Positions 1-63,735 of a stretch of 63,735 bases of DNA are shown piece after piece. How positions within the stretch are numbered: position 1 is the stretch's first letter; every line of letters begins with the position of its first letter. The stretch is from a virus (lineage: Duplodnaviria; Caudoviricetes): IMG/VR virus record IMGVR_UViG_3300045110_000325, positions 1-63,735 of that record. One strand, 5' to 3'. Position numbers and translations under genes: made by a program. Below the pieces are notes generated by a model. That model ran no database searches, was not told the DNA's origin, and was given only the letters and a program-made list of their open reading frames with translations.

Positions 1-46
1 GTCCGGACCAGCGGAATCAGGAAAAATGTCCGGCTTGTCCGCGCGG

Positions 47-370
47 TCACCAGCGAGCGAGCATCGCCCGTCTCATCGCGGCGCGTCGACTGCGGAGCCG
101 GTTGGCCTTGCGAGCCCCAGCGGCTTCGTTGCAGGCGACGTGCTCGGGGCCGCGGTAGATGGTGCGGTCGTGGTCGTCATGGCCGAGCTGCCATGACGAG
201 CGACGCTTGCCATCGCGGTTGACCAGTGGCCGCGGGTCGATCCACAGGCCGCATCGCCAGCAGTCGACCTGGCCTGCGTCGACGAGCGGCTTCCACCGTG
301 CCCGCTCGGCGACGTGCTCAGCGCCGTAGCCACGCTCTGCCCGACTGCCGTTGTTGCGGGCCACGCTCAC
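47..370 (-). CDS. HNH endonuclease, probably packaging-associated
   Basis: RGYG..H, CWRC, LGHDD..GPEHVACN motif; GTG start at 370 overlaps the upstream TGA; adjacent to terS if the genome is circularised. Confidence 0.8.
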   Translation of the reverse strand: MSVARNNGSRAERGYGAEHVAERARWKPLVDAGQVDCWRCGLWIDPRPLVNRDGKRRSSWQLGHDDHDRTIYRGPEHVACNEAAGARKANRLRSRRAAMRRAMLARW

Positions 371-519
371 CCGATCTTCAGCGGCGTGACGACGGCGAGG
401 AGCCACAGCTCCAGCCCGAGCACGAGGAAGAACCCAGGCCATGAGCGCAGGATGGCGTGCCACACCGCTGACACGGCGAGGCAGGCCAGGCCGAGGGTCA
501 TCAGCACCTCGTCCATCAC
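367..519 (-). CDS. small two-TM membrane protein (50 aa, not in ORF track)
   Basis: Hand translation VMDEVLMTLGLACLAVSAVWHAILRSWPGFFLVLGLELWLLAVVTPLKIG; fills the gap between neighbours. Confidence 0.6.
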   Translation of the reverse strand: MMDEVLMTLGLACLAVSAVWHAILRSWPGFFLVLGLELWLLAVVTPLKIG

Positions 520-522
520 GCC

Positions 523-816
523 TCACGCCTCCCGGACGCCGACCTCGGGCAACAGCCCGAGGTCGTCGAACTCGCCCTTGCGAACACCCTCCAGGAAAGC
601 CGCCCATGACTCGGGCGGGACCCGCAGGACGGGGCCGGGGTGCTCGGTCTCCCGCAGGGCGACGTGCCCGTCATGCAGGGACCGGGCCTCCAGACAGCCG
701 GACGTGGACGACGCCGAGGACTTGCGCCAGCCGGGGCCAGCCGCCTCGTCGGGCGTCACCTGGCACACCAGCCAGCCGGGCGCCGGTTCGTCGTGCCGGT
801 CCGCGATGTCGCTCAT
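523..816 (-). CDS. DUF397-family protein
   Basis: WRKSSAS..GCLEA..VALRETEHP..W.AFL.GVRKGEFD signature. Confidence 0.85.
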   Translation of the reverse strand: MSDIADRHDEPAPGWLVCQVTPDEAAGPGWRKSSASSTSGCLEARSLHDGHVALRETEHPGPVLRVPPESWAAFLEGVRKGEFDDLGLLPEVGVREA

Positions 817-1358
817 GACACCTCCTCGTCGGTGGCCAGGACGGTGAACGGCCCCGCGACCTCGCCAGTGAAGTGCTCAGCCGCGACCAGCGCCCGGTTG
901 ACGCGGTCCTCGGCGGGCCGCCCCGCGGTGGCGTGCAGCGACCCCAGCGCCACGAGATAGCCCGAGCCGACGGCGGCGTAGGAGTCGGCGGAGTAGCCGA
1001 TCTGGAAGTCGGCCTCGATCTCGTAAAGCCGGTCGCGGTAGCCCACGAGGAACGTCCCGCCCTGCTCCTGGCCGTTGTCGGTCTTGGCCCAACCGCCGTC
1101 CTTGAGGCATTGGCGGACGGCGTCGACGAACGCGGTGGCCATGAACCGGTCGATGTCCCAGCCGTCGGGCTCGGGGGCTTGCAGGCGGTAACGCAGCAGT
1201 TGGCCCATGCGGAAGCTGGTGGTGAACCCGAGCACGTAGGGGCCGTTCCGGAAGACCTTGGTGTCCGACCGGACGCGCACAGACCAGCCGTTGGATCCGG
1301 CGCTGTCTCCGCCGATCCACACCTGGCCCTTGTCGGCGACGCCGACGATGCACGTCAC
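813..1358 (-). CDS. Ntn-hydrolase peptidase (HslV/proteasome-beta-like)
   Basis: GTG start gives (M)TCIVG..GGDS with N-terminal Thr; AVGSG..ALGSL motif. Confidence 0.75.
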   Translation of the reverse strand: MTCIVGVADKGQVWIGGDSAGSNGWSVRVRSDTKVFRNGPYVLGFTTSFRMGQLLRYRLQAPEPDGWDIDRFMATAFVDAVRQCLKDGGWAKTDNGQEQGGTFLVGYRDRLYEIEADFQIGYSADSYAAVGSGYLVALGSLHATAGRPAEDRVNRALVAAEHFTGEVAGPFTVLATDEEVS

Positions 1359-1443
1359 CGGCTTGCCCCCGGACATGTGGATGCCCACCAGCTTCCGGGC
1401 ATGGTGGGCGTGGCGACATCATGGTTTATCCACAGGGGCCGTG

Positions 1444-2184
1444 TCAAGCCACGACCGCCTTCGGCTGCATGGCGGCGTCGATCCACTTCGCGAGCCACTC
1501 CCACTCCGGCTCAGGCCACGCCGGCCGGCCGCGCCACCACGTGCCGCAATGCGAGTCCGGCGGCGCGCAGTTCGTCCCGTGGCACACCACCGCGGGCACG
1601 CCGCCGGGGAGCACGTGGACGACGAGGGTCGCCGCGCCGCCCACCGGCCGGCGGACCGTCCGCCCGCCGCACCACGGGCACAACGCCGCCGGCAGCGGCC
1701 ACCCCGGGCGGACCACGCCAACCGCCCGCGCCAACTCCCCAGCGAGGGCGTGAGCCTGCTCGCAGAGGACGCTGAACGACGCCGGAGCCACGTCCCGCAA
1801 GCCGGCAAGGCCGGCGCGGACATGCCACAGCTTGGGCCGGGGGTCGGCCAACGCCGACGACGCGGGAGGCGGCCGGTCCTCGCCCAACGCTTGCGCAGCC
1901 AGCTCCGCGATGAGGTCCGCCGCCATGGCCACGTCCGCCATGAGGTCGATGACGGCAGGGTCGGCGGCGTCGCGGTGCTCGCCGGGCGCGAGGCCGTCCC
2001 GCTCGAGCCGCTCCGCGCGGGCCTGGGCGTCGATCTGGGAGCGGCGCTCGTCGGAGACTGCCGCGACGGCTGTGTCGCGGAGGCCGGTGGCGAGCGCCGC
2101 CTCCAACCCGGACCAGGCCACGGCCGCGAACGCGAGGTCGCAGTACGCCCGGTCCAGCGGCGTCGACGGCCACTGCGCGGTCAC
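1444..2184 (-). CDS. hypothetical protein with C-terminal Cys motifs
   Basis: CPWC and CHGTNC..C; start coupled to upstream stop. Confidence 0.6.
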   Translation of the reverse strand: MTAQWPSTPLDRAYCDLAFAAVAWSGLEAALATGLRDTAVAAVSDERRSQIDAQARAERLERDGLAPGEHRDAADPAVIDLMADVAMAADLIAELAAQALGEDRPPPASSALADPRPKLWHVRAGLAGLRDVAPASFSVLCEQAHALAGELARAVGVVRPGWPLPAALCPWCGGRTVRRPVGGAATLVVHVLPGGVPAVVCHGTNCAPPDSHCGTWWRGRPAWPEPEWEWLAKWIDAAMQPKAVVA

Positions 2185-2395
2185 TGCGCCGACCCCAAGC
2201 CGTGGACCTCGATCCGGTGGGCGACGGTGCGGGCCAGCCAGTCGACCGGCCATCGGATGTCCACGTCAGGGTGCCAGGGCGGGTCGAGCCACGGCGGGCC
2301 GTACTGGCCGCAGGTGCCGACACGGGGGCATTCCTGGCGGTGCAGCGAAACGTCCTCGGGCCAGGCCCCGCACGTCGGGCACCGCTCGTCGTCGC

Positions 2396-2698
2396 TCACA
2401 TCGCCACCGCCGCGCCGATCGGCGCGCCGCCCAGCTCGGCCCTGGCCGCGTTGACCTTCGCCAGGTCCTCGCCGTCGAGCACGTACTTCGCGCCGTGGAC
2501 CTCGGCGAGGCGCTCGCACCACGCGGTGCTCGGCTCGGTGAAGGCCACGATGTCGGGCCCCGGGGCGGTGCGCGCGGTGGTCTTGCGGACGACGAGGGTG
2601 GTGAACCGCAGGCCCTCGTGGACCGTGCCGCAGGGGCATTCGAGGGTCATCCGCAGCGCGACGTGGACGCGTCTCGAGCGGCTCACACGTCCCCCCAT
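2396..2698 (-). CDS. hypothetical protein
   Basis: ORF in gene train, CPC motif. Confidence 0.5.
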   Translation of the reverse strand: MGGRVSRSRRVHVALRMTLECPCGTVHEGLRFTTLVVRKTTARTAPGPDIVAFTEPSTAWCERLAEVHGAKYVLDGEDLAKVNAARAELGGAPIGAAVAM

Positions 2699-2892
2699 CC
2701 GACGGTCAGCCGCAGCCCCACGGCGTGCGCCATGGCCTCGAGGAACGCGGGGCTGCCGGCCTGTTTGCCGGTGAGGACGGCCGAGACGTGCTTCTCGCTG
2801 ACGCCGAGGTGGCGCGCCAGGTCGGCCTGCGTCGCGCCGTCGGCTCGCAGCTCGGCGCGGATGCGGGCCTTCATGGCGGCGAGGTCGCTCAT
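2683..2892 (-). CDS. XRE-type HTH protein
   Basis: GATQADLARHLGVSEKHVSAVLTGK. Confidence 0.8.
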   Translation of the reverse strand: MSDLAAMKARIRAELRADGATQADLARHLGVSEKHVSAVLTGKQAGSPAFLEAMAHAVGLRLTVGWGDV

Positions 2893-3216
2893 CCGGCCTC
2901 CTCGGCGTCGTGGCGCGGCCCGGTCCCCATCGTCCAGGCGTCTCGGCGGGTCGCGCACCAGGCCGCGCAGAACGCGCACAGGCGGCTGCCGGGCGCTGCC
3001 TCCGCCACGCACTGGTAGGCGGCCCGGCCCTCGGCGTACCGGCACTCGCATTGGCTCATCGCGGGTCCTCTCGTCGGAGCCCGAGCGCCTGCATGATCGC
3101 GAGCGCGTCGGGCCAGTCTCGGGCGTGGCGCAGCACCGTGCGGCGAGCGGCCTCCGCCTCGTCGTCGGTGACCTCGCACGGCAGGTTCGCGACCGTGATC
3201 TCGTCCAACCCGGCCA

Positions 3217-3546
3217 TCAGCGGGCCTCCTCGGCGGGCTCAGGCGGGGGTCCGACAGCGGCCTTGACGGCGGCGAGCAGCTCGGCCCGGGCGTCGTCGGC
3301 TGGCACCTCGCCGTGCGCCAGGCGCTGCCGGGAGTCGGCGAGCACGTCGGCGGCGAGCGGGACGGCGGACGTGGCGACAGGCCTGTCGCCGTCGAGACGC
3401 CAGCCTCGGCGGATGGCCTCCCGCCAGTACGCCTCGGCCTCAGACGCGCATCGCCGGCTGTCCCACGCCGCGGCGGATGAGGCGGCGAAACGGGCTGCGA
3501 GCGAGTTCACGGCGTCGGCGAACGCGACTTGCGGATGATGACTCAT
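3217..3546 (-). CDS. hypothetical protein
   Basis: ATG-started ORF downstream of the putative origin. Confidence 0.5.
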   Translation of the reverse strand: MSHHPQVAFADAVNSLAARFAASSAAAWDSRRCASEAEAYWREAIRRGWRLDGDRPVATSAVPLAADVLADSRQRLAHGEVPADDARAELLAAVKAAVGPPPEPAEEAR

Positions 3547-3658
3547 GCCCGTTTTTGGCCGTCTTCGCGCGTAACGGCCCGTAAGTTATACATCTTCAGT
3601 AACCACCTTCTCCGTCAGTCCGTCCGTACGTCCGTAGGACCTCTCGACCGGTCAGTTG

Positions 3659-3694
3659 AGCGATTCGGTCAGCGATTCGGTCAGCGATTCGGTT
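3659..3694. repeat. 3 x 12-bp tandem repeat AGCGATTCGGT(C/T), candidate replication iterons
   Basis: Seen directly, in non-coding DNA just 3' of the rep-like gene. Confidence 0.7.
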
Positions 3695-3741
3695 GGGGGA
3701 CCACTCCAGTCGTCGGTGAACCCGTCGGTATACCGAGCGGT

Positions 3742-4128
3742 CTAGGTATCGTTCTGCCAACAGCCACACCGAGGTCCGTGGTGACGTATGCAGTTGCCCT
3801 TCCGCCCACCGCGGGACTGCTGCTCGGACACCCACTCCGTCGTGGCCGCGCTCTGCTGCCGCTGCTCCCAATTGCGGATCACGTACCCTCCGTCGCCGTT
3901 GTGGGTCCAGAGCCGGCAGTCGACGAGCAGCCGGGCGAGCTTCGCGCTGCCGTGGATGACCGGCAGCGCGTATGCCGGTATGTGCCCGTCGGTGCCGTGC
4001 CCGCCCGCGTACCCGAGGGCGCACACGTAGAGGACGAACGCCTTCGACCCATCCCGCTGGGCAAGCAGATAGAGGATCTTGTCGTGGGACGCGATGTTCG
4101 CGTCCAACCGCACCCACGGCAACGGCAT
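3742..4128 (-). CDS. replication-initiator-like protein (N-terminal domain type)
   Basis: PWVRLD..HDKI..TDG.IP..LV..LW..GY.I.NW..Q pattern of actinophage Rep N-termini. Confidence 0.6.
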   Translation of the reverse strand: MPLPWVRLDANIASHDKILYLLAQRDGSKAFVLYVCALGYAGGHGTDGHIPAYALPVIHGSAKLARLLVDCRLWTHNGDGGYVIRNWEQRQQSAATTEWVSEQQSRGGRKGNCIRHHGPRCGCWQNDT

Positions 4129-4134
4129 CAGGCG

Positions 4135-4449
4135 TCACCCGCCGTCTCGTGCTGCTAGCCGCATCCGGTGCGCGCGCATCCGGACCCGTGCGGCGGCCTG
4201 GCTTGCCCCAAGCTGCTCCCCGCATTTGCAGGCCCAATGACCTGGCCCATCGTGCTGCAGCCGGTGGTTCCTGAACCGCGAGTGCTCCCTGGGCGGGTCG
4301 TATCCGACTGCGAGGAGCCGCCGGTTCGCGAGGATCCGCTCCGCCGTGAGGGGCGAGACGGCCGCGCCTGCGGGCTTGGGGACGGGGGTGGGCCTCTGTG
4401 GGACGCGTTCGGCCTCCAGGTCGCGGAGGAGCGCGCTGAGCCGGTCCAT
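4135..4449 (-). CDS. hypothetical protein with Zn-binding motif
   Basis: H..W.CKCG..H. Confidence 0.5.
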   Translation of the reverse strand: MDRLSALLRDLEAERVPQRPTPVPKPAGAAVSPLTAERILANRRLLAVGYDPPREHSRFRNHRLQHDGPGHWACKCGEQLGASQAAARVRMRAHRMRLAARDGG

Positions 4450-4824
4450 CAAACCCCTCCCCGGACGTTCTCGGCTTGGACTGCGCCCGGCCCGTGCCAG
4501 GTGACCTCGCACGCGCATTTCCAGAGGTGGCTGCGGCCGAGCCGCACGCTGTGTTTGGGCGTCTCCTGCGTGACGAGGCTGCCGCATGACCAGCAGGTGT
4601 CCTGGATGACGACGGTCGCCGCAGAGGAGCGAAGACAGCCGATGGAGGGCGTCACGCGGTCCTCCTCTTGGCCGTGGCCGGTGAGTCGTGCGCGGCGCGG
4701 CCGGGTTCGGGCCGTCTGGTAAGCGCGGCGGGTGTGTGCTCGACGCAGCGGTCACCGGGGAGGTACCGGCGGGTCGGCGTCGCGCCGCACACCTGGCCAT
4801 GGCTCCAGTAGCCGCAGGGACGTG

Positions 4825-5820
4825 TCAACGTTGACCACCCAATGCCAGTTCGGGCTCCTCGTAGGCGCCCGCTTCGATGGTGGCGAGGTTCTTCAGGGCC
4901 TGCCGGTAGTAGCTCCGCTTGAGTTCGACGCCGACACCGAGCCGACCGGCCTCCACGGCGGCGTACACCTCGGACCCGACACCCGCGAAGGGGGTGAGGA
5001 CTCGTTCGCCTAGGTTTGACCACAGCGCCACGCAGCGGCGGATCACGTCGAGCTGCAGCGGGTGGACGTGCTTCTCGTCTTCCCCATCGCGGGCCTCGCG
5101 GTAGGGCAGTACGCCGTCCTTGTCGAGCGTTCGGTTGCCCTGGTTGCCGCGGATGTCGTCCCAGAACGCGGAGGCATATTGCCGCCAGATCCAGTGCGAG
5201 TAGCGGTTCTCGATCTGGTTGCCGGCCCAGCCGCGATAGCGCAGCACGTCGGCCGGCGGCGTGCGGCAGCCGGCGTAGTCGGTGAGCCCAGTCGGGTGGG
5301 CGATCGGGACGGTGTTGTCGCCGCGCTTCCGGAACGCCAGGAGGTAGTCGGCGGAGGCGATGGTGGAGTAGGCGGCGTCTTCGACGATCGTCTTGTGCGC
5401 GAGCCCTTTGATCATGGTCCGGTTGCGGACCGCAAGGGGCTCCTTCCAGATGGCCCGTCGGCCGACGTAGAGGAAGCCGACGCGCTCGTGCAGGCGGAGC
5501 ACGTCGCCGGGGAAGTCGAGCAGCGCGTCCCGGCCGGTGTTTCCGGTGGGCACGTCCATGCAGTGCACGGCGCTGATGCGGCCGGGTGGGGCGAGGCGGT
5601 GCAACTCGCGGACGACGAACTCGTAGTGGGTGAAGAACTCCTCGTAGGTGCGTGCGTTGGACAGGTCCCGTTCGGAGGAGGAGTAGTGGTAGAGCCCGGC
5701 GAACGGTGGGCTGTAGACGGACAGGTGGACCGAGCCGTCTGGCAGGCTGGGCAGCACCTCCATGCAGTCGGCGTTGTAGACCGCCCACCGTTCGGTGACC
5801 ATCTGGCTCAGCACGCCCAT
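4825..5820 (-). CDS. amino-DNA methyltransferase (N4-C/N6-A, beta class)
   Basis: YSPPF motif IV near N-terminus, HVHP, VLTPFAGVGS motif I near C-terminus. Confidence 0.9.
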   Translation of the reverse strand: MGVLSQMVTERWAVYNADCMEVLPSLPDGSVHLSVYSPPFAGLYHYSSSERDLSNARTYEEFFTHYEFVVRELHRLAPPGRISAVHCMDVPTGNTGRDALLDFPGDVLRLHERVGFLYVGRRAIWKEPLAVRNRTMIKGLAHKTIVEDAAYSTIASADYLLAFRKRGDNTVPIAHPTGLTDYAGCRTPPADVLRYRGWAGNQIENRYSHWIWRQYASAFWDDIRGNQGNRTLDKDGVLPYREARDGEDEKHVHPLQLDVIRRCVALWSNLGERVLTPFAGVGSEVYAAVEAGRLGVGVELKRSYYRQALKNLATIEAGAYEEPELALGGQR

Positions 5821-7178
5821 GCTGGAACCTCCACTGGCTGGTCGTGGGACTCTGCTCCCGGCGCGGCCGCGGCTTGGCGCATGTGGGTCACGAGCGCGTC
5901 GAACATCCGGTCGGCCTGCGCGGCCTTGCGCTGCAGGTTCCGCAGCGCGTTGGCGCCGCCTTCGGCGCTCACCACGTCAACGACGACGGCGCAGGTCTGG
6001 CCGAACCGCCACATTCGGCGGACGGCCTGGTACCACCGCTCGTAGCTGTGGTCAGGGAAGTAGGACATGCGGCTGCAGTGCTGCCAGTTCAAGCCCCACG
6101 CGCCGATCGAGGGTTTCGTGACCAACCGCTTGATGTCGCCGCGGCTGAACGCGGCCAGCTTCTCCTCCTTGGCCTCGGGCGAGTCCGATCCGGCGACCTC
6201 CACTGCGCCGTCGATCAACCGAGTCAGCAGCCGACCCTCGTCGTTGAGCTGGCACCACGCGACCGCCGTGTCCGCGTCGTCGAGCGCGGCGGCTGCGGCC
6301 TCGCAGCGCTCGACCAGGGTGCGGCGTGCCTCCTCTCGCTCCTCCGCCAGCCCGACCGCGGGAAGGTCGAAGAGCTGTCCGTCGCGGGGCACCGCGGCCT
6401 TGACGATGTGGTGTCGGTGCTTGAGGGGCGGCAACGCAAACCCGGCGTCGTCGAATCCGAGGTCGGACGGGCGGCGCATCGCCCGCGCCCACGAGGCGAC
6501 CCATCGCCAGAAGGGCTCCTCGGCCCAGCCCTTGAGCCGCCACTCGGCGGCTTGGCCCTGTCGCCGGTTCGTCCCACTGGTCCGGTGCTGGTTGGTGAAG
6601 AATCGGTTGAGCATGTCGATATGGCCGAGGCAGCCGAGGGCCTCGCTGGACGTGCCGAGTTCGATGTAGTCGTTCGGCGCCGCCGTCGCGGTGGCCAGGA
6701 GCCGGTAGCGCAGCGTGCGGAGGAACTCGGTGACCAGAGCACGCGTTTTGCCGTCGAACGCCTTGATTGCGCTGGACTCGTCGCACACCACACCGCCGAA
6801 ACGCGCTGGGTCGAAGCGCGCCAGCCGCTCGTAGTTCGTGATGGTGATGCCGGCGGTCGGCCTGCCGTCTCGGGACACGGCGGCGTCGACGCCGAACTTC
6901 TCGGCCTCCAGTTGGGTCTGGAAGGACACCGCCAGTGGGGCGACGACGAGCACTGGTTTGCCGGTGCGGCGGCGGACGTTCTCGGCCCACACGAGCTGCA
7001 TCGGGCCTTTGCCAAGGCCGCAGTCGGCGAACAGCGCCGCCCGTCCCTGTCGTGCCGCCCATTCGACAAGTGACCGCTGGAAGGGGAACAGCCAAGCGGG
7101 CAGGACCTCGGGGGTGAAGCCGTGGCCGTCGGCCACTTGCGTCTTGGCGGCGAGGAACTCCTGGTAGGCCCCCGTCAT
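5808..7178 (-). CDS. SNF2-like superfamily 2 helicase
   Basis: DCGLGKG, DESS, TATAAPN, GLNWQ, QAVRR.WRFGQ motifs. Confidence 0.9.
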   Translation of the reverse strand: MTGAYQEFLAAKTQVADGHGFTPEVLPAWLFPFQRSLVEWAARQGRAALFADCGLGKGPMQLVWAENVRRRTGKPVLVVAPLAVSFQTQLEAEKFGVDAAVSRDGRPTAGITITNYERLARFDPARFGGVVCDESSAIKAFDGKTRALVTEFLRTLRYRLLATATAAPNDYIELGTSSEALGCLGHIDMLNRFFTNQHRTSGTNRRQGQAAEWRLKGWAEEPFWRWVASWARAMRRPSDLGFDDAGFALPPLKHRHHIVKAAVPRDGQLFDLPAVGLAEEREEARRTLVERCEAAAAALDDADTAVAWCQLNDEGRLLTRLIDGAVEVAGSDSPEAKEEKLAAFSRGDIKRLVTKPSIGAWGLNWQHCSRMSYFPDHSYERWYQAVRRMWRFGQTCAVVVDVVSAEGGANALRNLQRKAAQADRMFDALVTHMRQAAAAPGAESHDQPVEVPAWAC

Positions 7179-7615
7179 GCCGCGCCGCCTGCGGGGGTGT
7201 CCTCGGCGAGCCGCACCTCTGCGACGAGGACGGTCACGCCGTCTTCGCGGGCCTCGGTGTGGGCGCGTTCGGCGAAGGCGCGGTCGTCGATGCGGCCGTC
7301 CCAGATGACGTAGGGCCGCCTGTCGTCGTCGAAGTCGACGACGACCCAGCCGACGACCTCACCGCCGTATGCCCGTTCGTGGATGTGGATTCGCTCGAGG
7401 GCCACGCCGAGCACGGACGCAAGCTCAAGGCGTCCCCATCTCGGCTCGTTGAGCAGTCCGCGGGTGAGGTCCAGCGCGGCATCCGCGGGGCCGAGCTTGG
7501 GGACGGCTTTGGCGGCGGCGGTGAGGAGCCGTGCCAGGTCGTCGACCGCCTCGGCGTACGCCGCTTTGGCGAGAGGGTCGCCAAAGATAGTCGCGCCAGG
7601 CGTCTCCGCGCTCAT
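7175..7615 (-). CDS. hypothetical protein
   Basis: ATGA overlaps at both ends. Confidence 0.55.
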   Translation of the reverse strand: MSAETPGATIFGDPLAKAAYAEAVDDLARLLTAAAKAVPKLGPADAALDLTRGLLNEPRWGRLELASVLGVALERIHIHERAYGGEVVGWVVVDFDDDRRPYVIWDGRIDDRAFAERAHTEAREDGVTVLVAEVRLAEDTPAGGAA

Positions 7616-8589
7616 GGCGTCCCCTGTGGCGGCCCGTCGAGGAGCGCGCTGAGGCGGCCTTGCGGGTCGGGGTCGTCGACGCAGGCTTGCAGCACCTTCG
7701 CCAACTCCTCCGCCTCGAACGGCGACAGGTGGTTGAACGACCCGACCTGCGTCCGCAGCAGTTTGCTGGCGGCGGTGAGGCGTGCGGCGCGGTCGTCGGA
7801 CGCGTACCCGAGTTCCCCGAGTAGCGCGAAGACGCGGTTGAGGACGCGGCGGTCGGGTTTCGGCGCTTCGGCCGCCGGCTGCTTTGCTGGCTCTGTGATC
7901 TCGCCTGTCTCGAGGTCCACGCCGTCCGGCGGCGCGTCTTCACCTGTGGCCGGCTCGCCCATGATCTCGGCGGCGGTGACGCGGCCGACTGGCCGACCGC
8001 CCTCCACTGCTCCGATGAGCGGCTCGGCCAGCTCCTCTGCGGCGTAGGGCATCGCGAACAACACGTCGGCGGCGATGAGCCGGCAGATCTCGCCTGTGGC
8101 GCGCGCGGTGAGCATCGTCTGCGGCTGCTTCTTCCACTCAGCCTTGTCTGTCAGGCCCATCTGCGCGGCGCGTCCGATCGGCCAGTCGGCCTCTTGCACC
8201 GGCCCGAAGGACTGGCCCTCTCGACGCTGACCGCGCATGACGACCCGTTCGGGCGTCTGCTCGACGAGCCAGAGTTTGTGTCCGTGGGATTGGACGAGGC
8301 CGCGCATCGCGTGCGCGCGCAACGCGGGCGTGCCCTGGATGACATCCAAGGACCGCAGCATGGCCATCGGTCGCAGACCCAACTCCTGCCCGGCGAGGAT
8401 CGCCGCGGTGATGTCGTCTGGCTTGCCGCGCAGCGAGGCGGGCACGAACGATGTCCGCGACAGCGACACGGCTATCTGATGGGCTTGGCTCGCCTCGTAG
8501 ACCCATTGCACGAGCGGGCTCGGCGCGCCTGGGTGGCTCCCGGCGGAGCCGTTCTGCTGTTCTTCTTCGCGGACTGCGATCTCAGTCAT
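7612..8589 (-). CDS. RecT-like single-strand annealing protein
   Basis: AAILAGQELGL.PM..VIQG.P..W...P..ML.ARA; downstream of an exonuclease. Confidence 0.75.
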   Translation of the reverse strand: MTEIAVREEEQQNGSAGSHPGAPSPLVQWVYEASQAHQIAVSLSRTSFVPASLRGKPDDITAAILAGQELGLRPMAMLRSLDVIQGTPALRAHAMRGLVQSHGHKLWLVEQTPERVVMRGQRREGQSFGPVQEADWPIGRAAQMGLTDKAEWKKQPQTMLTARATGEICRLIAADVLFAMPYAAEELAEPLIGAVEGGRPVGRVTAAEIMGEPATGEDAPPDGVDLETGEITEPAKQPAAEAPKPDRRVLNRVFALLGELGYASDDRAARLTAASKLLRTQVGSFNHLSPFEAEELAKVLQACVDDPDPQGRLSALLDGPPQGTP

Positions 8590-9439
8590 ACAGGCTCTCT
8601 AGGTGTCGGCGCTCGGCCCATGCGGGGAGCGAGATGGTCTCCACGTCGTCGGCGTAGCCAGGCCAGCGGCCGGCGGCTTTGCATTCGGCGTACAGGTTGA
8701 TGGCTTGCCGCCACAGGGCCTCTCCGACGCGCAGCGCAAACTCGTCGAGCTGGACGACGGTCACCAGGTGCGGCGGGGACTTCTCTTGGAAGATGAAGAC
8801 GAAGGCGGCGTCGTCCTCGCCGAGGACTTGGGCGACGCCGTCGAGGTAGGCGGCGGCCTGGACGTGGTACCCGAAGTTGGCGACGGATTTGCGGATCGAC
8901 TCGGTGTCGGCGGCTTTCGCGGTCTTGTAGTCGGTCACGATCAGCCGCCGGCCCGGCGTCTGGTCTGGGAGCCAGTCGAGCCGCGCTCGGAGCGCGACGC
9001 CCGTGGCCGTGTCTTGCCAGATCAGGGTCTGCTCGGGCCTGCCGTGGTCGGGGTCGAGGAGCGCGGCTGCGACGGGGTGCTCGGCGAGCGCGTCGCGCAT
9101 GGCGTGGACCACTTTGACGCGTTCGGTGAGGAGCGGCACCTTCCCGGCCTCGCGTGCCTCGGCGGCGGATGCTTTCGCGGCGTCGGTGCGCCAGGAGTCG
9201 GCTTTCACCTCGACGATCTCCGCGCCGAAGCCGAGGACGAGCCCGTGCGCCGCGTGGCCTTCGTCCCACTCCGGCTTGGTCTCCTCGGGGTGTTCCGCGA
9301 ACCACCGGAACAGCGCCGGGCACGAGGGTGGTAGGAGCCTGCGCGCCCCGGTGGATGACAGCGAGCCGCCCGGCACCGGGTCGGCGAGGTAGTCCTCGAA
9401 CGGCATGTCGTAGACGCCGCGGTCGTTGACCACGCTCAT
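8582..9439 (-). CDS. RecE/ExoVIII-like PD-(D/E)XK exonuclease
   Basis: LSSTGAR, RARLD, DYKT, YHVQAAAY, F.FQEK.PP. Confidence 0.85.
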   Translation of the reverse strand: MSVVNDRGVYDMPFEDYLADPVPGGSLSSTGARRLLPPSCPALFRWFAEHPEETKPEWDEGHAAHGLVLGFGAEIVEVKADSWRTDAAKASAAEAREAGKVPLLTERVKVVHAMRDALAEHPVAAALLDPDHGRPEQTLIWQDTATGVALRARLDWLPDQTPGRRLIVTDYKTAKAADTESIRKSVANFGYHVQAAAYLDGVAQVLGEDDAAFVFIFQEKSPPHLVTVVQLDEFALRVGEALWRQAINLYAECKAAGRWPGYADDVETISLPAWAERRHLESLYD

Positions 9440-9861
9440 GCTGTCGCCGCCTCTCGCCTGGCGAGCGCCTCCACGAGCCGCTGCGCGGGGAGCAGGCCGC
9501 CGCGCAGGCCGTGGCGGAAGTGCGCGCCGACGACGGGGCGGCCGGTGCTGGAGGTCTCCTCGTCCAGGGCGGTGTCGAGGCAGTCCGCGCGGACGGGGCA
9601 GCGGTCGCAGTAGTAGGCCCGCGCCTGTTTGGCGCGTCCGTGCCAGGTGTGGACCTGGTAGACGGGGTGTGGCCCCTCGTCGGGGCACAACCGGCATGGC
9701 TCGTCGCAGAGCGCCAGCACCGCCTCGACGGCGGCGAGCAACGCGCGCACGTCGTTGTCGTGCGCGATGTCGGCCGGCATCCAGGCAGCCACGTCGTCGC
9801 AAGGATGGACCTCTGCGTGCCATGCCCGCATTTGGGCCAGCCGCTCCCGAATGTCAGGCAT
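9436..9861 (-). CDS. WhiB-like domain protein
   Basis: A..YCDRCPVRADCL..AL ... GLRGGL.P.QR. Confidence 0.65.
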   Translation of the reverse strand: MPDIRERLAQMRAWHAEVHPCDDVAAWMPADIAHDNDVRALLAAVEAVLALCDEPCRLCPDEGPHPVYQVHTWHGRAKQARAYYCDRCPVRADCLDTALDEETSSTGRPVVGAHFRHGLRGGLLPAQRLVEALARREAATA

Positions 9862-10261
9862 CGGCGCTCACCGGCAGGTCCACGTCGGGTCGCCAGAGCC
9901 CGAGCCGGCCTTTGCCGGGGACAGGCTCGGGGAACGGCTTCGGGTTGGCGAGTTGCAGGTGGACCATGGCGTCCGGCATCGCCCACGGCGACGTGCAGCA
10001 GCCGGGCCGGACGAGGTGCCCGGTGACGACCTGGACGGTGCCGAGGAACGCGCCGAGCGGCAGGTCGGCCGGCACCCGCGTCCCTGTGATGTCTTCGATC
10101 ATGCGGTCGGCGTGGCCCGGCTCTCGTTGTAGCCCGCTGTGGACGATGAAGGTGTCGAGCCAGCCGGGGATAAACCTCCAGTCCCGATTCTCGATGTCCT
10201 TGCCGAGGCGTAGCACAGCTTCGGCCCATGGCTGGCGGATCGACAGCGCGTAGGGGTTCAT
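9854..10261 (-). CDS. ASCH-domain protein
   Basis: ALSIRQPWA...GKDIENR.W ... GRLGLW. Confidence 0.85.
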   Translation of the reverse strand: MNPYALSIRQPWAEAVLRLGKDIENRDWRFIPGWLDTFIVHSGLQREPGHADRMIEDITGTRVPADLPLGAFLGTVQVVTGHLVRPGCCTSPWAMPDAMVHLQLANPKPFPEPVPGKGRLGLWRPDVDLPVSADA

Positions 10262-10740
10262 GACGCCTCGCCTTCGCGGTCGTCGGCGATGGGGGTTCCG
10301 TGCCCGGCCCAGCGGAGCAGCCGGCAGGCGTCGGCGAGGAGCATCCGCACAGGGACGGCGGGGGCTGCCTGCGCGAACACGGGTCCGACGCCGAGAAGTC
10401 TCGCGAGGGTCGTCGAGGTCAGCCAGGCGTGCCAGCGGCCGGCGTTGGCCTCGCCGACGCCGCGGCGCTGTGTGACGAGGACGGCGACCTCCGAGCCGGT
10501 GCGGGCACGCATCGCCTCGGCCTCGGCCATCCACGCGTCGATCAGGTTGTCGGACGCGTCCTTGGCCGCCGCGCCGCCTTTGACGGACCAGGCGACGCCG
10601 GGGGTGCCGGCGATGTCGCCCCAGTCGTCGACTCCGCGCAGCGCCCGCCGCTCGGCCTGGTCGAACCCGTTGGACCGGATGTGGCGGACGACCGCTGACT
10701 CGCTGGCGGTGCCGATGTCCTTGGGCCGGCGGGGTGTCAT
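10258..10740 (-). CDS. Holliday junction resolvase-like PD-(D/E)XK nuclease
   Basis: K.IGT..ES.VV..AERR.L.G..D.GDI..VK. Confidence 0.7.
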   Translation of the reverse strand: MTPRRPKDIGTASESAVVRHIRSNGFDQAERRALRGVDDWGDIAGTPGVAWSVKGGAAAKDASDNLIDAWMAEAEAMRARTGSEVAVLVTQRRGVGEANAGRWHAWLTSTTLARLLGVGPVFAQAAPAVPVRMLLADACRLLRWAGHGTPIADDREGEAS

Positions 10741-11135
10741 GTGGACGCTCCCGCTTCAAGCGTGGCCTGCTTGGGCGGCATTGGCAACCGATCCGGGAAG
10801 CCTTCGCGGACGCTGACCCGGTTGAACGTGGCAGCAACGCACTCGGCGATGTCGAGGCCGTAGTGCTGGGCGAGCAGGTCGAGGTACAGGTACACGTCGC
10901 CGATCTCCATGGCCAACTTCGCCCGCAGGTCGGCGACAGGCGGTGTCGTGTCCCGACCTGTGCCCAGCTCATGCCGTCGGAGCTTCTTGACGATGTTCGC
11001 CGTCTCGCCGGCCTCACCGCACATGGCGTTCGACCAGTCGGCGCCGGTCCAGGCGTCGCCGGGGAAGCCGGGGTGCCATCGCTCGCATCGCTTGCGGTTG
11101 GTTTCGCTCACCGTGCGGAAAGTCAGGTCGCTCAC
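10737..11135 (-). CDS. MazG-like nucleotide pyrophosphohydrolase
   Basis: GEAGE.AN.VKK ... EIGDV..YL. Confidence 0.85.
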   Translation of the reverse strand: MSDLTFRTVSETNRKRCERWHPGFPGDAWTGADWSNAMCGEAGETANIVKKLRRHELGTGRDTTPPVADLRAKLAMEIGDVYLYLDLLAQHYGLDIAECVAATFNRVSVREGFPDRLPMPPKQATLEAGAST

Positions 11136-11494
11136 GGCTCGACGACCTCCCCTGAGCACTCGGGGCATTTGCGGAGGCCGGTGGCGGGGTCGAGGCAGTC
11201 GTCGGGGTGGTCGACGGCGAAGTCCAGGCGGCACCACTCGCAGCGGACGTTGACGCCGGTGTAGCCGAGCACGGCCAGCTCGCCCATGGGGTAGAGCCGT
11301 TCCCCGTCCTGCGGGTCCATGTTGGGGCCGTAGAGGAACGCCCATTCCCCCCCGAGGTTCGCGACGACGAGCCGCCGGGCGTCGTGCTCGTCCGCCGCGT
11401 GGATCGTCACGTATCCGTCTGGGTGCGCCGCGGGGAATCGCGGGTGCGGGTCGCGGCGGAAACGCTGCCCGAAGGTGACTCGGTACTCACCCAT
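11132..11494 (-). CDS. hypothetical protein with C-terminal zinc ribbon
   Basis: TFGQ..HP..HPDG; CEWC/CPEC. Confidence 0.6.
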   Translation of the reverse strand: MGEYRVTFGQRFRRDPHPRFPAAHPDGYVTIHAADEHDARRLVVANLGGEWAFLYGPNMDPQDGERLYPMGELAVLGYTGVNVRCEWCRLDFAVDHPDDCLDPATGLRKCPECSGEVVEP

Positions 11495-11768
11495 CGGCCG
11501 CCTCCAGTCCGAGGGCGTCGGCGATGGCGGCGCGGATGCCTCGGGCGATCGCGATGTCGCCGTGGCGCTCGTGGTCTCGGGCCACGGCCAGCACCGCCTC
11601 GACGGCGGCAAGGAGTTGGGGGCCGGCGACGCACCAGGCGTCGCTGGCCGCCTGCCACGCGAGGTAGCCGCGTTCCGTGCCCTCGTAGGCCGCGTCGTAG
11701 TCGGCGCGGATCTGCTCGAGCCGCTTCCGGATGTCCTCGGGGTTGGGGCTGGGGTCAGCGGGCATCAC
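11487..11768 (-). CDS. hypothetical protein
   Basis: ORF in gene train. Confidence 0.45.
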   Translation of the reverse strand: MMPADPSPNPEDIRKRLEQIRADYDAAYEGTERGYLAWQAASDAWCVAGPQLLAAVEAVLAVARDHERHGDIAIARGIRAAIADALGLEAADG

Positions 11769-11867
11769 GCGCCTCCTCGGCGTGGGCGGGCGCGCGCCAG
11801 ATCCCCCAGGCGACGCAGAGGATGGGCGCGGCCGGGGCGCACAGCAGCGCGGCGGTCACAAGGGCGG

Positions 11868-12182
11868 TCAACGTGCCACCTCCTCCTCGGCGTGGGCGGA
11901 TCCGGGGATGAGGTCGGTGAGCGGTGTGGGCAGGGCCACGTCGGCGAGGTCCCAGCCGCGGACCATGTCCTCCAGCGCGGCAGTCGCGGCCATGGCCAGG
12001 TCGATCCGGTCGACGAACAGGCGCATGTCCCCGTTCGCCAAGGCGTAGTTGAGGCGGTCGCGGAGCTGCTCGGGGGTGCGGGCGGCGCGGACGACGCGGA
12101 CGCGGGCTCGCCGCGCTGACTGGTCCAGCTCGTACGCGGCGTGGTCGGCGGCCTGGTCGCGGATGTGCCCGGAGACGCTCAT
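11868..12182 (-). CDS. hypothetical protein
   Basis: GGAGG RBS before ATG (MSVSG). Confidence 0.5.
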   Translation of the reverse strand: MSVSGHIRDQAADHAAYELDQSARRARVRVVRAARTPEQLRDRLNYALANGDMRLFVDRIDLAMAATAALEDMVRGWDLADVALPTPLTDLIPGSAHAEEEVAR

Positions 12183-12605
12183 GTCGTCGCCTCCTGGCAT
12201 TCGCAGTGGGCGACAGGCTCCGTGGCCCATTGGTCGTCCGCTGGCGGCGCATCTTCTTGCCGCAAGCGGGGCATGGCAGGTTTTTTTCGTGCCGTCAACG
12301 GGACGACTTCGTAGCGCTCAACTCGCGTTGTCCAGCCCATCTCACTCCTCCCCGCGTGGACCGCGCGACGGGGCCGCTTGCACCGGGGCCGTTCTAAGCA
12401 AGTCGGCGCAGCGCTCGAGCAGCGCCTGCCGCTGGGCGAGGAGCTTGTCGCCTCGACGGCGGGGTGGTTGGGGGCGAAGGTCATCCGGTCACAGCCTCGA
12501 GTAGCGCGCGGATGACGTTGGTGGACAGCGCGCCGGGGATGAGGTCGTCGTCCTCTGGCAGCCACTCGGCGAAGGCGGCGTAGATGGGGGACATGGACTC
12601 GACGC

Positions 12606-12911
12606 TCATCCGGCTGCCCCCTCTTTCGACGCCGCGGCGGGGGTGCGGATGAGGACGGTGCCGTACGGGGTGCGGCAGCTCGCGGTGTGGGCGCCCGAGT
12701 TGTCCGGGTCGGACCCGCGGAACACGGCGAGGCCGTCGATCTCCCACGCGAGGTGGACGAGCATGTCCAGGCGCGCCCGCTCGGTGCCCTCGGCGAGGGG
12801 TATGTCGATGACGGCGTCGTGGCCGGTGATGGTGACGGTGTGGTGGGAGTCGGCCTCGGCGTGGTCCTCCCGGTCGGCGAGGACGCGCATCAGGCACGCC
12901 TGGCGGTTCAT
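12606..12911 (-). CDS. hypothetical protein
   Basis: Coupled start and stop overlaps. Confidence 0.5.
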   Translation of the reverse strand: MNRQACLMRVLADREDHAEADSHHTVTITGHDAVIDIPLAEGTERARLDMLVHLAWEIDGLAVFRGSDPDNSGAHTASCRTPYGTVLIRTPAAASKEGAAG

Positions 12912-13195
12912 CGCTTGCCGCCGATCCCCGCGGCCACCGACTCCGCGATGAGGCTTGCGGCCTTCGAGCGGACAGCGGCAACGACCTTCGCCTTTTCTTC
13001 ATTGACGACCTCGGCGAGTTCCTTGGCCGCCTGGACAGCGTGCTCGGGTCCGCCTACAACCCCGACGGCTATGAGGTCCAGGTCAATGCCAGATACGTTC
13101 ACTTCGAGGTTCACTCGCTTACACTTCCTCTCGTCTGGTGGCCGGCTCCGCGGTCTCACGGCTCGGGAGCCGGCCCCTGGCATCTGCGGGCTTGC

Positions 13196-13666
13196 TCAGT
13201 CCGCCACGATCCGGATCTCGTCGGCTTGCTCGCGCTTGCGCCGGAGTTCGTACTGGCCGACTCCGATGCCATTGGCTCCGTGCTCCTCGGTGTGGATCAG
13301 GTACGCCGCCCCAGCGGGCACGGTCAGGTAGCCGACGACCTGTCCGCGGTCCACGCGAGCCCAGAGCGCTAGGCGTTGCTCGTCAGCGTGCAGCCAGTGA
13401 GTGTTTCCCGTCGCCTCGCCGGTCACGACCTGCACGCCGTCGCCGACGAGTTGCCACGTCAAGCTGCCAGGAGTCTCCGCGACGGGCCGGATGAGGATGT
13501 CGCCCTGGTGCTGCAGGCCGGTGAGGACCGGGACAGCGGCCTGGGCCTCCAGGTGGTCAGGCACATCGACGCTGACGAGGCGGAGCGCGCATTCGAAGGT
13601 GAGCATCTCTAATTTCTCCATTCTTAGTTGATGCGACGGGGCGGCGATGGACTGCGCGCCGCTCAT
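13196..13666 (-). CDS. conserved phage protein, partner of the DUF6745-like gene (start may be 13621)
   Basis: QGDILI..GEATGNTH..H.EH..I.VG.Y..RR.RE. Confidence 0.7.
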   Translation of the reverse strand: MSGAQSIAAPSHQLRMEKLEMLTFECALRLVSVDVPDHLEAQAAVPVLTGLQHQGDILIRPVAETPGSLTWQLVGDGVQVVTGEATGNTHWLHADEQRLALWARVDRGQVVGYLTVPAGAAYLIHTEEHGANGIGVGQYELRRKREQADEIRIVAD

Positions 13667-14871
13667 GTGGCACGCTCCATCAGCGCGTACTCGTCGCGTG
13701 GTATGTCCCAGGCCCAGGCTTGGGCGGAAACGGGGTCGGCGATCTCAGCGGGCACGGTCTCGCCGTACCGCCTGCGGGTGCCGTCCCGGTCGGGGCTGGC
13801 GTTGGTCATGAGCACAACCCGGACCGGCTCGCCGTAGACCTGGCGGGGGATGTCGTACAGGTCGAGGGTGTGGGGGTGGTTTGCCGGGTCTGGCGCAGAG
13901 GACACGAGCCGCATGCCAGCCTCGGCGACGAAGCGGTCCCAGCCGCGACGTTCGATCGCGGCGCGTCGGACCTCTGTGTTCTCCTCGCGGAGGATGCGCT
14001 CGGTGTCCCAGCCGTCTCCGACGACGAGATCCTGCGGGACCCGCAGACCGTGCCAGGCGTGGAGGGTGTGGCCGTCGGCCCAGGCGAGCGCGGGGCCGTC
14101 CTCGGCGTGGAGGCGGGCTTGGTCGTCGCGGCGGATGACGGCAGGCCGGTCGGTGATGACGACGGCTCCCCGCATCGGCCACCACCAGCCTGCCTCGGCG
14201 ACAGCGAGCGCGAGGGCGTCGAGGCGCTCGGAGGCCGCGATGGGGGCGGCGGGGAGCGCGCACGTGTAGATACCCAGCCAGTAGGCGTCATACCACGGGC
14301 TCAACCCGAGGTCGAGCTGGCCCCAGAGCTGGCCCCCGAGCTGGTCCCGGAGCTGGTCCCCGAGCTGGTCCCGGAGCTGGCCCCCGAGCTGGTCCCGGAG
14401 CTGGTCCCCGAGCTGGCCCCCGAGCTGGTCCCCGAGCTGGCCCCCGAGCTGGCCCCAGAGCTGGTCCCCGAGCTGGCCCCAGAGCTGGTCCCCGAGCTGG
14501 CCCCAGAGCTGGCCCCCGAGCTGGCCCCAGAGCTGGCCCCCGAGCTGGCCCCAGAGCTGGCCCCCGAGCTGGTCCCGGAGCTGGTCCCCGAGCTGGTCCC
14601 GGAGCTGGTCCCCGAGCTGGCCCCCGAGCTGGCCATTGCGCAACAGGCCGGTCGCGAAGGCACCGCCGAGCGGCGAGTCCATCCAGACGGCAAGCTGTGG
14701 CGGATCGACGCCTGCCGCGCGGTACGCCGCGGCGATGGCGGCCTCGGCTTTTGGCCTGTCGCACCGCTCCGTTGACAGGCCGACGCGCATCCAATGCTCG
14801 CGCACAGCGGAGACGCGGGCGAGATCCTCCTCTGTGAGCGTCCCAGCGTACCGCCGCCGGTCGTCGGTCAC
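13663..14871 (-). CDS. DUF6745-like protein with a tetrapeptide repeat tract
   Basis: W..DSP N-terminus; GWWWP..DRP..RLH.EDGPA..W.DG..WHG; N.EVRR.AIER.GW. Confidence 0.8.
14314..14634 (-). repeat. 27 x 12-bp coding tandem repeat (xxQL)
   Basis: Units encode [12 protein letters not shown] or WGQL. Confidence 0.95.
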
Positions 14872-15241
14872 GGCTTGCCCTCCAGACGCTCCCAGGGCGG
14901 GGTGTGCCGGCCGTCGCGGTGGTCGATGAGGCGTCGCAGCTCGGGCACGACGGGCTCGGCCGGCGCGTTGCCGCTCTTCGCGTTGTCTGCCATGCGGGTC
15001 CTCAGACTGGGTTGGCCGCGCCGCTGGGCCGCCGGGTGTCGACTGGCGGAGCGGGCTTGGACGGGTGGGGGCGGGTCTGGGTCTGGGTCTGCTTTGCCAT
15101 GTCGCGGACCACCTCCGTGATCTCGCTTGGACTCGGCGGCTCGCCGGGCGTGGCATGATCGCCGCGCCGCCTGTCCGGTGGTGTCAGCCCGCGCGGGGCC
15201 GGAGGCCGCCGTCACCCGCGCGGGCTGAGCATTCTGGCCTG

Positions 15242-15775
15242 TCAGCTGATCGAGCAGCTGGCGCCCATATAGGTGTGCGACCCCGGCGCCCACCAGCCGG
15301 CGGTCACCGTGCCGATGTAGGTGTTGCTGGCCGCGCTGCGGAACTGGGCGTTCGTGTACGCGTGCGCGCCGAGGGGGAACGGGCCGACCTCGGGATGCGC
15401 CGCGTACCACAGGTACGCGAAGCCGCTGCCGGTCGCGCCCACCTGCACCGAGTACCACCCGGTGAGCCACTGCTGCTGCTGCGGCTCGCCGGTGCGCAGC
15501 TCGAAGCGGACTTCCACGTCCGGCCCGGTGGGCACGGAGACGGCTGAGACGTAGGGGTCCATCACTGTCGCGCCGAAGCAGTCGCGGGCGTCGAGGGTGG
15601 CCGTCTGCCCGCCGACAAGGCCGGCGCCGGCTTCCGACTGCCGCAGGTCGCCGGCTTGCGCGGGAGCCGCCCCTGCCGCCGTGAGGGCGAGGGTCGTCAG
15701 GGCTGCCAGCGCCAGGGCCGCCAGCTTCGGGCGGGGAGCCCGGCGGCGAGGTCGATGAAACAGGGACAGGGACAT
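15242..15775 (-). CDS. secreted protein with signal peptide
   Basis: Arg-rich N-region, hydrophobic core, APAQA cleavage site; aromatic beta-rich body with two Cys. Confidence 0.65.
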   Translation of the reverse strand: MSLSLFHRPRRRAPRPKLAALALAALTTLALTAAGAAPAQAGDLRQSEAGAGLVGGQTATLDARDCFGATVMDPYVSAVSVPTGPDVEVRFELRTGEPQQQQWLTGWYSVQVGATGSGFAYLWYAAHPEVGPFPLGAHAYTNAQFRSAASNTYIGTVTAGWWAPGSHTYMGASCSIS

Positions 15776-15922
15776 GGGTGGAAGGCCCTTCGCTAGATTG
15801 AGTTCGGGCAGGTTGGAAGGCCCGCCCAGTCCCTGCCGCTGTTGACCCAGCGGCAGGGACGCTTTGGCCTCGCGTCGCCCGGCTTTCCCGGGCACGTCGC
15901 ATTGCCCTCACCTCCCGTTGAC

Positions 15923-16747
15923 TCAAAGGGAAAACCTGAGTGGCCGATTCGGCGTTGACGCCGCCCGGAGAAGCGCCAGCAACTGGCGGCCGATGTGCTC
16001 GGTGTAGGCGGGTGGGATGGCCTGAGCCACCTCGTCTCGGGTCATCCAGTCGATGTCCATCGCCGCGCGCTTCTCATCGGCCGATCCTTGGTACGCGCCA
16101 CGGCGTGTTGCGCTGGGAGCCCAGCGCCCGTGGCCGTAAACGCCCAGCGAGTAGCCGACATGGGCGCAGGCGGTTCCGCTCAGCGCGGTGTTGGACTCGA
16201 ACAGCCGGTGCCGGCGCAACTGCCGCCACACGCCGTCAGCGCAACGCGCGCCCAGGCCCAACGACGACCCGCAGAACTGGATGGGGTCGACCAATGGAGC
16301 ACCGGGGACGTTCTCGATCACCCACGTCCCGCCCCATCCCGCCAGCAGGGTCCTGGTCCCGGAGATCAGGTCGGGATACTCGCGCGGGTTTGCTGTGCGG
16401 AGCGCCGTGAAGCGCTGGCAGGGCGGGCTGGCGTGGACCGCGTCAAAGCCGTTCAGGTCTGCCTTGAGCGCGTCCGCCTGGATGAACTCGAACGGGTAGC
16501 GCGGCTGCGGCTCGATGTCCACGCCGACGACGTCGAAGCCCGCGCGGTGGTAGCCCATGGCAGCCCCGCCCGCTCCGCAGAACAGGTCGAGTAGTTTCGG
16601 GCGCGTGGGGTGGTGCCAGCCGGGTGCCGGGGCGTCGCTCGGCGCGTTGTCGTTTGGGTCGGGCTCGTGAGCCGGCCCCGGCTGGGCATTGCCCGCCGCC
16701 CTCGCTGCGAGGGGGTAGAGGACGACGGGGGTCGGGGGAGCGGTCAT
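15923..16747 (-). CDS. C5 cytosine DNA methyltransferase
   Basis: LLDLFCGAGG, SPPCQ, ENV, R.R.F, AIPPAY. Confidence 0.9.
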   Translation of the reverse strand: MTAPPTPVVLYPLAARAAGNAQPGPAHEPDPNDNAPSDAPAPGWHHPTRPKLLDLFCGAGGAAMGYHRAGFDVVGVDIEPQPRYPFEFIQADALKADLNGFDAVHASPPCQRFTALRTANPREYPDLISGTRTLLAGWGGTWVIENVPGAPLVDPIQFCGSSLGLGARCADGVWRQLRRHRLFESNTALSGTACAHVGYSLGVYGHGRWAPSATRRGAYQGSADEKRAAMDIDWMTRDEVAQAIPPAYTEHIGRQLLALLRAASTPNRPLRFSL

Positions 16748-16968
16748 GAGGCGGCCTTGGGGACCCAGGTGTCGGCCTTGTCATCCCAGACGACGCAGGC
16801 CGGGCAGTAGTGCTGGCCGTCGATCTCCCGCCAGTCGCCTTCCTCGGCGTCGTCCCAGGCCGAGTCCTGCTCGCTCCAGCCGGCGTAGTCGGTCGTCGCC
16901 TGGGCGTTCGCCTTGCAGCCGGGACCGTCGCAGTCGACGGTCCACATGGTCACGGCGCGGTAGCTCAT
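16744..16968 (-). CDS. small zinc-binding protein
   Basis: CD..C ... HYCPAC. Confidence 0.6.
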   Translation of the reverse strand: MSYRAVTMWTVDCDGPGCKANAQATTDYAGWSEQDSAWDDAEEGDWREIDGQHYCPACVVWDDKADTWVPKAAS

Positions 16969-17519
16969 GGCCGCACCTGACCCTGGTCGAACGCGGCCTC
17001 GATCTGCCGCAGCCGGGCGCTAGGCACTAGCTCGGCGACGGTCGGGATGCGGACCAGGAACTCGCGCGCGGCGTCGGTCTCCAAGCCCTCCATCGCCAGC
17101 GCGCGGAGCAGGTCGGCCTCTTGCCTGTCCAGCGCGAGCATGGCCTGGCTGACCTGCTCCGCGATGCCGGCAAGCAGGGCGCGGTGGAGCTGATTGCGGT
17201 CCTCGGTCTTGCGGGACACCGGCCGGAGGCTCAACTGTCCGGCCCACCTGCCCCACTGCCCGCCTTCCACGTCCTCGCCGTGCGCCTTAAGCAGGTCGTC
17301 TATCTGGCGTTGCGCCTCGCGGGCCAACTCCTGGATGCGCCAGTTCAGGTCGTCGACCCTCTTGTCCTCGGCGCGGTAGCGGTCGACGAGGCGCCCCTCG
17401 GCCTCGGCCTCCAGCTCGAGGCGGCGCTGCTTCACCTCGGTCCGCAGTACCTTGAACTGCGCGCGGACGACGGACCGCAGCTCTCGGCGCTCGCCAGGCG
17501 GGATCGGCGCGGCGGTCAT
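16965..17519 (-). CDS. coiled-coil hypothetical protein
   Basis: Heptad-like, coupled overlaps. Confidence 0.65.
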   Translation of the reverse strand: MTAAPIPPGERRELRSVVRAQFKVLRTEVKQRRLELEAEAEGRLVDRYRAEDKRVDDLNWRIQELAREAQRQIDDLLKAHGEDVEGGQWGRWAGQLSLRPVSRKTEDRNQLHRALLAGIAEQVSQAMLALDRQEADLLRALAMEGLETDAAREFLVRIPTVAELVPSARLRQIEAAFDQGQVRP

Positions 17520-17939
17520 GGCCGGACCAGCCCGCGCAGGATGAGGCTGCCGGCGTAGCGGGCCTTCGCGTAGCGGAGCGGGCCGACCTCGACGTGGGTG
17601 TAGTCGTGGCCGTGGTGCTGCTCGGCGAGGGCGAGCGTCGTCCGGTCGCGGCCGATGTCAGGGCCGTGCCACGTCGCCAGGAGCCCGCAGTCGCGGCAGT
17701 GCAGCACCGAGAACGGCGGCCGGGCGGTCGGCTTGCCGTGCTTGCCCATGGCGCGTCGCCACGCCTGCCGGGCCGAGCGCGACCAGCCGTAGAGCGCGAA
17801 GGCGTAGAAGATTCCTCCCCAGAGGTGGAGCGACACCAGTGCGACAGCCAACGAGACCGCGACGATGAGGGCCGCTGCGGCGCAGACGCCGGCCGCGGTG
17901 AAGAAGGCCGTGCGCTTGGCGAACTCGCGGTCGTCCATC

Positions 17940-18260
17940 TCACGCTCCGAAGTTGTGTCGCGGCGGGTCGGCCTCGCGGATATCCACACCCGTCCCGCCT
18001 CCACACGGCCAGTCCACCCACACGTCGTCGTTCTCGCGTTCCTGGCGAGCTTTCGAACAGGGTCCGCAGACATCGCTGACGCGAGAGTCCTCGCAGGCCG
18101 GCACACCGTCTTCCCCGACGTAGAAGTGTGCTTCGCTCCACGCCTCCCACTCCGGCTCGCAGTCGTCTGGTTCGGGGTGGGCTACGCACTCCTCATATAC
18201 CGCGATCTTGTAATGCGCTGGAATCGCCAGTCGTTCGTCCATCACACCCGTCCCGCTCAT
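17940..18260 (-). CDS. acidic Cys-containing hypothetical protein
   Basis: ATGA overlap; C..C..DWPC. Confidence 0.5.
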   Translation of the reverse strand: MSGTGVMDERLAIPAHYKIAVYEECVAHPEPDDCEPEWEAWSEAHFYVGEDGVPACEDSRVSDVCGPCSKARQERENDDVWVDWPCGGGTGVDIREADPPRHNFGA

Positions 18261-18532
18261 GACGCCGCCTCGAACGCGAGGCGCGCCCAGGTCTGCACGT
18301 CGGCGTAGAGGGCTTTGCGCCGGCCGTGGAGGACCCGCGAGGGGATGCGGCCGGGGGTCACGTCGCCGGGCGGCGCGCCGTCCCCGGCGAGCATCAGCTC
18401 CCTGACGGCGACCTCCCCGAGGGCGAGCAGCGCCATCGCCGCCTTGATGTCGACGAGCAGCGGCGGGCTGGCCGGTGGGAGCGCCGAGGCCCCGTTAGGC
18501 GCGGCCGCCGAAAACTCGTTAGGCGTTGGCAT
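18257..18532 (-). CDS. excisionase-like HTH protein
   Basis: LLVDIKAAMALL.LG...V.EL..G..IPS...GRRK; early operon near int. Confidence 0.6.
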   Translation of the reverse strand: MPTPNEFSAAAPNGASALPPASPPLLVDIKAAMALLALGEVAVRELMLAGDGAPPGDVTPGRIPSRVLHGRRKALYADVQTWARLAFEAAS

Positions 18533-18703
18533 CGGTGACCACCACCTCCACCTGTGCTCCGTTCAGCCACGCAACACGCCCAGCCGCCTCATCGGAGCTG
18601 CCGTGGTCGCTCTCTGGCACCCAAGACCCGTCTGGCTTGTAGAAGCCCACCGTCCAAAGGCCAGGTTCCGACCGGACGTACACGTAAGAGCCGTTAGGCA
18701 CGG

Positions 18704-18979
18704 TCATGGCGCGGTCTCCTCGCATCGGCGCTCCCACGCGAGGTCGAGGACCTCTCGCACCTCGGCGCTCGCGCCCTCGGTAGTCCACGGGTGATCGGCG
18801 AGTCGCGTGATCAGCTCGTCGGCGAATGCGGCCGTGACCGCCTTGACGCCCTCGAAGTCCAGCGTCAGGACGGATCGGCGAGAGCGCGCGGTGGCGGCTT
18901 GGCAAATCCGCCGGGCGCTCTCACGGGTGGCGAAGAACTCGCCAGCGTCGGCGACTCGGTACACCGAAGGGTCGGTCAC
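18704..18979 (-). CDS. STAS-like (DUF4325-type) protein
   Basis: F.TRESAR ... LDFEGV...T.AFADEL. Confidence 0.7.
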   Translation of the reverse strand: MTDPSVYRVADAGEFFATRESARRICQAATARSRRSVLTLDFEGVKAVTAAFADELITRLADHPWTTEGASAEVREVLDLAWERRCEETAP

Positions 18980-19248
18980 GGCTCGTTCACGGGCGTCATG
19001 TCGTGGCCGCGCGCGAATTGCAGGCGGCTGACCGGGTAGGGGGTGCGCCGGTGGTCGATGGCGACCCACCCGCCCCGCTCCGTGGGATGGTCGCCCTCAG
19101 GTGTCCTGACTATGAGGACGCCCTCCTCGTCGAGCCACAGGCAGTCGGCGTCGCCGAGGTGCTCGGCCGCCCAGGCGCGGACCTCGGCGAGGTTCTCCCC
19201 GGTCCACGGGACGGCCTCCGTCGTTCCGACGCGCCGGTAGCGGGCCAT
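18976..19248 (-). CDS. conserved small phage protein, possible nucleotide-signal sponge
   Basis: YRR..EAV.WTG.N..EV..T.EG..G.W..YP..F. Confidence 0.55.
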   Translation of the reverse strand: MARYRRVGTTEAVPWTGENLAEVRAWAAEHLGDADCLWLDEEGVLIVRTPEGDHPTERGGWVAIDHRRTPYPVSRLQFARGHDMTPVNEP

Positions 19249-19484
19249 CAGGCCACGTCCGAGGCGGTGTCGGAGTAGTCCCAGATCGACTCGACTCGGA
19301 CGCCGAGCGCGGCGGCCAGGTTGATGCGGATGCGGTCGCCGGGGCTCGTCTCACCGCGCTCGATCCGGTAGAGGTATGAGTCCGTTATCCCGGCGGCTGC
19401 GGCGAGCTGGGTGCGGTTCATCTCGCGCTCTTCCCGGAGAGAGCGCACCTTCGCGCCCCAGGTCTTGTCGCGGTCACTAGGCAT
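19248..19484 (-). CDS. Cro-like XRE HTH regulator
   Basis: LREER.MNR.QLA.AAGIT.SYL.RIERG; first gene of the leftward early operon. Confidence 0.85.
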   Translation of the reverse strand: MPSDRDKTWGAKVRSLREEREMNRTQLAAAAGITDSYLYRIERGETSPGDRIRINLAAALGVRVESIWDYSDTASDVA

Positions 19485-19582
19485 GTTGTGACTCTCTCTC
19501 ATAGTCTGTGTGAGTGTCAAGCGTAACTTTGACCCGTGCTTGATTTGCATGCGCGAATGTGTGACGCTCATTCTCTGTGAGC
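19485..19582. promoter_or_regulatory. divergent cro/repressor promoter-operator region
   Basis: AT-rich; TTGACA on minus strand (19515-19520); CTCA-N9-TGAG and CTCA-N7-TGAG inverted repeats. Confidence 0.65.
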
Positions 19583-20014
19583 ATGCGGGACGAGGAGCAC
19601 GCGCGCAGGCTGGCCGCCGGCCGCTGGGTGCGTGACGCGCGCGTCCGCCGGGGTTTTCAGCATCAGACAGAGCTGGCGCAGGCGCTGAACGTCCACCCGT
19701 CGCTCGTCTCGGGCATCGAGCGCGGGCACGCTCCCGTGTCCGTCGAGGTCGCGCAGCGGCTGGCCGGCGTCCTCCACATGCCGCTGCTGGAGGTGTGGCG
19801 AAGCGTCGGCCTGCCGTTGCCGCCCGGCATCCCGGACGACCAGCTGGGGGACTACCCCCTGGCGCGGCACAACCTCAAGGACCACGAGTACGACGCGCTG
19901 ATCGCAGTGCTGCGGGCGCTGCGCGGCGAGGACGCCGCGGCCATCCTCGCCGGCCAGGACGCCGCCGACGAGCCCGAGCCGTCCGACCCCCGCCGCCGCG
20001 GCGTGGCCGGATGA
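19583..20014 (+). CDS. immunity repressor (XRE HTH)
   Basis: QTELAQALNVHPSLVSGIERG; divergent from cro. Confidence 0.8.
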   Translation: MRDEEHARRLAAGRWVRDARVRRGFQHQTELAQALNVHPSLVSGIERGHAPVSVEVAQRLAGVLHMPLLEVWRSVGLPLPPGIPDDQLGDYPLARHNLKDHEYDALIAVLRALRGEDAAAILAGQDAADEPEPSDPRRRGVAG

Positions 20015-20121
20015 GGAGCCTCCCCGCCCGCCCGCCATAGCGTCACCCCGCCCCGCATGGAGGCCGCCCCCCCATCCGTGGACGACGCTCCGCCTTTCGC
20101 CGGGTCAGGCGGGGCGAGGAG

Positions 20122-20526
20122 GTGTCAATGAGGTCGATGCCGACCAATCCGGCGGCACTCCGCAGGTCGGGCTGGGCGTGCGCCGCGAGCGGGCTGGCGG
20201 TGATGGCGGGCCCTGACGTGGCTCACATCCCTGATCACTGGGCCCGGCTCGGCTTGGTGCTGACGTACGCCGGCCTGTTGGCGTGGGCGACCGCGACGAT
20301 CCTGGCGCATCAGCGCAGGCTGGAGGAGCGGACTCTGGCCAGGGACGCGGAGGCGACCGCCACGCAAGTCCGGACCGGTTTCCAGCTCGGCTGCGCGTCG
20401 ATCCGCGCCGGGGCTGCTGCTCCGGCCGTGTCAGCCGGGTTGTCCGCTGACCGGCGGCGTCCCCGGCTGCGCCTCGTCAGCGACAGGGGAGTTGACGGGG
20501 CCGCCGGGGAGCAGGACTCGGCCTAG
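20122..20526 (+). CDS. two-TM membrane protein in the immunity cassette
   Basis: GAGGAGG RBS, two hydrophobic segments. Confidence 0.55.
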   Translation: MSMRSMPTNPAALRRSGWACAASGLAVMAGPDVAHIPDHWARLGLVLTYAGLLAWATATILAHQRRLEERTLARDAEATATQVRTGFQLGCASIRAGAAAPAVSAGLSADRRRPRLRLVSDRGVDGAAGEQDSA

Positions 20527-21846
20527 CCGGTCTGGCTCCGCCGGCTTCGCTGGCAGCACCTGCTCGCCCCACGCCTCGAGCGCCTGGCGCTGCGCCGAGT
20601 CGGGCGGGGTGTCGTAGCGGTCAAGCATCGCCCTCTGCGTCCAGCCGGCGATCGCCATCACGGTCCGGTCGGAGACGCCGAGGGCGCGCAGGCCGGTGGC
20701 CATGGTGTGCCGCAGCTCGTGGACGCGGCGGCGCGGCAGCCCGGCCTCGTCGAGGATCGCCTGCCACTCCGCCCAGTCGGCCTTCGCCTCGATCGGTCCG
20801 CCGGCCGGCGTGGTGAACACGAGCCCGCCGAACTCCGCGCCGGGGCCCTGCTTCCCGTTGGAGTCCTGCGGCGGCTGCCGGTCCCGCAGGCCGGCGAGGA
20901 GCACGGCCAGCGCCGGCAGCAGGGGGACGGTCTTGGACCTGTGCGTCTTCACGTCGCCGAGGACCAGCCCGCCCGTGCGGACGCCGGGCGGTGGCCGGCG
21001 CTGGGGGCAGTTCCCGCCGCGTTTGCGCCCGCACGACGGGCCCCGCCCGGGCTGGTCAGCGCCAGGACAGCCGTGCCGCCAGGGCAGCCGCTCCAGGTCG
21101 TGCCGAATCGTCACCGACGCGGCCAGGGGGTCGGCGATGTCCAGGTCGTCCCAGCACAGCCCGAGCGCCTCTCCCTGCCGCAGGCCGAGGAGCATGCCGA
21201 GCAGCCACCGCACGCCGTTGCGCCGGCCAGCCGCTGCGGCGGCGACTTGCCGGGCCTCCGCGGCGGTCAGCGGCTTGACCTCGCGGCGGCGCACCGTCGG
21301 AGGGTCGACGAGGTCGCATGGGTTGCGCACGTTGTGCTTGCGGCCGGCGAGGACGTAGAGCCGCGACAGGATGCGGTGCACGTGCAGCACCGTCTGCGGG
21401 GACAGCGGCCCGCCGTCCTTGCCGCCGTGGTCGAGGAGGTCGGCGTAGAGCCGCTCGACCCGCTGGGGTGTGACCCGGTCCAGCCGCAGCCCGCCGATGT
21501 GGGGCGCGATGTACCGCTCGACCTTCCCCCGGGCGCGCCACACCGTGCCGGGGGCGCGCTGCGAGGCGGGCATGACCACGTCGAGCCAGTGCCTGGCCCA
21601 CGCCTCCACCGTCGGGGGGCGGTCGGACGCGACCGCGCCGGAGTCCTCCATCTCGCGGCGGGCCTTCGCGAGCTTCGCCCGGACCTCGGCCTGGGTCCTG
21701 CCGTAGCGGGTGACCCGCCGCCGCCGGCCGGTGCCGTCGTCCACCGAGAACTGCCCCATGTAGGACCCGCTGGCCTTGTGCCAGCAGACCGTCCCCTCGC
21801 CGCGGGCCCGGCGCGGGCGGTCGCGTCGAGGGGGGTTGCGCGGCAC
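20431..21846 (-). CDS. int: tyrosine integrase
   Basis: GEGTV arm domain; LRQGEALGL.W, HELRH, GW..MLDRY; Cys-rich insertion. Confidence 0.95.
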   Translation of the reverse strand: MPRNPPRRDRPRRARGEGTVCWHKASGSYMGQFSVDDGTGRRRRVTRYGRTQAEVRAKLAKARREMEDSGAVASDRPPTVEAWARHWLDVVMPASQRAPGTVWRARGKVERYIAPHIGGLRLDRVTPQRVERLYADLLDHGGKDGGPLSPQTVLHVHRILSRLYVLAGRKHNVRNPCDLVDPPTVRRREVKPLTAAEARQVAAAAAGRRNGVRWLLGMLLGLRQGEALGLCWDDLDIADPLAASVTIRHDLERLPWRHGCPGADQPGRGPSCGRKRGGNCPQRRPPPGVRTGGLVLGDVKTHRSKTVPLLPALAVLLAGLRDRQPPQDSNGKQGPGAEFGGLVFTTPAGGPIEAKADWAEWQAILDEAGLPRRRVHELRHTMATGLRALGVSDRTVMAIAGWTQRAMLDRYDTPPDSAQRQALEAWGEQVLPAKPAEPDRLGRVLLPGGPVNSPVADEAQPGTPPVSGQPG

Positions 21847-21865
21847 GTCCCCAAGCCTATCGGAG

Positions 21866-22122
21866 TACTGCCAGACTACTGCCTACAGGATGTCCCGTGC
21901 TGTCGAGCTATGTAGACCTGCGTCGTGCGACACACGGTCTCGCCTGGGCGGTTGTCCCGCAGTGTCCCGCCATGTAGAGTGGCACCCGTACTGGTCGGCG
22001 GTTTCCTAAACCGTGTGTCGGAGGTTCGAATCCTCTCGGGGGCACAACCTCGCTGACCTGCCAGTTCGGCACTCGGCGGCGGGAACCTCGAACAGCCAGG
22101 TACTGCCAAGTCTACTGCCAGA
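21866..22122. other. attP: attP: tRNA-Arg(CCT) 3'-half core flanked by TACTGCC arm-type repeats
   Basis: Core ~21998-22045 (GCGGT-TTCCTAA-ACCGT, GGAGG-TTCGAAT-CCTCT, CGGGGGCA); TACTGCC at 21866, 21877, 22101, 22113. Confidence 0.88.
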
Positions 22123-22140
22123 GAGGACGGGCCTCCCCCA

Positions 22141-22719
22141 ATGGCTGACATGACCGATCAAGTGCGGCGCAGCAGCCAGGTGTCCATCGACGGCGGCCCG
22201 CTGCTGGAGTGCGAACTGGCGACTGAGCGCGAGGTCGAATACGTCCGCTCACTCCACGCTGTCAAGCCGGACACGCAATGGGCGTTCGTCGACAGCCAAG
22301 GACACCAGCACCAATTCGCCGAAGGCCGTGCTCTGCCGACTCTCACCCCGCAATCTGAGCACGTTCCCTGCGATGGGTCCTGTGGCGGCGTCTGCGAGGG
22401 CGAGGGCTACCACATCACCGTTTACACCTGCTCGCTGTGCGGCGATGTCGTCGAGCCGAGCTGGGTGCCGGACCACGATGCGATGACCGTCGGCACGCCG
22501 GTGGTCATCGCCGAGAGTCAGACCCTGACGGTGCTGCAAGACCCAGGCTTGCGCGATTACGCCTATGGCTCTGAGTTGCCGGTTCGAGTCCAGTTCGGCG
22601 ACCGGTGGATGACCGGTGTGGGGTGGATAAACAGCCTGCAAGTGACCACATGGCCGGTTCCTCGATTCGCGCTGACGATGCCCTGTCGACTTCAGCCGGA
22701 AGAGGAGCGCGCGTCATGA
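22141..22719 (+). CDS. hypothetical Cys/His protein
   Basis: D.QGH.H, C..C motifs. Confidence 0.55.
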   Translation: MADMTDQVRRSSQVSIDGGPLLECELATEREVEYVRSLHAVKPDTQWAFVDSQGHQHQFAEGRALPTLTPQSEHVPCDGSCGGVCEGEGYHITVYTCSLCGDVVEPSWVPDHDAMTVGTPVVIAESQTLTVLQDPGLRDYAYGSELPVRVQFGDRWMTGVGWINSLQVTTWPVPRFALTMPCRLQPEEERAS

Positions 22720-22964
22720 CCGACCTGCCTGAGACCTCCCTCATTCGCTCCACGGAGGCTGTGGAACTTCTGCGTCGAGCTGCCGCCGATGCCCGCGAGC
22801 AGCACGGCCCGGCGCACGCTCGCCACGAGTTCTGGTGTCGGTTGTCGAACTGGTGGGACAAGACGGCCTGGATGATTGAGATGGACGCCGACTTGCTCCA
22901 TCGCATCGGATGCGACGAGGCCGTCGCCGCTGCTCGCGCCTACCTTGGCAGGCCGGCGTCATGA
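22716..22964 (+). CDS. hypothetical protein
   Basis: ATGA overlap; A.A.ARAYL C-terminus. Confidence 0.55.
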   Translation: MTDLPETSLIRSTEAVELLRRAAADAREQHGPAHARHEFWCRLSNWWDKTAWMIEMDADLLHRIGCDEAVAAARAYLGRPAS

Positions 22965-23239
22965 GCCTCAACCTCTACTGGCAGCCCGTCGTCCCGCAGG
23001 AGCGGCATTGCCTCGGCGGGCACCCCGTCAAAGGCGTCCTGGTCCGCGCGTTCGGCGACGGCGACGGCTCGCGGATGACCGAGTTCGAGTTGACCGCGGC
23101 GAACTTCGGCGAGTTGCGGATGCTCCAGCGAGTCCACGACAGCCCGTCCGAGAATCACCAGGAGATCAGGGACGGGATCGAGAAAGTGATCGAGGCGGTC
23201 GAGCGTTATGGCGCTGTCCAATGCTTCACCGCCGATTAG
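22961..23239 (+). CDS. hypothetical protein
   Basis: ATGA overlap. Confidence 0.55.
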   Translation: MSLNLYWQPVVPQERHCLGGHPVKGVLVRAFGDGDGSRMTEFELTAANFGELRMLQRVHDSPSENHQEIRDGIEKVIEAVERYGAVQCFTAD

Positions 23240-23362
23240 ATTCCGCCGCACATGGAGTAGTGGCACACTGACCAGGACCGCTGACTCAAGGCGGCCGGAG
23301 CCGATGATTCCCGCCACCGGCCCCGGCCTTGCCCGACCCCCGATCCAACCGGGAGACGGACC

Positions 23363-25492
23363 GTGGAGAAACCTACCGACGTAGCGCAGCGCACGTCACC
23401 GCCCGGCCGGCTGATCCAGCTCCGCCGGAAGGCGGAGCCTGAGGTCGCAGAGGCGGCCGAGCTGCCCGCTGTCGCGGACGAGGTCGTCGACGGCGAGCTG
23501 GTCGACGACGGCGAGGGCCGGGACCTGGAGCCGGCGCTCCCTCCGCAGTTCACGGCTCTCCCCGCGCGGCCGATCATCGCGGACTGGCTCCGCTCCAGCG
23601 GGCAGCGCCGGATGGCCGCGAAGTGGGCGCTGCGGTTCGCCGGCCACGTCGTCGCGTTCCACATCGCGCGCCTGCCGTTGTACGCGGGGAAGCTGGCCCT
23701 TTACGCCCCGCGGGGCCTTGCCCGGTCGTCTCTGGCCGCGGCGTGCTGGCTCGCGGACCTGGAGGCCCGGCCGCTGCGGAGGGCGGCCGTGGACAAGGTG
23801 GAGATCGGCGAGTACATCAAGCTCGCGCGGCTGCGGGACGACCGGATACGCGGGCGGCTGATCTGGGCCGGGGTGCTGGCGGTCCCCGTCCTCGTCGTCC
23901 TCGCCGTCGGCTGGTTCTTCTACCGCCCGTACTTCACCGTCGGGCTGGTTGTCGCCGTCGCCATGCTCGGCTGGCTTGGCCGGCGCAGAGACAAGCCGCT
24001 GATCCCCCACGCCGTGATCCCCACGGAGGCGAAGCCGCTGACCGCGGACACGGTGACCGCGGCCCTCGGGTCGCTGGGGATCTCGAAGATAGACCAGGCC
24101 GTCGCCAAGGGGCCGGGGTTGGCGTTCCCCGCGCCGATCTGCCGCGACGGCCCCGGGTGGCGCGCCGACGTGGACCTCCCCCTGGGCGTCACCCCCGGGG
24201 AGGTGATGGAGCGGCGGGAGAAGCTGGCGTCGGGGCTGCGCCGGCCGCTGGGCTGCGTGTGGCCGGGGGCTGATCCGGAGATTCACGAGGGGCGGCTGGT
24301 GCTGTGGGTCGGCGACCAGGACATGTCCAAGATGCGCCAGCCGCCGTGGCCGTTGGCGAAGTCGGGGACGACGGACCTGTTCAAGGAGTTCCCGTTCGGC
24401 ACGGACCAGCGCGGCCGGGACGTGTCGCTGACGTTGATGTTCGCGTCGATGGTGATCGGCTCGGTGCCGCGGATCGGGAAGACGTTCGCGCTGCGGCTGA
24501 TCCTCCTCGCCGCGGCGCTGGACGTGCGCGCGGAGATCCACGCCTTCGACCTGAAGGGCATGGGCGATTTCTCCGCGCTGGAGCCGGTGCTGCACCGCTA
24601 TGGCCGGGGCTGCCGCGACGAGGTGGTCGAGCGGATACGCGCGGACCTGCTGGACGTGCGGGCCGAGCTGACCCGCCGCACCGACGTGGTTGACGCCCTG
24701 CCGCGGGAGATCGCGCCCGAGTCGAAGATCACCCCCGAGTTGGCTTCGCGGCGGCAGCTGCGGCTCCACCCGATCGTGATCGCCATCGACGAGTGCCAAC
24801 TCGCCTTCGACCACCCCGTGTTCGGCGACGAGATCGAGGCGTTGTGCGACGACTTGAACCGCCGCGGCCCGGCGGCCGGGATCATGTTGATCCTCGCCAC
24901 GCAGCGCCCCGACGCGAAGTCGATCCCGTCAGGGGTGAAGGCGAACTCGGTGCTGCGGTTCTGCCTCAAGGTGACCGGCCATTTGGAGAACGACATGGTG
25001 CTCGGGACCGGCGCGTACAAGGCCGGGGTGCGGGCGACGATCTTCTCCCGCCGGGACCTGGGCATCGGGTACCTGGTGGGCGAGGGGGCCGACCCGACGA
25101 TCACCCGCACGTACTACGTCGACAACCCGGGCGCGGAGCGGATCGCGGCGCGGGCGCGGCGGCTGCGGGAGGCCGCGGGCACGCTGTCGGGGCACGCGCT
25201 CGGGGAGGAGCCGGAGACGGGCCCGGTCTGCACGGTCCTCGACCACGTGCGGATGGTGCTCGCGCCGGGGGAGGAGAAGGTTTGGTCGGAGACGCTGCTG
25301 GAGCGGATGCGGGAGCGATGGCCGGAGCGGTACGACGGCTGGTCGACGACGCAGCTGGCACTGGCGCTCAAGCCGTACGACATCGCCACCAAGCAGATCC
25401 CGCGCCGCTTCGGCGAGCGGGTCGTGAACAACCGCGGGGTCGAGACGGCGGACGTTCTGGCCGCCTCGGCGTCGCCGCTCGAAAGGCGCTGA
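23363..25492 (+). CDS. traB: FtsK/SpoIIIE-family DNA translocase, TraB-like
   Basis: N-terminal TM pair; Walker A GSVPRIGKT, Walker B IAIDECQ, LATQRP; C-terminal winged-helix-like tail. Confidence 0.85.
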   Translation: MEKPTDVAQRTSPPGRLIQLRRKAEPEVAEAAELPAVADEVVDGELVDDGEGRDLEPALPPQFTALPARPIIADWLRSSGQRRMAAKWALRFAGHVVAFHIARLPLYAGKLALYAPRGLARSSLAAACWLADLEARPLRRAAVDKVEIGEYIKLARLRDDRIRGRLIWAGVLAVPVLVVLAVGWFFYRPYFTVGLVVAVAMLGWLGRRRDKPLIPHAVIPTEAKPLTADTVTAALGSLGISKIDQAVAKGPGLAFPAPICRDGPGWRADVDLPLGVTPGEVMERREKLASGLRRPLGCVWPGADPEIHEGRLVLWVGDQDMSKMRQPPWPLAKSGTTDLFKEFPFGTDQRGRDVSLTLMFASMVIGSVPRIGKTFALRLILLAAALDVRAEIHAFDLKGMGDFSALEPVLHRYGRGCRDEVVERIRADLLDVRAELTRRTDVVDALPREIAPESKITPELASRRQLRLHPIVIAIDECQLAFDHPVFGDEIEALCDDLNRRGPAAGIMLILATQRPDAKSIPSGVKANSVLRFCLKVTGHLENDMVLGTGAYKAGVRATIFSRRDLGIGYLVGEGADPTITRTYYVDNPGAERIAARARRLREAAGTLSGHALGEEPETGPVCTVLDHVRMVLAPGEEKVWSETLLERMRERWPERYDGWSTTQLALALKPYDIATKQIPRRFGERVVNNRGVETADVLAASASPLERR

Positions 25493-25581
25493 CACGCTTA
25501 TCCGCAGGTCAGGAGTCTGTGGATTGATTACTTGGCCGCTTACAGTAAGCGACCTCGCCGATTACAGAAGGGACCGAAGCC

Positions 25582-25752
25582 ATGGGATTGTTCAGCGACC
25601 GGCGGGAGTACAAGGCCGCGCAAGAGGCGCAGGCGAAGCTGCAGCGGAGCCAGAAGCGGCGCAAGATCCGCGAGGAGACGCCGTCGTACCTGAAGGCGAA
25701 CAAGAGGACGAACGCCGCCGTCAACAAGCTGCCGTGGTGGGCACGGATCTAG
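25582..25752 (+). CDS. small basic protein (56 aa, not in ORF track)
   Basis: MGLFSDRREYKAAQ...ETPSYLKAN...LPWWARI; AAGGGA RBS. Confidence 0.65.
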   Translation: MGLFSDRREYKAAQEAQAKLQRSQKRRKIREETPSYLKANKRTNAAVNKLPWWARI

Positions 25753-25766
25753 GGAGGACAGAAGTC

Positions 25767-25919
25767 ATGGGCATCTTCGACGGGGACCCGAGGTACCAGG
25801 AGCTGAAGCGCATCCGCGAGAAGGAGGGCTACAAGGGTTGGTTAGACCAGGACAACAAGAAGGTGTCCGACAAGGACGTGAAGTCGGGCGCGTGGAAGGG
25901 CAAAGGCAAGAAGAAGTGA
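25767..25919 (+). CDS. small basic protein
   Basis: GGAGGA RBS; MGIFDGDPRY...GWLDQD. Confidence 0.65.
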   Translation: MGIFDGDPRYQELKRIREKEGYKGWLDQDNKKVSDKDVKSGAWKGKGKKK

Positions 25920-26170
25920 TCATCGCCGCCGCCGCGTCGTCGGGTGTGTCGCCTTGGCATTGGCTGTGGATAGCCGCCGCCATGGCCGCCCTGTACCTCG
26001 TCGGGTGCTGGGTGTACCCGTACGCGCCGTGCCGTGTGTGCATGGGCTCGGGGCAGCGCCGCTCCGGCGGGGTGCTCGGCGAGGGCGGGTCGTGGCGTCG
26101 GTGCTGGCGCTGCGGCGGACGCGGGGAGCGGATCAGGCCCGGCGCGAGACTCCTCGGGAGGGGCAAGTGA
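25916..26170 (+). CDS. TM + DnaJ-type CxxCxGxG zinc finger protein
   Basis: PYAPCRVCMGSG ... CWRCGGRGER.R. Confidence 0.7.
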   Translation: MIIAAAASSGVSPWHWLWIAAAMAALYLVGCWVYPYAPCRVCMGSGQRRSGGVLGEGGSWRRCWRCGGRGERIRPGARLLGRGK

Positions 26171-26436
26171 TCGGCAGAATCGTGCACACGCCGCCAGGCG
26201 GGCACTCGTGCATGCCTGGATGGGAGACCATCCGGACAACCCCCGGATCGCCGGCGCCGTACTCCGCCCACTCCGTCAACACCGGCTGCTTCGCCCCCGA
26301 GGGCAGCGTGTGGGAATGCGAGTGCGCCCGGACGTTCGTCGCGTTCTACGACCGCCGGCATGGCTGCCTGGCCGCGTTCTGGCGGCCGGAGCGGCGCCGC
26401 GAGCGCAAGCGCCGGCTCAAGGCGGCTGCCTCGTGA
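26167..26436 (+). CDS. hypothetical protein
   Basis: GS.WECEC; GTGA overlaps. Confidence 0.5.
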   Translation: MIGRIVHTPPGGHSCMPGWETIRTTPGSPAPYSAHSVNTGCFAPEGSVWECECARTFVAFYDRRHGCLAAFWRPERRRERKRRLKAAAS

Positions 26437-27113
26437 GTGGGCGAGCCTGGGCGTACACCGGCGTCGTCCTCGGCGCGGCGGTGTCGGTCGCGGCGAACGT
26501 CGCCCACTCCTACGTCCCCCCCGAGGACGCGCCGCCTGCCTGGTCTCCGCACGCCGGGGCGGTCGTCGGCGCGGTGTTCTGGCCCGTGGCGCTGCTCGTG
26601 TCGCTGGAGATCCTCGCCCGGGTGGAGTGGCCGTCCGGGTGGCGGTGGACAGCTGTCCGCTACCTCGGACTGATCCCGGTCGGCGTGGTGGCAGCCGTGG
26701 TCAGCTACCGGCACATGTCCGGACTGCTGGAGTGGTACGGCGAGGAGAGCATCACGTGCGACCTCGGGCCGTTGGCGGTGGACGGCCTGATGGTGATGTC
26801 CGCCGGGGCGCTGCTGGCCACGGCTCGGACAGCCCGGGCAGTCGAGGCGGCGGCCGAGGACAGCCCGACCGAGCCGCTGGCGACGGAGCCCGCCGAGACC
26901 GTGAAGCCGCAGGTCGTGCTTGACCTCGTGGCGACCCTGGACCGCCTCGGCGTGCCACCTGGCACCGGCCGGGAGAAGTCCCGACAGGAGCTCGCGAAGG
27001 TCGGCCGGCGGGCGTCGACGGGCGACCTGTCCGAGGCTGTCCGGCTGCGGAAGACAGGTGACCGTGCCAAGGTCAACGGCGTGGACCGAGAACTGGAGAG
27101 GGCAGGGACATGA
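26433..27113 (+). CDS. DUF2637/SpdA-like multi-TM protein
   Basis: S..ANV.HS, WP..L, SY.H..L, P.AVDG motifs. Confidence 0.75.
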   Translation: MSGRAWAYTGVVLGAAVSVAANVAHSYVPPEDAPPAWSPHAGAVVGAVFWPVALLVSLEILARVEWPSGWRWTAVRYLGLIPVGVVAAVVSYRHMSGLLEWYGEESITCDLGPLAVDGLMVMSAGALLATARTARAVEAAAEDSPTEPLATEPAETVKPQVVLDLVATLDRLGVPPGTGREKSRQELAKVGRRASTGDLSEAVRLRKTGDRAKVNGVDRELERAGT

Positions 27114-27244
27114 CCGACCGACACGCTGGGTACATCGTCATGCTCGACCACGACCACCGCGACGAATCCGCATGTGCACTACCCGTGCGACACGGTTCGC
27201 CTCGTGGCCTCGGCCTGGTTTGACCACGACCGCTACGACTCAGC

Positions 27245-27718
27245 GTGGAGCGTGTGACCGTGGACATCGTGGAGTTAATCCGGCGCAACCTGGCGGCTGA
27301 CCGGGAGGCGGCTGAGGCGGCGACGCCGGGGCCGTGGCGGCACAACCCCGACAAGCATTGGCGGAAGCCAGGCACTTCGTGGTTCGAGGAGGCAGTCTTT
27401 GCCGGACCAGCCGGGGATGATGCGACCTGCGTCGCGGGCACGGGAGAAACCGAGGACCCGCAGAGCCACGCCGACGCCGCCCACATCGCCCGCCAGGACC
27501 CGGCCGCGACGCTGCGCCGCGTCGAGGCCCTGGAGCGGATCGTGGAACTGCACGCGGTTGAGCACAAGTGCCCAACATTGTTGGACGACGGCGTCGCGGG
27601 GGACCTGTTCACCTTTCAGGTGGGCGGTCGTTTCCCGTGCCAGACCTTGCGCTTGATCGCCTCGACCTGGCCCAACGCCCCCGGCTACGACCCGGCGTGG
27701 ACGGTGCCGCCGCTGTGA
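27245..27718 (+). CDS. DUF6221-like protein (start approximate)
   Basis: AATPGPW, A.HIARQDPA..L..V.A, TLR.IA..W...PGYDPAW. Confidence 0.7.
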   Translation: MERVTVDIVELIRRNLAADREAAEAATPGPWRHNPDKHWRKPGTSWFEEAVFAGPAGDDATCVAGTGETEDPQSHADAAHIARQDPAATLRRVEALERIVELHAVEHKCPTLLDDGVAGDLFTFQVGGRFPCQTLRLIASTWPNAPGYDPAWTVPPL

Positions 27719-27751
27719 CCCCCTCGCGTCGTTGTGTAGTGCGCTTGACAA

Positions 27752-27961
27752 TCAATCGGTGCGTGGTGCGCTTGTCTCGCTCGCACGAACGATCTGCCGA
27801 ATCCGTTCACGGCTGTAACCAGTCGCTCTAACGATGTCGACTTGGCGGACACCATCGCGGGTAGCTTCAACGATGACATGGGCGAGACGCTCACGAGCCT
27901 CGTCTCCTTTGCTGACCATGCGAGCGAGGTCGGCCATGTCGCGCAGCAAGTCTCTAGTCAT
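27752..27961 (-). CDS. small HTH protein, antisense to its neighbours
   Basis: GVRQVDIVRATGYSRERIRQI. Confidence 0.7.
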   Translation of the reverse strand: MTRDLLRDMADLARMVSKGDEARERLAHVIVEATRDGVRQVDIVRATGYSRERIRQIVRASETSAPRTD

Positions 27962-27984
27962 GCCAAGAGTGTAGGCCGAGCCCC

Positions 27985-28029
27985 TTGACATTGCCAGGGT
28001 GCCATGCCAAGCTAATTGGCATGGCACCC
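27985..28029. promoter_or_regulatory. TTGACA promoter overlapped by a 14-bp perfect inverted repeat
   Basis: GGGTGCCATGCCAA-gctaa-TTGGCATGGCACCC at 27997-28029. Confidence 0.7.
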
Positions 28030-28542
28030 GAACCGTCCACACTTACGGGAACGATCCCCGTTCAAGATGGCTGTAAGCCAACCAGTGTCTACCGTCTTTA
28101 CAATGATAGCGGGACATTGTTATACGTAGGCATTGCGACCAATCCATCTCACCGATTCAGGCAACACGCCAAAGACAAACGTTGGTGGTCGGATGTCACC
28201 AGTGCGCGGATCGAAATGGCCGGTAGCGTGGATGATGCGCTCAGGATTGAACGAGAGGCAATCATGGAGGAAGCTCCTTTGCATAACGTCATGGGGAGAC
28301 TGCCACCAAGCGTGAATGCGCTAAGGAATGGGGCTGAAATCAGACGTGCGGCGCGGCAGGAGTTGGCTGATGCCACAGAGGAACGGAAGCGGAGAGCTCC
28401 GGTAGTTGAGCAACAGTGGCGGCAGTCCATCTGCCAGGCCGTGGCGGGGGGTGTCCCCGTGGTGGAGGTCGCCGCGTTGGCGGGGATCTCCCGTGAGCGC
28501 GTCTACCAGATCCGGCGTCAACGCACGGAGGAGACATCGTGA
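28021..28542 (+). CDS. GIY-YIG nuclease domain fused to a C-terminal HTH
   Basis: VYRLY...LLYVG....R..QH...K.WW...E..AI..E.P.HN; VAALAGISRERVYQI; lower GC. Confidence 0.8.
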   Translation: MAPEPSTLTGTIPVQDGCKPTSVYRLYNDSGTLLYVGIATNPSHRFRQHAKDKRWWSDVTSARIEMAGSVDDALRIEREAIMEEAPLHNVMGRLPPSVNALRNGAEIRRAARQELADATEERKRRAPVVEQQWRQSICQAVAGGVPVVEVAALAGISRERVYQIRRQRTEETS

Positions 28543-28561
28543 CGGACAGGAAGGACCGGGA

Positions 28562-28729
28562 ATGGGACTGTTAGACAAGGCCAGGAAAGCTAGCGCGATC
28601 CAGGACATCGTCTTAAGTGGGTCAACGAAAGCTCCTGACGGGACATGGGTCAGAACGCGCAAGGAATACAAGGCAGCCGAGGCGCGCGCGAAGAAGTCGA
28701 AAAGCGGCAAGCGGGCGGCGAAGCGGTGA
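28562..28729 (+). CDS. small basic protein
   Basis: MGLLDKARK..RKEYKAAE. Confidence 0.5.
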   Translation: MGLLDKARKASAIQDIVLSGSTKAPDGTWVRTRKEYKAAEARAKKSKSGKRAAKR

Positions 28730-29457
28730 TGGACCGAGCAGAGCTTGAGTCATCTATTCGGGGGCTTCGCCGCGTCGCCGCTGATTTCTGTGCCAGCGGA
28801 CAACTCAATAACGCGGTGGAAGTGGAGCGGATCATACGGGATCGTCAGGCGGAATTGGCCGCTCTTGACCCCGGCACTTCGCCGGCAGTCAGCGCCGAGG
28901 CGGTGGAGGCGATCTGCGAGGCGCTGCGTGAGCGGTACGGCGTCGACCCGAGCAACCCGTACCGGCCGGAGCGAGCGGCCGACGAGACGTGCACGACGAC
29001 GTTCGTCGACAGCGACGGCGGGCTGTCGATTCGGGCGCTGACGTTCGGCGAGGTCGCAGAGGTCGCCGCCGGCCCCCACCTGCACGCCGGGTGCGTCCCG
29101 GCCGAGGCGCAGGCCGAGAGCTATCCTCACGAGCCGTCCATAGGCCAGCTTGCCTTAGGCGGCTTCGGCGTGTTTTGCGTCGAGTGCTCGCGCCAGGCAG
29201 GCGATTACGTCTATCCGTGCGCGGTGAAAACAGAGTGGCCCTATCCGTCCAAAGTGGTGCCGGCCGACGGTGCCGACGACCACGCCTGCGTTCCCCTCGC
29301 CGAGCTGGCGGAGCTGCGGGTGCTGTTTGGCAAGTGGGAGGCGGAGTGGCACATGCCGACTGTCATGGCCAGGGCATGCGGCGAGCGCATCCGGCTCATT
29401 CTCGACACGCTCGCGTCTAGTCCGGCCGGCTTGTCGCTGAACGGCGAGGCCCCGTGA
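28729..29457 (+). CDS. hypothetical protein
   Basis: Long ORF coupled at both ends. Confidence 0.5.
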   Translation: MDRAELESSIRGLRRVAADFCASGQLNNAVEVERIIRDRQAELAALDPGTSPAVSAEAVEAICEALRERYGVDPSNPYRPERAADETCTTTFVDSDGGLSIRALTFGEVAEVAAGPHLHAGCVPAEAQAESYPHEPSIGQLALGGFGVFCVECSRQAGDYVYPCAVKTEWPYPSKVVPADGADDHACVPLAELAELRVLFGKWEAEWHMPTVMARACGERIRLILDTLASSPAGLSLNGEAP

Positions 29458-29783
29458 CCGGCACCGCGCCCAGCGAGGTGGAGATGGTCCTGCGCGACTT
29501 CCCCTGCCGTTGGTGCGGCGCATCGCCGGGATCAAGGTGCAAGGTCCGCGGGACTGACAGGCGTGTGTCTCGCTCGCACGGCGACCGCCACGCGCAGGCC
29601 GTCGCGGTCGGGCGACTGCCGCTTGGCGACACGCTCGCGACCGATCGCTACGGCGTCTCGACCGGTCGCCGCTGCCCGAACCCGAGGTGCGCCTACCCGG
29701 ACATGGAGCGCGTCGGAGTCGACGACGACGGCCAGGGCGGCTACCTGTGCTGCCCCGCATGCGGAACCGAGCTGGAGGAATGA
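29454..29783 (+). CDS. double zinc-finger protein
   Basis: CRWC.A.PG..C..H..R; CPNPRC..CPAC. Confidence 0.6.
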   Translation: MTGTAPSEVEMVLRDFPCRWCGASPGSRCKVRGTDRRVSRSHGDRHAQAVAVGRLPLGDTLATDRYGVSTGRRCPNPRCAYPDMERVGVDDDGQGGYLCCPACGTELEE

Positions 29784-30169
29784 CGGGCGACGAGCGGTGG
29801 TTGGGCGTCTACGGCTCCCCCGACGGCAGGTGGCTGCTCATCACCGGTCCAGTCGGGTTGATCGGCCCAGCGGAGGTCGCCGCTCAGGTTCCCAGACAAC
29901 CGCTAGCCGGACCGCTCGTCTGGCTCGGCTCCCCAAGTGACTTGATCACCTTGATCTACGCCCACCTGGCCGAGAAGCTTCCCAGGGGATACCGCGGGCG
30001 ACGCGGACCCGCTCAAAGGACGCTCGCCGACTACCTCAGCGTGAAGCAGCAGGACATCTCGCATTACGTGGGCGGTGGCAACCCTCGGTTCACCGACGAT
30101 CAGTGGCGACGACTCGTGGTCGCGCACTTTGACCCGGACGTCCTACTCCCCGCTGGCAGACCGTCATGA
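29780..30169 (+). CDS. HTH-containing protein
   Basis: QRTLADYLSVKQQDISHY. Confidence 0.55.
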   Translation: MTGDERWLGVYGSPDGRWLLITGPVGLIGPAEVAAQVPRQPLAGPLVWLGSPSDLITLIYAHLAEKLPRGYRGRRGPAQRTLADYLSVKQQDISHYVGGGNPRFTDDQWRRLVVAHFDPDVLLPAGRPS

Positions 30170-30299
30170 CCCGTCCGACGCTTGAGCAGCAGGCCGCGAA
30201 CCAGGCGTACGTCGACGCGATCCGCCGCGTGGTCGCCGAGTGCGCCGACGCGATAGCCGCGGCGCGGCAAACAACCGACCAAGAGGAGGAGTGATCGAC

Positions 30300-30590
30300 A
30301 TGGGCTACGCCTTCTACACCGTCCGACGCAATGGCGAGGAGATCGAGGCCGGATACGGCGTCGAGACGACATGCGAGGAGCCCGGCTGCGACGAGGCGAT
30401 CGACCGCGGCCTCGGCTGCCTGTGCGGCCAGACGCCAGGCGGTGACGAGCACGGGTGCGGCGGCTACTTCTGCGGCCAGCACCTGTTCTACGGTGACACT
30501 GGCCAGGGACAGCAATGCCGGCGATGCGTTCGTGCGACCCAGGCTGATCAGATCTCCGCCGCCGACCCGCAGGTCGGAGGTCGCACATGA
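30300..30590 (+). CDS. Cys-rich conserved phage protein
   Basis: GYGV...C..PGC...IDRGL..LCG..GCG.YFC..HL. Confidence 0.7.
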   Translation: MGYAFYTVRRNGEEIEAGYGVETTCEEPGCDEAIDRGLGCLCGQTPGGDEHGCGGYFCGQHLFYGDTGQGQQCRRCVRATQADQISAADPQVGGRT

Positions 30591-30847
30591 GCACGCTGAT
30601 CGCGCGCAGCTTCATCCGTCCCAGTGTCAGCCTAACGCTGGAGGGGCCGGTCGACATCCGCGTGCACAAGGAGATCGGCACGGCCCGCGGTGTTTATCAG
30701 ATGGTCATCGACTCGCAGCCGGAGTTCGGGGGCGTGTGCTCGGTCGGCTTGTTCCTCGACGCCGAGGCTGCCCGCCTGTTGCGTGACGCCTGCGACGAGG
30801 TGCTGGCACTCGCCGCAGCGGCCGGGACACCGGAGTCGACTCGATGA
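30587..30847 (+). CDS. hypothetical protein
   Basis: GGAGG RBS, ATGA overlap. Confidence 0.5.
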   Translation: MSTLIARSFIRPSVSLTLEGPVDIRVHKEIGTARGVYQMVIDSQPEFGGVCSVGLFLDAEAARLLRDACDEVLALAAAAGTPESTR

Positions 30848-30878
30848 CCGCCCGAGAACAGCCGCCTATCGACTCGCG

Positions 30879-31283
30879 ATGCCTGACCTGACCACGGTGC
30901 TCATGCTCGCGGTGCTGCTGCACTTCGTGGGCGACTACCTGACCCAGTCGCACTGGATGGCCACCGAGAAGACCAAGCGGTGGCTGCCAGCCGCCATCCA
31001 CGCGGGCGTCTACGGCCTGCCGTTCCTGCTGGTGACCCGATCACCAGCCGCCTTGGCCGTCATCGTCGGCACGCACGCGGTGATCGACCGGTACCGGCTG
31101 GCCCGGCACGTCGTGTGGGTGAAGAACCTGATGGCCCCGGCCGGTCACCGCCATTCGTGGTCGGAGTGCTCGACGACGGGTTACCCGGCTGCCACCCCAG
31201 CGTGGCTGGCGGTGTGGCTCCTGATCATCGCGGACAACACGATTCATGTGGCGATCAACTCAGCGGCGGTGGTGCTGCTATGA
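30879..31283 (+). CDS. DUF3307-family membrane protein
   Basis: H.VGDY..Q..WMA..K, H..ID, DN..H. Confidence 0.8.
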   Translation: MPDLTTVLMLAVLLHFVGDYLTQSHWMATEKTKRWLPAAIHAGVYGLPFLLVTRSPAALAVIVGTHAVIDRYRLARHVVWVKNLMAPAGHRHSWSECSTTGYPAATPAWLAVWLLIIADNTIHVAINSAAVVLL

Positions 31284-31380
31284 CCCCGCGAAAATAACGC
31301 CCAAGCTTCCTTGAACGCGACCGGCCGAGGTTCAAGCAATCGCCGACTTGCTTGAACCACCAGCGGGCGGAGACAGCGAA

Positions 31381-31408
31381 GAACGCCCCCGCCGAAGCGG
31401 GGGCGTTC
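31381..31408. terminator. intrinsic terminator hairpin between convergent units
   Basis: GAACGCCCCCGC-cgaa-GCGGGGGCGTTC (UUCG loop on minus strand). Confidence 0.75.
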
Positions 31409-31533
31409 CGGGGTGAGCAGCGAGCCCAATATATATTACCGCGGCGCGAACACGATCACTGCGGCCGAGAGCAGCAGCGCCGCCAGCCACATCCACTCAG
31501 TCGCCGTCCACCGGTGGTGTGGGGGGCCGGGCA

Positions 31534-31872
31534 TCAGGTCACGGCTTCCCCCTCGGGTGTCGTGCCGTCCCGACGGCTGGGCTGCTCGGGGACACCGGGA
31601 TCAGGGTAGTCCGCGCGGACGGCGAGCCGTTCAAGCTGCGCCTCGGTCAGGCCGTTGGCGGGGGGCCGGCGTTCCCGTGTGATGTAGCCGGCGGCCCACA
31701 TCAGCGCCCCGGCGACGGCGAACGCGACCCCCTCCGGCACCGGCCAGCCCGCGAGATCGGCGACGGTGACGACGCCGAACGCGACCAGGCCGACGGTCCC
31801 GCTTGCTGCCATCTTGCGGGTTGGGAGCCGGGTGGGTTGTTCGACGGTGGTCGCCCGCTTGGTCGCGTTCAT
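31534..31872 (-). CDS. holin-like two-TM protein
   Basis: RK.AA..two TM segments..AGY; GGAGG RBS. Confidence 0.6.
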   Translation of the reverse strand: MNATKRATTVEQPTRLPTRKMAASGTVGLVAFGVVTVADLAGWPVPEGVAFAVAGALMWAAGYITRERRPPANGLTEAQLERLAVRADYPDPGVPEQPSRRDGTTPEGEAVT

Positions 31873-31909
31873 GACGCCTCCAGGGTCTCCTGAACTTTAC
31901 CGCACGGTG

Positions 31910-31939
31910 TTGACAACTCACAGCGCCACGCTGTAAGGT
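31910..31939 (+). promoter_or_regulatory. housekeeping-sigma promoter with an operator palindrome in its spacer
   Basis: TTGACA-18 bp-TAAGGT; ACAGCG-cca-CGCTGT at 31920-31934; ATG 7 nt after the -10 (leaderless). Confidence 0.75.
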
Positions 31940-31946
31940 AGTGCAC

Positions 31947-32279
31947 ATGACGACGACGCAAACAGCGCAGGCAGCCAGGGTCACCTACCGGAAGACCCGC
32001 GACGGCGAGTGGGTCGCCTTCGGCCCCATCTCGGCCATCAAGCCGATGACGGTCGTCACCGTGACCAAGCGGGACGGCTCCACCAAGACGGAGGAGATCG
32101 TCGAGGTCGGCAAGACCTTCGTCGTCGGCGGCGAGCGGATGCGCTACGGCTACCTGTACAAGCCAGCCACCTCGCGCAACGGATACAGCGCCTCGTACTC
32201 CTGTGCAGACTGCCAGGACATCGAGGACGCGGGCGACGGGCGGGGCTGCTCCCGCCACCGTGGCAACCCCCGCAACTGA
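31947..32279 (+). CDS. small protein, beta-rich N-terminus with C-terminal C/H zinc motif
   Basis: TY.K..DG.W..G..V.VTKRDGS; CADC..C..H. Confidence 0.7.
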   Translation: MTTTQTAQAARVTYRKTRDGEWVAFGPISAIKPMTVVTVTKRDGSTKTEEIVEVGKTFVVGGERMRYGYLYKPATSRNGYSASYSCADCQDIEDAGDGRGCSRHRGNPRN

Positions 32280-32298
32280 CCAGATCTAGGAGCCTGCA

Positions 32299-32721
32299 GT
32301 GATCATCAGGAATTGCACGAGTAAGACCGTCAAAATCCAGAACCCCGTATCCGGGAGGACTGTCACCTTTCCGCCGGGATGGGTTGTGGGGAAAGTCCAA
32401 ATGGGCGACGGACATGCCCTGCACACGGAGAACCAGGACGGTGTGCGATTTGACATCGTTCAGCTTGCGCCAGAGATCTATGTCGACCTGCCGTTCAAGA
32501 GCCCGGACACCCTCCTGATCGTCGACCGGGAGGTCGCTCGGGCGACCAATCGCGATGATTTGGTAACCCCGATCCGGCCGATAAGAGCGACCCCCGGATC
32601 GGATGAGGTCATCGCATACAGCGCCCTCGGGCGATTCTCGCCAGCGTGGCCGCCAGCGCCGCTGGTACCAACTCACGGGTACGACGTATCCGAGATCGGC
32701 CTGTGGGGAGACGAGGTGTGA
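32299..32721 (+). CDS. divergent NLTPH-family paralogue (NCTSK)
   Basis: Aligns by eye to 33013-33519: RN.T, LP, LLIV.R.VA, R.DL..P. Confidence 0.65.
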   Translation: MIIRNCTSKTVKIQNPVSGRTVTFPPGWVVGKVQMGDGHALHTENQDGVRFDIVQLAPEIYVDLPFKSPDTLLIVDREVARATNRDDLVTPIRPIRATPGSDEVIAYSALGRFSPAWPPAPLVPTHGYDVSEIGLWGDEV

Positions 32722-32778
32722 CCGTCCGAATGGATATCCCCGTACTCCCGCGATGCAACGACGGATGGAGGGTGACCA

Positions 32779-32982
32779 ATGAACCGGGACCACCTCAAGG
32801 CGGGTGACGAAGTCGTGATCAACGCCGAGTCATCGTCGTCAGGAGAGGAGCAGGCCGGCACGATCCGGGAGGTCGTCAGCCGAGACGCCATCAACGGGAC
32901 GGTCACCTACTTGGTCGCCGCGCCCGATGGTGACCATGAGTTCGCCGACTGGGAGATCCACCGCGGCAGTCCCCGCAACTGA
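32779..32982 (+). CDS. small SH3/KOW-like protein
   Basis: LKAGDEV...G.I.EV...Y.V; GGAGG RBS. Confidence 0.55.
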   Translation: MNRDHLKAGDEVVINAESSSSGEEQAGTIREVVSRDAINGTVTYLVAAPDGDHEFADWEIHRGSPRN

Positions 32983-33012
32983 CCGTCCCCCATCAACCGA
33001 GAAGAGACACTC

Positions 33013-33519
33013 ATGACCACGGTTCGCAATCTCACGCCTCACCCGGTCGTGCTCGTCGACGGCGAGGCCACTCACACCATTCCCGTTGACGGGCCGCCCG
33101 CCCGGCTCGTGCTTCACCCGGACGAGCCGATCGACCAGGTGACCGTCGGACCGCTGACGGTTCCTGTCGTCCGAACCGCGGCCAGTTCGGAGACGACGGG
33201 ACTGCCGCCGCAAGAGGGGGGCGTGCTTCTCATCGTCGCCCGCGCGGTGGCTGAGGAGTTCCCGGAGCGCACCGATCTGCTGTTCCCCCACCGAACTGTC
33301 CGCGGAGAAGGCGGTCGGGTGGTCGGGTGCGCCGCGTTCGGGATCGCTTCCCCGCTGGTGTCGCCTGCGGAGTCAGGCGATTACACCAGCGAAGACGACA
33401 CGGCTGCGGCAGCCCGTCTCCGAACAGCGGAAGCCAACCTTGAGCGCGCCAAGTTCGCGGCCGAGATGGCCGCGCAGAATCACCTGGCCATCCGGCTGGC
33501 GCGACTGGGGAACCTTTGA
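33013..33519 (+). CDS. NLTPH-family protein, candidate Crn4-like ring nuclease
   Basis: VRNLTPHPV ... GLPP..G.LLIVAR.VA...RTDLLFP...VR...GRVVGC. Confidence 0.6.
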   Translation: MTTVRNLTPHPVVLVDGEATHTIPVDGPPARLVLHPDEPIDQVTVGPLTVPVVRTAASSETTGLPPQEGGVLLIVARAVAEEFPERTDLLFPHRTVRGEGGRVVGCAAFGIASPLVSPAESGDYTSEDDTAAAARLRTAEANLERAKFAAEMAAQNHLAIRLARLGNL

Positions 33520-33884
33520 TGCCTGAGACCGGGAGCGACCTGCCCCTGGTCGAGCGCTGGCCCGAGGACACCACGTGCGCGTTCGGCGACGAGCCCGCCG
33601 TCGCCGAGGTGTCGTTCTGCTTCGCCAACGCCGACCCGCCGGACCGGCTCGTGCCGCTGTGCGCCGAGCATCTTGACTGCGACCAACTGGTGTTCACGCC
33701 GTCCGCTGTGGCGGCGCTGCGGCCGGACCTGGGCATGCGCGTCTCCCGCGACTCCTGGGACCGCATCCGCGCGCTCGCCGCCTCCTGGGACGCCATCGAC
33801 CGGACCGTCTTCGTCGAAGCCTGGGGGATGTGCAGCCGGGACCTGACGCGCCTGCTGGGCGAACTGGAGGACCACGATGCCTGA
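33516..33884 (+). CDS. hypothetical protein
   Basis: C ... LCAEH; coupled to neighbours. Confidence 0.5.
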   Translation: MMPETGSDLPLVERWPEDTTCAFGDEPAVAEVSFCFANADPPDRLVPLCAEHLDCDQLVFTPSAVAALRPDLGMRVSRDSWDRIRALAASWDAIDRTVFVEAWGMCSRDLTRLLGELEDHDA

Positions 33885-34341
33885 GACGCCTCTCACCGTG
33901 CGGGACGCCGCAGCGTGGGCTGGCGTCACCCCATCCACCTGGCGCTCCTACGTCGCACGCGGGCAAGCCCCCGCCGCGGACGGACACCTAGGCGCGACTC
34001 CCTACTGGCACGAGTCGACCGTCCGGGCATGGCTGGACAACCGCCCAGGCCAAGGCCGCCGCACCTGGGGGCTTTGGACCGTCGAGACCGACGCCACCTA
34101 CGACCAGGCGCAATCAGCCACGGGCATCCCGGCCAACCGGTGGTCAACGGCGGGCCGGCGCGGACTGGAGCTGACCACCGGCGTGTCCGAGGCGGTCGAG
34201 GCGGCGCTCGCTCTCCGGTCCGCAGGCCGGGTCGCGTGGCTCACCCCCGGTCCCGGCAAGGTGCCGCCCGCAGACTTCGCGCTCGTGGCCGGCTACGACC
34301 GGCTGACTTGGGACGCCCGCCTCAAGGCCAGCTACACCTGA
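33877..34341 (+). CDS. AlpA/MerR-like HTH regulator
   Basis: LTVRDAAAWAGV.PSTWRSYV.RG.AP..D...P.W...TV..W...RPGQG. Confidence 0.8.
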   Translation: MPETPLTVRDAAAWAGVTPSTWRSYVARGQAPAADGHLGATPYWHESTVRAWLDNRPGQGRRTWGLWTVETDATYDQAQSATGIPANRWSTAGRRGLELTTGVSEAVEAALALRSAGRVAWLTPGPGKVPPADFALVAGYDRLTWDARLKASYT

Positions 34342-34345
34342 GCGC

Positions 34346-34864
34346 TCAGCTTCCCAACAGCCGGGTCATGATCCCGACGATCTCCTCGCCGTAAGTCGGC
34401 GACGGCGCCCACAACCCACCCAACTGCTCAACGGTCGGCGCGGAGCCGAACCGCGGCCCGCCCGGCCAGACGTAGACCGCGCGGGGGTCGGGGGAGTCGT
34501 CCGGCGAGTCGTAGCCGGCGGGGACGCGGCCGGCGTAGAGGGACAGGTGGTCGGCGTGGGCGCGCGCGCCGGTCGCCATGTCGGGGAACAACGCGTGGTC
34601 GGCTGTCGTGTCGCCGGTCGGGTTGCGCACCTTGAGGCCGCACGGGTTGTTCATCGACGGGGTGACCGCGCCGCCGAAGCGCCCCCAGCCGGTTTCCTTC
34701 GCGCATTGCGCGACCAGGACCACCGGGTCGACGCCGACGGCCAGGCCGGCAGCGGCGAGGTGCGGCAGCGCGCTGAAGAACCACGGCGAGGCGGTCGCTG
34801 GTATGTCCTCGTAGTGGATGACGTGGGCCGGCCCCGCAAGGAGGATCGAAACCGGCCGAGTCAG
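34346..34864 (-). CDS. glucosaminidase (GH73-like) domain, reached by -1 frameshift from the amidase
   Basis: G.DP.V..AQ..KETGWG.FGG...NNPCGLK, F.D...G..AH, L.G.WAPS..YG; no canonical start before the conserved core. Confidence 0.75.
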   Translation of the reverse strand: MTRPVSILLAGPAHVIHYEDIPATASPWFFSALPHLAAAGLAVGVDPVVLVAQCAKETGWGRFGGAVTPSMNNPCGLKVRNPTGDTTADHALFPDMATGARAHADHLSLYAGRVPAGYDSPDDSPDPRAVYVWPGGPRFGSAPTVEQLGGLWAPSPTYGEEIVGIMTRLLGS

Positions 34865-34870
34865 TTTCCC
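34806..34870 (-). other. -1 ribosomal frameshift signal (G_GGA_AAC, 6-nt spacer, pseudoknot)
   Basis: Heptamer 34864-34870; S1 34857-34847/34836-34826; S2 TCCTC/GAGGA. Confidence 0.75.
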
Positions 34871-35721
34871 GGGCTCGCCGGAAGCGCGGCCTTGATCTCA
34901 GTGACGGTGGCAAGGATCAGCGTGAGCGCGTCTTCCATCGCGGCGACGCGCTCGGCCAACACGGCCTGCGACTCGCCGAACTTGACGACCATGCCGCTCA
35001 ACGCGTCGGCCTTCCGGGACGCGGCGTGGGAGTTGCTCGCGGCCCACTCGGCGAGGTCGCCCATTCGGACCGCAGTGTGCCCCAACTCGGTCCTGGCCCC
35101 GGTGCCCAGCTCCTCCTCGCGGTTCCACACGTCGTTCGCGTCAGGCATGTCGGCGACCTCCAGGATCACGATCGGGGGGGCTTCGGCGGCGACCAGCGGC
35201 AGCGCCGCGCGGAGCACGGGGCCGGGGCATTCGGTGTCGCCGAAGATGGAGTGGGGGACCACGCGGGTCGCGCCCGGCGTCCGGCTGAGCGCCTTGGCCC
35301 GACACCAGCGCATCCCCTCCACCAGCGCCGGCGTGACCTGGCCGTCGTCGTTGCCGAAGACGACGAGGACGGCGTACCACTCGTCGTTCTCGCTGCCGGC
35401 GAGGTTCGGGTTGTCCTGCCCGGCGGAGCGCCGGTCGAAGGTGCGGCAGGGGTAGACGTGCGCCTGGCCGGCCACGTCGGCGACGGCCCACTGGTAGGCG
35501 ATGTCGCAGTACCCGCGGCCGCCTTCGGACCGGGGGTTCATGTGGTCGTCCTGCCAGCCCCGCAGCCTCGAGCAGACCTGCGCCTCGGTGAGGCCGAGGA
35601 GCGTCCCGGCGCTGCCGGGGTGGTGGTAGACGACGCCCCTGATCCCGGACGTGGCCATGGCGGCGCATCCCGTGCCGGCGCGGCTGGTCCAGTCGGAGCG
35701 GGTGTGAACGACGACGGTCAT
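34861..35721 (-). CDS. endolysin, N-acetylmuramoyl-L-alanine amidase (PGRP/Amidase_2) with helical C-terminal domain
   Basis: R.DW, VYHH, Q..HM..RGY.DIAY, PH....TECPG. Confidence 0.9.
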   Translation of the reverse strand: MTVVVHTRSDWTSRAGTGCAAMATSGIRGVVYHHPGSAGTLLGLTEAQVCSRLRGWQDDHMNPRSEGGRGYCDIAYQWAVADVAGQAHVYPCRTFDRRSAGQDNPNLAGSENDEWYAVLVVFGNDDGQVTPALVEGMRWCRAKALSRTPGATRVVPHSIFGDTECPGPVLRAALPLVAAEAPPIVILEVADMPDANDVWNREEELGTGARTELGHTAVRMGDLAEWAASNSHAASRKADALSGMVVKFGESQAVLAERVAAMEDALTLILATVTEIKAALPASPGN

Positions 35722-35745
35722 CGATGCCTCAACTCCTCTCGGCGG

Positions 35746-36051
35746 TCACATCGCCTGCCGTTGGATGCGGTCGAGTCCGAGCTCGGCCAGGGCGCGGACC
35801 TTCCGGCCGAACGTCCGCCGGAACGCCCACGGCGGCTTTGGGTCGGCCTTGAGGAGCCGGTCGAGGTAGGAGTGGACCGCGCCGTGGGCGTTGGAGCACA
35901 ACGGCACCCGGTTCGCCGGGATGTCAGGCTCGCCATGCCCCAAAGGCCAACAATGATGGACCTCGATCGGCACCCACTCGCGGTGCCGGTGGACGGCGCA
36001 CGCCTTCGGGGCTTTCGGGACGGTCACAGCCACAGGACCGCCGCCGCTCAC
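35746..36051 (-). CDS. HNH endonuclease
   Basis: HH.WPL..G...N.V.LC.NAH..VH. Confidence 0.75.
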   Translation of the reverse strand: MSGGGPVAVTVPKAPKACAVHRHREWVPIEVHHCWPLGHGEPDIPANRVPLCSNAHGAVHSYLDRLLKADPKPPWAFRRTFGRKVRALAELGLDRIQRQAM

Positions 36052-36386
36052 TTCGGCCGAAGCGCGAAGTACAGGCCGACGAGCACGCCGATCGCGCCGA
36101 TGACAGCGATGACCCGCGACATCGGCGACCACGACTGCTCCACCTTGTCCCGCCGCGCCTCCTCCGCGTCCTTCAACGCGGCGGCGGTGGTCACAACGGT
36201 CGCGTCCCGGGCGACAGCCTGATCGCCGAGACGCTGCACGGCCAACTTCAACCCGTGCAGCTCCTCCGCGATCTTCTCCAGGCTGCCATTGATGGCCTCA
36301 AAATGCTTGTCATGGCCTGCGAGCCGGGCTCCGATCTCCCCGGCCACAGCGCCCCGGTCATAGGCCTCCTGCGGCGTCTCGCTCAC
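36048..36386 (-). CDS. coiled-coil protein with C-terminal TM (lysis accessory)
   Basis: HDKHF..INGS; terminal hydrophobic helix. Confidence 0.65.
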   Translation of the reverse strand: MSETPQEAYDRGAVAGEIGARLAGHDKHFEAINGSLEKIAEELHGLKLAVQRLGDQAVARDATVVTTAAALKDAEEARRDKVEQSWSPMSRVIAVIGAIGVLVGLYFALRPK

Positions 36387-36387
36387 G

Positions 36388-36717
36388 TCAGCCGCCTCCG
36401 CAGGTGTCGCGGATCTCCGCGACGACCCGGTCGTTGTCACCGGTGAGCGAGCGGACCGCGTCGGCCATGCGACGCTGCCCGTCCCGGTAGCAGCCGCCGG
36501 CGACATGCCACCCCGTCGCCACGACCCTGACACCGGGGGTGGTGCAGTCGTACAGGCGGAACGCGACCGCGCCGCCGACGACCGTGCCGCAGAGAGTCAG
36601 GACCACCAGGCCGATGACCCACGCCTGCCGGCGTCTCAACCCTTGGACCGCTCCGGCGAACTCCCGTGTCGCGGCGCCGAGGCCGCTGACGGCTGTAGCC
36701 AGGTCGCGCTCAGGCAT
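36388..36717 (-). CDS. single-TM protein with Cys residues (lysis accessory)
   Basis: TM followed by DCTTPG..CY. Confidence 0.6.
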   Translation of the reverse strand: MPERDLATAVSGLGAATREFAGAVQGLRRRQAWVIGLVVLTLCGTVVGGAVAFRLYDCTTPGVRVVATGWHVAGGCYRDGQRRMADAVRSLTGDNDRVVAEIRDTCGGG

Positions 36718-36848
36718 CGGACCGCCTTTCCCGCTCGCTTTCGACTTCCGCCAGCAACGCGTCGGCCTGCTCCTTGAGTTGCTCGGCCAGCAGTTGCAGG
36801 CGGCTCAGCCACGCCTCGCCGCTTTGGCGGCGCGGCGGCTCATCACGC

Positions 36849-37217
36849 TCACGTGTCACGCCGGCTGTCTGCTCCCTCCGCCCTGGCGGCAGCGATCTCG
36901 TCGTCGTGTCGCTGACGGGCCAGGAACTCGCGGTACGAGGCAAGGGTCTCGGCGGTGGAGGCCAGCGCCGGCCCCACCGCCTGGTACACGGCCAGCAACT
37001 CCGCCTTGTGCTTCTCGGCCTGCGTCAGGAGCCGGTCAGACAGCTCCTCGACACGTTTCTGCAGCGCCGCCCGCTCGGCCTCGGTGCGGGTCCACTGCCG
37101 GCCGGCGAACACCAGGCCGAGAGTCGCAATGAAACCGACGACGCCGTAGCCCAAGAAGGGGGACAGATCCCCTGGGGGAGTCTCGGTTTGCAGCCACCAC
37201 AACGCGAGCGCAGGCAC
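36849..37217 (-). CDS. TM + coiled-coil protein (holin-like)
   Basis: YGVVG TM segment followed by heptads. Confidence 0.6.
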   Translation of the reverse strand: MPALALWWLQTETPPGDLSPFLGYGVVGFIATLGLVFAGRQWTRTEAERAALQKRVEELSDRLLTQAEKHKAELLAVYQAVGPALASTAETLASYREFLARQRHDDEIAAARAEGADSRRDT

Positions 37218-37223
37218 TCCGGC

Positions 37224-37562
37224 CTAGCGCCCGGTCCGGTCCTCGTACGACACGCCGGCCATCGCGTCCCACACGTTGCGGGCCACGGCCTGCAGGTCCG
37301 CGTCGCTGATCGAGCCGGCGCCGCCGAACGCGTACGTGGCGACCGCCAGGTCCCAGGCCAGCCGGGAGGTCATCCCCACGGGGTTGGTGAGGATCGACTC
37401 GGCGAGCGCGGCCCTCTTGCGGCGGTGCGGGATCTTGTCCCCGGCCCCCGGGTCGCCAGGAGCCTCGCCGATGACCGAGTTCGCGACGAGTATCCCGCAG
37501 GCCGTGACACGGCCCTGCCACGCCGTGTCGGCCGCGAGCGTCGCCGCGTCGGAGAAAGCCAC
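37224..37562 (-). CDS. virion-associated protein, paralogue of 51105-51638
   Basis: A.LA.D..W..RV ... GE ... KR..LA..L.NP ... D.D ... D.AGV. Confidence 0.65.
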   Translation of the reverse strand: MAFSDAATLAADTAWQGRVTACGILVANSVIGEAPGDPGAGDKIPHRRKRAALAESILTNPVGMTSRLAWDLAVATYAFGGAGSISDADLQAVARNVWDAMAGVSYEDRTGR

Positions 37563-37567
37563 TTAGC

Positions 37568-37720
37568 TCACGGCCCCCACCGCTGCGCGTCAGAGTCGCA
37601 CTGGTGCTGCTGCCAGTACGGGTCCGGGTCGGTCTCGTGGCCGGCGTCCCGGCCACAGGTGCAGGTGTGGAAATCGATGTCCGGAGTCCCCTGGGTCTTC
37701 TGCGCCATGCACGCGGCCAT
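37568..37720 (-). CDS. small Cys/His protein (50 aa, not in ORF track)
   Basis: AAGGAG RBS; HTCTCGR..GH...HQC. Confidence 0.5.
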   Translation of the reverse strand: MAACMAQKTQGTPDIDFHTCTCGRDAGHETDPDPYWQQHQCDSDAQRWGP

Positions 37721-37737
37721 TGGGTTGCTCTGCTCCT

Positions 37738-38184
37738 TTAGCCGATGTAGGTGACGATGAGGTACGCCGGCAACGTGGCCGACGCCGAGCGGTTGATGAG
37801 CCCGGTGCCGGCCACCTTCTGGCCGGTCATCGAGAAAGTCTTCGAACCCGAGGACACGGCGATGTACTCGGCGAAGGCGTGGAACCTGGGACTCACGCTG
37901 GTGGCGCGGACCATGTTCTCCGCGACCATCACCGTGCCGGACGCGCTGTCCTCGCGGAGCGTCATGCCGATGACATCCCCGGCGACACTGCTGGTCATGC
38001 TGACCTCGCCCTGCACCCGGTACTTCCGCCCGGACACCAGGGTCACCGTCACCGTCATGATCTGCGTCTCAGCGGTGAACGTCGACGAGTCCGATGTGAA
38101 GACCTGTTGGCCGACGCGTTGCATCATGTTGTCGTTCAGGTCGGCGGCGTCGAGGATCTGCCCGTCGACAAAGGTCTGAGCCAA
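37738..38184 (-). CDS. minor tail / tail-tip protein
   Basis: F.DG.IL.AADLN N-terminus, beta-rich; follows the minor tail gene. Confidence 0.7.
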   Translation of the reverse strand: MAQTFVDGQILDAADLNDNMMQRVGQQVFTSDSSTFTAETQIMTVTVTLVSGRKYRVQGEVSMTSSVAGDVIGMTLREDSASGTVMVAENMVRATSVSPRFHAFAEYIAVSSGSKTFSMTGQKVAGTGLINRSASATLPAYLIVTYIG

Positions 38185-38193
38185 GGCGTCTCC

Positions 38194-39462
38194 TTATATC
38201 GCTAACGCGTTCTGGCCGAGGACGCCCAGCGTGGACGAGCCCAAGACGAACCCGCCCCACTTCGTCGCGGACTGCAGCGTGAACGTCACCCGCCACCGGG
38301 CGGGGCTCGCCGACCACTCGTGCTCGACGCCTCGGATGAACACGTCCCGTTGGATCGCCGATCCTGTCGGCGGGCGGCGGATGATCGTGATCCGATCCCC
38401 GATCTCCCGGGACAGCACCGCGGGCCACAGGTTGTCCGGGTCGCGCAGCGGCTCCACGGACAGCGCCGCGAACCGGTACTCCGGATCTTTCGACTGCGAC
38501 ACGACCCAGTTCGCGTAGGACAACGCCACCGAGTCCGTCTGCATGATCAGGTCGGACCGGTCGAACGAGCGGGTCAAGTTCGCGGTCTTGCTCGCCACGT
38601 CCTGCGCGACCTGCTCCGTCCCGCCGACCCGAGTCACCCTGGCGACGTTCACCAACTGCTCGTCGTCGTATTCCGGGACCACGTCCTGGTACTTCAACTC
38701 CCCCGCGTTGTCCCCGAAGGTCGCCTGGGAGGTCGCCGACCGCGCGTCGGTGAAGATCGCCTGCCGGTTGCGGAAGAACGCGCGCCCGCCGGAGTCGATG
38801 TAGAACTCCCCGAGTTCCGTGTCCGCCGTGAGTTGCAGCTCCTGCAGAGCGTTGCCCTCCAGCGTGGTCGCCTGCACCGTCGTGTTCCCGGTGGCCACCA
38901 ACCGGTCCTCGCTCGGCCAGTCCGCTGAGTTGAGAATCCGGTCGACCCGAGTGCCCGAGTCCTCGCCGGCTCCAACCGCGGCCCCGGCGGCGCGGTCCAC
39001 CTGCCCGAGCACCTTGAACCCGTCGGTGGCGGCGACCGTCGTCTCCGCGTACCGGGGCTTGGTGTATTCCGTGGTCCACGAGTCCGCGAAACCCCGCCAA
39101 ATGTTGTAGGTGACGCCGGCCCACGTCGCCCGCAGCCGCACCACCCTCATCGGGCGGACCTGCGTCACCCCGCCCGACACGTACGGCCCGGCCAGGTTCG
39201 ACGCGTCGAACCTGCGGTCGTCGTCGCGGAGCACCAACGACGCGTTGCCCGCGCCGTAGGAGACCACCGGGGACGACACCCGGTCGGAGCCGCGCCGGGT
39301 CGTGAAAGACCGCAGCCACGGGGTCACATCCGTGTACGCCTGGCCGTCACCAAGCGTGCCCGTGCCGAGGAGTCCCCGCGCCGAGTCGCCCAAGTGCAGC
39401 AACGTCCCCGACGACGCGCCGATCCCGAACCCGACCTCAGCGATGATCGTCGGCTGCTGCAT
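38194..39462 (-). CDS. minor tail (hub-like) protein
   Basis: Directly after TMP; DVT..R..RG..G...L...D.RFD; F.LG....G.LG...L C-terminus. Confidence 0.8.
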   Translation of the reverse strand: MQQPTIIAEVGFGIGASSGTLLHLGDSARGLLGTGTLGDGQAYTDVTPWLRSFTTRRGSDRVSSPVVSYGAGNASLVLRDDDRRFDASNLAGPYVSGGVTQVRPMRVVRLRATWAGVTYNIWRGFADSWTTEYTKPRYAETTVAATDGFKVLGQVDRAAGAAVGAGEDSGTRVDRILNSADWPSEDRLVATGNTTVQATTLEGNALQELQLTADTELGEFYIDSGGRAFFRNRQAIFTDARSATSQATFGDNAGELKYQDVVPEYDDEQLVNVARVTRVGGTEQVAQDVASKTANLTRSFDRSDLIMQTDSVALSYANWVVSQSKDPEYRFAALSVEPLRDPDNLWPAVLSREIGDRITIIRRPPTGSAIQRDVFIRGVEHEWSASPARWRVTFTLQSATKWGGFVLGSSTLGVLGQNALAI

Positions 39463-42400
39463 CAGGGGCGGATCTTCAGCCGAATGCCGCCGTTGCTCCT
39501 CGCGTACGCCTGCAGCTCGTCGACGAGCTGCTTGACGTTCTGCACGCCATGCAGAACCAAGTCGCCGTGGACGACGACGCCTCCGCCCCCGCTTCTCGGC
39601 ACCACCGTCTCGCCCGCCTGGAAACCGTAGGTCCGCCCCGAGCGGCCGACGCCCATGATGTCCTCGGTGATCGGCCCCCCGCCGTGGTACCAGTGCGGGG
39701 AGCGCGACGACCACTTGGCGTACGCGTTGACCGGGTTTCCATACGAGCCCTTGATGTAACGGCCGGTGTACACAGCCTGCAGATACGGGTCGAAAGTCTT
39801 GTGGCCGCCCACTGTGGCCCAAGTGCTGTCCAGGAACTGGCCAATTCCGAGCGCGGAGCTTGTCGGGTTTTGGGCGGTGTTGCGGAAACCGGACTCGCCC
39901 ATGAGCAGCCTGTACGCGGCGTTCCACTGACCACCCGACCAGCCGAACATGCTCGCGAAGACCTGCTTCACCAACGCGGCGTTGCCTGACACGTTCGACT
40001 GCGCGCCCAGAGTCGCCGCGCCATCGCCGCCAGCACCCCCAGCGCTGCCGAGTGCCTTCTGCAGGCGGTCCGGCAGGTCGGACAACGCCCGCACGATGCC
40101 CTGGTACGGCTGGCCGGAGACGACCAGCGGGACCGTCGCCGACGGCCGCACCGGGCCGCCGCGAGCATAACCCCCGGCCAGCACGGCCTTGCGCATCCGC
40201 CGCACGGACTGATGGCCGCCAGCGGCCCGCACCTCCTTGGCGGTCCACATGTGCTCACCGGCGCTGGCCCAGATCGGCACGTCATCCGACGTGCCCGTCC
40301 CCGGGCCAGTGATCGCCCCGCCGGCCGCCTTCTTGCGGCCCGCCATGGCAAGCTCCTGCTTCACCAGGGACGTGGCCTGCGCCTTGGAGATGTGCGCCGA
40401 CTTCCACACGTGGTCGATGCGGGCATTGAGATTGTCGAAGCCGTGGATGGCGTCCTTCAACCCAGGCGTCGACACCTTGACCTTCAGGTCAGACGGGACC
40501 TTGAACATCTGCTCAAGCAGCTTGTGCGTCTCCGTCTTCGAGTACCCGGCCTGGATCGCCTGGTTCTCCAGATCCTTCTTCTGCTGCCGGAGGCTCGCGT
40601 TCACCACGTCAACGGACTTGCCGGCCGCCCTGTCGGCTTTCGCCTTCGCGTAGGCGGCGTCGACCGCGGACTGGAAAGCCGCGACGTTCTCCCGGCCCGC
40701 CGCGGTCATGATGTTCAACGAGTGCGACCCGACCTCGCCGGCCCGTTTCTGCGCCGCCGCGACGTTGCGCGCCGCGTCCGCGACCGCCCTAGCCGTGTCC
40801 TGCTGCGCCTTCGCGATGCCGCGCTGCGCCTCGGCGACCGCCCTCGCCGAGTCCTCATGAGCCTTCGTCAACGCCACCCGGGCGTCACGCGCGGCCCCGT
40901 CCGCGGACGTGACCGCTTTCTGCGCGGCGACCACCGCCGGGGTGGCGTTGACGCCCTCGCGCTCCACCTTGTTGCTCTCCCGCACCGCCTGGGCGCGTTC
41001 CCGCTGCGCGTCGGAAAGGCTGTCCTGCGCCAGCGCCAACGCCAAGATGGCCTCGCGGCGGTCCAAATCCGTCGACTTGGCGTCCTTGTTGACCTCCTTC
41101 AGCCGCTGCTGCGCGCGCAGCACCTGCAGAGTCGCCCCCTCCTCTGCGAGCAGAGCGTCGTCGACGGTCTCCTTCAAGTCCCGGAGCTGGCCGGCGGCGT
41201 CCCTGCGGGCCTGCGTCAAAGACCGCTGCGCCTCCCGCTGCCGGTCCTGCGCGCCGGTCAACGCCTCCTCCGCGGACCGCACCGACTCCGCGCCCGCCTT
41301 GTACGCGTCGCCCAGGGCGCGCTGCGCCGATGTGATCTGCTCCGCGCCCGAGGACTGCGCGTCCGCCAACGCCCGCTGCGCGTCGCCCACCTCCCGAGAA
41401 GCGTCAGCCGCCTCCCGGGACCGGTCGCCGAGCTGATGCAACGCCGCGTTCCACGCCGAAGTCGAGGACACCGCGTCCCGACCAGTCGAGGCGATCAGAT
41501 CCAGCCCCGACGCGTAGGCGCCAGCCGCCTGCTGGTTGTCCAGCAACACGCGAAGGCTCTTGTCGACAGCAGGGGTCAAGCCGAGGCCCAGCGCCTCCGC
41601 CGCGGCCTTCGCCTTCTGCGCGGTCTCGTCGAGTTTTCCGCTCAGGTTGCCGGCCGCGTCGGCGTGGGCGTTGGTCGCGCCCGCCGCGACCTTGTCGACC
41701 TCCGCCTTCTCCCGGGTCTTGTCCAACGCCTTGCCCGTCGCCTCAGACTCGCCGTGGATGCCCTCCTTCACCGCGTTCAACGCGTCCAGGCGCTCGCTGC
41801 TGACCTGCCCCGTCAACTGCAAGTGCGCCTGCTCCTGGCGGATCTGCTCGTCGATGATCCCGGTGACGCGCTTGCGCGCGTCGCCCTCGTTCAGGGTGGC
41901 GGCCAGGACATCCTTCGCCGCGATCCCGAACTGCGCCGCACGCTGGATGACCTTGTCCTGCGCGAGCGCCTGCGCCACGTACTCGCGGGTCGTCCCGCCG
42001 ATCGCGCCGCCGTCCTGCTCGATGGCGGCCGTCAGCGAGTCGATGTGGTCCTTGGCACGCTTCGACGCCGCCGCGAACAGGCCGACCCCGGCGGTCGCGC
42101 CCACAAGCGCGACACCCCACGGCCCGCCGAGGAACCCGGCCAGGCCGCCAGCGGCCCCGCGCAACTTGCCGACCGAGCTGGCCGCCGAGCCCATCGCGAA
42201 CTTGCCGCTCGCGGTCTGGGCGGCGACACCGGCCGTGGCGATCCCCGCCGCGGCCGCCTCCGCGTCCGCGCCGACGACCAGCAACGCCTTGCCCGTGCGC
42301 AAGCTGCTGATGCCCAACTGGTCCATCGCCGTGCGGACCGCGCCCACGCCCTTGCCCGCGACAACCAAGCCGACCAAGCCGAGGACAGCAGCCTTCGCGA

Positions 42401-43538
42401 CATCGTTGGACGCGATCGTGGCTATGCCCTTCGCGACCGCCTGAATCGCCGGAGCCGCGTCGACAAACGCCTTCGTCAGCTGCAGCTGGACGGGGAGCAG
42501 GCCAGCGCCAAGCTCCGCCTTGGCGTTCTCGAACTCGGCGGTGGCGATCCGCTGCTGGTTGGCGAGGCCGCCGGACGTGCGCGCGAAGTCGCCAGCCGCC
42601 GCGCCCGTCTGCTTCAAGATCAAGCCGTACGTGGCCTGCGCCTTGATCGCCGGGGTGATGTCGGCCTTGGTCTTCGCCAGGCCAGACCGCAGCGCCTCCT
42701 GCTCGACGGCGGCGGCGGTGATCGCGAACCCGAACCGCTGCAGCGGGTCGAACTCGCCGGCCAGCGCGGACTGCAACGCCCCGAGCATCTCCTCCGGCGA
42801 CGCGTTGTTGAAGCTCGCCAGGTCGCCCGCGGTCTTGACGAGCTGGATCGACATCTTCGCCGAAGCCTTGTCCGTCAACCCCAGGTTGTGGAACAAATTG
42901 CCAAAGTTGCCCGCCGCGGTGAGCGCCTGGTTCTGCGACTGGCCCAGCGACTTCGCCGCGGACTTGCCGAAGGCGATCACCGCGGTCGCCGAGTCACCGA
43001 AGACCACCCGGGTCTTGGAGGTGGTCTCGTTCAAATCGGACGCGGCCTTGATCGACTCGCCGCTGAGCTGGGCCATCTTGCGGAGCGCGCCGACCGCGAC
43101 GACCCCCGCGCCAAGCTTCCAAGCGGCGCCCGTGAGCGTGGCCGCCTTTGACTGCCTGTCACCCAGGTCGCTGACCGTCAAAGCGGCGCGTTTCTGCTCG
43201 CCGGTGAGCTTCGACTGGGCGGCCAGGGTGTCCCGGCTGGACGACGCGACGCCGCGCTGCGCCTTCGCCAACTGCTCCTCAGCGGCGACCAGCTGCGATG
43301 TCTTCGCCTTGCCTGACCCGCGCAGGTCCGCGAGTTTCGCCTCCGCGGCCCGCACGCGGCCGGACGCGTCCTTCTCCCGGTCCTGCGCCTTCGCCAGGTC
43401 CAAGGTGGCGGCCTCGAGCGCCTCCACCGACGTGGCCGCCGTCTTCGCCGCTCCGCCGAGCGTTTTGAGGTCTCTGGCCCCCGACGCCGCGCCATCGACC
43501 TCAAGGAGGAGCTGCAGCTTCTCGGTTGTCGTCCCCAC
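39462..43538 (-). CDS. tape measure protein with C-terminal lytic-transglycosylase-like domain
   Basis: 1358 aa Ala-rich; AS.LNE..SK, GE.DPL; GPGTGTSD; ESG...AQNP.SSA.G.GQFL..TW. Confidence 0.92.
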   Translation of the reverse strand: MGTTTEKLQLLLEVDGAASGARDLKTLGGAAKTAATSVEALEAATLDLAKAQDREKDASGRVRAAEAKLADLRGSGKAKTSQLVAAEEQLAKAQRGVASSSRDTLAAQSKLTGEQKRAALTVSDLGDRQSKAATLTGAAWKLGAGVVAVGALRKMAQLSGESIKAASDLNETTSKTRVVFGDSATAVIAFGKSAAKSLGQSQNQALTAAGNFGNLFHNLGLTDKASAKMSIQLVKTAGDLASFNNASPEEMLGALQSALAGEFDPLQRFGFAITAAAVEQEALRSGLAKTKADITPAIKAQATYGLILKQTGAAAGDFARTSGGLANQQRIATAEFENAKAELGAGLLPVQLQLTKAFVDAAPAIQAVAKGIATIASNDVAKAAVLGLVGLVVAGKGVGAVRTAMDQLGISSLRTGKALLVVGADAEAAAAGIATAGVAAQTASGKFAMGSAASSVGKLRGAAGGLAGFLGGPWGVALVGATAGVGLFAAASKRAKDHIDSLTAAIEQDGGAIGGTTREYVAQALAQDKVIQRAAQFGIAAKDVLAATLNEGDARKRVTGIIDEQIRQEQAHLQLTGQVSSERLDALNAVKEGIHGESEATGKALDKTREKAEVDKVAAGATNAHADAAGNLSGKLDETAQKAKAAAEALGLGLTPAVDKSLRVLLDNQQAAGAYASGLDLIASTGRDAVSSTSAWNAALHQLGDRSREAADASREVGDAQRALADAQSSGAEQITSAQRALGDAYKAGAESVRSAEEALTGAQDRQREAQRSLTQARRDAAGQLRDLKETVDDALLAEEGATLQVLRAQQRLKEVNKDAKSTDLDRREAILALALAQDSLSDAQRERAQAVRESNKVEREGVNATPAVVAAQKAVTSADGAARDARVALTKAHEDSARAVAEAQRGIAKAQQDTARAVADAARNVAAAQKRAGEVGSHSLNIMTAAGRENVAAFQSAVDAAYAKAKADRAAGKSVDVVNASLRQQKKDLENQAIQAGYSKTETHKLLEQMFKVPSDLKVKVSTPGLKDAIHGFDNLNARIDHVWKSAHISKAQATSLVKQELAMAGRKKAAGGAITGPGTGTSDDVPIWASAGEHMWTAKEVRAAGGHQSVRRMRKAVLAGGYARGGPVRPSATVPLVVSGQPYQGIVRALSDLPDRLQKALGSAGGAGGDGAATLGAQSNVSGNAALVKQVFASMFGWSGGQWNAAYRLLMGESGFRNTAQNPTSSALGIGQFLDSTWATVGGHKTFDPYLQAVYTGRYIKGSYGNPVNAYAKWSSRSPHWYHGGGPITEDIMGVGRSGRTYGFQAGETVVPRSGGGGVVVHGDLVLHGVQNVKQLVDELQAYARSNGGIRLKIRP

Positions 43539-43557
43539 CGTTGGCTACCCTCCTGAC

Positions 43558-43833
43558 ATGCGGACAGTCATGGTCGCTGCCGTCATCGCGTCAGCGACCC
43601 TTGCCCTCGGATGCCAAAGCAGCGACGACACGGCAGACAAATGCGCCGCCATCCGGCACGCCATCGTCACCGACAAACAGCAGGTCATAGACGCGATGCA
43701 GGCAGGGGACGAGATGTCGGCCGCGAGGGCGCGGGTCGACGTTGACGCCGACGCCCGCGCGGCGCGCGACCCCGCCGCGGTCGGCGGCGTCTGCGACATC
43801 GACGACCTGGTGGGACCAGGCGTGGGCCGCTAG
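43558..43833 (+). CDS. antisense lipoprotein (moron-like)
   Basis: Signal peptide with lipobox LALGC; TACCCT -10 just before ATG. Confidence 0.7.
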   Translation: MRTVMVAAVIASATLALGCQSSDDTADKCAAIRHAIVTDKQQVIDAMQAGDEMSAARARVDVDADARAARDPAAVGGVCDIDDLVGPGVGR

Positions 43834-44272
43834 CCGGCCTGCGCCTGCGCCGCGTCCATCAGCAGGAACAGGTCCCGCCACGAGTGCTGACGGACAACAG
43901 AGGGCGGCCAGCCGAAACGGCGGACCGCCCACACCACTAAGTCGTCGCCGGTTCTCCCGGCTCCGATTTTGGGTCGACCACGGGCAGCCCGTCGACCCAC
44001 TCGATCGGCCGGTCGTGGTCGTCGACGAGCTCGAACGCGTCGACCATCTGCCGCGCGGTCATCGCGCCGACCCGCTTCGCGGCCTCGGCCTTGCCATGAG
44101 TCCGAGCGGAGAGCGCGGTGAGGATCGCCCGCGCATGCTTCGCCGTCTTGACCGGGGCGGTGACGACGAACCACCAGTCGTCCTCGACGGCGGCCTCGAT
44201 CTCGCACGTCTCGTCGACGGTGAGGTCTTCGGACAACCACGACTTGCCGTCGAGGGTGACACGGAACGGCAT
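43830..44272 (-). CDS. tail assembly chaperone: short form 43937-44272, long form by -1 frameshift to 43830
   Basis: C_CCA_AAA at 43967-43973; -1 frame continues IGAGR..FGWPPS.V....WRDL. Confidence 0.8.
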
Positions 44273-44446
44273 CTAGGCCACCGCCCACGTCGGCTCGCGT
44301 CCGCTGCCTTGGCAATGGACGCAGGTCACCTTGCGCACGCGACGGAAGGTGGCCAGCGAATCCAGGGGGGAATGACCCAGATAGGAGCCGTGGCCACCGC
44401 AATAGGAGCACCGGTCCCGGCCCAGCAGTCGGGTGAGCAACCTCAT
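44273..44446 (-). CDS. small CxxCxGxG zinc-finger protein
   Basis: CSYCGGHG / CVHCQGSG. Confidence 0.6.
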   Translation of the reverse strand: MRLLTRLLGRDRCSYCGGHGSYLGHSPLDSLATFRRVRKVTCVHCQGSGREPTWAVA

Positions 44447-44694
44447 GACTCGTCCAGGCGTGCCGTCAGGTCGGCGATACGCGCCCGGACCCACTCGGAA
44501 GCATTCCCGTGGCCATCTTCCAGCCACGAGATGAGCTGGTCCGCGACCTCATCCGGGTCAAGGCCCAGGCTGTGATGCGCAAGCGCGTTCACAACCGTCC
44601 CGACCAGCTCCGCGCGTTCGGTGCGTGGACGATACAACGCCATGTACAACAGGCGGCGCGTCTCATCCAGATCCTTGCTGATGCCTTCGTCCAT
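44443..44694 (-). CDS. hypothetical protein
   Basis: AGGAGG RBS before ATG. Confidence 0.6.
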   Translation of the reverse strand: MDEGISKDLDETRRLLYMALYRPRTERAELVGTVVNALAHHSLGLDPDEVADQLISWLEDGHGNASEWVRARIADLTARLDES

Positions 44695-44775
44695 CGGAGT
44701 CCTCCTGCGGTGTGCGGTGGTTGACCTCCGGCCGGCGACCACCGCTGAGCGCCGGCCGGAGGAGGGGAGAGCCGG

Positions 44776-45177
44776 CTATCCGACCTTCTGGAACGTCGTC
44801 GCGGCAGACCAAGCGCCGGAGCCCTCCACCGCGCCGTCGACCGCGGACTGGACGGAGAAGTCGACGAAACCTGTGCCGAACCAGTAGACGCCAGGCGCGA
44901 GCACGAAATCGGGGTAGATGTACAGCTTCCGGGCGATCCCGTCCACGGCCGCGCTGTACGTCTGAACCGTCGCGTCGTCCCACCAGAAGTCGAACGACCC
45001 CTGCGCGTCCGGCAGGCCGGCGACATAGACCTTGGAGCCGTCGCCGAACGCTGTCACCTCGGTCTTGTCAGAGGTCGCTGACATACTCAGCGACTTCACG
45101 AATGCGATCGGCTCGGCGGTCCCAGCCGAGGTCAGGTTCATGAAGACCCGACCGTTCCTACCTGCGCGCCTGGCCAT
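44776..45177 (-). CDS. major tail protein
   Basis: EVTAFGD..K.YV.GLPD.QGS; position upstream of TAC and TMP. Confidence 0.8.
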   Translation of the reverse strand: MARRAGRNGRVFMNLTSAGTAEPIAFVKSLSMSATSDKTEVTAFGDGSKVYVAGLPDAQGSFDFWWDDATVQTYSAAVDGIARKLYIYPDFVLAPGVYWFGTGFVDFSVQSAVDGAVEGSGAWSAATTFQKVG

Positions 45178-45189
45178 GAATCCTGCTCC

Positions 45190-46221
45190 TTATGCCGTGA
45201 CGGGTTGTTGGTCGAACATCCGCAGCAATCGGGCCGCGTGGTTGGCAAACGTCCGCTCGGAGACCGCGGCGCGGGCCTGCCGCGCGGCCTCGACGCGGTC
45301 CGCCGGGTGGTCCAGCCACCACCGCAGCTGCTCCCCCGCGTCCTCCGGGCCGGCGAACGTCGGCAGCATCGGGAACAGCTCGTCGCCCTCCGGGCGCGGG
45401 TCGCGCAGGTAGAAGCACCCCGTGGCCGCCAACTCGATCTCCCGCGGCCCGCAGGCCCAGCCGACCGCCAAGTCCTCAGTCTCGGCCTCGCGGCGGTAGA
45501 TGTTCACCGACGCTGACGCCGCCCGGTACAGGTCGACCGCGTCTGCGTTGTCGAAGCACCCGTCGATGTCATGGATGACGTGCCGGCGCAGCGGCGAGTC
45601 CTCGTCGAGGCCCATCCAGTTGCCCGCCAGCGCCACCCGCAGCCCGTCCAAACCCATGCGGTCGAAGAAGTCCACACGGGACGGGTAGCCGGTGCCGACG
45701 AACGCCAAGTCGGACGGCGCGGCCTCGCTAGGCCCCGGGCAATGGACCCGCTCCCGGTAAGCGTGAGGGGCGTACACGGTTGGGGTCAGCGTCTCGTACT
45801 CGGCGAGGTTCGTCGGGTCGTTGAGCAGCACCAAGTCGGCGTGCGGGGCCAGCAGGAGCTGCCGGCCCTCCTCGTACGGGCTCTCCGTGTTCAGAAGGAC
45901 GACACGAGTGCCGTTGCGGCGGGCCTGGTCCAACACCGCGGCGTCGGAGAAGAAAGCCGAGACGACGAACAGCATGTGCGGGCGGATCTTGAACAATGCG
46001 GCGGCCAGGCGGTCGGTGGTCAGCGCGACCACCTGCTCAGCAGACAGCGCCTTCTTGAACCCGTCCCCGGCGTCGATGTGCGCGGCGTCATAGAAACACA
46101 GCAGGTCGCCGAGGGGGAACTCGAGCACGTTCTGGCCGAGTTCCCGGAACGCCTCCACCCAGCCCGCGTAAACGTCCGCCACGGAGAACCCCGGTCCTGG
46201 CGCGACCGCGAGAATCCGCAT
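45190..46221 (-). CDS. GT-B glycosyltransferase (CgeB/YkvP-like)
   Basis: TESPYE, DL.FVGTG..SR, Y..A....N..R, PRE.E.AA.G, R..T...A. Confidence 0.8.
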   Translation of the reverse strand: MRILAVAPGPGFSVADVYAGWVEAFRELGQNVLEFPLGDLLCFYDAAHIDAGDGFKKALSAEQVVALTTDRLAAALFKIRPHMLFVVSAFFSDAAVLDQARRNGTRVVLLNTESPYEEGRQLLLAPHADLVLLNDPTNLAEYETLTPTVYAPHAYRERVHCPGPSEAAPSDLAFVGTGYPSRVDFFDRMGLDGLRVALAGNWMGLDEDSPLRRHVIHDIDGCFDNADAVDLYRAASASVNIYRREAETEDLAVGWACGPREIELAATGCFYLRDPRPEGDELFPMLPTFAGPEDAGEQLRWWLDHPADRVEAARQARAAVSERTFANHAARLLRMFDQQPVTA

Positions 46222-46587
46222 TCAGAAGTCCTCGCGGGGCACGACCAGCGTTGTCGTCGCCACGTACGCCCCCAGCGACTCGACCCACGCGTAGGTCCAG
46301 CCGACGCGAGGCGTGGGCGTCGACCCGAGCGCCTGCTCGCACGCCAACACGAGCACGTCGAGGTCGTCCTGGGCCTGCTGAGCGTCGGCGGTGGTGTCCA
46401 CATACACCCGCACCGCGACGATCCACTCGTACGGCGAGATGCCCGCCGGGGAGACCGTGACCGCTTTCGGGCGGGGCAGGCTCGCAGGCAGCGGCTCATG
46501 GTCGAGCACCGCCGTCGCGCCCAACCCGCCGACGCCGACAAGCGCCGCGTGGACAGCGGTGCGAGCGGCCTTCGGGGTGGCGGTCAC
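46222..46587 (-). CDS. tail terminator-like protein
   Basis: Size and position. Confidence 0.55.
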   Translation of the reverse strand: MTATPKAARTAVHAALVGVGGLGATAVLDHEPLPASLPRPKAVTVSPAGISPYEWIVAVRVYVDTTADAQQAQDDLDVLVLACEQALGSTPTPRVGWTYAWVESLGAYVATTTLVVPREDF

Positions 46588-47069
46588 CTGAATTGCTCCT
46601 CAAGGTATTTGCGCAGCGCCGCCTGGAACACGCCGGGCACCTTCGGGACGGCGGCGTCGACGGCCTTCGACCAGGTTCTCTTGCCACGGGTGCCTGGGTG
46701 ATGGACCTTGCGCCGGTAGCCGCCTGGAAGTCTCAACGCGTGCCGGCCCTTCGCACGGCGCTCGATCATGTGGCCGGCCGTGGGCGACTGCAGCAGATGC
46801 AGGGGGCCGGCAGAGCGGACCAGCATCATCCACGCGCCCTTCGGCTGCACAACCACGTCCACCCTCGCGCCGTCTTCTCCGACACCGGACAGGCGCATGT
46901 CCCCGCCCGAGTCACGTCGGACCGCGTCCCGGGCGGCGTCGCCGACCACAGCCGCCGCCTCCAGCAACGCCTTGCCCATCACCTCGTCCAAGCCGGCCGC
47001 CGCGGCGTCGACCTTCACGCCGAACTGGGCGATGACACGGGTTCGCCCGACGCTGCCTCGAGGCATCAC
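46584..47069 (-). CDS. neck protein (HK97 gp10-like)
   Basis: T.GH.I ... V.HPGTRG. Confidence 0.65.
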   Translation of the reverse strand: MMPRGSVGRTRVIAQFGVKVDAAAAGLDEVMGKALLEAAAVVGDAARDAVRRDSGGDMRLSGVGEDGARVDVVVQPKGAWMMLVRSAGPLHLLQSPTAGHMIERRAKGRHALRLPGGYRRKVHHPGTRGKRTWSKAVDAAVPKVPGVFQAALRKYLEEQFR

Positions 47070-47860
47070 ACCCCCCAGGAGTTGCGCAGGTGTTTGACCA
47101 TCTCCGCGGCGGCGCGGGGCACGGCGAACCCGAACCCCGTCGGAAGCTCGTCGCCGCCGCCGAACGTGTCGGTGCCCATGCCGTGGTCACGCCGCCACAT
47201 GTGCGCGGCGATCTCCGCGGTCGCGACAACCGCCTCCTCGGGGCACTGGTTCGCCCGGCCAGCGACATAGGTCACGCGGACGGGGCCGTAGACGCAGCCG
47301 CCGTCTTTGCGCTCCACGATCCCCGAAGGACCGTCCACGTCGAGGTCAGCCACGGTCTGGGCGACCCCGCCGGTGCGAATCGGAACGACAGAGGTCACCG
47401 AGACAACGGGGATCTTCCGCAGCGCCAACGCGTGGCCGCCGAGGTGCTTCTCGACCACGGTCTCGTTCGCGACCGGGCCGATGCGCGACTCCACCCATGC
47501 CGTGGCCATCTGCAGCAGCTCGCCGATCTCGTCGAGGTCGCCCTGCCCGTTGAGCAGGGCCTGCACGTCCTCGGCCGACGCGATCCACCGCGGCGACCCG
47601 GCGCGAACATAGAACACGCCTTCTCTCGCGCCGGCCGGCGTCGTCGTCACCCACCGGTAGACGTGCCGGCCCACATCAGCGGTGGTGTAGTCGACCTCGT
47701 AGTGGCCGGTCGGCGAAGGCGCGGGGACCGTCGGCGCAGTCGTCGTCAGGTCCGGCTTCGTGATCGTCAGCACAGCCGTGGCGGCGTTGAGAGGAGTCGG
47801 CGGTGTCGCGCCGTCGTCCACGTCGATCGCCAGCGAAACCTGCGCGCCGAGCGAGAACAC
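47066..47860 (-). CDS. head-tail adaptor with N-terminal Ig-like domain
   Basis: ITKPD..TG.Y..G...W; LR..PVVSVTSV; VTYVAG. Confidence 0.75.
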   Translation of the reverse strand: MFSLGAQVSLAIDVDDGATPPTPLNAATAVLTITKPDLTTTAPTVPAPSPTGHYEVDYTTADVGRHVYRWVTTTPAGAREGVFYVRAGSPRWIASAEDVQALLNGQGDLDEIGELLQMATAWVESRIGPVANETVVEKHLGGHALALRKIPVVSVTSVVPIRTGGVAQTVADLDVDGPSGIVERKDGGCVYGPVRVTYVAGRANQCPEEAVVATAEIAAHMWRRDHGMGTDTFGGGDELPTGFGFAVPRAAAEMVKHLRNSWGV

Positions 47861-47863
47861 GAC

Positions 47864-49405
47864 TCACCTCACTCTCGGTGCGCTGCCCGTTCCCGGGTTG
47901 ACCTTCGCTGCCGTGCCAGAGCCGGAGCTGACGCCTGCCGCCGCGCCGATGCCGACCCGAATGCGGCCAGGGATGCTGGCCGACACTGACGCGGCTGCAG
48001 CCACGTCAGTCAAGCCCGCCACGTCGGCCAACACCAGCGCCTGCGACCAGGCGACGCTGTCGACGAGGCCTGCGATGTCGCTCAGCTCAAGCGACCGCAG
48101 GATCAGCCGGGTGTCGGCGAGGCCAGCCGAGTCGGTGGCTGCCATATCACGCTGCAGACCGGTCGAGGTGGCGTCGGTCAGCCCAGCCGAGTCGGTGAGG
48201 ACTTTCGCCTGACTGAACGCGGTCGCGTCCATTAGGCCGGCCGAGTCGGTGAAGACTTGAGTTCTAGAGAACGCCGCGGAGTCGGCCAGACCCGCGTCAT
48301 CGGTCGGTGTGATGAAACGCGCCGACTGGATGAGCTGCGTGTCCACCAGGCCAGCGCTGTCCGTGAGGACCCTCGCCTGATCCAGCACCACGGCGTCGAC
48401 AAGCCCTGCGGAGTCGGTGACGCCCTTGCTCTGCGCCAAGAGGACGGCGTCAGTGAGGCCTGCGGCGTCGGTCTGTGCGACGGTCTTGATCAGCTCGACG
48501 GCGGCGGCGTCGACAAGCCCTGCGGAGTCGGTGAGCACCGGCGCGACCATCAGCGCCGCCGAGTCGACCAGACCGGCGGAGTCGGTCTCGATGTACTGCT
48601 GCTCGAGGACCGCGGCGTCCGTGAGCCCGGCGGAGTCGGTCTGGTCGACCGGGAACGTGGTCCCGCCTGCCGCCGGGGCTTTGACGGCGAGGCTCAGTGC
48701 CTCCCAGCCCACTGACGCGGAGCACGTCGCCGTGCGGGTGCCCGTCGCGCCTGACACCGTCAGCCGCTCAGAGCAGACCTCCACCACGATCCACGACGAG
48801 GACGGCTGCGCGTCGACCTCTTCGCTCATCGGCGGCGGCGGGGTGTATGTCCGCGCCGTGCCCAGGGTCAGCCCGTAGAACCCGCTGATCAGCAGGTCGT
48901 CGGCGACCGTCGGGGAGATCGTCGGCGCGACGTGGCTGGCTGATGTGCCGCCCGCGCCGAACGTCGCGGCCACGTCGACCGGCGTCGTCGCGTTCACGTT
49001 GGCGACATCGAGGATCACGACCTCGTTTGAGGACGCCGCGTCCCCGCCGAACGTGTAACTGGCGCCCTCGCTGGCGGCGGTCTTCGTCCAGATCTTGATG
49101 TCGCCGTTCGCGGTCGACTGGGTCGAGCCTGACTGCGTCCAGCCGCCCGGGGCGGTCATGCTGGCGGTGCTGCCGTCCGGGTCGGCGAAATGCAAGGCGA
49201 TCAGCAGGTCGCCGTCCACTGTCGCCGGGGGCTTGTTGACGACGATGCTGCCGCCGGCCGAGCCTGCGGACGTTCTGTCCCGCACGTACGGAGCGGTCGG
49301 GGGGAGCCCGTCGGCTCGCCGGTAGTACCGGGTGACGTACCGCGTCTCGTTGAACTCGGCGATGTACCGCTTGCGCAGCCGCCCGTAGTAGGTGCGGACA
49401 GGCAT
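47864..49405 (-). CDS. head fibre/whisker-like protein with TDSAGLxD repeats
   Basis: P..T.DGDLLIA..P.GWT beta domain, then 12 repeats. Confidence 0.7.
   Translation of the reverse strand: MPVRTYYGRLRKRYIAEFNETRYVTRYYRRADGLPPTAPYVRDRTSAGSAGGSIVVNKPPATVDGDLLIALHFADPDGSTASMTAPGGWTQSGSTQSTANGDIKIWTKTAASEGASYTFGGDAASSNEVVILDVANVNATTPVDVAATFGAGGTSASHVAPTISPTVADDLLISGFYGLTLGTARTYTPPPPMSEEVDAQPSSSWIVVEVCSERLTVSGATGTRTATCSASVGWEALSLAVKAPAAGGTTFPVDQTDSAGLTDAAVLEQQYIETDSAGLVDSAALMVAPVLTDSAGLVDAAAVELIKTVAQTDAAGLTDAVLLAQSKGVTDSAGLVDAVVLDQARVLTDSAGLVDTQLIQSARFITPTDDAGLADSAAFSRTQVFTDSAGLMDATAFSQAKVLTDSAGLTDATSTGLQRDMAATDSAGLADTRLILRSLELSDIAGLVDSVAWSQALVLADVAGLTDVAAAASVSASIPGRIRVGIGAAAGVSSGSGTAAKVNPGTGSAPRVR
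48005..48640 (-). repeat. 12 x TDSAGLxD with 18-18-20 aa periodicity
   Basis: Spacers of 10,10,12,10,10,12,10,10,12,10,10 aa. Confidence 0.9.
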
Positions 49406-49425
49406 GGGCTAGCCCCCTTTTTGGA

Positions 49426-49878
49426 CTAGCCGATCTCCACGAGCGTCCAGCCGTAACGCCATGTCTGGCTGGCGGGGGCCGCGGCAAACCGGGAGCCGAG
49501 GATGCCCGCCGCCGCCACCACCAACTGCTCGTCTGGTGTCGGCAGCCAAAGCCAGCCGTTGACGACGTTGAAGCCCTCGCCGTCGTGCACGTCTGTGACG
49601 GTTCCCTCGGCGCTGGCGTTGTGGCCGGCGGTGAACGAGGCCGCGCTGGTCGACGGCCGCACGACGACCGGGGTCACCGCCGTGGTGGTGCCGGCGCCTG
49701 TCTTCCGCACGATCTCGATGCCCGCCTGCGCGGCGGTGGCGCTAGCCGACTCGGTGACCCACGCCCGCACAGCAACGAGCGGCTTGGCTGAGGCCGCGAC
49801 CGCCTGGATGATCGTGATCGCGGTGGAGATCGTCGCCGTCTGGCGGATCGTGTAAGGGTTGCCAAGCTCAGTCGCCAT
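49426..49878 (-). CDS. probable virion structural protein
   Basis: Ala/Thr-rich beta protein, FN..NGWLW.PTP.E. Confidence 0.6.
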   Translation of the reverse strand: MATELGNPYTIRQTATISTAITIIQAVAASAKPLVAVRAWVTESASATAAQAGIEIVRKTGAGTTTAVTPVVVRPSTSAASFTAGHNASAEGTVTDVHDGEGFNVVNGWLWLPTPDEQLVVAAAGILGSRFAAAPASQTWRYGWTLVEIG

Positions 49879-50143
49879 CGACGGCCTCGCTCGCACGCCG
49901 CCAGAACGTCAGCTCGTACATGAAGGGGTGCAGTCGCCCGTCGGCGTACCGCTGCCGTGTCACGACCGTCACCGCGTCGGCGTCAGGGACCGCGTCACCC
50001 GGCGGCGGGACGAAATCAGGGCCGCCGACATGGAACGAGGCGACCCGCTCGAAGCCGGGCAGCGCAGGCTCCGAGTCGGGGGGGAGCTCAATCGCGTCGT
50101 CGTCGAAGGGCACGCCGAACGGCAGCCCGGTTATGCCAGCCAT
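49868..50143 (-). CDS. hypothetical protein
   Basis: GGAGG RBS. Confidence 0.5.
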   Translation of the reverse strand: MAGITGLPFGVPFDDDAIELPPDSEPALPGFERVASFHVGGPDFVPPPGDAVPDADAVTVVTRQRYADGRLHPFMYELTFWRRASEAVDGD

Positions 50144-50149
50144 GCCTGG

Positions 50150-50365
50150 TCACCTCCCTTTCCGTGTCGCGCGCTGCGTGAGAGTCCAGGCGCACGCGGC
50201 GCACACGTACGGCCGGTTGTCCTCAGAGAGGGTCAACACCTGCCCGCACAGCAGGTGCCCCAACTCGCCGCACGCCGAGCAGACGTAAGTCGCCCGCAGA
50301 GGTATCCGCTCCCCGCATGTCCCACAGCACGGGGAGCGTGTCGTCTGGAACCCGTAGAGGCTCAC
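50150..50365 (-). CDS. small Cys-rich zinc-binding protein
   Basis: CGTC, CSAC, H..C, CAAC. Confidence 0.5.
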   Translation of the reverse strand: MSLYGFQTTRSPCCGTCGERIPLRATYVCSACGELGHLLCGQVLTLSEDNRPYVCAACAWTLTQRATRKGR

Positions 50366-51105
50366 CAGTTGCTCGCCGTCGCGTACTGCTGCTGCTGCGT
50401 CCACTGCGATCCTCTCGCCGCCGCACCCGCCTCGGCGGACACCACCGACGCGTACGCGATGTGGTACAAGCCGCCGGCCGGGAGCCCCGTGATCCCCAGT
50501 GAGGTGGAGAAGCCGGCCACGTCGTCGGGATCAGTGCGCTGCACCACCGCGTAGCTGATCTCTCCCGCGAGTGTGCCCTTGTTCACGATCGTGCACCCCG
50601 ACGCCGCCGCCCACGCCGATGTCGAGTTCGCCTGCCAATCGGAGACCACCATGAAGCCCTGGCCGCCGTCGATCGTCGCCGTGTAGCTGACCGTCAGCGT
50701 GCTCCCGCCGTTCTGCCTCGTCCCGTTCGCGTTCGCGATCGGCGTGACAAGATCATGGCCGGTGAGCACGTACGGCTTGAGGATGCTGCCGCGTTCGGCG
50801 GCGGTGTTGTGGCCGTTCGTCACCGTCAGGACAGTGCTGCCCGGCGCGGTCCCCACAAGCGCGTGGAAGAAAGCCGCCTGCCCATCCAGCGACGGCGTGC
50901 CCGACCCCTTGTGATCCCAGGCGTCCGTCGTCCAGGTCTGTGCGGGACTGCTGGACTTCGACGGGGCCAACGGGTCCACCGAGCCCGTGTTCCCCGCCCA
51001 GAGCGCGATGATCAGCGAGTTGTCCGGCGGAGTGAAAGCCGTCGACGCGTTCGCCTGCGCTGACGTGGTCGACGCCGCCGGGGAGGAGTCGATGACCAGC
51101 GGCAT
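50362..51105 (-). CDS. probable virion fibre/decoration protein
   Basis: ID.S.PA..T.FTPP..SL..A; Ser/Thr-rich. Confidence 0.6.
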   Translation of the reverse strand: MPLVIDSSPAASTTSAQANASTAFTPPDNSLIIALWAGNTGSVDPLAPSKSSSPAQTWTTDAWDHKGSGTPSLDGQAAFFHALVGTAPGSTVLTVTNGHNTAAERGSILKPYVLTGHDLVTPIANANGTRQNGGSTLTVSYTATIDGGQGFMVVSDWQANSTSAWAAASGCTIVNKGTLAGEISYAVVQRTDPDDVAGFSTSLGITGLPAGGLYHIAYASVVSAEAGAAARGSQWTQQQQYATASNW

Positions 51106-51638
51106 CAGTCGCTCGCGATGACCCCGGCGATGTCATCAAAGCTCGCCGTGACCTGGAACTCCACATCGGAGTCGATGGGATGCTTCCGCGCGTACCCGCT
51201 GGCTGTGCCCACGCCGTTCGCGCCGACTGCGACAGTGAACGTCGTGGTCGAGCCGACGACGGTGACCTCCCAGCCGCCGTTCGCGTTCGTGTTCACCAGG
51301 TGCGACGCGATCTCGACGGTGTCCCCCACCGCCAGGCCGTGCGCCGCGGCGGTCGTCACCACCGTCGGGGTCGCGTTCGTCGATGACGAGATCGCGACCG
51401 GCGAGCCCATCGCGACCGTCGAGTTCTGCACCACCGCGTAAACGAATCGGTCGAGGTACGCCGACGGGTTGTTCAACACCAGCGTGGCGAGCTGCTGGCG
51501 TTTCTGCCACTTCGCGTTGCCCATCGCGGCCTGGGCCTCGCCCTGGACCGCGGTGGCGACCTTCGCCATCGCGACCTGCACCCGCGACCGAAACGTCCCA
51601 TTGCCCGCCAGCGACGCCTGCGAAATGAAGTTCGCCAC
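51105..51638 (-). CDS. virion protein with inserted NATP..HGL..GD.V beta domain
   Basis: Paralogue of 37224-37562 plus an insertion. Confidence 0.65.
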   Translation of the reverse strand: MANFISQASLAGNGTFRSRVQVAMAKVATAVQGEAQAAMGNAKWQKRQQLATLVLNNPSAYLDRFVYAVVQNSTVAMGSPVAISSSTNATPTVVTTAAAHGLAVGDTVEIASHLVNTNANGGWEVTVVGSTTTFTVAVGANGVGTASGYARKHPIDSDVEFQVTASFDDIAGVIASD

Positions 51639-51641
51639 CGG

Positions 51642-52202
51642 TCAGACCCCCAGAAACTTGGCGTTCCAGGTAATTACTAAGGTATCTGAGGCGCTTTTAT
51701 TTATCGCTGTGAACACGACTCGATGAGCTGTGTTCGCTGCCGTCGTGGTCGCGTCGGTGGCCGCGTCGTTGACGATGACTGCCTCGGTGATCGCCGCGTT
51801 CGTCACGTCCCCCGCAGCCCACGTCGTTTTGTACTGGCCGTTCACGCCCAGGCCGGCGCCGAGGTTCTGTGTCGCCGGGAACGACGCGTCGAACGGGTTG
51901 TTCGACGCCGCGATGTAGGTGACCAGCGCCGCGCCAGCCCCCGACTTCGCCGCGGCCGTCGTGCCCGTGCCCAACTTCATCCCGGTCATCTTCGTGGGCT
52001 GCGGGGGCGCGGCCGGGGTCACCAACGCGATCGCCATGCCCGCGTAGTACAGGTCACCCGCGTCGGTTATCAGGTTGTCCGCGCGGCGCTCGTCCTTGAC
52101 TTGCCCATCGGGGCCGATCAACTGGATGAGGATGTTGCCTTTGAACCCGCCGTCTGGCCCGGCCGGGTCCTGCTCTTCGACTTCGATCGGCTCAACAGGC
52201 AC
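51642..52202 (-). CDS. virion structural protein (fibre or decoration type)
   Basis: NLIT..G, M.LGTG.TA, AITEA, V.F..INK...DTL..TW. Confidence 0.7.
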   Translation of the reverse strand: MPVEPIEVEEQDPAGPDGGFKGNILIQLIGPDGQVKDERRADNLITDAGDLYYAGMAIALVTPAAPPQPTKMTGMKLGTGTTAAAKSGAGAALVTYIAASNNPFDASFPATQNLGAGLGVNGQYKTTWAAGDVTNAAITEAVIVNDAATDATTTAANTAHRVVFTAINKSASDTLVITWNAKFLGV

Positions 52203-52303
52203 AGGGGATTCCCTTCTGGCGGGCTCGGTCAGTCAAGTCGAGCCGGCGGCCGGGGCGGGAGTCGAGGCCGCCCCGGCCTGCTAGTGGTTACCTGCCGACG
52301 GCT

Positions 52304-52537
52304 CTACGTGGCCTGGCGCTGCTTGACGGTCCGGCTCTGCGGCGGCTCCGACTTCGCGTCGTCGCTCTTCGCCGCCGCCTTGCGCTCCTCAGCGGCGTCG
52401 GCCTTCAGGCCCAGCTCCGCGAGTTGCTTGTCGACCGCGCGGACGCGCTCCGAGTTGCCGTAGGCCACGGCGTTCTCGCGCTCGTTGCGGAGCTGCTGCA
52501 CCAGAGTGGCCTGCTGGTAAGGGACCTCGTCGCTCAC
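52304..52537 (-). CDS. small capsid-associated protein
   Basis: L..ER....G...R...VD..L. Confidence 0.6.
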   Translation of the reverse strand: MSDEVPYQQATLVQQLRNERENAVAYGNSERVRAVDKQLAELGLKADAAEERKAAAKSDDAKSEPPQSRTVKQRQAT

Positions 52538-53055
52538 TGAAGCTCCAATCGCGGGTAGTGCAGATGCACGGGCCGAACATGCCAAGCGATGGGCACGTCC
52601 TCAGAGACGTTGCGGTGATGCCACCCCGACAACGTGCCGTCGGAGACATGCCCCGCGGGATTCGCGGACATGTACGCCTCGACGAAGACTCGCGGCAGGT
52701 ACGTCATGCCCAGACCCCACAGGTGGCAGGTCCGGTCATCGGGGGTGACGTGCCGCAGGTGGCCGGTCTCCGGCGTCCCCTCGTAGCGGCGGTGAGCCCA
52801 CTGGCCAGGTGGCCGGGTGTCGTACAGCCGGTACGGGGCGACAAGGACCCGATCCGGCTCCGACTGGGCCATGTTCGCGAACGCCCGAAGATCCTCTTTG
52901 CCGACCGCGATATCCCACTCGAGAAGCAGGATGTCGTCGGCCACGTCGGCGAGGCACCGGTAGTCGTGGCCGTCCATGGCCAGCCGCGGCAGGTCGTCCT
53001 GGACATAGGACCGGCCCTCCGGCACCGTCGCCGGCCAGGAGCGGATCAGCCTCAC
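52534..53055 (-). CDS. 'RLxRSWP' family paralogue 3, putative GT-A-like enzyme
   Basis: LLEWDIA, VLVAPYRLY, G.G.TYLPR, V.PVHLHY. Confidence 0.65.
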   Translation of the reverse strand: MRLIRSWPATVPEGRSYVQDDLPRLAMDGHDYRCLADVADDILLLEWDIAVGKEDLRAFANMAQSEPDRVLVAPYRLYDTRPPGQWAHRRYEGTPETGHLRHVTPDDRTCHLWGLGMTYLPRVFVEAYMSANPAGHVSDGTLSGWHHRNVSEDVPIAWHVRPVHLHYPRLELQ

Positions 53056-53624
53056 GTGTGGTAGTCCACGGTCACATCGCCGACGAAGGCCCACTCCGCG
53101 CCGGCCTGCATCCAGCGGTCCACGATGTCCCAGTCGATCGTCGGCAGCGACGGCTCCCACGTGCCTAGGTCGAGCAGTTCACGGCGATGGACGATGATCG
53201 ACGTGTCGATGCCGCAGTACACCGGGGGGTCGGTGCCCACCACCGAGCCCGACGGGTGGACGAGCATCTGGCTGTACGCGAACGCGGCGTCGGGGTTGTC
53301 CTCCAGCGCCGCCACGAGTAGCTCCAGGTGCCGGGGGCGGTAGGCGTTGTCGTCGTCGAGGTAGGCGATCAGCTCGCCCTTCGCGAGCTCCAAGCCGCGC
53401 AGGCGTGCCCAGTGCCCCCATCGCGCGTCGTCGTCGTGCTCGTCGAGGGCCTCGAAGACGACACCGGCCGGCAACTGCTCGGCCAACCCCACGTCCGGGC
53501 CGTCCGAGACGACGACGTGCTCCACGGCCGGGTGGGTCTGCGCCTGCACCGACGGGACGCAACGATCGAGCAGCTCCCAATGCCTCTGCCAAGTAGGGGT
53601 TATCACGGACACGGTCGGGGTCAC
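53052..53624 (-). CDS. GT2 glycosyltransferase
   Basis: VSVITPTW..SV.AQT..VSDG ... IAYLDDDN ... IDWD. Confidence 0.9.
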   Translation of the reverse strand: MTPTVSVITPTWQRHWELLDRCVPSVQAQTHPAVEHVVVSDGPDVGLAEQLPAGVVFEALDEHDDDARWGHWARLRGLELAKGELIAYLDDDNAYRPRHLELLVAALEDNPDAAFAYSQMLVHPSGSVVGTDPPVYCGIDTSIIVHRRELLDLGTWEPSLPTIDWDIVDRWMQAGAEWAFVGDVTVDYHT

Positions 53625-54265
53625 CGGTGGTCCCGATGGCCGAGCAGGCTGAACCGCTTGTTCCCCTGCCAGTCGATCGGGATGTCGGCCGGCCGCAAGC
53701 CGGCGCGGAGGAGCACATACGGCTCGCTGATCTGGTCCTCATACGTCCAGCGGACCATCTCAGCCAGCCACGCGTCGCCGAAGGCAGGACAGTCGGCCGC
53801 GCGGACCATGAGCCCCGTCCACCACACACCCCAGTCCACCGGGTGGCCGTCGGCGATGTAATGCCGCGCTTGCTCCCAGACCGGCAGCCCGTCGTACTTC
53901 GGCATTCCCGACGCGACCGACGCCTCCGCGAGGAGGCTGGCGCGCTCGACGCTGTGGTGCTGCGCCAAGTCTTCGTCGCCGAGGGAGTCGACACACCAGC
54001 GGACAAAATCCGGGGACTCGATCCGCAGGTTGCCGTCGACCCAGATCAGCACGTCCGCGTCGGAGTACTGCTCGGGGTTGGCCTTCGCGACCTTCGCCGC
54101 GAGCCGCGGATGCAGCTGCGGGCGGGGCTCGACGACGACCTTCCACGGCTCGCACTGGAGCGGCTGGTCGGTGACCATCACCCAGTCGCACGGCATGTCC
54201 TGCGCGACCGGGGCGAGCGGCTGGTCGTATCCACCGAAGATCGAACTGATTACGGCGACGCTCAT
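53621..54265 (-). CDS. glycosyltransferase-like protein (DUF616/TOD1-MUCI70-like)
   Basis: SIFGGYD, AK..K..P, IWVDG, DQIS.PY. Confidence 0.75.
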   Translation of the reverse strand: MSVAVISSIFGGYDQPLAPVAQDMPCDWVMVTDQPLQCEPWKVVVEPRPQLHPRLAAKVAKANPEQYSDADVLIWVDGNLRIESPDFVRWCVDSLGDEDLAQHHSVERASLLAEASVASGMPKYDGLPVWEQARHYIADGHPVDWGVWWTGLMVRAADCPAFGDAWLAEMVRWTYEDQISEPYVLLRAGLRPADIPIDWQGNKRFSLLGHRDHR

Positions 54266-54459
54266 CAGGCCGACACCCACTCGGGGCCGAACTGGTGATC
54301 GCATATCAGGCACAGATGCGCGACGACCTCGCCGCTGATGGACTCGACCGGCACGACTTCCAAGTGGAGGCACCGGACCTGGACAAGCACCGGCTCAGGG
54401 TCGCCGAACGTCTGGACGCTGGCCCACTCCCACCGCGGGTCCGGCTCGACACCGCTCAC
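54265..54459 (-). CDS. small Zn-binding protein
   Basis: C.H ... VA.LC..CD. Confidence 0.55.
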   Translation of the reverse strand: MSGVEPDPRWEWASVQTFGDPEPVLVQVRCLHLEVVPVESISGEVVAHLCLICDHQFGPEWVSA

Positions 54460-55352
54460 CGCGCCGCCAAATAGTCGCGGTACCAGGCCACCGTCTCGTC
54501 GAGCCGGTGCGGCCACGGGTTGAGGCACCTCGGATCGGCGGCCACGACCTCCGCGCCCTCAGGCTCACCCGGGCGCATCGGCACGTGCGTCACCTGCGAC
54601 CGCGAGCCGGCCGCCTCGATGACCGCCCACGCCGCGTCCAGCACCGTCGTGGGCTTCCCGGTGCCGGCCTCGACGACCTCGCCGTACGGGCCGCCGACCG
54701 CGTCGACCAGGACCCTCGCCACGTCGTCGACGTGGACAAGGTCGACGACCTGCGCGCCCGAGCCGTTGACCTCCACGTCCATGCCCGTGAGCGCGCGACA
54801 CGCGAACGAGGGGATGATCTTCCGGACCGTCGACTTGCCGTGCGGCGGGCACGCCTTCTGGCCTGGGCCGTAAACATGGTAGGCGCGGACCACGGCGATC
54901 TTCTCGCCGCGCCATTGCGCCCGCGCGAGGCCGATGTCCTCCGCCGCGCCCTTCGTGATCGCATAAGGGTTCGGCTGGCCCTTGTGCCCGGTGCCGATCT
55001 GCACCACCGGGACGCCCGCGTGGGCCGCGGCGTCGTAGACGTTGATCGCGCCGATGATGTTGACATCGGCGGCGGCCAACTCGGCAGGACAGGGCCGAGA
55101 CAACCACCCCGGACCCCCGGGCAGAGATGGCGGCGCGCTGGCCGGGTCAACCTGCAGAAGCTCGGACGTGCCGAGCATCCCCGCGAGGTTGACCACCGCA
55201 TGGGCCTCGGCGACCGCCGGCCACAGATCCTGCTCCAGCAGAATGGTCTTCGTCGGCAGGTCGAACGGGACGCACTCCATGCCGCGCGACTCCAACTCGC
55301 GGCGGACCGCCGAGCCGATGAAGCCACGAGAGCCCGTGACCAGGACCCTCAT
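54456..55352 (-). CDS. NAD-dependent sugar epimerase/dehydratase (extended SDR)
   Basis: TGSRGFIG, YAITK, VYGPG, HVDDVA. Confidence 0.92.
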   Translation of the reverse strand: MRVLVTGSRGFIGSAVRRELESRGMECVPFDLPTKTILLEQDLWPAVAEAHAVVNLAGMLGTSELLQVDPASAPPSLPGGPGWLSRPCPAELAAADVNIIGAINVYDAAAHAGVPVVQIGTGHKGQPNPYAITKGAAEDIGLARAQWRGEKIAVVRAYHVYGPGQKACPPHGKSTVRKIIPSFACRALTGMDVEVNGSGAQVVDLVHVDDVARVLVDAVGGPYGEVVEAGTGKPTTVLDAAWAVIEAAGSRSQVTHVPMRPGEPEGAEVVAADPRCLNPWPHRLDETVAWYRDYLAAR

Positions 55353-55882
55353 GGCCTGACCACGAACAGCGTGTCGACCAGCTCGTCCGGGCCGTCCGGC
55401 GGCCAGCCGTCCAGCGCCGCGCGAACGCCCGGGCAGCAGCAGTCCTCGCCGTAATCGTGACAAGCCAGAACCCCGCCAGGAGCGAGAAGCTTCAGCCCCC
55501 ACGACACGTCGTGCTCCACGGCCTCGCGGGCGTGGTCGCCATCGACGAACACCAGGTTGAACCGCTCACCCGCGTCAGCCAGCGCAGGAAGCGCCTCGTT
55601 GCTGCGGCGGCGGTCGACAACCACTCGGTCAGCGACCCCGTAGAAGCCCAGGTTCGCGGCCATGACACCCGCCGACTGCAGCCAGTCGTGCGGGTCGACC
55701 GCGTGGACCTCGGCTCTCGCCAGGGCCATCACGACCGCGCTGTACCCGAACGCCGAGCCGACCTCCAGCACACGCCGGCCTTCCCCTGCCAGCTCGCGCA
55801 ACTTGGCCGACTCGGCGTCGGTGATGGACGTGGCGATCGCCGGGCCGGGGCCCGGGGCGACATCTCGCCAGGGCAGATGCAT
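55349..55882 (-). CDS. class I SAM methyltransferase (Methyltransf_24-like)
   Basis: VLEVGSAFGYS, FVDGDH, GG.LACHDY. Confidence 0.88.
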   Translation of the reverse strand: MHLPWRDVAPGPGPAIATSITDAESAKLRELAGEGRRVLEVGSAFGYSAVVMALARAEVHAVDPHDWLQSAGVMAANLGFYGVADRVVVDRRRSNEALPALADAGERFNLVFVDGDHAREAVEHDVSWGLKLLAPGGVLACHDYGEDCCCPGVRAALDGWPPDGPDELVDTLFVVRP

Positions 55883-55947
55883 GTTGGGGACACCTCCGCA
55901 TCGGTGTCCACCGGCCGGCGATGCGGGCGCCGGCCGGTGGCCTGTGG

Positions 55948-56508
55948 TCAGAACGCCGGGAAGTCGAAGTGCAGATGCACGGGCCGGACATCCCAGCAGA
56001 TCGGCACGTCCCGCTGGATGTGGTTGTGATGCCACAACGAGAACGACGTGTCGTTGAGCTTGCGCAGCAGCGGGAACCGCCGCGCCGCCTCGACATAGCC
56101 GCGGATCAGATCCCGCGGCAAGTAGGTCAGGCCGAACCCGAAGGTCTGGCAGAACGGGTCGCCCGTCGCCACCGGCTCCATCAGCAGCCCGTCGTAGCGC
56201 AGGTGGACCCAGAACCCCCCGTCGGCGTTCATGTGGCCGGACCACTTCCGCTCCAGGTCGCCACCCGGCGCGGCGTAGAGGCGATACGGGGCCACCAGCA
56301 CCCGCGACGGGTCACGGCGGGCGTCGGCGGCGAAGAACAGCAAGTCTTCGGCGGTCGTCGCGATGTCCCACTCGATCAACAGGATGTCGTCGTCGTAGTC
56401 GGCGAGCGGCGAGTAGTCGAAGCTGTCCATGACCAGTCGCTCGCACCCGTCGACCACATGCGCGCGGTGCTCTGGGACCGCCGCCGGCCAGGAGCGGATC
56501 AGGCGCAA
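55948..56508 (-). CDS. 'RLxRSWP' family paralogue 2, putative GT-A-like enzyme
   Basis: Same motif set; TTG start overlapping paralogue 1. Confidence 0.65.
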   Translation of the reverse strand: MRLIRSWPAAVPEHRAHVVDGCERLVMDSFDYSPLADYDDDILLIEWDIATTAEDLLFFAADARRDPSRVLVAPYRLYAAPGGDLERKWSGHMNADGGFWVHLRYDGLLMEPVATGDPFCQTFGFGLTYLPRDLIRGYVEAARRFPLLRKLNDTSFSLWHHNHIQRDVPICWDVRPVHLHFDFPAF

Positions 56509-57044
56509 AGATCAACCGACCGGTAGTTCAGATGCACCGGACGCGCCTCCCAGCAGATCGGGACCTCCCGGGTCACCCGCGCGTGGTGCCACATCGAGAA
56601 CTCCACGTCCCCGAAATGCGCGGACCACCTCGACTCGACGAACCGGCGCACAAGGTCGCGCGGCAGGTGGGCCATGCCGAATCCGAACAGGTTGCACACC
56701 GGGTCGCCCGTCGCCACCGGCCGCGCGCCAGTCGGAGAAGTCGTCCCCGAGCCCGTGCCGTCCCACCGGCGATGCGCCCAGATGTCCGCCGGCAAGTGGT
56801 AGGCGTCCGCGTAAAGCAGGTACGGGGCCACCAACACCCGGTCGGGAGCGGCCCGCGCGCGCTCGGCGAACGAGCGCAGGCCCTCCCGGTCGACAGCGAT
56901 GTCCCACTCGATCAGCAGGCAATCCTCGTCCAGCTCCGCGAGCGGGGTGTAGTCGCAGTTGTCGATGACCAGCCGGTCCATGTCGTCGACGACGTGGCTA
57001 CGACCCGGTGGGATGCGGGCCGGCCAGGAGCGGACGAGGCGCAT
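56499..57044 (-). CDS. 'RLxRSWP' family paralogue 1, putative GT-A-like enzyme
   Basis: GGAGG RBS; LIEWDIA, VLVAPY, FGFG..LPRDL, D..FS.WHH. Confidence 0.65.
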   Translation of the reverse strand: MRLVRSWPARIPPGRSHVVDDMDRLVIDNCDYTPLAELDEDCLLIEWDIAVDREGLRSFAERARAAPDRVLVAPYLLYADAYHLPADIWAHRRWDGTGSGTTSPTGARPVATGDPVCNLFGFGMAHLPRDLVRRFVESRWSAHFGDVEFSMWHHARVTREVPICWEARPVHLNYRSVDLCA

Positions 57045-57057
57045 CTGGCCTCCGAGG

Positions 57058-57723
57058 CTACGAGCTATACAGCTCCAGGTACTCAGCGGCGCGACGGAGA
57101 AGGGCTGGGTCGTCGCACATCTGGCCAAGGATGCTGTTGCAAGGCGCGCACAGCAATCCACGAACAACACCCGTCTTGTGGCAGTGGTCCACAACCAGCT
57201 TCCGGGGGCGGCGGCAGATCTTGCAGGTGCCACCCTGCTCGGCCAGCATCGCGTCGTAATCTGCCTGGACGATCCCGAACTTGTACGTGAGCGTCCAGTC
57301 CCGGAAGCAGGCCGGGCAGTAGCTCAGGTGAGCGCTGTCGCCGCGGGGCTTCCCGCACCGCGAGCAGTTAACCGTCGGCTTCTGCGGGTTCTTCGTCCTG
57401 TAGTCCCGCTCGTACGCTCGCCGACACGTCTTGCAATAGCTGGCGTCGACCCGCGGCTCGGTCCCGCATCGCGAACATAGGCGTAACTGCTGCTCCGCGC
57501 GCTTCGCTCGATAGCAGTCACGGCAGTAAGACGGGTGAGCCCCGTCGTCATTCTGACGAGGTTGCTTGCACCGCGAACACTGCTCGGCCTTTATCCGCCC
57601 ACCTCGACGGTGATAAGCCTCGCGCTCTATCTCCCGTTTGCATTCGACGCAGTAGGACTTAAGCGTGCTATTCCGGGGGCGCTCACCGCAGCGAGCACAC
57701 AGGTCACCGTTACGCTTAGACAT
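57058..57723 (-). CDS. endonuclease VII-family homing endonuclease with four N-terminal Cys4 zinc-finger repeats
   Basis: Y..ML..Q.G.C.IC...VDHCH.TG.VRGLLC..CN..LG; repeated C.RC...YC..C. Confidence 0.88.
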   Translation of the reverse strand: MSKRNGDLCARCGERPRNSTLKSYCVECKREIEREAYHRRGGRIKAEQCSRCKQPRQNDDGAHPSYCRDCYRAKRAEQQLRLCSRCGTEPRVDASYCKTCRRAYERDYRTKNPQKPTVNCSRCGKPRGDSAHLSYCPACFRDWTLTYKFGIVQADYDAMLAEQGGTCKICRRPRKLVVDHCHKTGVVRGLLCAPCNSILGQMCDDPALLRRAAEYLELYSS

Positions 57724-57842
57724 GTCGACTCCAGCTCAGTCGGCCAGCCCCGGGGGTGTTGCCACACCCGCCGGGGCGTCTCTTGCTCTGATTCTATCCC
57801 GCTAGCCTCTCGATGTCCGGTTAGAGCGAACCGGACATTATA

Positions 57843-59279
57843 TCAAAAGGCTGGCGTTACCAGACCTGTGCCGCTAACCGACTGAAATGCGGAGCTATAA
57901 CGCCGAAAACTGTAGGCGTAGTAACCGTACAAGACCATCAAAATACCCAGAGTCGCCGCTGCGGCCTGTTCCGCCCTAATGAAGACAGGGGCGTTGGGAT
58001 CTTCCCAAAGGTGGCACTCGGCGTCGGCGACGACGTAGATGGCGTCTTCGTTGCTGCCGGTGCCGGCGTTGGTCACGATGTTGTTGTCGACGACGACGAG
58101 GGTCCCGTTGGGCAGCACGCCGCGGATGCCCTTGTTGTAGCCGGCGCCGTAGTTCGCGCCGCCGGTCTGGCCCTGCGGCACGATTCCGGGCTGGTTGATG
58201 AACGGCCACGTGCTGACGAGCTGGCTGCTCATCCAGTGCCACCGACGGGAGTGCATGACGGCGTGGGATGGGATGGCCTGCGCGAGCAGAGCCGCCTCCG
58301 CGCCTGCGATCGCGCCGAGGATCTTCGGGTACAGGCCGGCGGCGGTCGGCGCGGTGGCGGTGTACGCCACGTCCACGGACACCGCCTCCAGGCCGGTGGT
58401 GGCCTGGTTGATCAGGTTGGCGTCGAGCGCCGTGGCGTACCGGCGGAACAGGTCGTTCATGAGCACGTCGTCGACGCCGGTGCCGCGTTCGATGGCCTGC
58501 CGGGACACGGTCTGCTGGCCGGCGGCAGTCTGGATGTTCTCGGTGAGCAGGGTGTCGTCGGCGTTGGTCTCCTGGACGGCGGTGTTCTCCGCGGTCTGCA
58601 ACGCCACGCCGGTGGAGGTGGTGATCCGGGAGATGTTGACGGTCATGCCGTCCGGCGGCAAGTCGTGCTTGTTGCAGATGTCCGCGAACGGCCGCAGCGC
58701 GGCGGTCGCCGGGGCGTACATGTCGGTCAGGTACTGCGGGACGACGAGGCCGGTGAAGGCCCCGGTGCCGACAGCGCGGGTCAGGTACTCGGCCCGCTCC
58801 ACCCGCTCCTCGGCCATGTGCTGGCTGAGGCGAGTTCCGGCTTGCACATCGTTGAACAGGAACTGCCGGACCACGTCCCACAGGAACTGGGTGCCGCGCT
58901 TGTCGGTGTCGGGGCGGTAGGTCCGCTCCTCCCGGCCCACCCGCGCCACCCGGTCGTACGACGGCTTGGACGCCGCCTTCGCCGCCGCGGGCGTGGGCTT
59001 GACCTCCCGCGCCGCGTCGTCAGCGGCGCGCTCCTCGGTCTTGACGCGCTCCGCGTTCTCCAACTTCGTCTGGATGCCGCGGATGTCGGCCTTCGCCTGG
59101 TCGCGCTCGGCGAACAGTTGGGCGGTGGTGGCGTCCTCCTCCTGGGTCAGGTTCGCGCGGCCCTCCTGCGCGGCCTGCGCCAGGATCGTCTTCACCTGGT
59201 GGATGGTCTTGTCGCGGCGCTTCTTGGCCGCTTCGAGCTCGACTTCGATGCCCGCGATGATGTCGTCGATGGTCGCCAT
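57843..59279 (-). CDS. major capsid protein (HK97 fold, N-terminal scaffold/delta domain)
   Basis: Coiled-coil N-terminus, then R-AVGTG..GLVVPQY, RPFAD, VVVD.NI. Confidence 0.9.
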   Translation of the reverse strand: MATIDDIIAGIEVELEAAKKRRDKTIHQVKTILAQAAQEGRANLTQEEDATTAQLFAERDQAKADIRGIQTKLENAERVKTEERAADDAAREVKPTPAAAKAASKPSYDRVARVGREERTYRPDTDKRGTQFLWDVVRQFLFNDVQAGTRLSQHMAEERVERAEYLTRAVGTGAFTGLVVPQYLTDMYAPATAALRPFADICNKHDLPPDGMTVNISRITTSTGVALQTAENTAVQETNADDTLLTENIQTAAGQQTVSRQAIERGTGVDDVLMNDLFRRYATALDANLINQATTGLEAVSVDVAYTATAPTAAGLYPKILGAIAGAEAALLAQAIPSHAVMHSRRWHWMSSQLVSTWPFINQPGIVPQGQTGGANYGAGYNKGIRGVLPNGTLVVVDNNIVTNAGTGSNEDAIYVVADAECHLWEDPNAPVFIRAEQAAAATLGILMVLYGYYAYSFRRYSSAFQSVSGTGLVTPAF

Positions 59280-59423
59280 GTCGGCGCTGTCCTTCCGGCA
59301 GTCGGAAGTGCCGCTGGCTCATGCGAGGACGGTCTGAGAGCCGGACTCGCGCGAACCCGCAACCGGTCTGACTGCCGGCGATGCGTGCTACAGGCACAGA
59401 TTCAGGGGGTTTGAGTTGTCGGC

Positions 59424-60263
59424 TCACTCTTCGTCGCTGAGCAGCAGGGTGCTGATCAGCGCCACGGACCGGCCCGTGCTGGCCGGTGACGCCGCGCGGG
59501 TCTGACCGCCCGCGCGCGCGACCCCGCCGTGAGAGGCGGGGAGGTCTGTCCGCAGCGACAACCGGTCCAACGCGGCCCGGGCCGCGCCGGCCGGCAGGTG
59601 CTCGAGGTCGGCGAGGATCTCCCGCGACCGGGCCGCGATGGAGGTGTAGGGGTTCGCGCCGTAGTTCACGGCCGACACGTCGCCGCGGTTGATGTCCACC
59701 TTCGAGATCTTGAAGGTGGAGAAGTCGTCGGACCACCAGCCCTCTTCGAGCATGAACGCGAAGCTCATCTCGGTGATGTTCTTGTCGTCGACGGCGACCA
59801 CGAGATCGGACACGTCCTGGCGTTTCGGGTTCAGCCAGGCGTCGGAGCCCAGGCCCTCGTCGACCATGCCGAGGTCGAGGGTCCCGTTCGTGGTCCGGGC
59901 CATGGTCACGCCGCGGTGGTTGACCAGGAACGCCACGTCGGGCTCGGCCGCCAGCGTGTCATCGAACGCGGAGTGCTCCACGATCTCCTCGTACGGGCCG
60001 AACATGTCCCACATCTCGTACGGGGTGTCCGTCACAGACGCGATGCCGTTGAGGTGGTACAGCTCCTGGCCGTTGCGCTTCTCCAGCTTCGCCCGCAACT
60101 GCGCCGGGAACGCCAGCGAGCGGGCTCCCCCGACGCCGCGAGGCGACTCCTGGCACCGTTGCGAGCGCCCGCCCTGCGTGGAAAGCGCCTCGGCTCTCCG
60201 CTCGGCCGCCGCCTGGCGTTCAGGGGTCATCCCGGCTGCGCCCTTCATATCGGACCTGTCCAT
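59424..60263 (-). CDS. HK97-family prohead protease
   Basis: FLVNH.G..MART, EMSFAF, DVS.V.YGANP.T. Confidence 0.92.
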   Translation of the reverse strand: MDRSDMKGAAGMTPERQAAAERRAEALSTQGGRSQRCQESPRGVGGARSLAFPAQLRAKLEKRNGQELYHLNGIASVTDTPYEMWDMFGPYEEIVEHSAFDDTLAAEPDVAFLVNHRGVTMARTTNGTLDLGMVDEGLGSDAWLNPKRQDVSDLVVAVDDKNITEMSFAFMLEEGWWSDDFSTFKISKVDINRGDVSAVNYGANPYTSIAARSREILADLEHLPAGAARAALDRLSLRTDLPASHGGVARAGGQTRAASPASTGRSVALISTLLLSDEE

Positions 60264-60264
60264 C

Positions 60265-61545
60265 TCAGACCACCTTCGCCACTGGCGCAGCCGGGAAGTT
60301 CGGCCCCGGGACCGGCAGATTCCCACCTGCCTCGTTGACGATCTCCCGCGCCTCGTCCGATGTGATCACCTTGCCGACGCCGAGGTAGATCTTCTGAATC
60401 GTCTCAGCGATGTCCCGGTTGGTTCCGAACAGCTTCTCGAACTCCTTCACCTGCTCATCCGTCAGCGGTGGCAGGTTGTCCAGCTCCCGCGCCTCGGACG
60501 GGGCGCGCTGCCGAGATGTGATCTGCAATGCGAGCATCTCCGCGCGGGTCTTCGGGTCCATCCGCAGCAGCGCGTCGGTGTTCAGCTTCACGAACCGCGG
60601 CCGGGACAGCAGGCTCGACAGCGCCCGCTCCCGGCGGACCACCGCTGGGCCGATGTTGTGGATCAGCAGCTGCAAGTTGCGCTGCACGATGTTCGCGTAG
60701 GTGACCGACGAGCCGGACACCGCCGCGTCGATCACGTCGCCGGGGCAGTCGAAGAACCGGGCGATGTCGTTGACGCCGTAGCGCTTGGCCTCGATCCAGT
60801 CCGCGCCGGCCTGCGCCGCGCCCATCATCTCGTACTCCCAGTCGCCGCCGAGGACGAGCACGCCGCCGTGCTGCATCGACGCCTGGTGGCGCTGCTGCAA
60901 CGTCGCGGCCTGCTCGTTCGTCAGCTCCTGCGTCTTGTTCCGCAGCAGCGCCTTCGGCACGCCGCCGCCGGAGAACCACGACAGCGCGAAGTCCTGGATG
61001 GACAGGTACTCGCCGATCGACCATGCCGCGTGCGCCACCGGCGAGAGCCCCACATGCAGGCCGCTCTTGGTGTACTGCCGCTCGTGCCACACCTCCGACG
61101 GGTCGTACTCCTTCCCGCCGATCCGGTAGTGGTCCAGGCTGCCGGCCTTGACCCTGACCGACACACTCGACACCGGCTGCAGGTCGATGCGGGCCGGCAG
61201 GCCGCGGCCGTCCGTCTCGGTGATCAGGCCGAAGGTGTTCCCCGTCTCGTCGAGGTCGAACTGCGACGAGAACAGCCACTCGAGGATGTCGACACGCTCG
61301 CCGCCAGGGTTGACCAGGACCGGCGGCTTCGGAACCTCGACCTGCACGCCCTGCACCCGCCGGTAGGCGTCGACCGGCATCGTGGAAATCAAGTTCGCCC
61401 GCAGCCGCAGGCACGCCCACACCGCCGAGTGGCGAAGCGCCGTGTCCGCGTTCACCGCGACGATGCCGGCCATCTGCGTGGGCCGTTGCGCCATCAGCTC
61501 CGTCGCCGTCGCCCCGGCCCAGTCCCGTTTGGAGAACAGGCTCAC
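60265..61545 (-). CDS. portal protein (HK97 family)
   Basis: AL..SAVWAC, GN.FG, GLSPV, IARFF..P, YAN, E.RE..NLPP. Confidence 0.93.
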   Translation of the reverse strand: MSLFSKRDWAGATATELMAQRPTQMAGIVAVNADTALRHSAVWACLRLRANLISTMPVDAYRRVQGVQVEVPKPPVLVNPGGERVDILEWLFSSQFDLDETGNTFGLITETDGRGLPARIDLQPVSSVSVRVKAGSLDHYRIGGKEYDPSEVWHERQYTKSGLHVGLSPVAHAAWSIGEYLSIQDFALSWFSGGGVPKALLRNKTQELTNEQAATLQQRHQASMQHGGVLVLGGDWEYEMMGAAQAGADWIEAKRYGVNDIARFFDCPGDVIDAAVSGSSVTYANIVQRNLQLLIHNIGPAVVRRERALSSLLSRPRFVKLNTDALLRMDPKTRAEMLALQITSRQRAPSEARELDNLPPLTDEQVKEFEKLFGTNRDIAETIQKIYLGVGKVITSDEAREIVNEAGGNLPVPGPNFPAAPVAKVV

Positions 61546-61745
61546 GTCTTGGCCCCAGGCGGCCTGGGGGGCTTGGGCGGCCGCGCGATCAGCCAGGAGC
61601 CGGCGAGGACCACGACGCCCCCCGATCCCAGCGCCCACGCGCCTATCCAGGGCCAGAGGCCGCCGGTCGGGGCCGCCGCCAGGAGCAGGAGCCCCAGCGC
61701 GTCCAGCGCGTCGGTGTACCGCTCATGGCTTGGCCGGCTCGGCAA
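61542..61745 (-). CDS. small two-TM protein upstream of portal
   Basis: Hydrophobic; typical position. Confidence 0.6.
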   Translation of the reverse strand: MPSRPSHERYTDALDALGLLLLAAAPTGGLWPWIGAWALGSGGVVVLAGSWLIARPPKPPRPPGAKT

Positions 61746-63285
61746 CCCCGGCCTCCTCGCTGTCCGCGTCCCCCGGGCCGTAGAGCGGCAGGAAGGACAT
61801 CATCACGTCGTAGGACGGTCGGTTCCGCAGCAGCCACGCGGCGCCGGTCACGGCCACGAGCGGGGAGATGTCGCCGGACTTGCGCCGTGACCACGTCCAC
61901 AGGTCGTCGCCGATGTCCCGGGCTGCCGCCACCGACAACGCCTGGACGAGCAGCGGGTCCCCCGAATGGGTCACGGCCCGGTCCGCGACCAGTTTCTGCA
62001 GGTGCGCGCAGCCGCGGCCCATGTCCTGGTTCGTCAGTTGGTCCGGCTCGAGCCCGGCCTCGGCCAGATCCGGCAGCAACGCCGACACAGCGCCCGTGCC
62101 CAGCAACGCGAACCGCGCCCCGGGATGGTCCGCCTTCAGCTTCTTCGCCCGCCCGGCCAGCCAGCCAGCGCCCGACCGGTGGTCGGCGACCTCCAGGTGC
62201 GGCTTGCCGCTCGCGGTCGCCGCGACGCCGATAGACGCGGACGCGAGGCCAGGGGATGCGTCGAGGAAGAACACCGGGCGGCCGTCGACCTTGGGCAGCT
62301 TGTCCAGCGCGCAGGCCGACCAGTCGTCGACGGTGATGCGGCTGCCCGCCTCGTCGGGGGCGTCCCACCAGCCCAGACGCTCGCGGGCGAACTCCTCCGG
62401 CGTCAGCGCCAGACGCTCGGCCCGCAGGTAGTCCACGGTGATCCGCCGGCCAAGCGCCGGGTTGGCGAGCAGCCACAGCTCCTCGCGGTCCAACGCGCAG
62501 CCTTCGACCCCGGGCCGGTGCGGGCACTGGTCGCGACGCTCGCACGTCGGCTTGTCCAGCGACCCAGGCGCGCACCACTCGATGTACGCCGGAGCGTCCT
62601 TGCCGCCGGCACGGCCGCGGTCCCGCACGCCACGCAGCACCGCCGACTCGGGAAGCCCAGCCGAGGAGCCGTACAGCACGTGGGCCCGCCGCCGGGTGCT
62701 CAACGTCGGCAGCAACGCGCCCATGTGTCCCGGCTGCAGCGCGAACGCCTCGTCGAGGACCACGAAGTCGCCGCTGAGCCCCCGGCCGCCGGACTTCGAT
62801 CGGGCCTTGAACTTCAGCCGCCGCGTCGGCCCGTCGCCATGGCCCTTGAGCTCGAACTCCTCCTCGCCGTTGCCGCGGTGGACCTTCTTCACGCGGCGGG
62901 ACAGGTGGGAGAAGCCGGCGAACAGCTCGTCGAAGTTGCGGAACGACTCCTGCGCCGTGTCGAAGAGCTGCGACGACCAGATGCCCAGCCGGAACGGCGG
63001 GAGACCAGGCCGGTCCGGCTCTAGCAGCTTCGTCAGCACGATGCCCTCGAGGACGAAGGTCTTCAGGTTCTGCCTCGCCGAGACGACCGCGCCCTCTAGG
63101 GCCGCCGGCATGCCCGCCGCGTTGACCGACATGAGCACGTCGGCGGCCAGGCGCTGCTCCTCGTCGAAGTCACGGCCGACGCTCGCGCACACCAGGGCGA
63201 CTTTCTCGCCGAGAGAGCCGGCGCGCGGCGGGATGTGCAGGTGGGCCGGCTCGACCATGAGCCGGCCGGGCGCGACGGCGGTCAC
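61723..63285 (-). CDS. terL: terminase large subunit
   Basis: ARQNLKT, GRGLSGD.VVLDEA, ANPALG, F.RERLG.W, DISPLVA. Confidence 0.95.
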   Translation of the reverse strand: MTAVAPGRLMVEPAHLHIPPRAGSLGEKVALVCASVGRDFDEEQRLAADVLMSVNAAGMPAALEGAVVSARQNLKTFVLEGIVLTKLLEPDRPGLPPFRLGIWSSQLFDTAQESFRNFDELFAGFSHLSRRVKKVHRGNGEEEFELKGHGDGPTRRLKFKARSKSGGRGLSGDFVVLDEAFALQPGHMGALLPTLSTRRRAHVLYGSSAGLPESAVLRGVRDRGRAGGKDAPAYIEWCAPGSLDKPTCERRDQCPHRPGVEGCALDREELWLLANPALGRRITVDYLRAERLALTPEEFARERLGWWDAPDEAGSRITVDDWSACALDKLPKVDGRPVFFLDASPGLASASIGVAATASGKPHLEVADHRSGAGWLAGRAKKLKADHPGARFALLGTGAVSALLPDLAEAGLEPDQLTNQDMGRGCAHLQKLVADRAVTHSGDPLLVQALSVAAARDIGDDLWTWSRRKSGDISPLVAVTGAAWLLRNRPSYDVMMSFLPLYGPGDADSEEAGVAEPAKP

Positions 63286-63668
63286 GCCGAGTCGAAGATC
63301 CGGTCGATGATGTCGGCGTCCTGGCCGGCGTCCTTCGTCGCCGCGTCCAGCGCCTTCGCGTAGGCGTTCGCCAGCGAGGCCAGCGCCGAGCCCGCGTGGC
63401 CACCTGCGTCGATCCGACGGGCCAACTCCAGGACTAGGACACCCTCAGGCGTGAAAAGCCGGGAGCAGCCGCTCAGGCGCTTCTCCGTGGCGGTCTCCAG
63501 CGCCCCCTGCGCCGGAACCGGCGCGGCGGCGCGCTGCTCGACCCCGCGAAGGCTTACGACGCCGCTCTGCTGCCGATTCGACCTCACCCGGCACTTCGCC
63601 GAGCAGAACCTCGACCTCGGACGCTGAGCCTCGTAAGCGTTTCCGCATCCGTCGCAAGCACGCTGCAT
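63282..63668 (-). CDS. terS: terminase small subunit with N-terminal Zn ribbon
   Basis: C..C...FCS..CR; L.LARRID; directly upstream of terL. Confidence 0.75.
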   Translation of the reverse strand: MQRACDGCGNAYEAQRPRSRFCSAKCRVRSNRQQSGVVSLRGVEQRAAAPVPAQGALETATEKRLSGCSRLFTPEGVLVLELARRIDAGGHAGSALASLANAYAKALDAATKDAGQDADIIDRIFDSA

Positions 63669-63735
63669 AGCGGCCTCCGGTAACGGTGCGTCACTGATTA
63701 CGTTACGGGCGCCGTTCAGAGAGGGAAACGATCAC

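Follow-up and report, generated by a model that had tools for sequence, protein, structure and literature searches.

Internal translation start sites (iTSSs) that give free C-terminal products have been experimentally established in other endolysins, as described in PMC9430671. Internal starts in endolysins are already known and are predicted to be common, and the probable site at Met192 (M192) of the amidase endolysin analyzed here would add another case. Among the closest described systems are Lys170 of Enterococcus phage F170/08 and LysIME-EF1, which, like the endolysin studied here, consist of one catalytic domain and one C-terminal domain (CTD), with an in-frame iTSS and its ribosome-binding site between the two (PMC9430671; PMC7098653). 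The sequence of their free C-terminal product is also part of the full-length protein, as predicted here. This product, whose role as a cell-wall-binding domain is demonstrated, assembles with the full-length chain into a heterotetramer. The clostridial phage endolysins CTP1L, CD27L, and CS74L likewise contain an amidase and a CTD and give a secondary CTD translation product, which complexes with the full-length enzyme (PMC4777826). Their catalytic domain is of the Amidase_3 or Amidase_2 type, and they oligomerize through the faces of globular cell-wall-binding domains (CBD-CBD), not through a coiled coil. LysP7951 of a Streptococcus thermophilus phage is reported as a 1:5 heteromer in which verification of the iTSS followed its bioinformatic prediction and activity needs the complex (PMC9430671). 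Actinobacteriophage endolysins are also represented, as an experimentally confirmed in-frame internal start is described for mycobacteriophage Ms6 LysA (Lysin384/Lysin241) and for Pollywog LysA (PMC3314691; PMC9430671). Lys170 and CTP1L had been cited as precedents in the first-pass annotation of this DNA, and both are found in the literature.

The endolysin gene is located in a 63,735-nucleotide stretch of Caudoviricetes DNA (IMG/VR record IMGVR_UViG_3300045110_000325), the whole of which is called the window here, and its source is a soil phage. In the list of open reading frames (ORFs), the gene occupies positions 34861 to 35721 of the minus strand, as do all features below, with the stop codon TGA at 34861 to 34863. 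It encodes a full-length product of 286 amino acids (30.3 kDa), has a GC3 value of 0.94, and matches the phrog_1493 endolysin. Residues 1 to 180 (35182 to 35721) form a PGRP/T7-lysozyme-type N-acetylmuramoyl-L-alanine amidase domain. The single endolysin sequence gave no Pfam family at an E value of ≤0.1 in hmmscan; the profile of alignment A1, which comprises 24 distant homologues with 25% to 56% identity, matched PGRP structures (E value, 6e-27) and T7 lysozyme (7e-6) in the PDB. Foldseek retrieved PGRP-LB and others with the amidase domain (E value, 1e-10; target-normalized TM-score, 0.78), the AlphaFold2 pLDDT of which is >90. The invariant columns in A1 are H33, Y76, H157, T163, and C165; by assignment to T7 lysozyme, we take H33, H157, and C165 to be the Zn ligands and Y76 to be the catalytic tyrosine. 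By its fold, its profile matches, and these Zn-ligand and tyrosine positions, the N-terminal domain is a PGRP/Amidase_2 (T7-lysozyme-like) amidase.

The amidase domain is followed by linker residues 181 to 191 (A-P-P-I-V-I-L-E-V-A-D; 35149 to 35181), which are predicted to be disordered (AlphaFold2 pLDDT <50 over residues 182 to 195) and which hold the internal ribosome-binding site. The minus-strand site reads ctGGAGGtcgccgacATG. The codons cTG GAG Gtc of L-E-V form the Shine-Dalgarno (SD) core GGAGG (35157 to 35161), and the in-frame ATG of M192 (35146 to 35148; codon 192 of 286) follows with a spacer of 8 nt. A strong SD 7 nt before the ATG at 35148 had been noted in the first-pass annotation, and this is borne out, the distance being 7 nt when counted from GGAGGT. 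Among the 17 internal start-capable codons of the gene, a strong SD was found at M192 only: its duplex with CACCUCCUU has a dG of -10.5 kcal/mol, compared to -6.0 for the runner-up and -8.9 for the gene's own start. It is also the strongest SD among the 146 in-frame ATGs located at least 60 codons deep in the window's 48 likely coding frames; of these ATGs, one (M192) has a dG of ≤-10, two have ≤-9, and three have ≤-7. By itself, GGAGG-N4-10-ATG is no rare pattern, as it occurs 26 times in the window versus 13.5 ± 3.7 times in dinucleotide shuffles (1 of 100 shuffles reaches 26), and the majority of the 26 matches are real gene starts. The 60 nt around the M192 ATG have a predicted folding energy of -11.1 kcal/mol versus a gene mean of -22.9, the weakest fold of all 60-nt windows of the gene, and the 90-nt stretch at the site folds more weakly than 199 of 200 shuffles. 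The M192 site thus has the attributes by which an iTSS is recognized, namely, a ribosome-binding site of its own, an in-frame position, and a location away from the gene ends and outside conserved domains.

The amino acid sequence itself could account for such a site. Compared to a synonymous null, the M192 SD is not exceptional (-10.5 versus an average of -8.9 in the null; p = 0.41); it is what L-E-V gives with the usual codons, and this gene is therefore without synonymous-site evidence of its own. The signal could accordingly be a by-product, in which an acidic, proline-rich linker and a structurally needed hydrophobic M, V, or L at the start of the D-M-P-x-x-x-D-V-W segment are kept for protein reasons while GAG and GAC codons mimic an SD at which no initiation takes place. 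The residues after the methionine are also conserved, an exchange of M for V or L is conservative, and GTG and TTG are each one mutation away from ATG, all of which would fit this reading.

A tblastn search with the 286-residue endolysin against 50,697 phage records gave nothing at 1e-5, a scan of viral_contigs with the single endolysin protein gave no match, and a word-based protein search returned a single relative, P0002. This closest relative has a 69% identical amidase domain, and its junction, read at the protein level only, is P-E-D-N-M. Because A1 was too diverse for the locus scan, this relied on the narrower alignments A2, A3, and A4, and the DNA comparison covered 193 homologous amidase ORFs from four collections, with positions scored relative to the amidase C-P-G motif. 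Since clustering entire ORFs by single linkage at 50% identity put most of the sequences together, tail-based clusters were adopted; one of these still lumps 89 ORFs, making the clustering conservative. The homologous loci are phylogenetically related, for which unique strings and tail clusters are a partial correction.

The D-M pair is kept in A1, with D191 conserved in at least 90% of the sequences and M192 being the consensus residue, and many of the best 150 library representatives have an acidic run and then M (or V or L) after a proline-rich linker. The first-pass annotation had held that an SD and methionine not conserved in homologues would speak against the internal start. The outcome was the opposite: an SD with a start-capable codon recurs 10 to 30 codons past C-P-G across ~190 amidase ORFs, regardless of the CTD type. 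In-frame ATGs in this interval have an SD dG of ≤-7 in 73% to 82% of cases (weighted over 39 tail clusters), and those in other internal bins have it in 0% to 29%. At 84 unique, protein-defined junctions, the first acidic run is directly followed by ATG (41 junctions), GTG (7 junctions), TTG (2 junctions), or another codon (34 junctions), and several of the last group carry ATG or GTG one to four codons further on. A putative iTSS at the same relative position is thus found in most homologues, and negatives exist: 27 of 37 cluster representatives have an SD-start at a dG of ≤-7 and 10 do not, and two Streptomyces phage endolysins, those of Andris and R4 (~30% identical amidase, other CTD), have no strong internal SD-start.

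Synonymous-site comparisons across the family argue against the by-product reading. When the 46 codons after C-P-G were reshuffled synonymously in the 37 cluster representatives, the null count of clusters with a start-capable codon at a dG of ≤-9 at positions +8 to +40 was 9.1 ± 2.2 (maximum, 16 in 300 reshuffles), whereas 21 such clusters were observed (P ≤ 0.003). The synonymous nulls alone already give fairly strong SD scores, as a by-product would: the observed mean SD strength for the family was -8.3 versus a null mean of -6.6, and much of it follows from the acidic amino acids themselves. The rare codon GGA is nevertheless enriched among the glycine codons in the six codons 5' of the boundary methionine (23/63 versus 37/249 at other internal methionines; Fisher p = 2e-4), and GAG is also more frequent in the same six codons (83/94 versus 130/165; p = 0.04). 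A GGA count of 25/48, obtained on junctions preselected for a strong SD, was circular and was replaced by this protein-defined test. In 21 of 27 clusters, the 60-nt segment surrounding the boundary start has a weaker predicted fold than its synonymous null (mean, +2.8 kcal/mol; Wilcoxon p = 4e-5), which is likewise not what a by-product would give. Neither is the finding that differing amino acids, such as L-E-V here, E-D-D, G-G written as GGA GGN, and T-G-G-F, yield the same nucleotides, GGAGG or AGGAG, or that the SD-start signal also precedes nonhomologous CTD types, PG_binding-like ones included. These synonymous-site tests support selection on the RNA at the domain boundary across the family, and we consider it improbable that the signal is only a consequence of the protein sequence.

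The start codon is exchanged between orthologous junctions. The junction in which SSEDD is followed by ATG-TPAQMQELKNF has a counterpart in L188 in which SSEDD is followed by GTG (an S-E-D-D-M amidase is also carried by a Kribbella prophage, loci L002 to L048), and VEDD is followed by ATG-PYTE in L195 and by TTG-PYTQ in at least 11 loci. In the homologous ORFs, TTG makes up 7% of the leucine codons and GTG makes up 36% of the valine codons. A valine directly after the acidic run is encoded by GTG in 7 of 10 cases, a modest excess over 36% (binomial probability by our own arithmetic, ~0.03). These exchanges bear on a further alternative, namely, that the SD-like sequence pairs with 16S rRNA and slows elongating ribosomes, thereby aiding amidase folding, with the ATG being incidental. 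The site coincides precisely with the end of the folded domain, which would suit such a pause, and conservation of the SD is compatible with it. However, the literature is divided on SD-dependent pausing, and a pause site leaves unexplained both the start-capable codon (ATG, GTG, or TTG) located 4 to 10 nt further on in most lineages, including the exchanges of M for V (GTG) or L (TTG), and the weakly structured mRNA, as is usual where initiation occurs. We regard pausing as highly improbable.

It is likely that the endolysin gene holds a working iTSS and gives two proteins with a common C terminus. The internal start proposed in the first-pass annotation is in this respect supported by an SD and start conserved at the domain boundary in many distant homologues and by the synonymous-site signals. 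Ribosomes would bind GGAGG in the unstructured stretch coding for the linker and initiate at the ATG at 35148, so that two proteins would be made from one gene: the full-length amidase-linker-CTD chain and a free C-terminal product (CTP). The tail part is probably made as a separate small protein also, because the SD and start are kept in many distant relatives.

The predicted CTP (34861 to 35148) has 95 amino acids, a mass of 9.9 kDa, and a pI of 4.7 and would consist of a short segment opening with the conserved M-P-x-x-x-D-V-W motif and of one long heptad helix. In the AlphaFold2 model, the C-terminal region is disordered over residues 182 to 217, with a short helix at residues 195 to 204, and has a single long helix (residues 220 to 279; 34885 to 35064; pLDDT, 70 to 90) of ~6 heptads. 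Read by eye from the sequence, the a positions are L241, F248, L255, M262, I269, and I276 and the d positions are V245, Q252, V259, L266, V273, and L280. The helical, coiled-coil-like C-terminal peptide of 95 residues described in the first-pass annotation thus holds as a prediction. The CTD alone matched no Pfam or PHROG family, the word search with it gave no stand-alone homologue, and its Atlas neighbors were all below threshold and none had a family. A complex prediction with two copies of residues 192 to 286 scored 0.15 (mark, 0.42), which speaks neither for nor against self-association.

By analogy with Lys170, CTP1L/CD27L, LysIME-EF1, and LysP7951, the long helix could mediate association of the free CTP with the CTD of the full-length chain. 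The resulting lysin would be heteromeric and would have more C-terminal modules than catalytic heads. Multimerization of the two products characterizes the subgroup of Lys170, CTP1L, and LysP7951 and does not extend to all two-polypeptide endolysins encoded in one gene. The analogy and the lone long helix are what suggest such co-assembly; the model also makes it unlikely that a single amphipathic helix of 60 residues stays monomeric. The CTD here is a 95-residue acidic segment with one long predicted helix and no known family, unlike the cell-wall-binding domains of Lys170 and LysIME-EF1, and the hosts of the latter two are Firmicutes, whereas high-GC Actinobacteria are concerned here. LysP7951 has other catalytic and binding domains, and its stoichiometry was measured, whereas the assembly considered here is putative. 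The initiation signals of Ms6 and Pollywog LysA are described as weak, whereas the SD here is strong; their iTSS is reported to lie between two catalytic domains, so that the short product is itself an enzyme, while the short product here would have no catalytic domain unless extended by a frameshift. Relatives of this endolysin family may be among the endolysins with predicted iTSSs tabulated in PMC9430671. The usual practice is to annotate, express, and engineer an endolysin as one chain. Should a free CTP be a routine product of actinobacterial amidase endolysins, recombinant enzymes made from heterologous start signals may be incorrect in their subunit makeup, the junction of acidic run and methionine would offer annotators an easy marker of the domain boundary and of a second product, and many unannotated C-terminal regions could be tested as oligomerization or wall-binding modules.

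A second catalytic domain is encoded immediately downstream. The glucosaminidase frame (34346 to 34864) is in the -1 frame relative to the endolysin, is open from 34897, and matches Pfam PF01832 (E value, 5e-11; residues 46 to 179 of 183). It has no ATG, GTG, or TTG before the GTG at 34723, which lies inside the glucosaminidase domain, 13 residues after the beginning of the Pfam match, and its GC3 value from the endolysin stop to this GTG is 0.89. The -1 frame is thus coding up to the slippery site and has no start of its own. The slippery heptamer G_GGA_AAC (34864 to 34870) has X_XXY_YYZ phasing when read in the endolysin frame and lies immediately 5' of the stop, and 6 nt past it is a G+C-rich hairpin of 11 bp (34826 to 34857) with the 10-nt loop AUCCUCCUUG. 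Phased heptamer, a spacer within the range of 5 to 9 nt, and downstream structure together make up a candidate -1 frameshift signal. The hairpin is strong locally; the 98-nt stretch is unexceptional compared to shuffles (z = -0.97), and G_GGA_AAC shows no enrichment (4 copies in the window versus 5.1 expected).

Phage tail assembly chaperones of the lambda G/GT type use -1 frameshifting at an X_XXY_YYZ sequence just before the upstream stop to add a start-less downstream frame, which gives a C-terminally extended minor product. The arrangement here resembles that type in the heptamer just 5' of the stop and in the start-less frame but differs in that the candidate site belongs to a lysis gene, an entire catalytic domain would be appended, and the site is not conserved in the relatives sampled. 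Among ~210 related loci, none has a glucosaminidase next to the amidase, and the frameshift is therefore without comparative support. Frameshifting in endolysin genes was not reported among the matches listed in the literature search, and no second catalytic domain appended by a frameshift is described for CTP1L, CD27L, and CS74L. An assembly indel was considered as the cause of the frame change between 34861 and 34897, but a Logan contig of run X1, possibly the source sample, is identical over 34300 to 35800 at a depth of 13, while run X2 contains short pieces only; a systematic read error could conceivably have produced the frame change.

The internal start and the -1 frameshift combined would give four isoforms from one lysis locus, which could form mixed complexes through the shared coiled-coil CTD, with the ratio of amidase to glucosaminidase heads set by the efficiencies of initiation and frameshifting. 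The count of four depends on the frameshift, and we consider this reading doubtful. There is a somewhat less than even chance that the iTSS works without such a complex, the glucosaminidase being made by termination-reinitiation at a CTG of its frame or not at all and the CTP acting alone, perhaps as a regulator or wall anchor. That CTG (34862 to 34864) overlaps the endolysin TGA (aaCTGAc), which would suit reinitiation, and the absence of the amidase-glucosaminidase arrangement from the ~210 related loci and the statement that two such polypeptides do not always interact (Pinto et al., PMC9430671) point the same way. On the other hand, CTG is a poor start with no SD upstream, the canonical heptamer is in the right phase with its spacer and hairpin, and a lone amphipathic helix of this length would probably not act as a monomer. 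In-frame Amidase_2-glucosaminidase fusions also exist elsewhere, as relatives of this glucosaminidase are fused in frame behind Amidase_2 in P0154, P0165, and P0168, which again argues for a joint product. If the internal start were combined with a second catalytic domain appended by a frameshift, this would give phages a new means of tuning the composition of a lytic complex from one mRNA. The four isoforms would have masses of 30.3 kDa (amidase-CTD), 9.9 kDa (CTD), 48.2 kDa (amidase-CTD-glucosaminidase), and 27.8 kDa (CTD-glucosaminidase), and the sizes given earlier for the two short forms (95 and ~267 amino acids; ~10 and ~28 kDa) were correct on recomputation.

An in-frame Shine-Dalgarno (SD) sequence and ATG had been proposed within the endolysin gene (34861 to 35721, minus strand; 286 aa; GC3 0.94) in the first-pass annotation, and both were found. 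The minus-strand sequence at the site, ctGGAGGtcgccgacATG, carries GGAGG (35161 to 35157), followed after an 8-nt spacer by the ATG of codon 192 (M192; 35148 to 35146). Counted from M192, the product is computed to be 95 aa and 9.9 kDa, matching the C-terminal peptide size originally suggested. The bare GGAGG-N4-10-ATG pattern proves little alone because it is common in this G+C-rich DNA (26 matches in the window versus 13.5 +/- 3.7 in shuffles), and the majority of its matches coincide with real gene starts. Among the 17 internal ATG, GTG, and TTG codons of the endolysin, M192 is the sole one with a strong SD (duplex dG, -10.5 kcal/mol, versus -6.0 for the next-best internal codon and -8.9 for the endolysin's own start). 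This SD is also the strongest of those preceding the 146 in-frame ATGs that lie 60 or more codons deep in the window's 48 likely coding frames, and no other reaches -10. Unusually little structure is predicted for the RNA around M192: 199 of 200 shuffles of a 90-nt stretch fold better than the native sequence, and the 60-nt window at the ATG is the weakest folding of any in the gene. The second-strongest SD-preceded deep internal ATG in the window is at 14175 (minus strand; dG, -9.4), in the ORF at 13663 to 15183, and is a possible second internal start that would give a product of ~170 aa.

Residues 1 to 180 of the endolysin are a PGRP/T7-lysozyme-type amidase. The profile of A1, an alignment of 24 distant homologues reaching into the C-terminal domain (CTD), matches PGRP structures (E 6e-27), a Foldseek search gave E 1e-10, and H33, Y76, H157, and C165 are invariant in A1. 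The family phrog_1493 ("endolysin") matches residues 3 to 173, and a Pfam search with the single endolysin sequence returned no family at E <= 0.1. In an AlphaFold2 model built with A1, residues 182 to 217 have pLDDT values below 50, and M192 is therefore in a predicted disordered linker. The model contains a short helix (195 to 204) and a single long one (220 to 279), in which we read about six putative heptads whose a and d positions are hydrophobic, in agreement with the helical, coiled-coil-like CTD anticipated from the sequence. The CTD matched no known family in Pfam or PHROG, and a word search found no stand-alone homologue.

A full HMMER scan identified 437 proteins at E <= 1e-3, most aligning over the amidase domain only; A1 was restricted to relatives whose alignment extends into the CTD. 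In A1, D191 is at least 90% conserved and M192 is the consensus, with the motif running on as M-P-x-x-x-D-V/L-W. Among the best 150 representatives, the Pro-rich linker ends in an acidic run (E-D-D, E-E-D-D, or Q-E-D-D) followed by M, which is replaced by V or L in some, and the domains downstream of this junction vary. One related protein (P0160; 392 aa) has the reversed order, glucosaminidase and then PGRP-type amidase; after its C-P-G motif, E-S-D-D-M again precedes a short C-terminal region.

At the DNA level, 193 amidase ORFs could be parsed across four sets of loci, drawn from species genomes, nearly all of Kribbella (63 loci), a 401-genome class sample (30), IMG/VR (80), and metagenomes (35). 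In a positional scan that was unbiased in scoring every in-frame ATG, GTG, and TTG codon, an SD with dG <= -7 preceded 73 to 82% of the ATGs located 10 to 30 codons past C-P-G versus 0 to 29% of those in the remaining internal bins, weighted by 39 tail clusters (ORFs grouped by their C-terminal tails). Thus, the SD and start, the conservation of which in homologues had been named as a check, recur at the junction. A protein-only rule gave 84 unique junctions, in which the first acidic run is followed directly by ATG (41), GTG (7), TTG (2), or some other codon (34); in several of these 34, an ATG or GTG comes one to four positions further on. In the Kribbella set, every codon preceding Glu has G as its third base (TCG, CCG, GTG, or CAG), so that GGAGGA lies 4 to 10 nt ahead of the ATG, and the adjacent Ser, Pro, and Thr codons vary. 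In seven loci with PG_binding-like CTDs (L071, L072, L074, L093, L131, L142, and L149), the domain is likewise closely preceded by an SD-like stretch and a start-capable codon, for example GGA GGA GAT GAC CCG ATG, GGA GGT GAC CCA TTG, and GGA GGC GAC GAC GTG; therefore, the boundary start is not confined to a single CTD type. Some relatives lack the signal: it is absent from the endolysins of Streptomyces phages Andris and R4, and amidase-only genes exist among the relatives.

A related amidase with an S-E-D-D-M junction is present in ~60 different Kribbella species genomes (L002 to L060), usually once per genome, which suggests a widespread prophage or domesticated element in the genus. In one metagenome-assembled contig (L057), the amidase ORF terminates five codons past the junction Met (...QEDEMTPHR*), and a 95-aa ORF (MKELKDFIEARTQAYA...) homologous to the usual CTD begins at an ATGA stop-start overlap, reflecting either a separately encoded CTD or an indel or assembly error.

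Since the acidic codons GAG and GAC are themselves SD-like, amino acids were held fixed and synonymous codons reshuffled. A start-capable codon with dG <= -9 at +8 to +40 was found in 21 of 37 cluster representatives, versus 9.1 +/- 2.2 in the null (maximum of 16 over 300 reshuffles; P <= 0.003), the clusters being a rough correction for the kinship of the sequences. The mean best SD dG of the 37 representatives was -7.56 versus -5.34 +/- 0.45. For the window alone, the strength of the SD is as expected from its amino acids (p 0.41). With the boundary Met defined without reference to the SD, the rare GGA made up 23 of 63 Gly codons upstream of it versus 37 of 249 upstream of other internal Met codons (p 2e-4), and the corresponding values for GAG were 83 of 94 and 130 of 165 (p 0.04). 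In 27 clusters whose representatives were selected for having an SD, the 60 nt at the boundary start folded more weakly than the remaining windows of their ORF, by 8.9 kcal/mol (26 of 27 clusters above the median), and than their own synonymous versions, by 2.8 kcal/mol (21 of 27; p 4e-5). Different peptides produce GGAGG or AGGAG, namely L-E-V in the window and E-D-D, G-G (as GGA GGN), and T-G-G-F. Orthologous junctions exchange ATG for GTG (L188 versus the Kribbella set) or TTG (the VEDD|L-PYTQ group versus L195) in ORFs in which GTG is just 36% of Val codons and TTG just 7% of Leu codons; the raw Val count is modest (GTG, 7 of 10), and both codons are one step from ATG. On these sequence grounds, the internal start is probably functional in the window endolysin, and we hold this with greater confidence for the family as a whole.

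In-frame internal starts are established for the Ms6 LysA, 2638A, Lys170, LysIME-EF1, CD27L, CTP1L, and CS74L endolysins (PMC9430671, PMC3314691), and the mechanism proposed here thus belongs to a recognised type. About half of 3,780 screened endolysins were predicted to have such a start, and four were verified, including that of mycobacteriophage Pollywog; in one case the two chains assemble at a 1:5 ratio, and in others they do not interact (PMC9430671). The present analysis adds a predicted junction signature that runs through a family of PGRP-type actinobacterial amidases, backed at synonymous sites, and the endolysins listed by that screen may overlap with this family. We infer that the full-length and C-terminal products could form a heteromer.

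A glucosaminidase frame (PF01832; Pfam E 5e-11; 34346 to 34897, minus strand) lies downstream of the endolysin in the -1 frame. It is open from 34897, with a coding-type GC3 (0.89) all the way to the endolysin stop, and has no ATG, GTG, or TTG ahead of GTG 34723, itself inside the domain. The endolysin frame ends ...ccG GGA AAC TGA, placing an in-phase G_GGA_AAC heptamer just before the stop; an 11-bp hairpin follows after a 6-nt spacer (site 34826 to 34870, minus strand). The hairpin loop, AUCCUCCUUG, resembles an anti-SD and could pair with GAGGA ~15 nt downstream to form a pseudoknot. Across the site, the sequence is identical to that of a Logan contig from run X1, possibly the source sample. 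The window shows no enrichment of the heptamer. In-frame fusions behind Amidase_2 domains exist among relatives of this glucosaminidase, and none of ~210 related amidase loci has an adjoining glucosaminidase. The frame might instead be reached by reinitiation at a CTG, which does overlap the endolysin TGA. The chance that -1 frameshifting operates here is about even. Given a slip, the products would be 458 aa (48.2 kDa) and 267 aa (27.8 kDa), the latter as predicted for the CTD-glucosaminidase. The combination with the internal start would, if true, raise the significance of the locus; co-assembly of all four isoforms into one complex seems unlikely.

The window is a linear IMG/VR virus record of 63,735 bp and ~70% G+C with an estimated completeness of 77%, and its minus strand carries the late genes in the order terminase, portal, a 1,360-aa ORF of tape-measure size, and lysis genes. 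Immediately upstream of the endolysin, within the lysis cassette, is an HNH-like endonuclease ORF (35746 to 36132, minus strand; subthreshold Pfam HNH match, E 0.017), which overlaps a 161-aa ORF (36048 to 36533, minus strand) at the latter's 3' end. This 161-aa ORF ends in a hydrophobic segment and, like a 109-aa ORF that also contains one (36388 to 36717, minus strand), is possibly holin-like.
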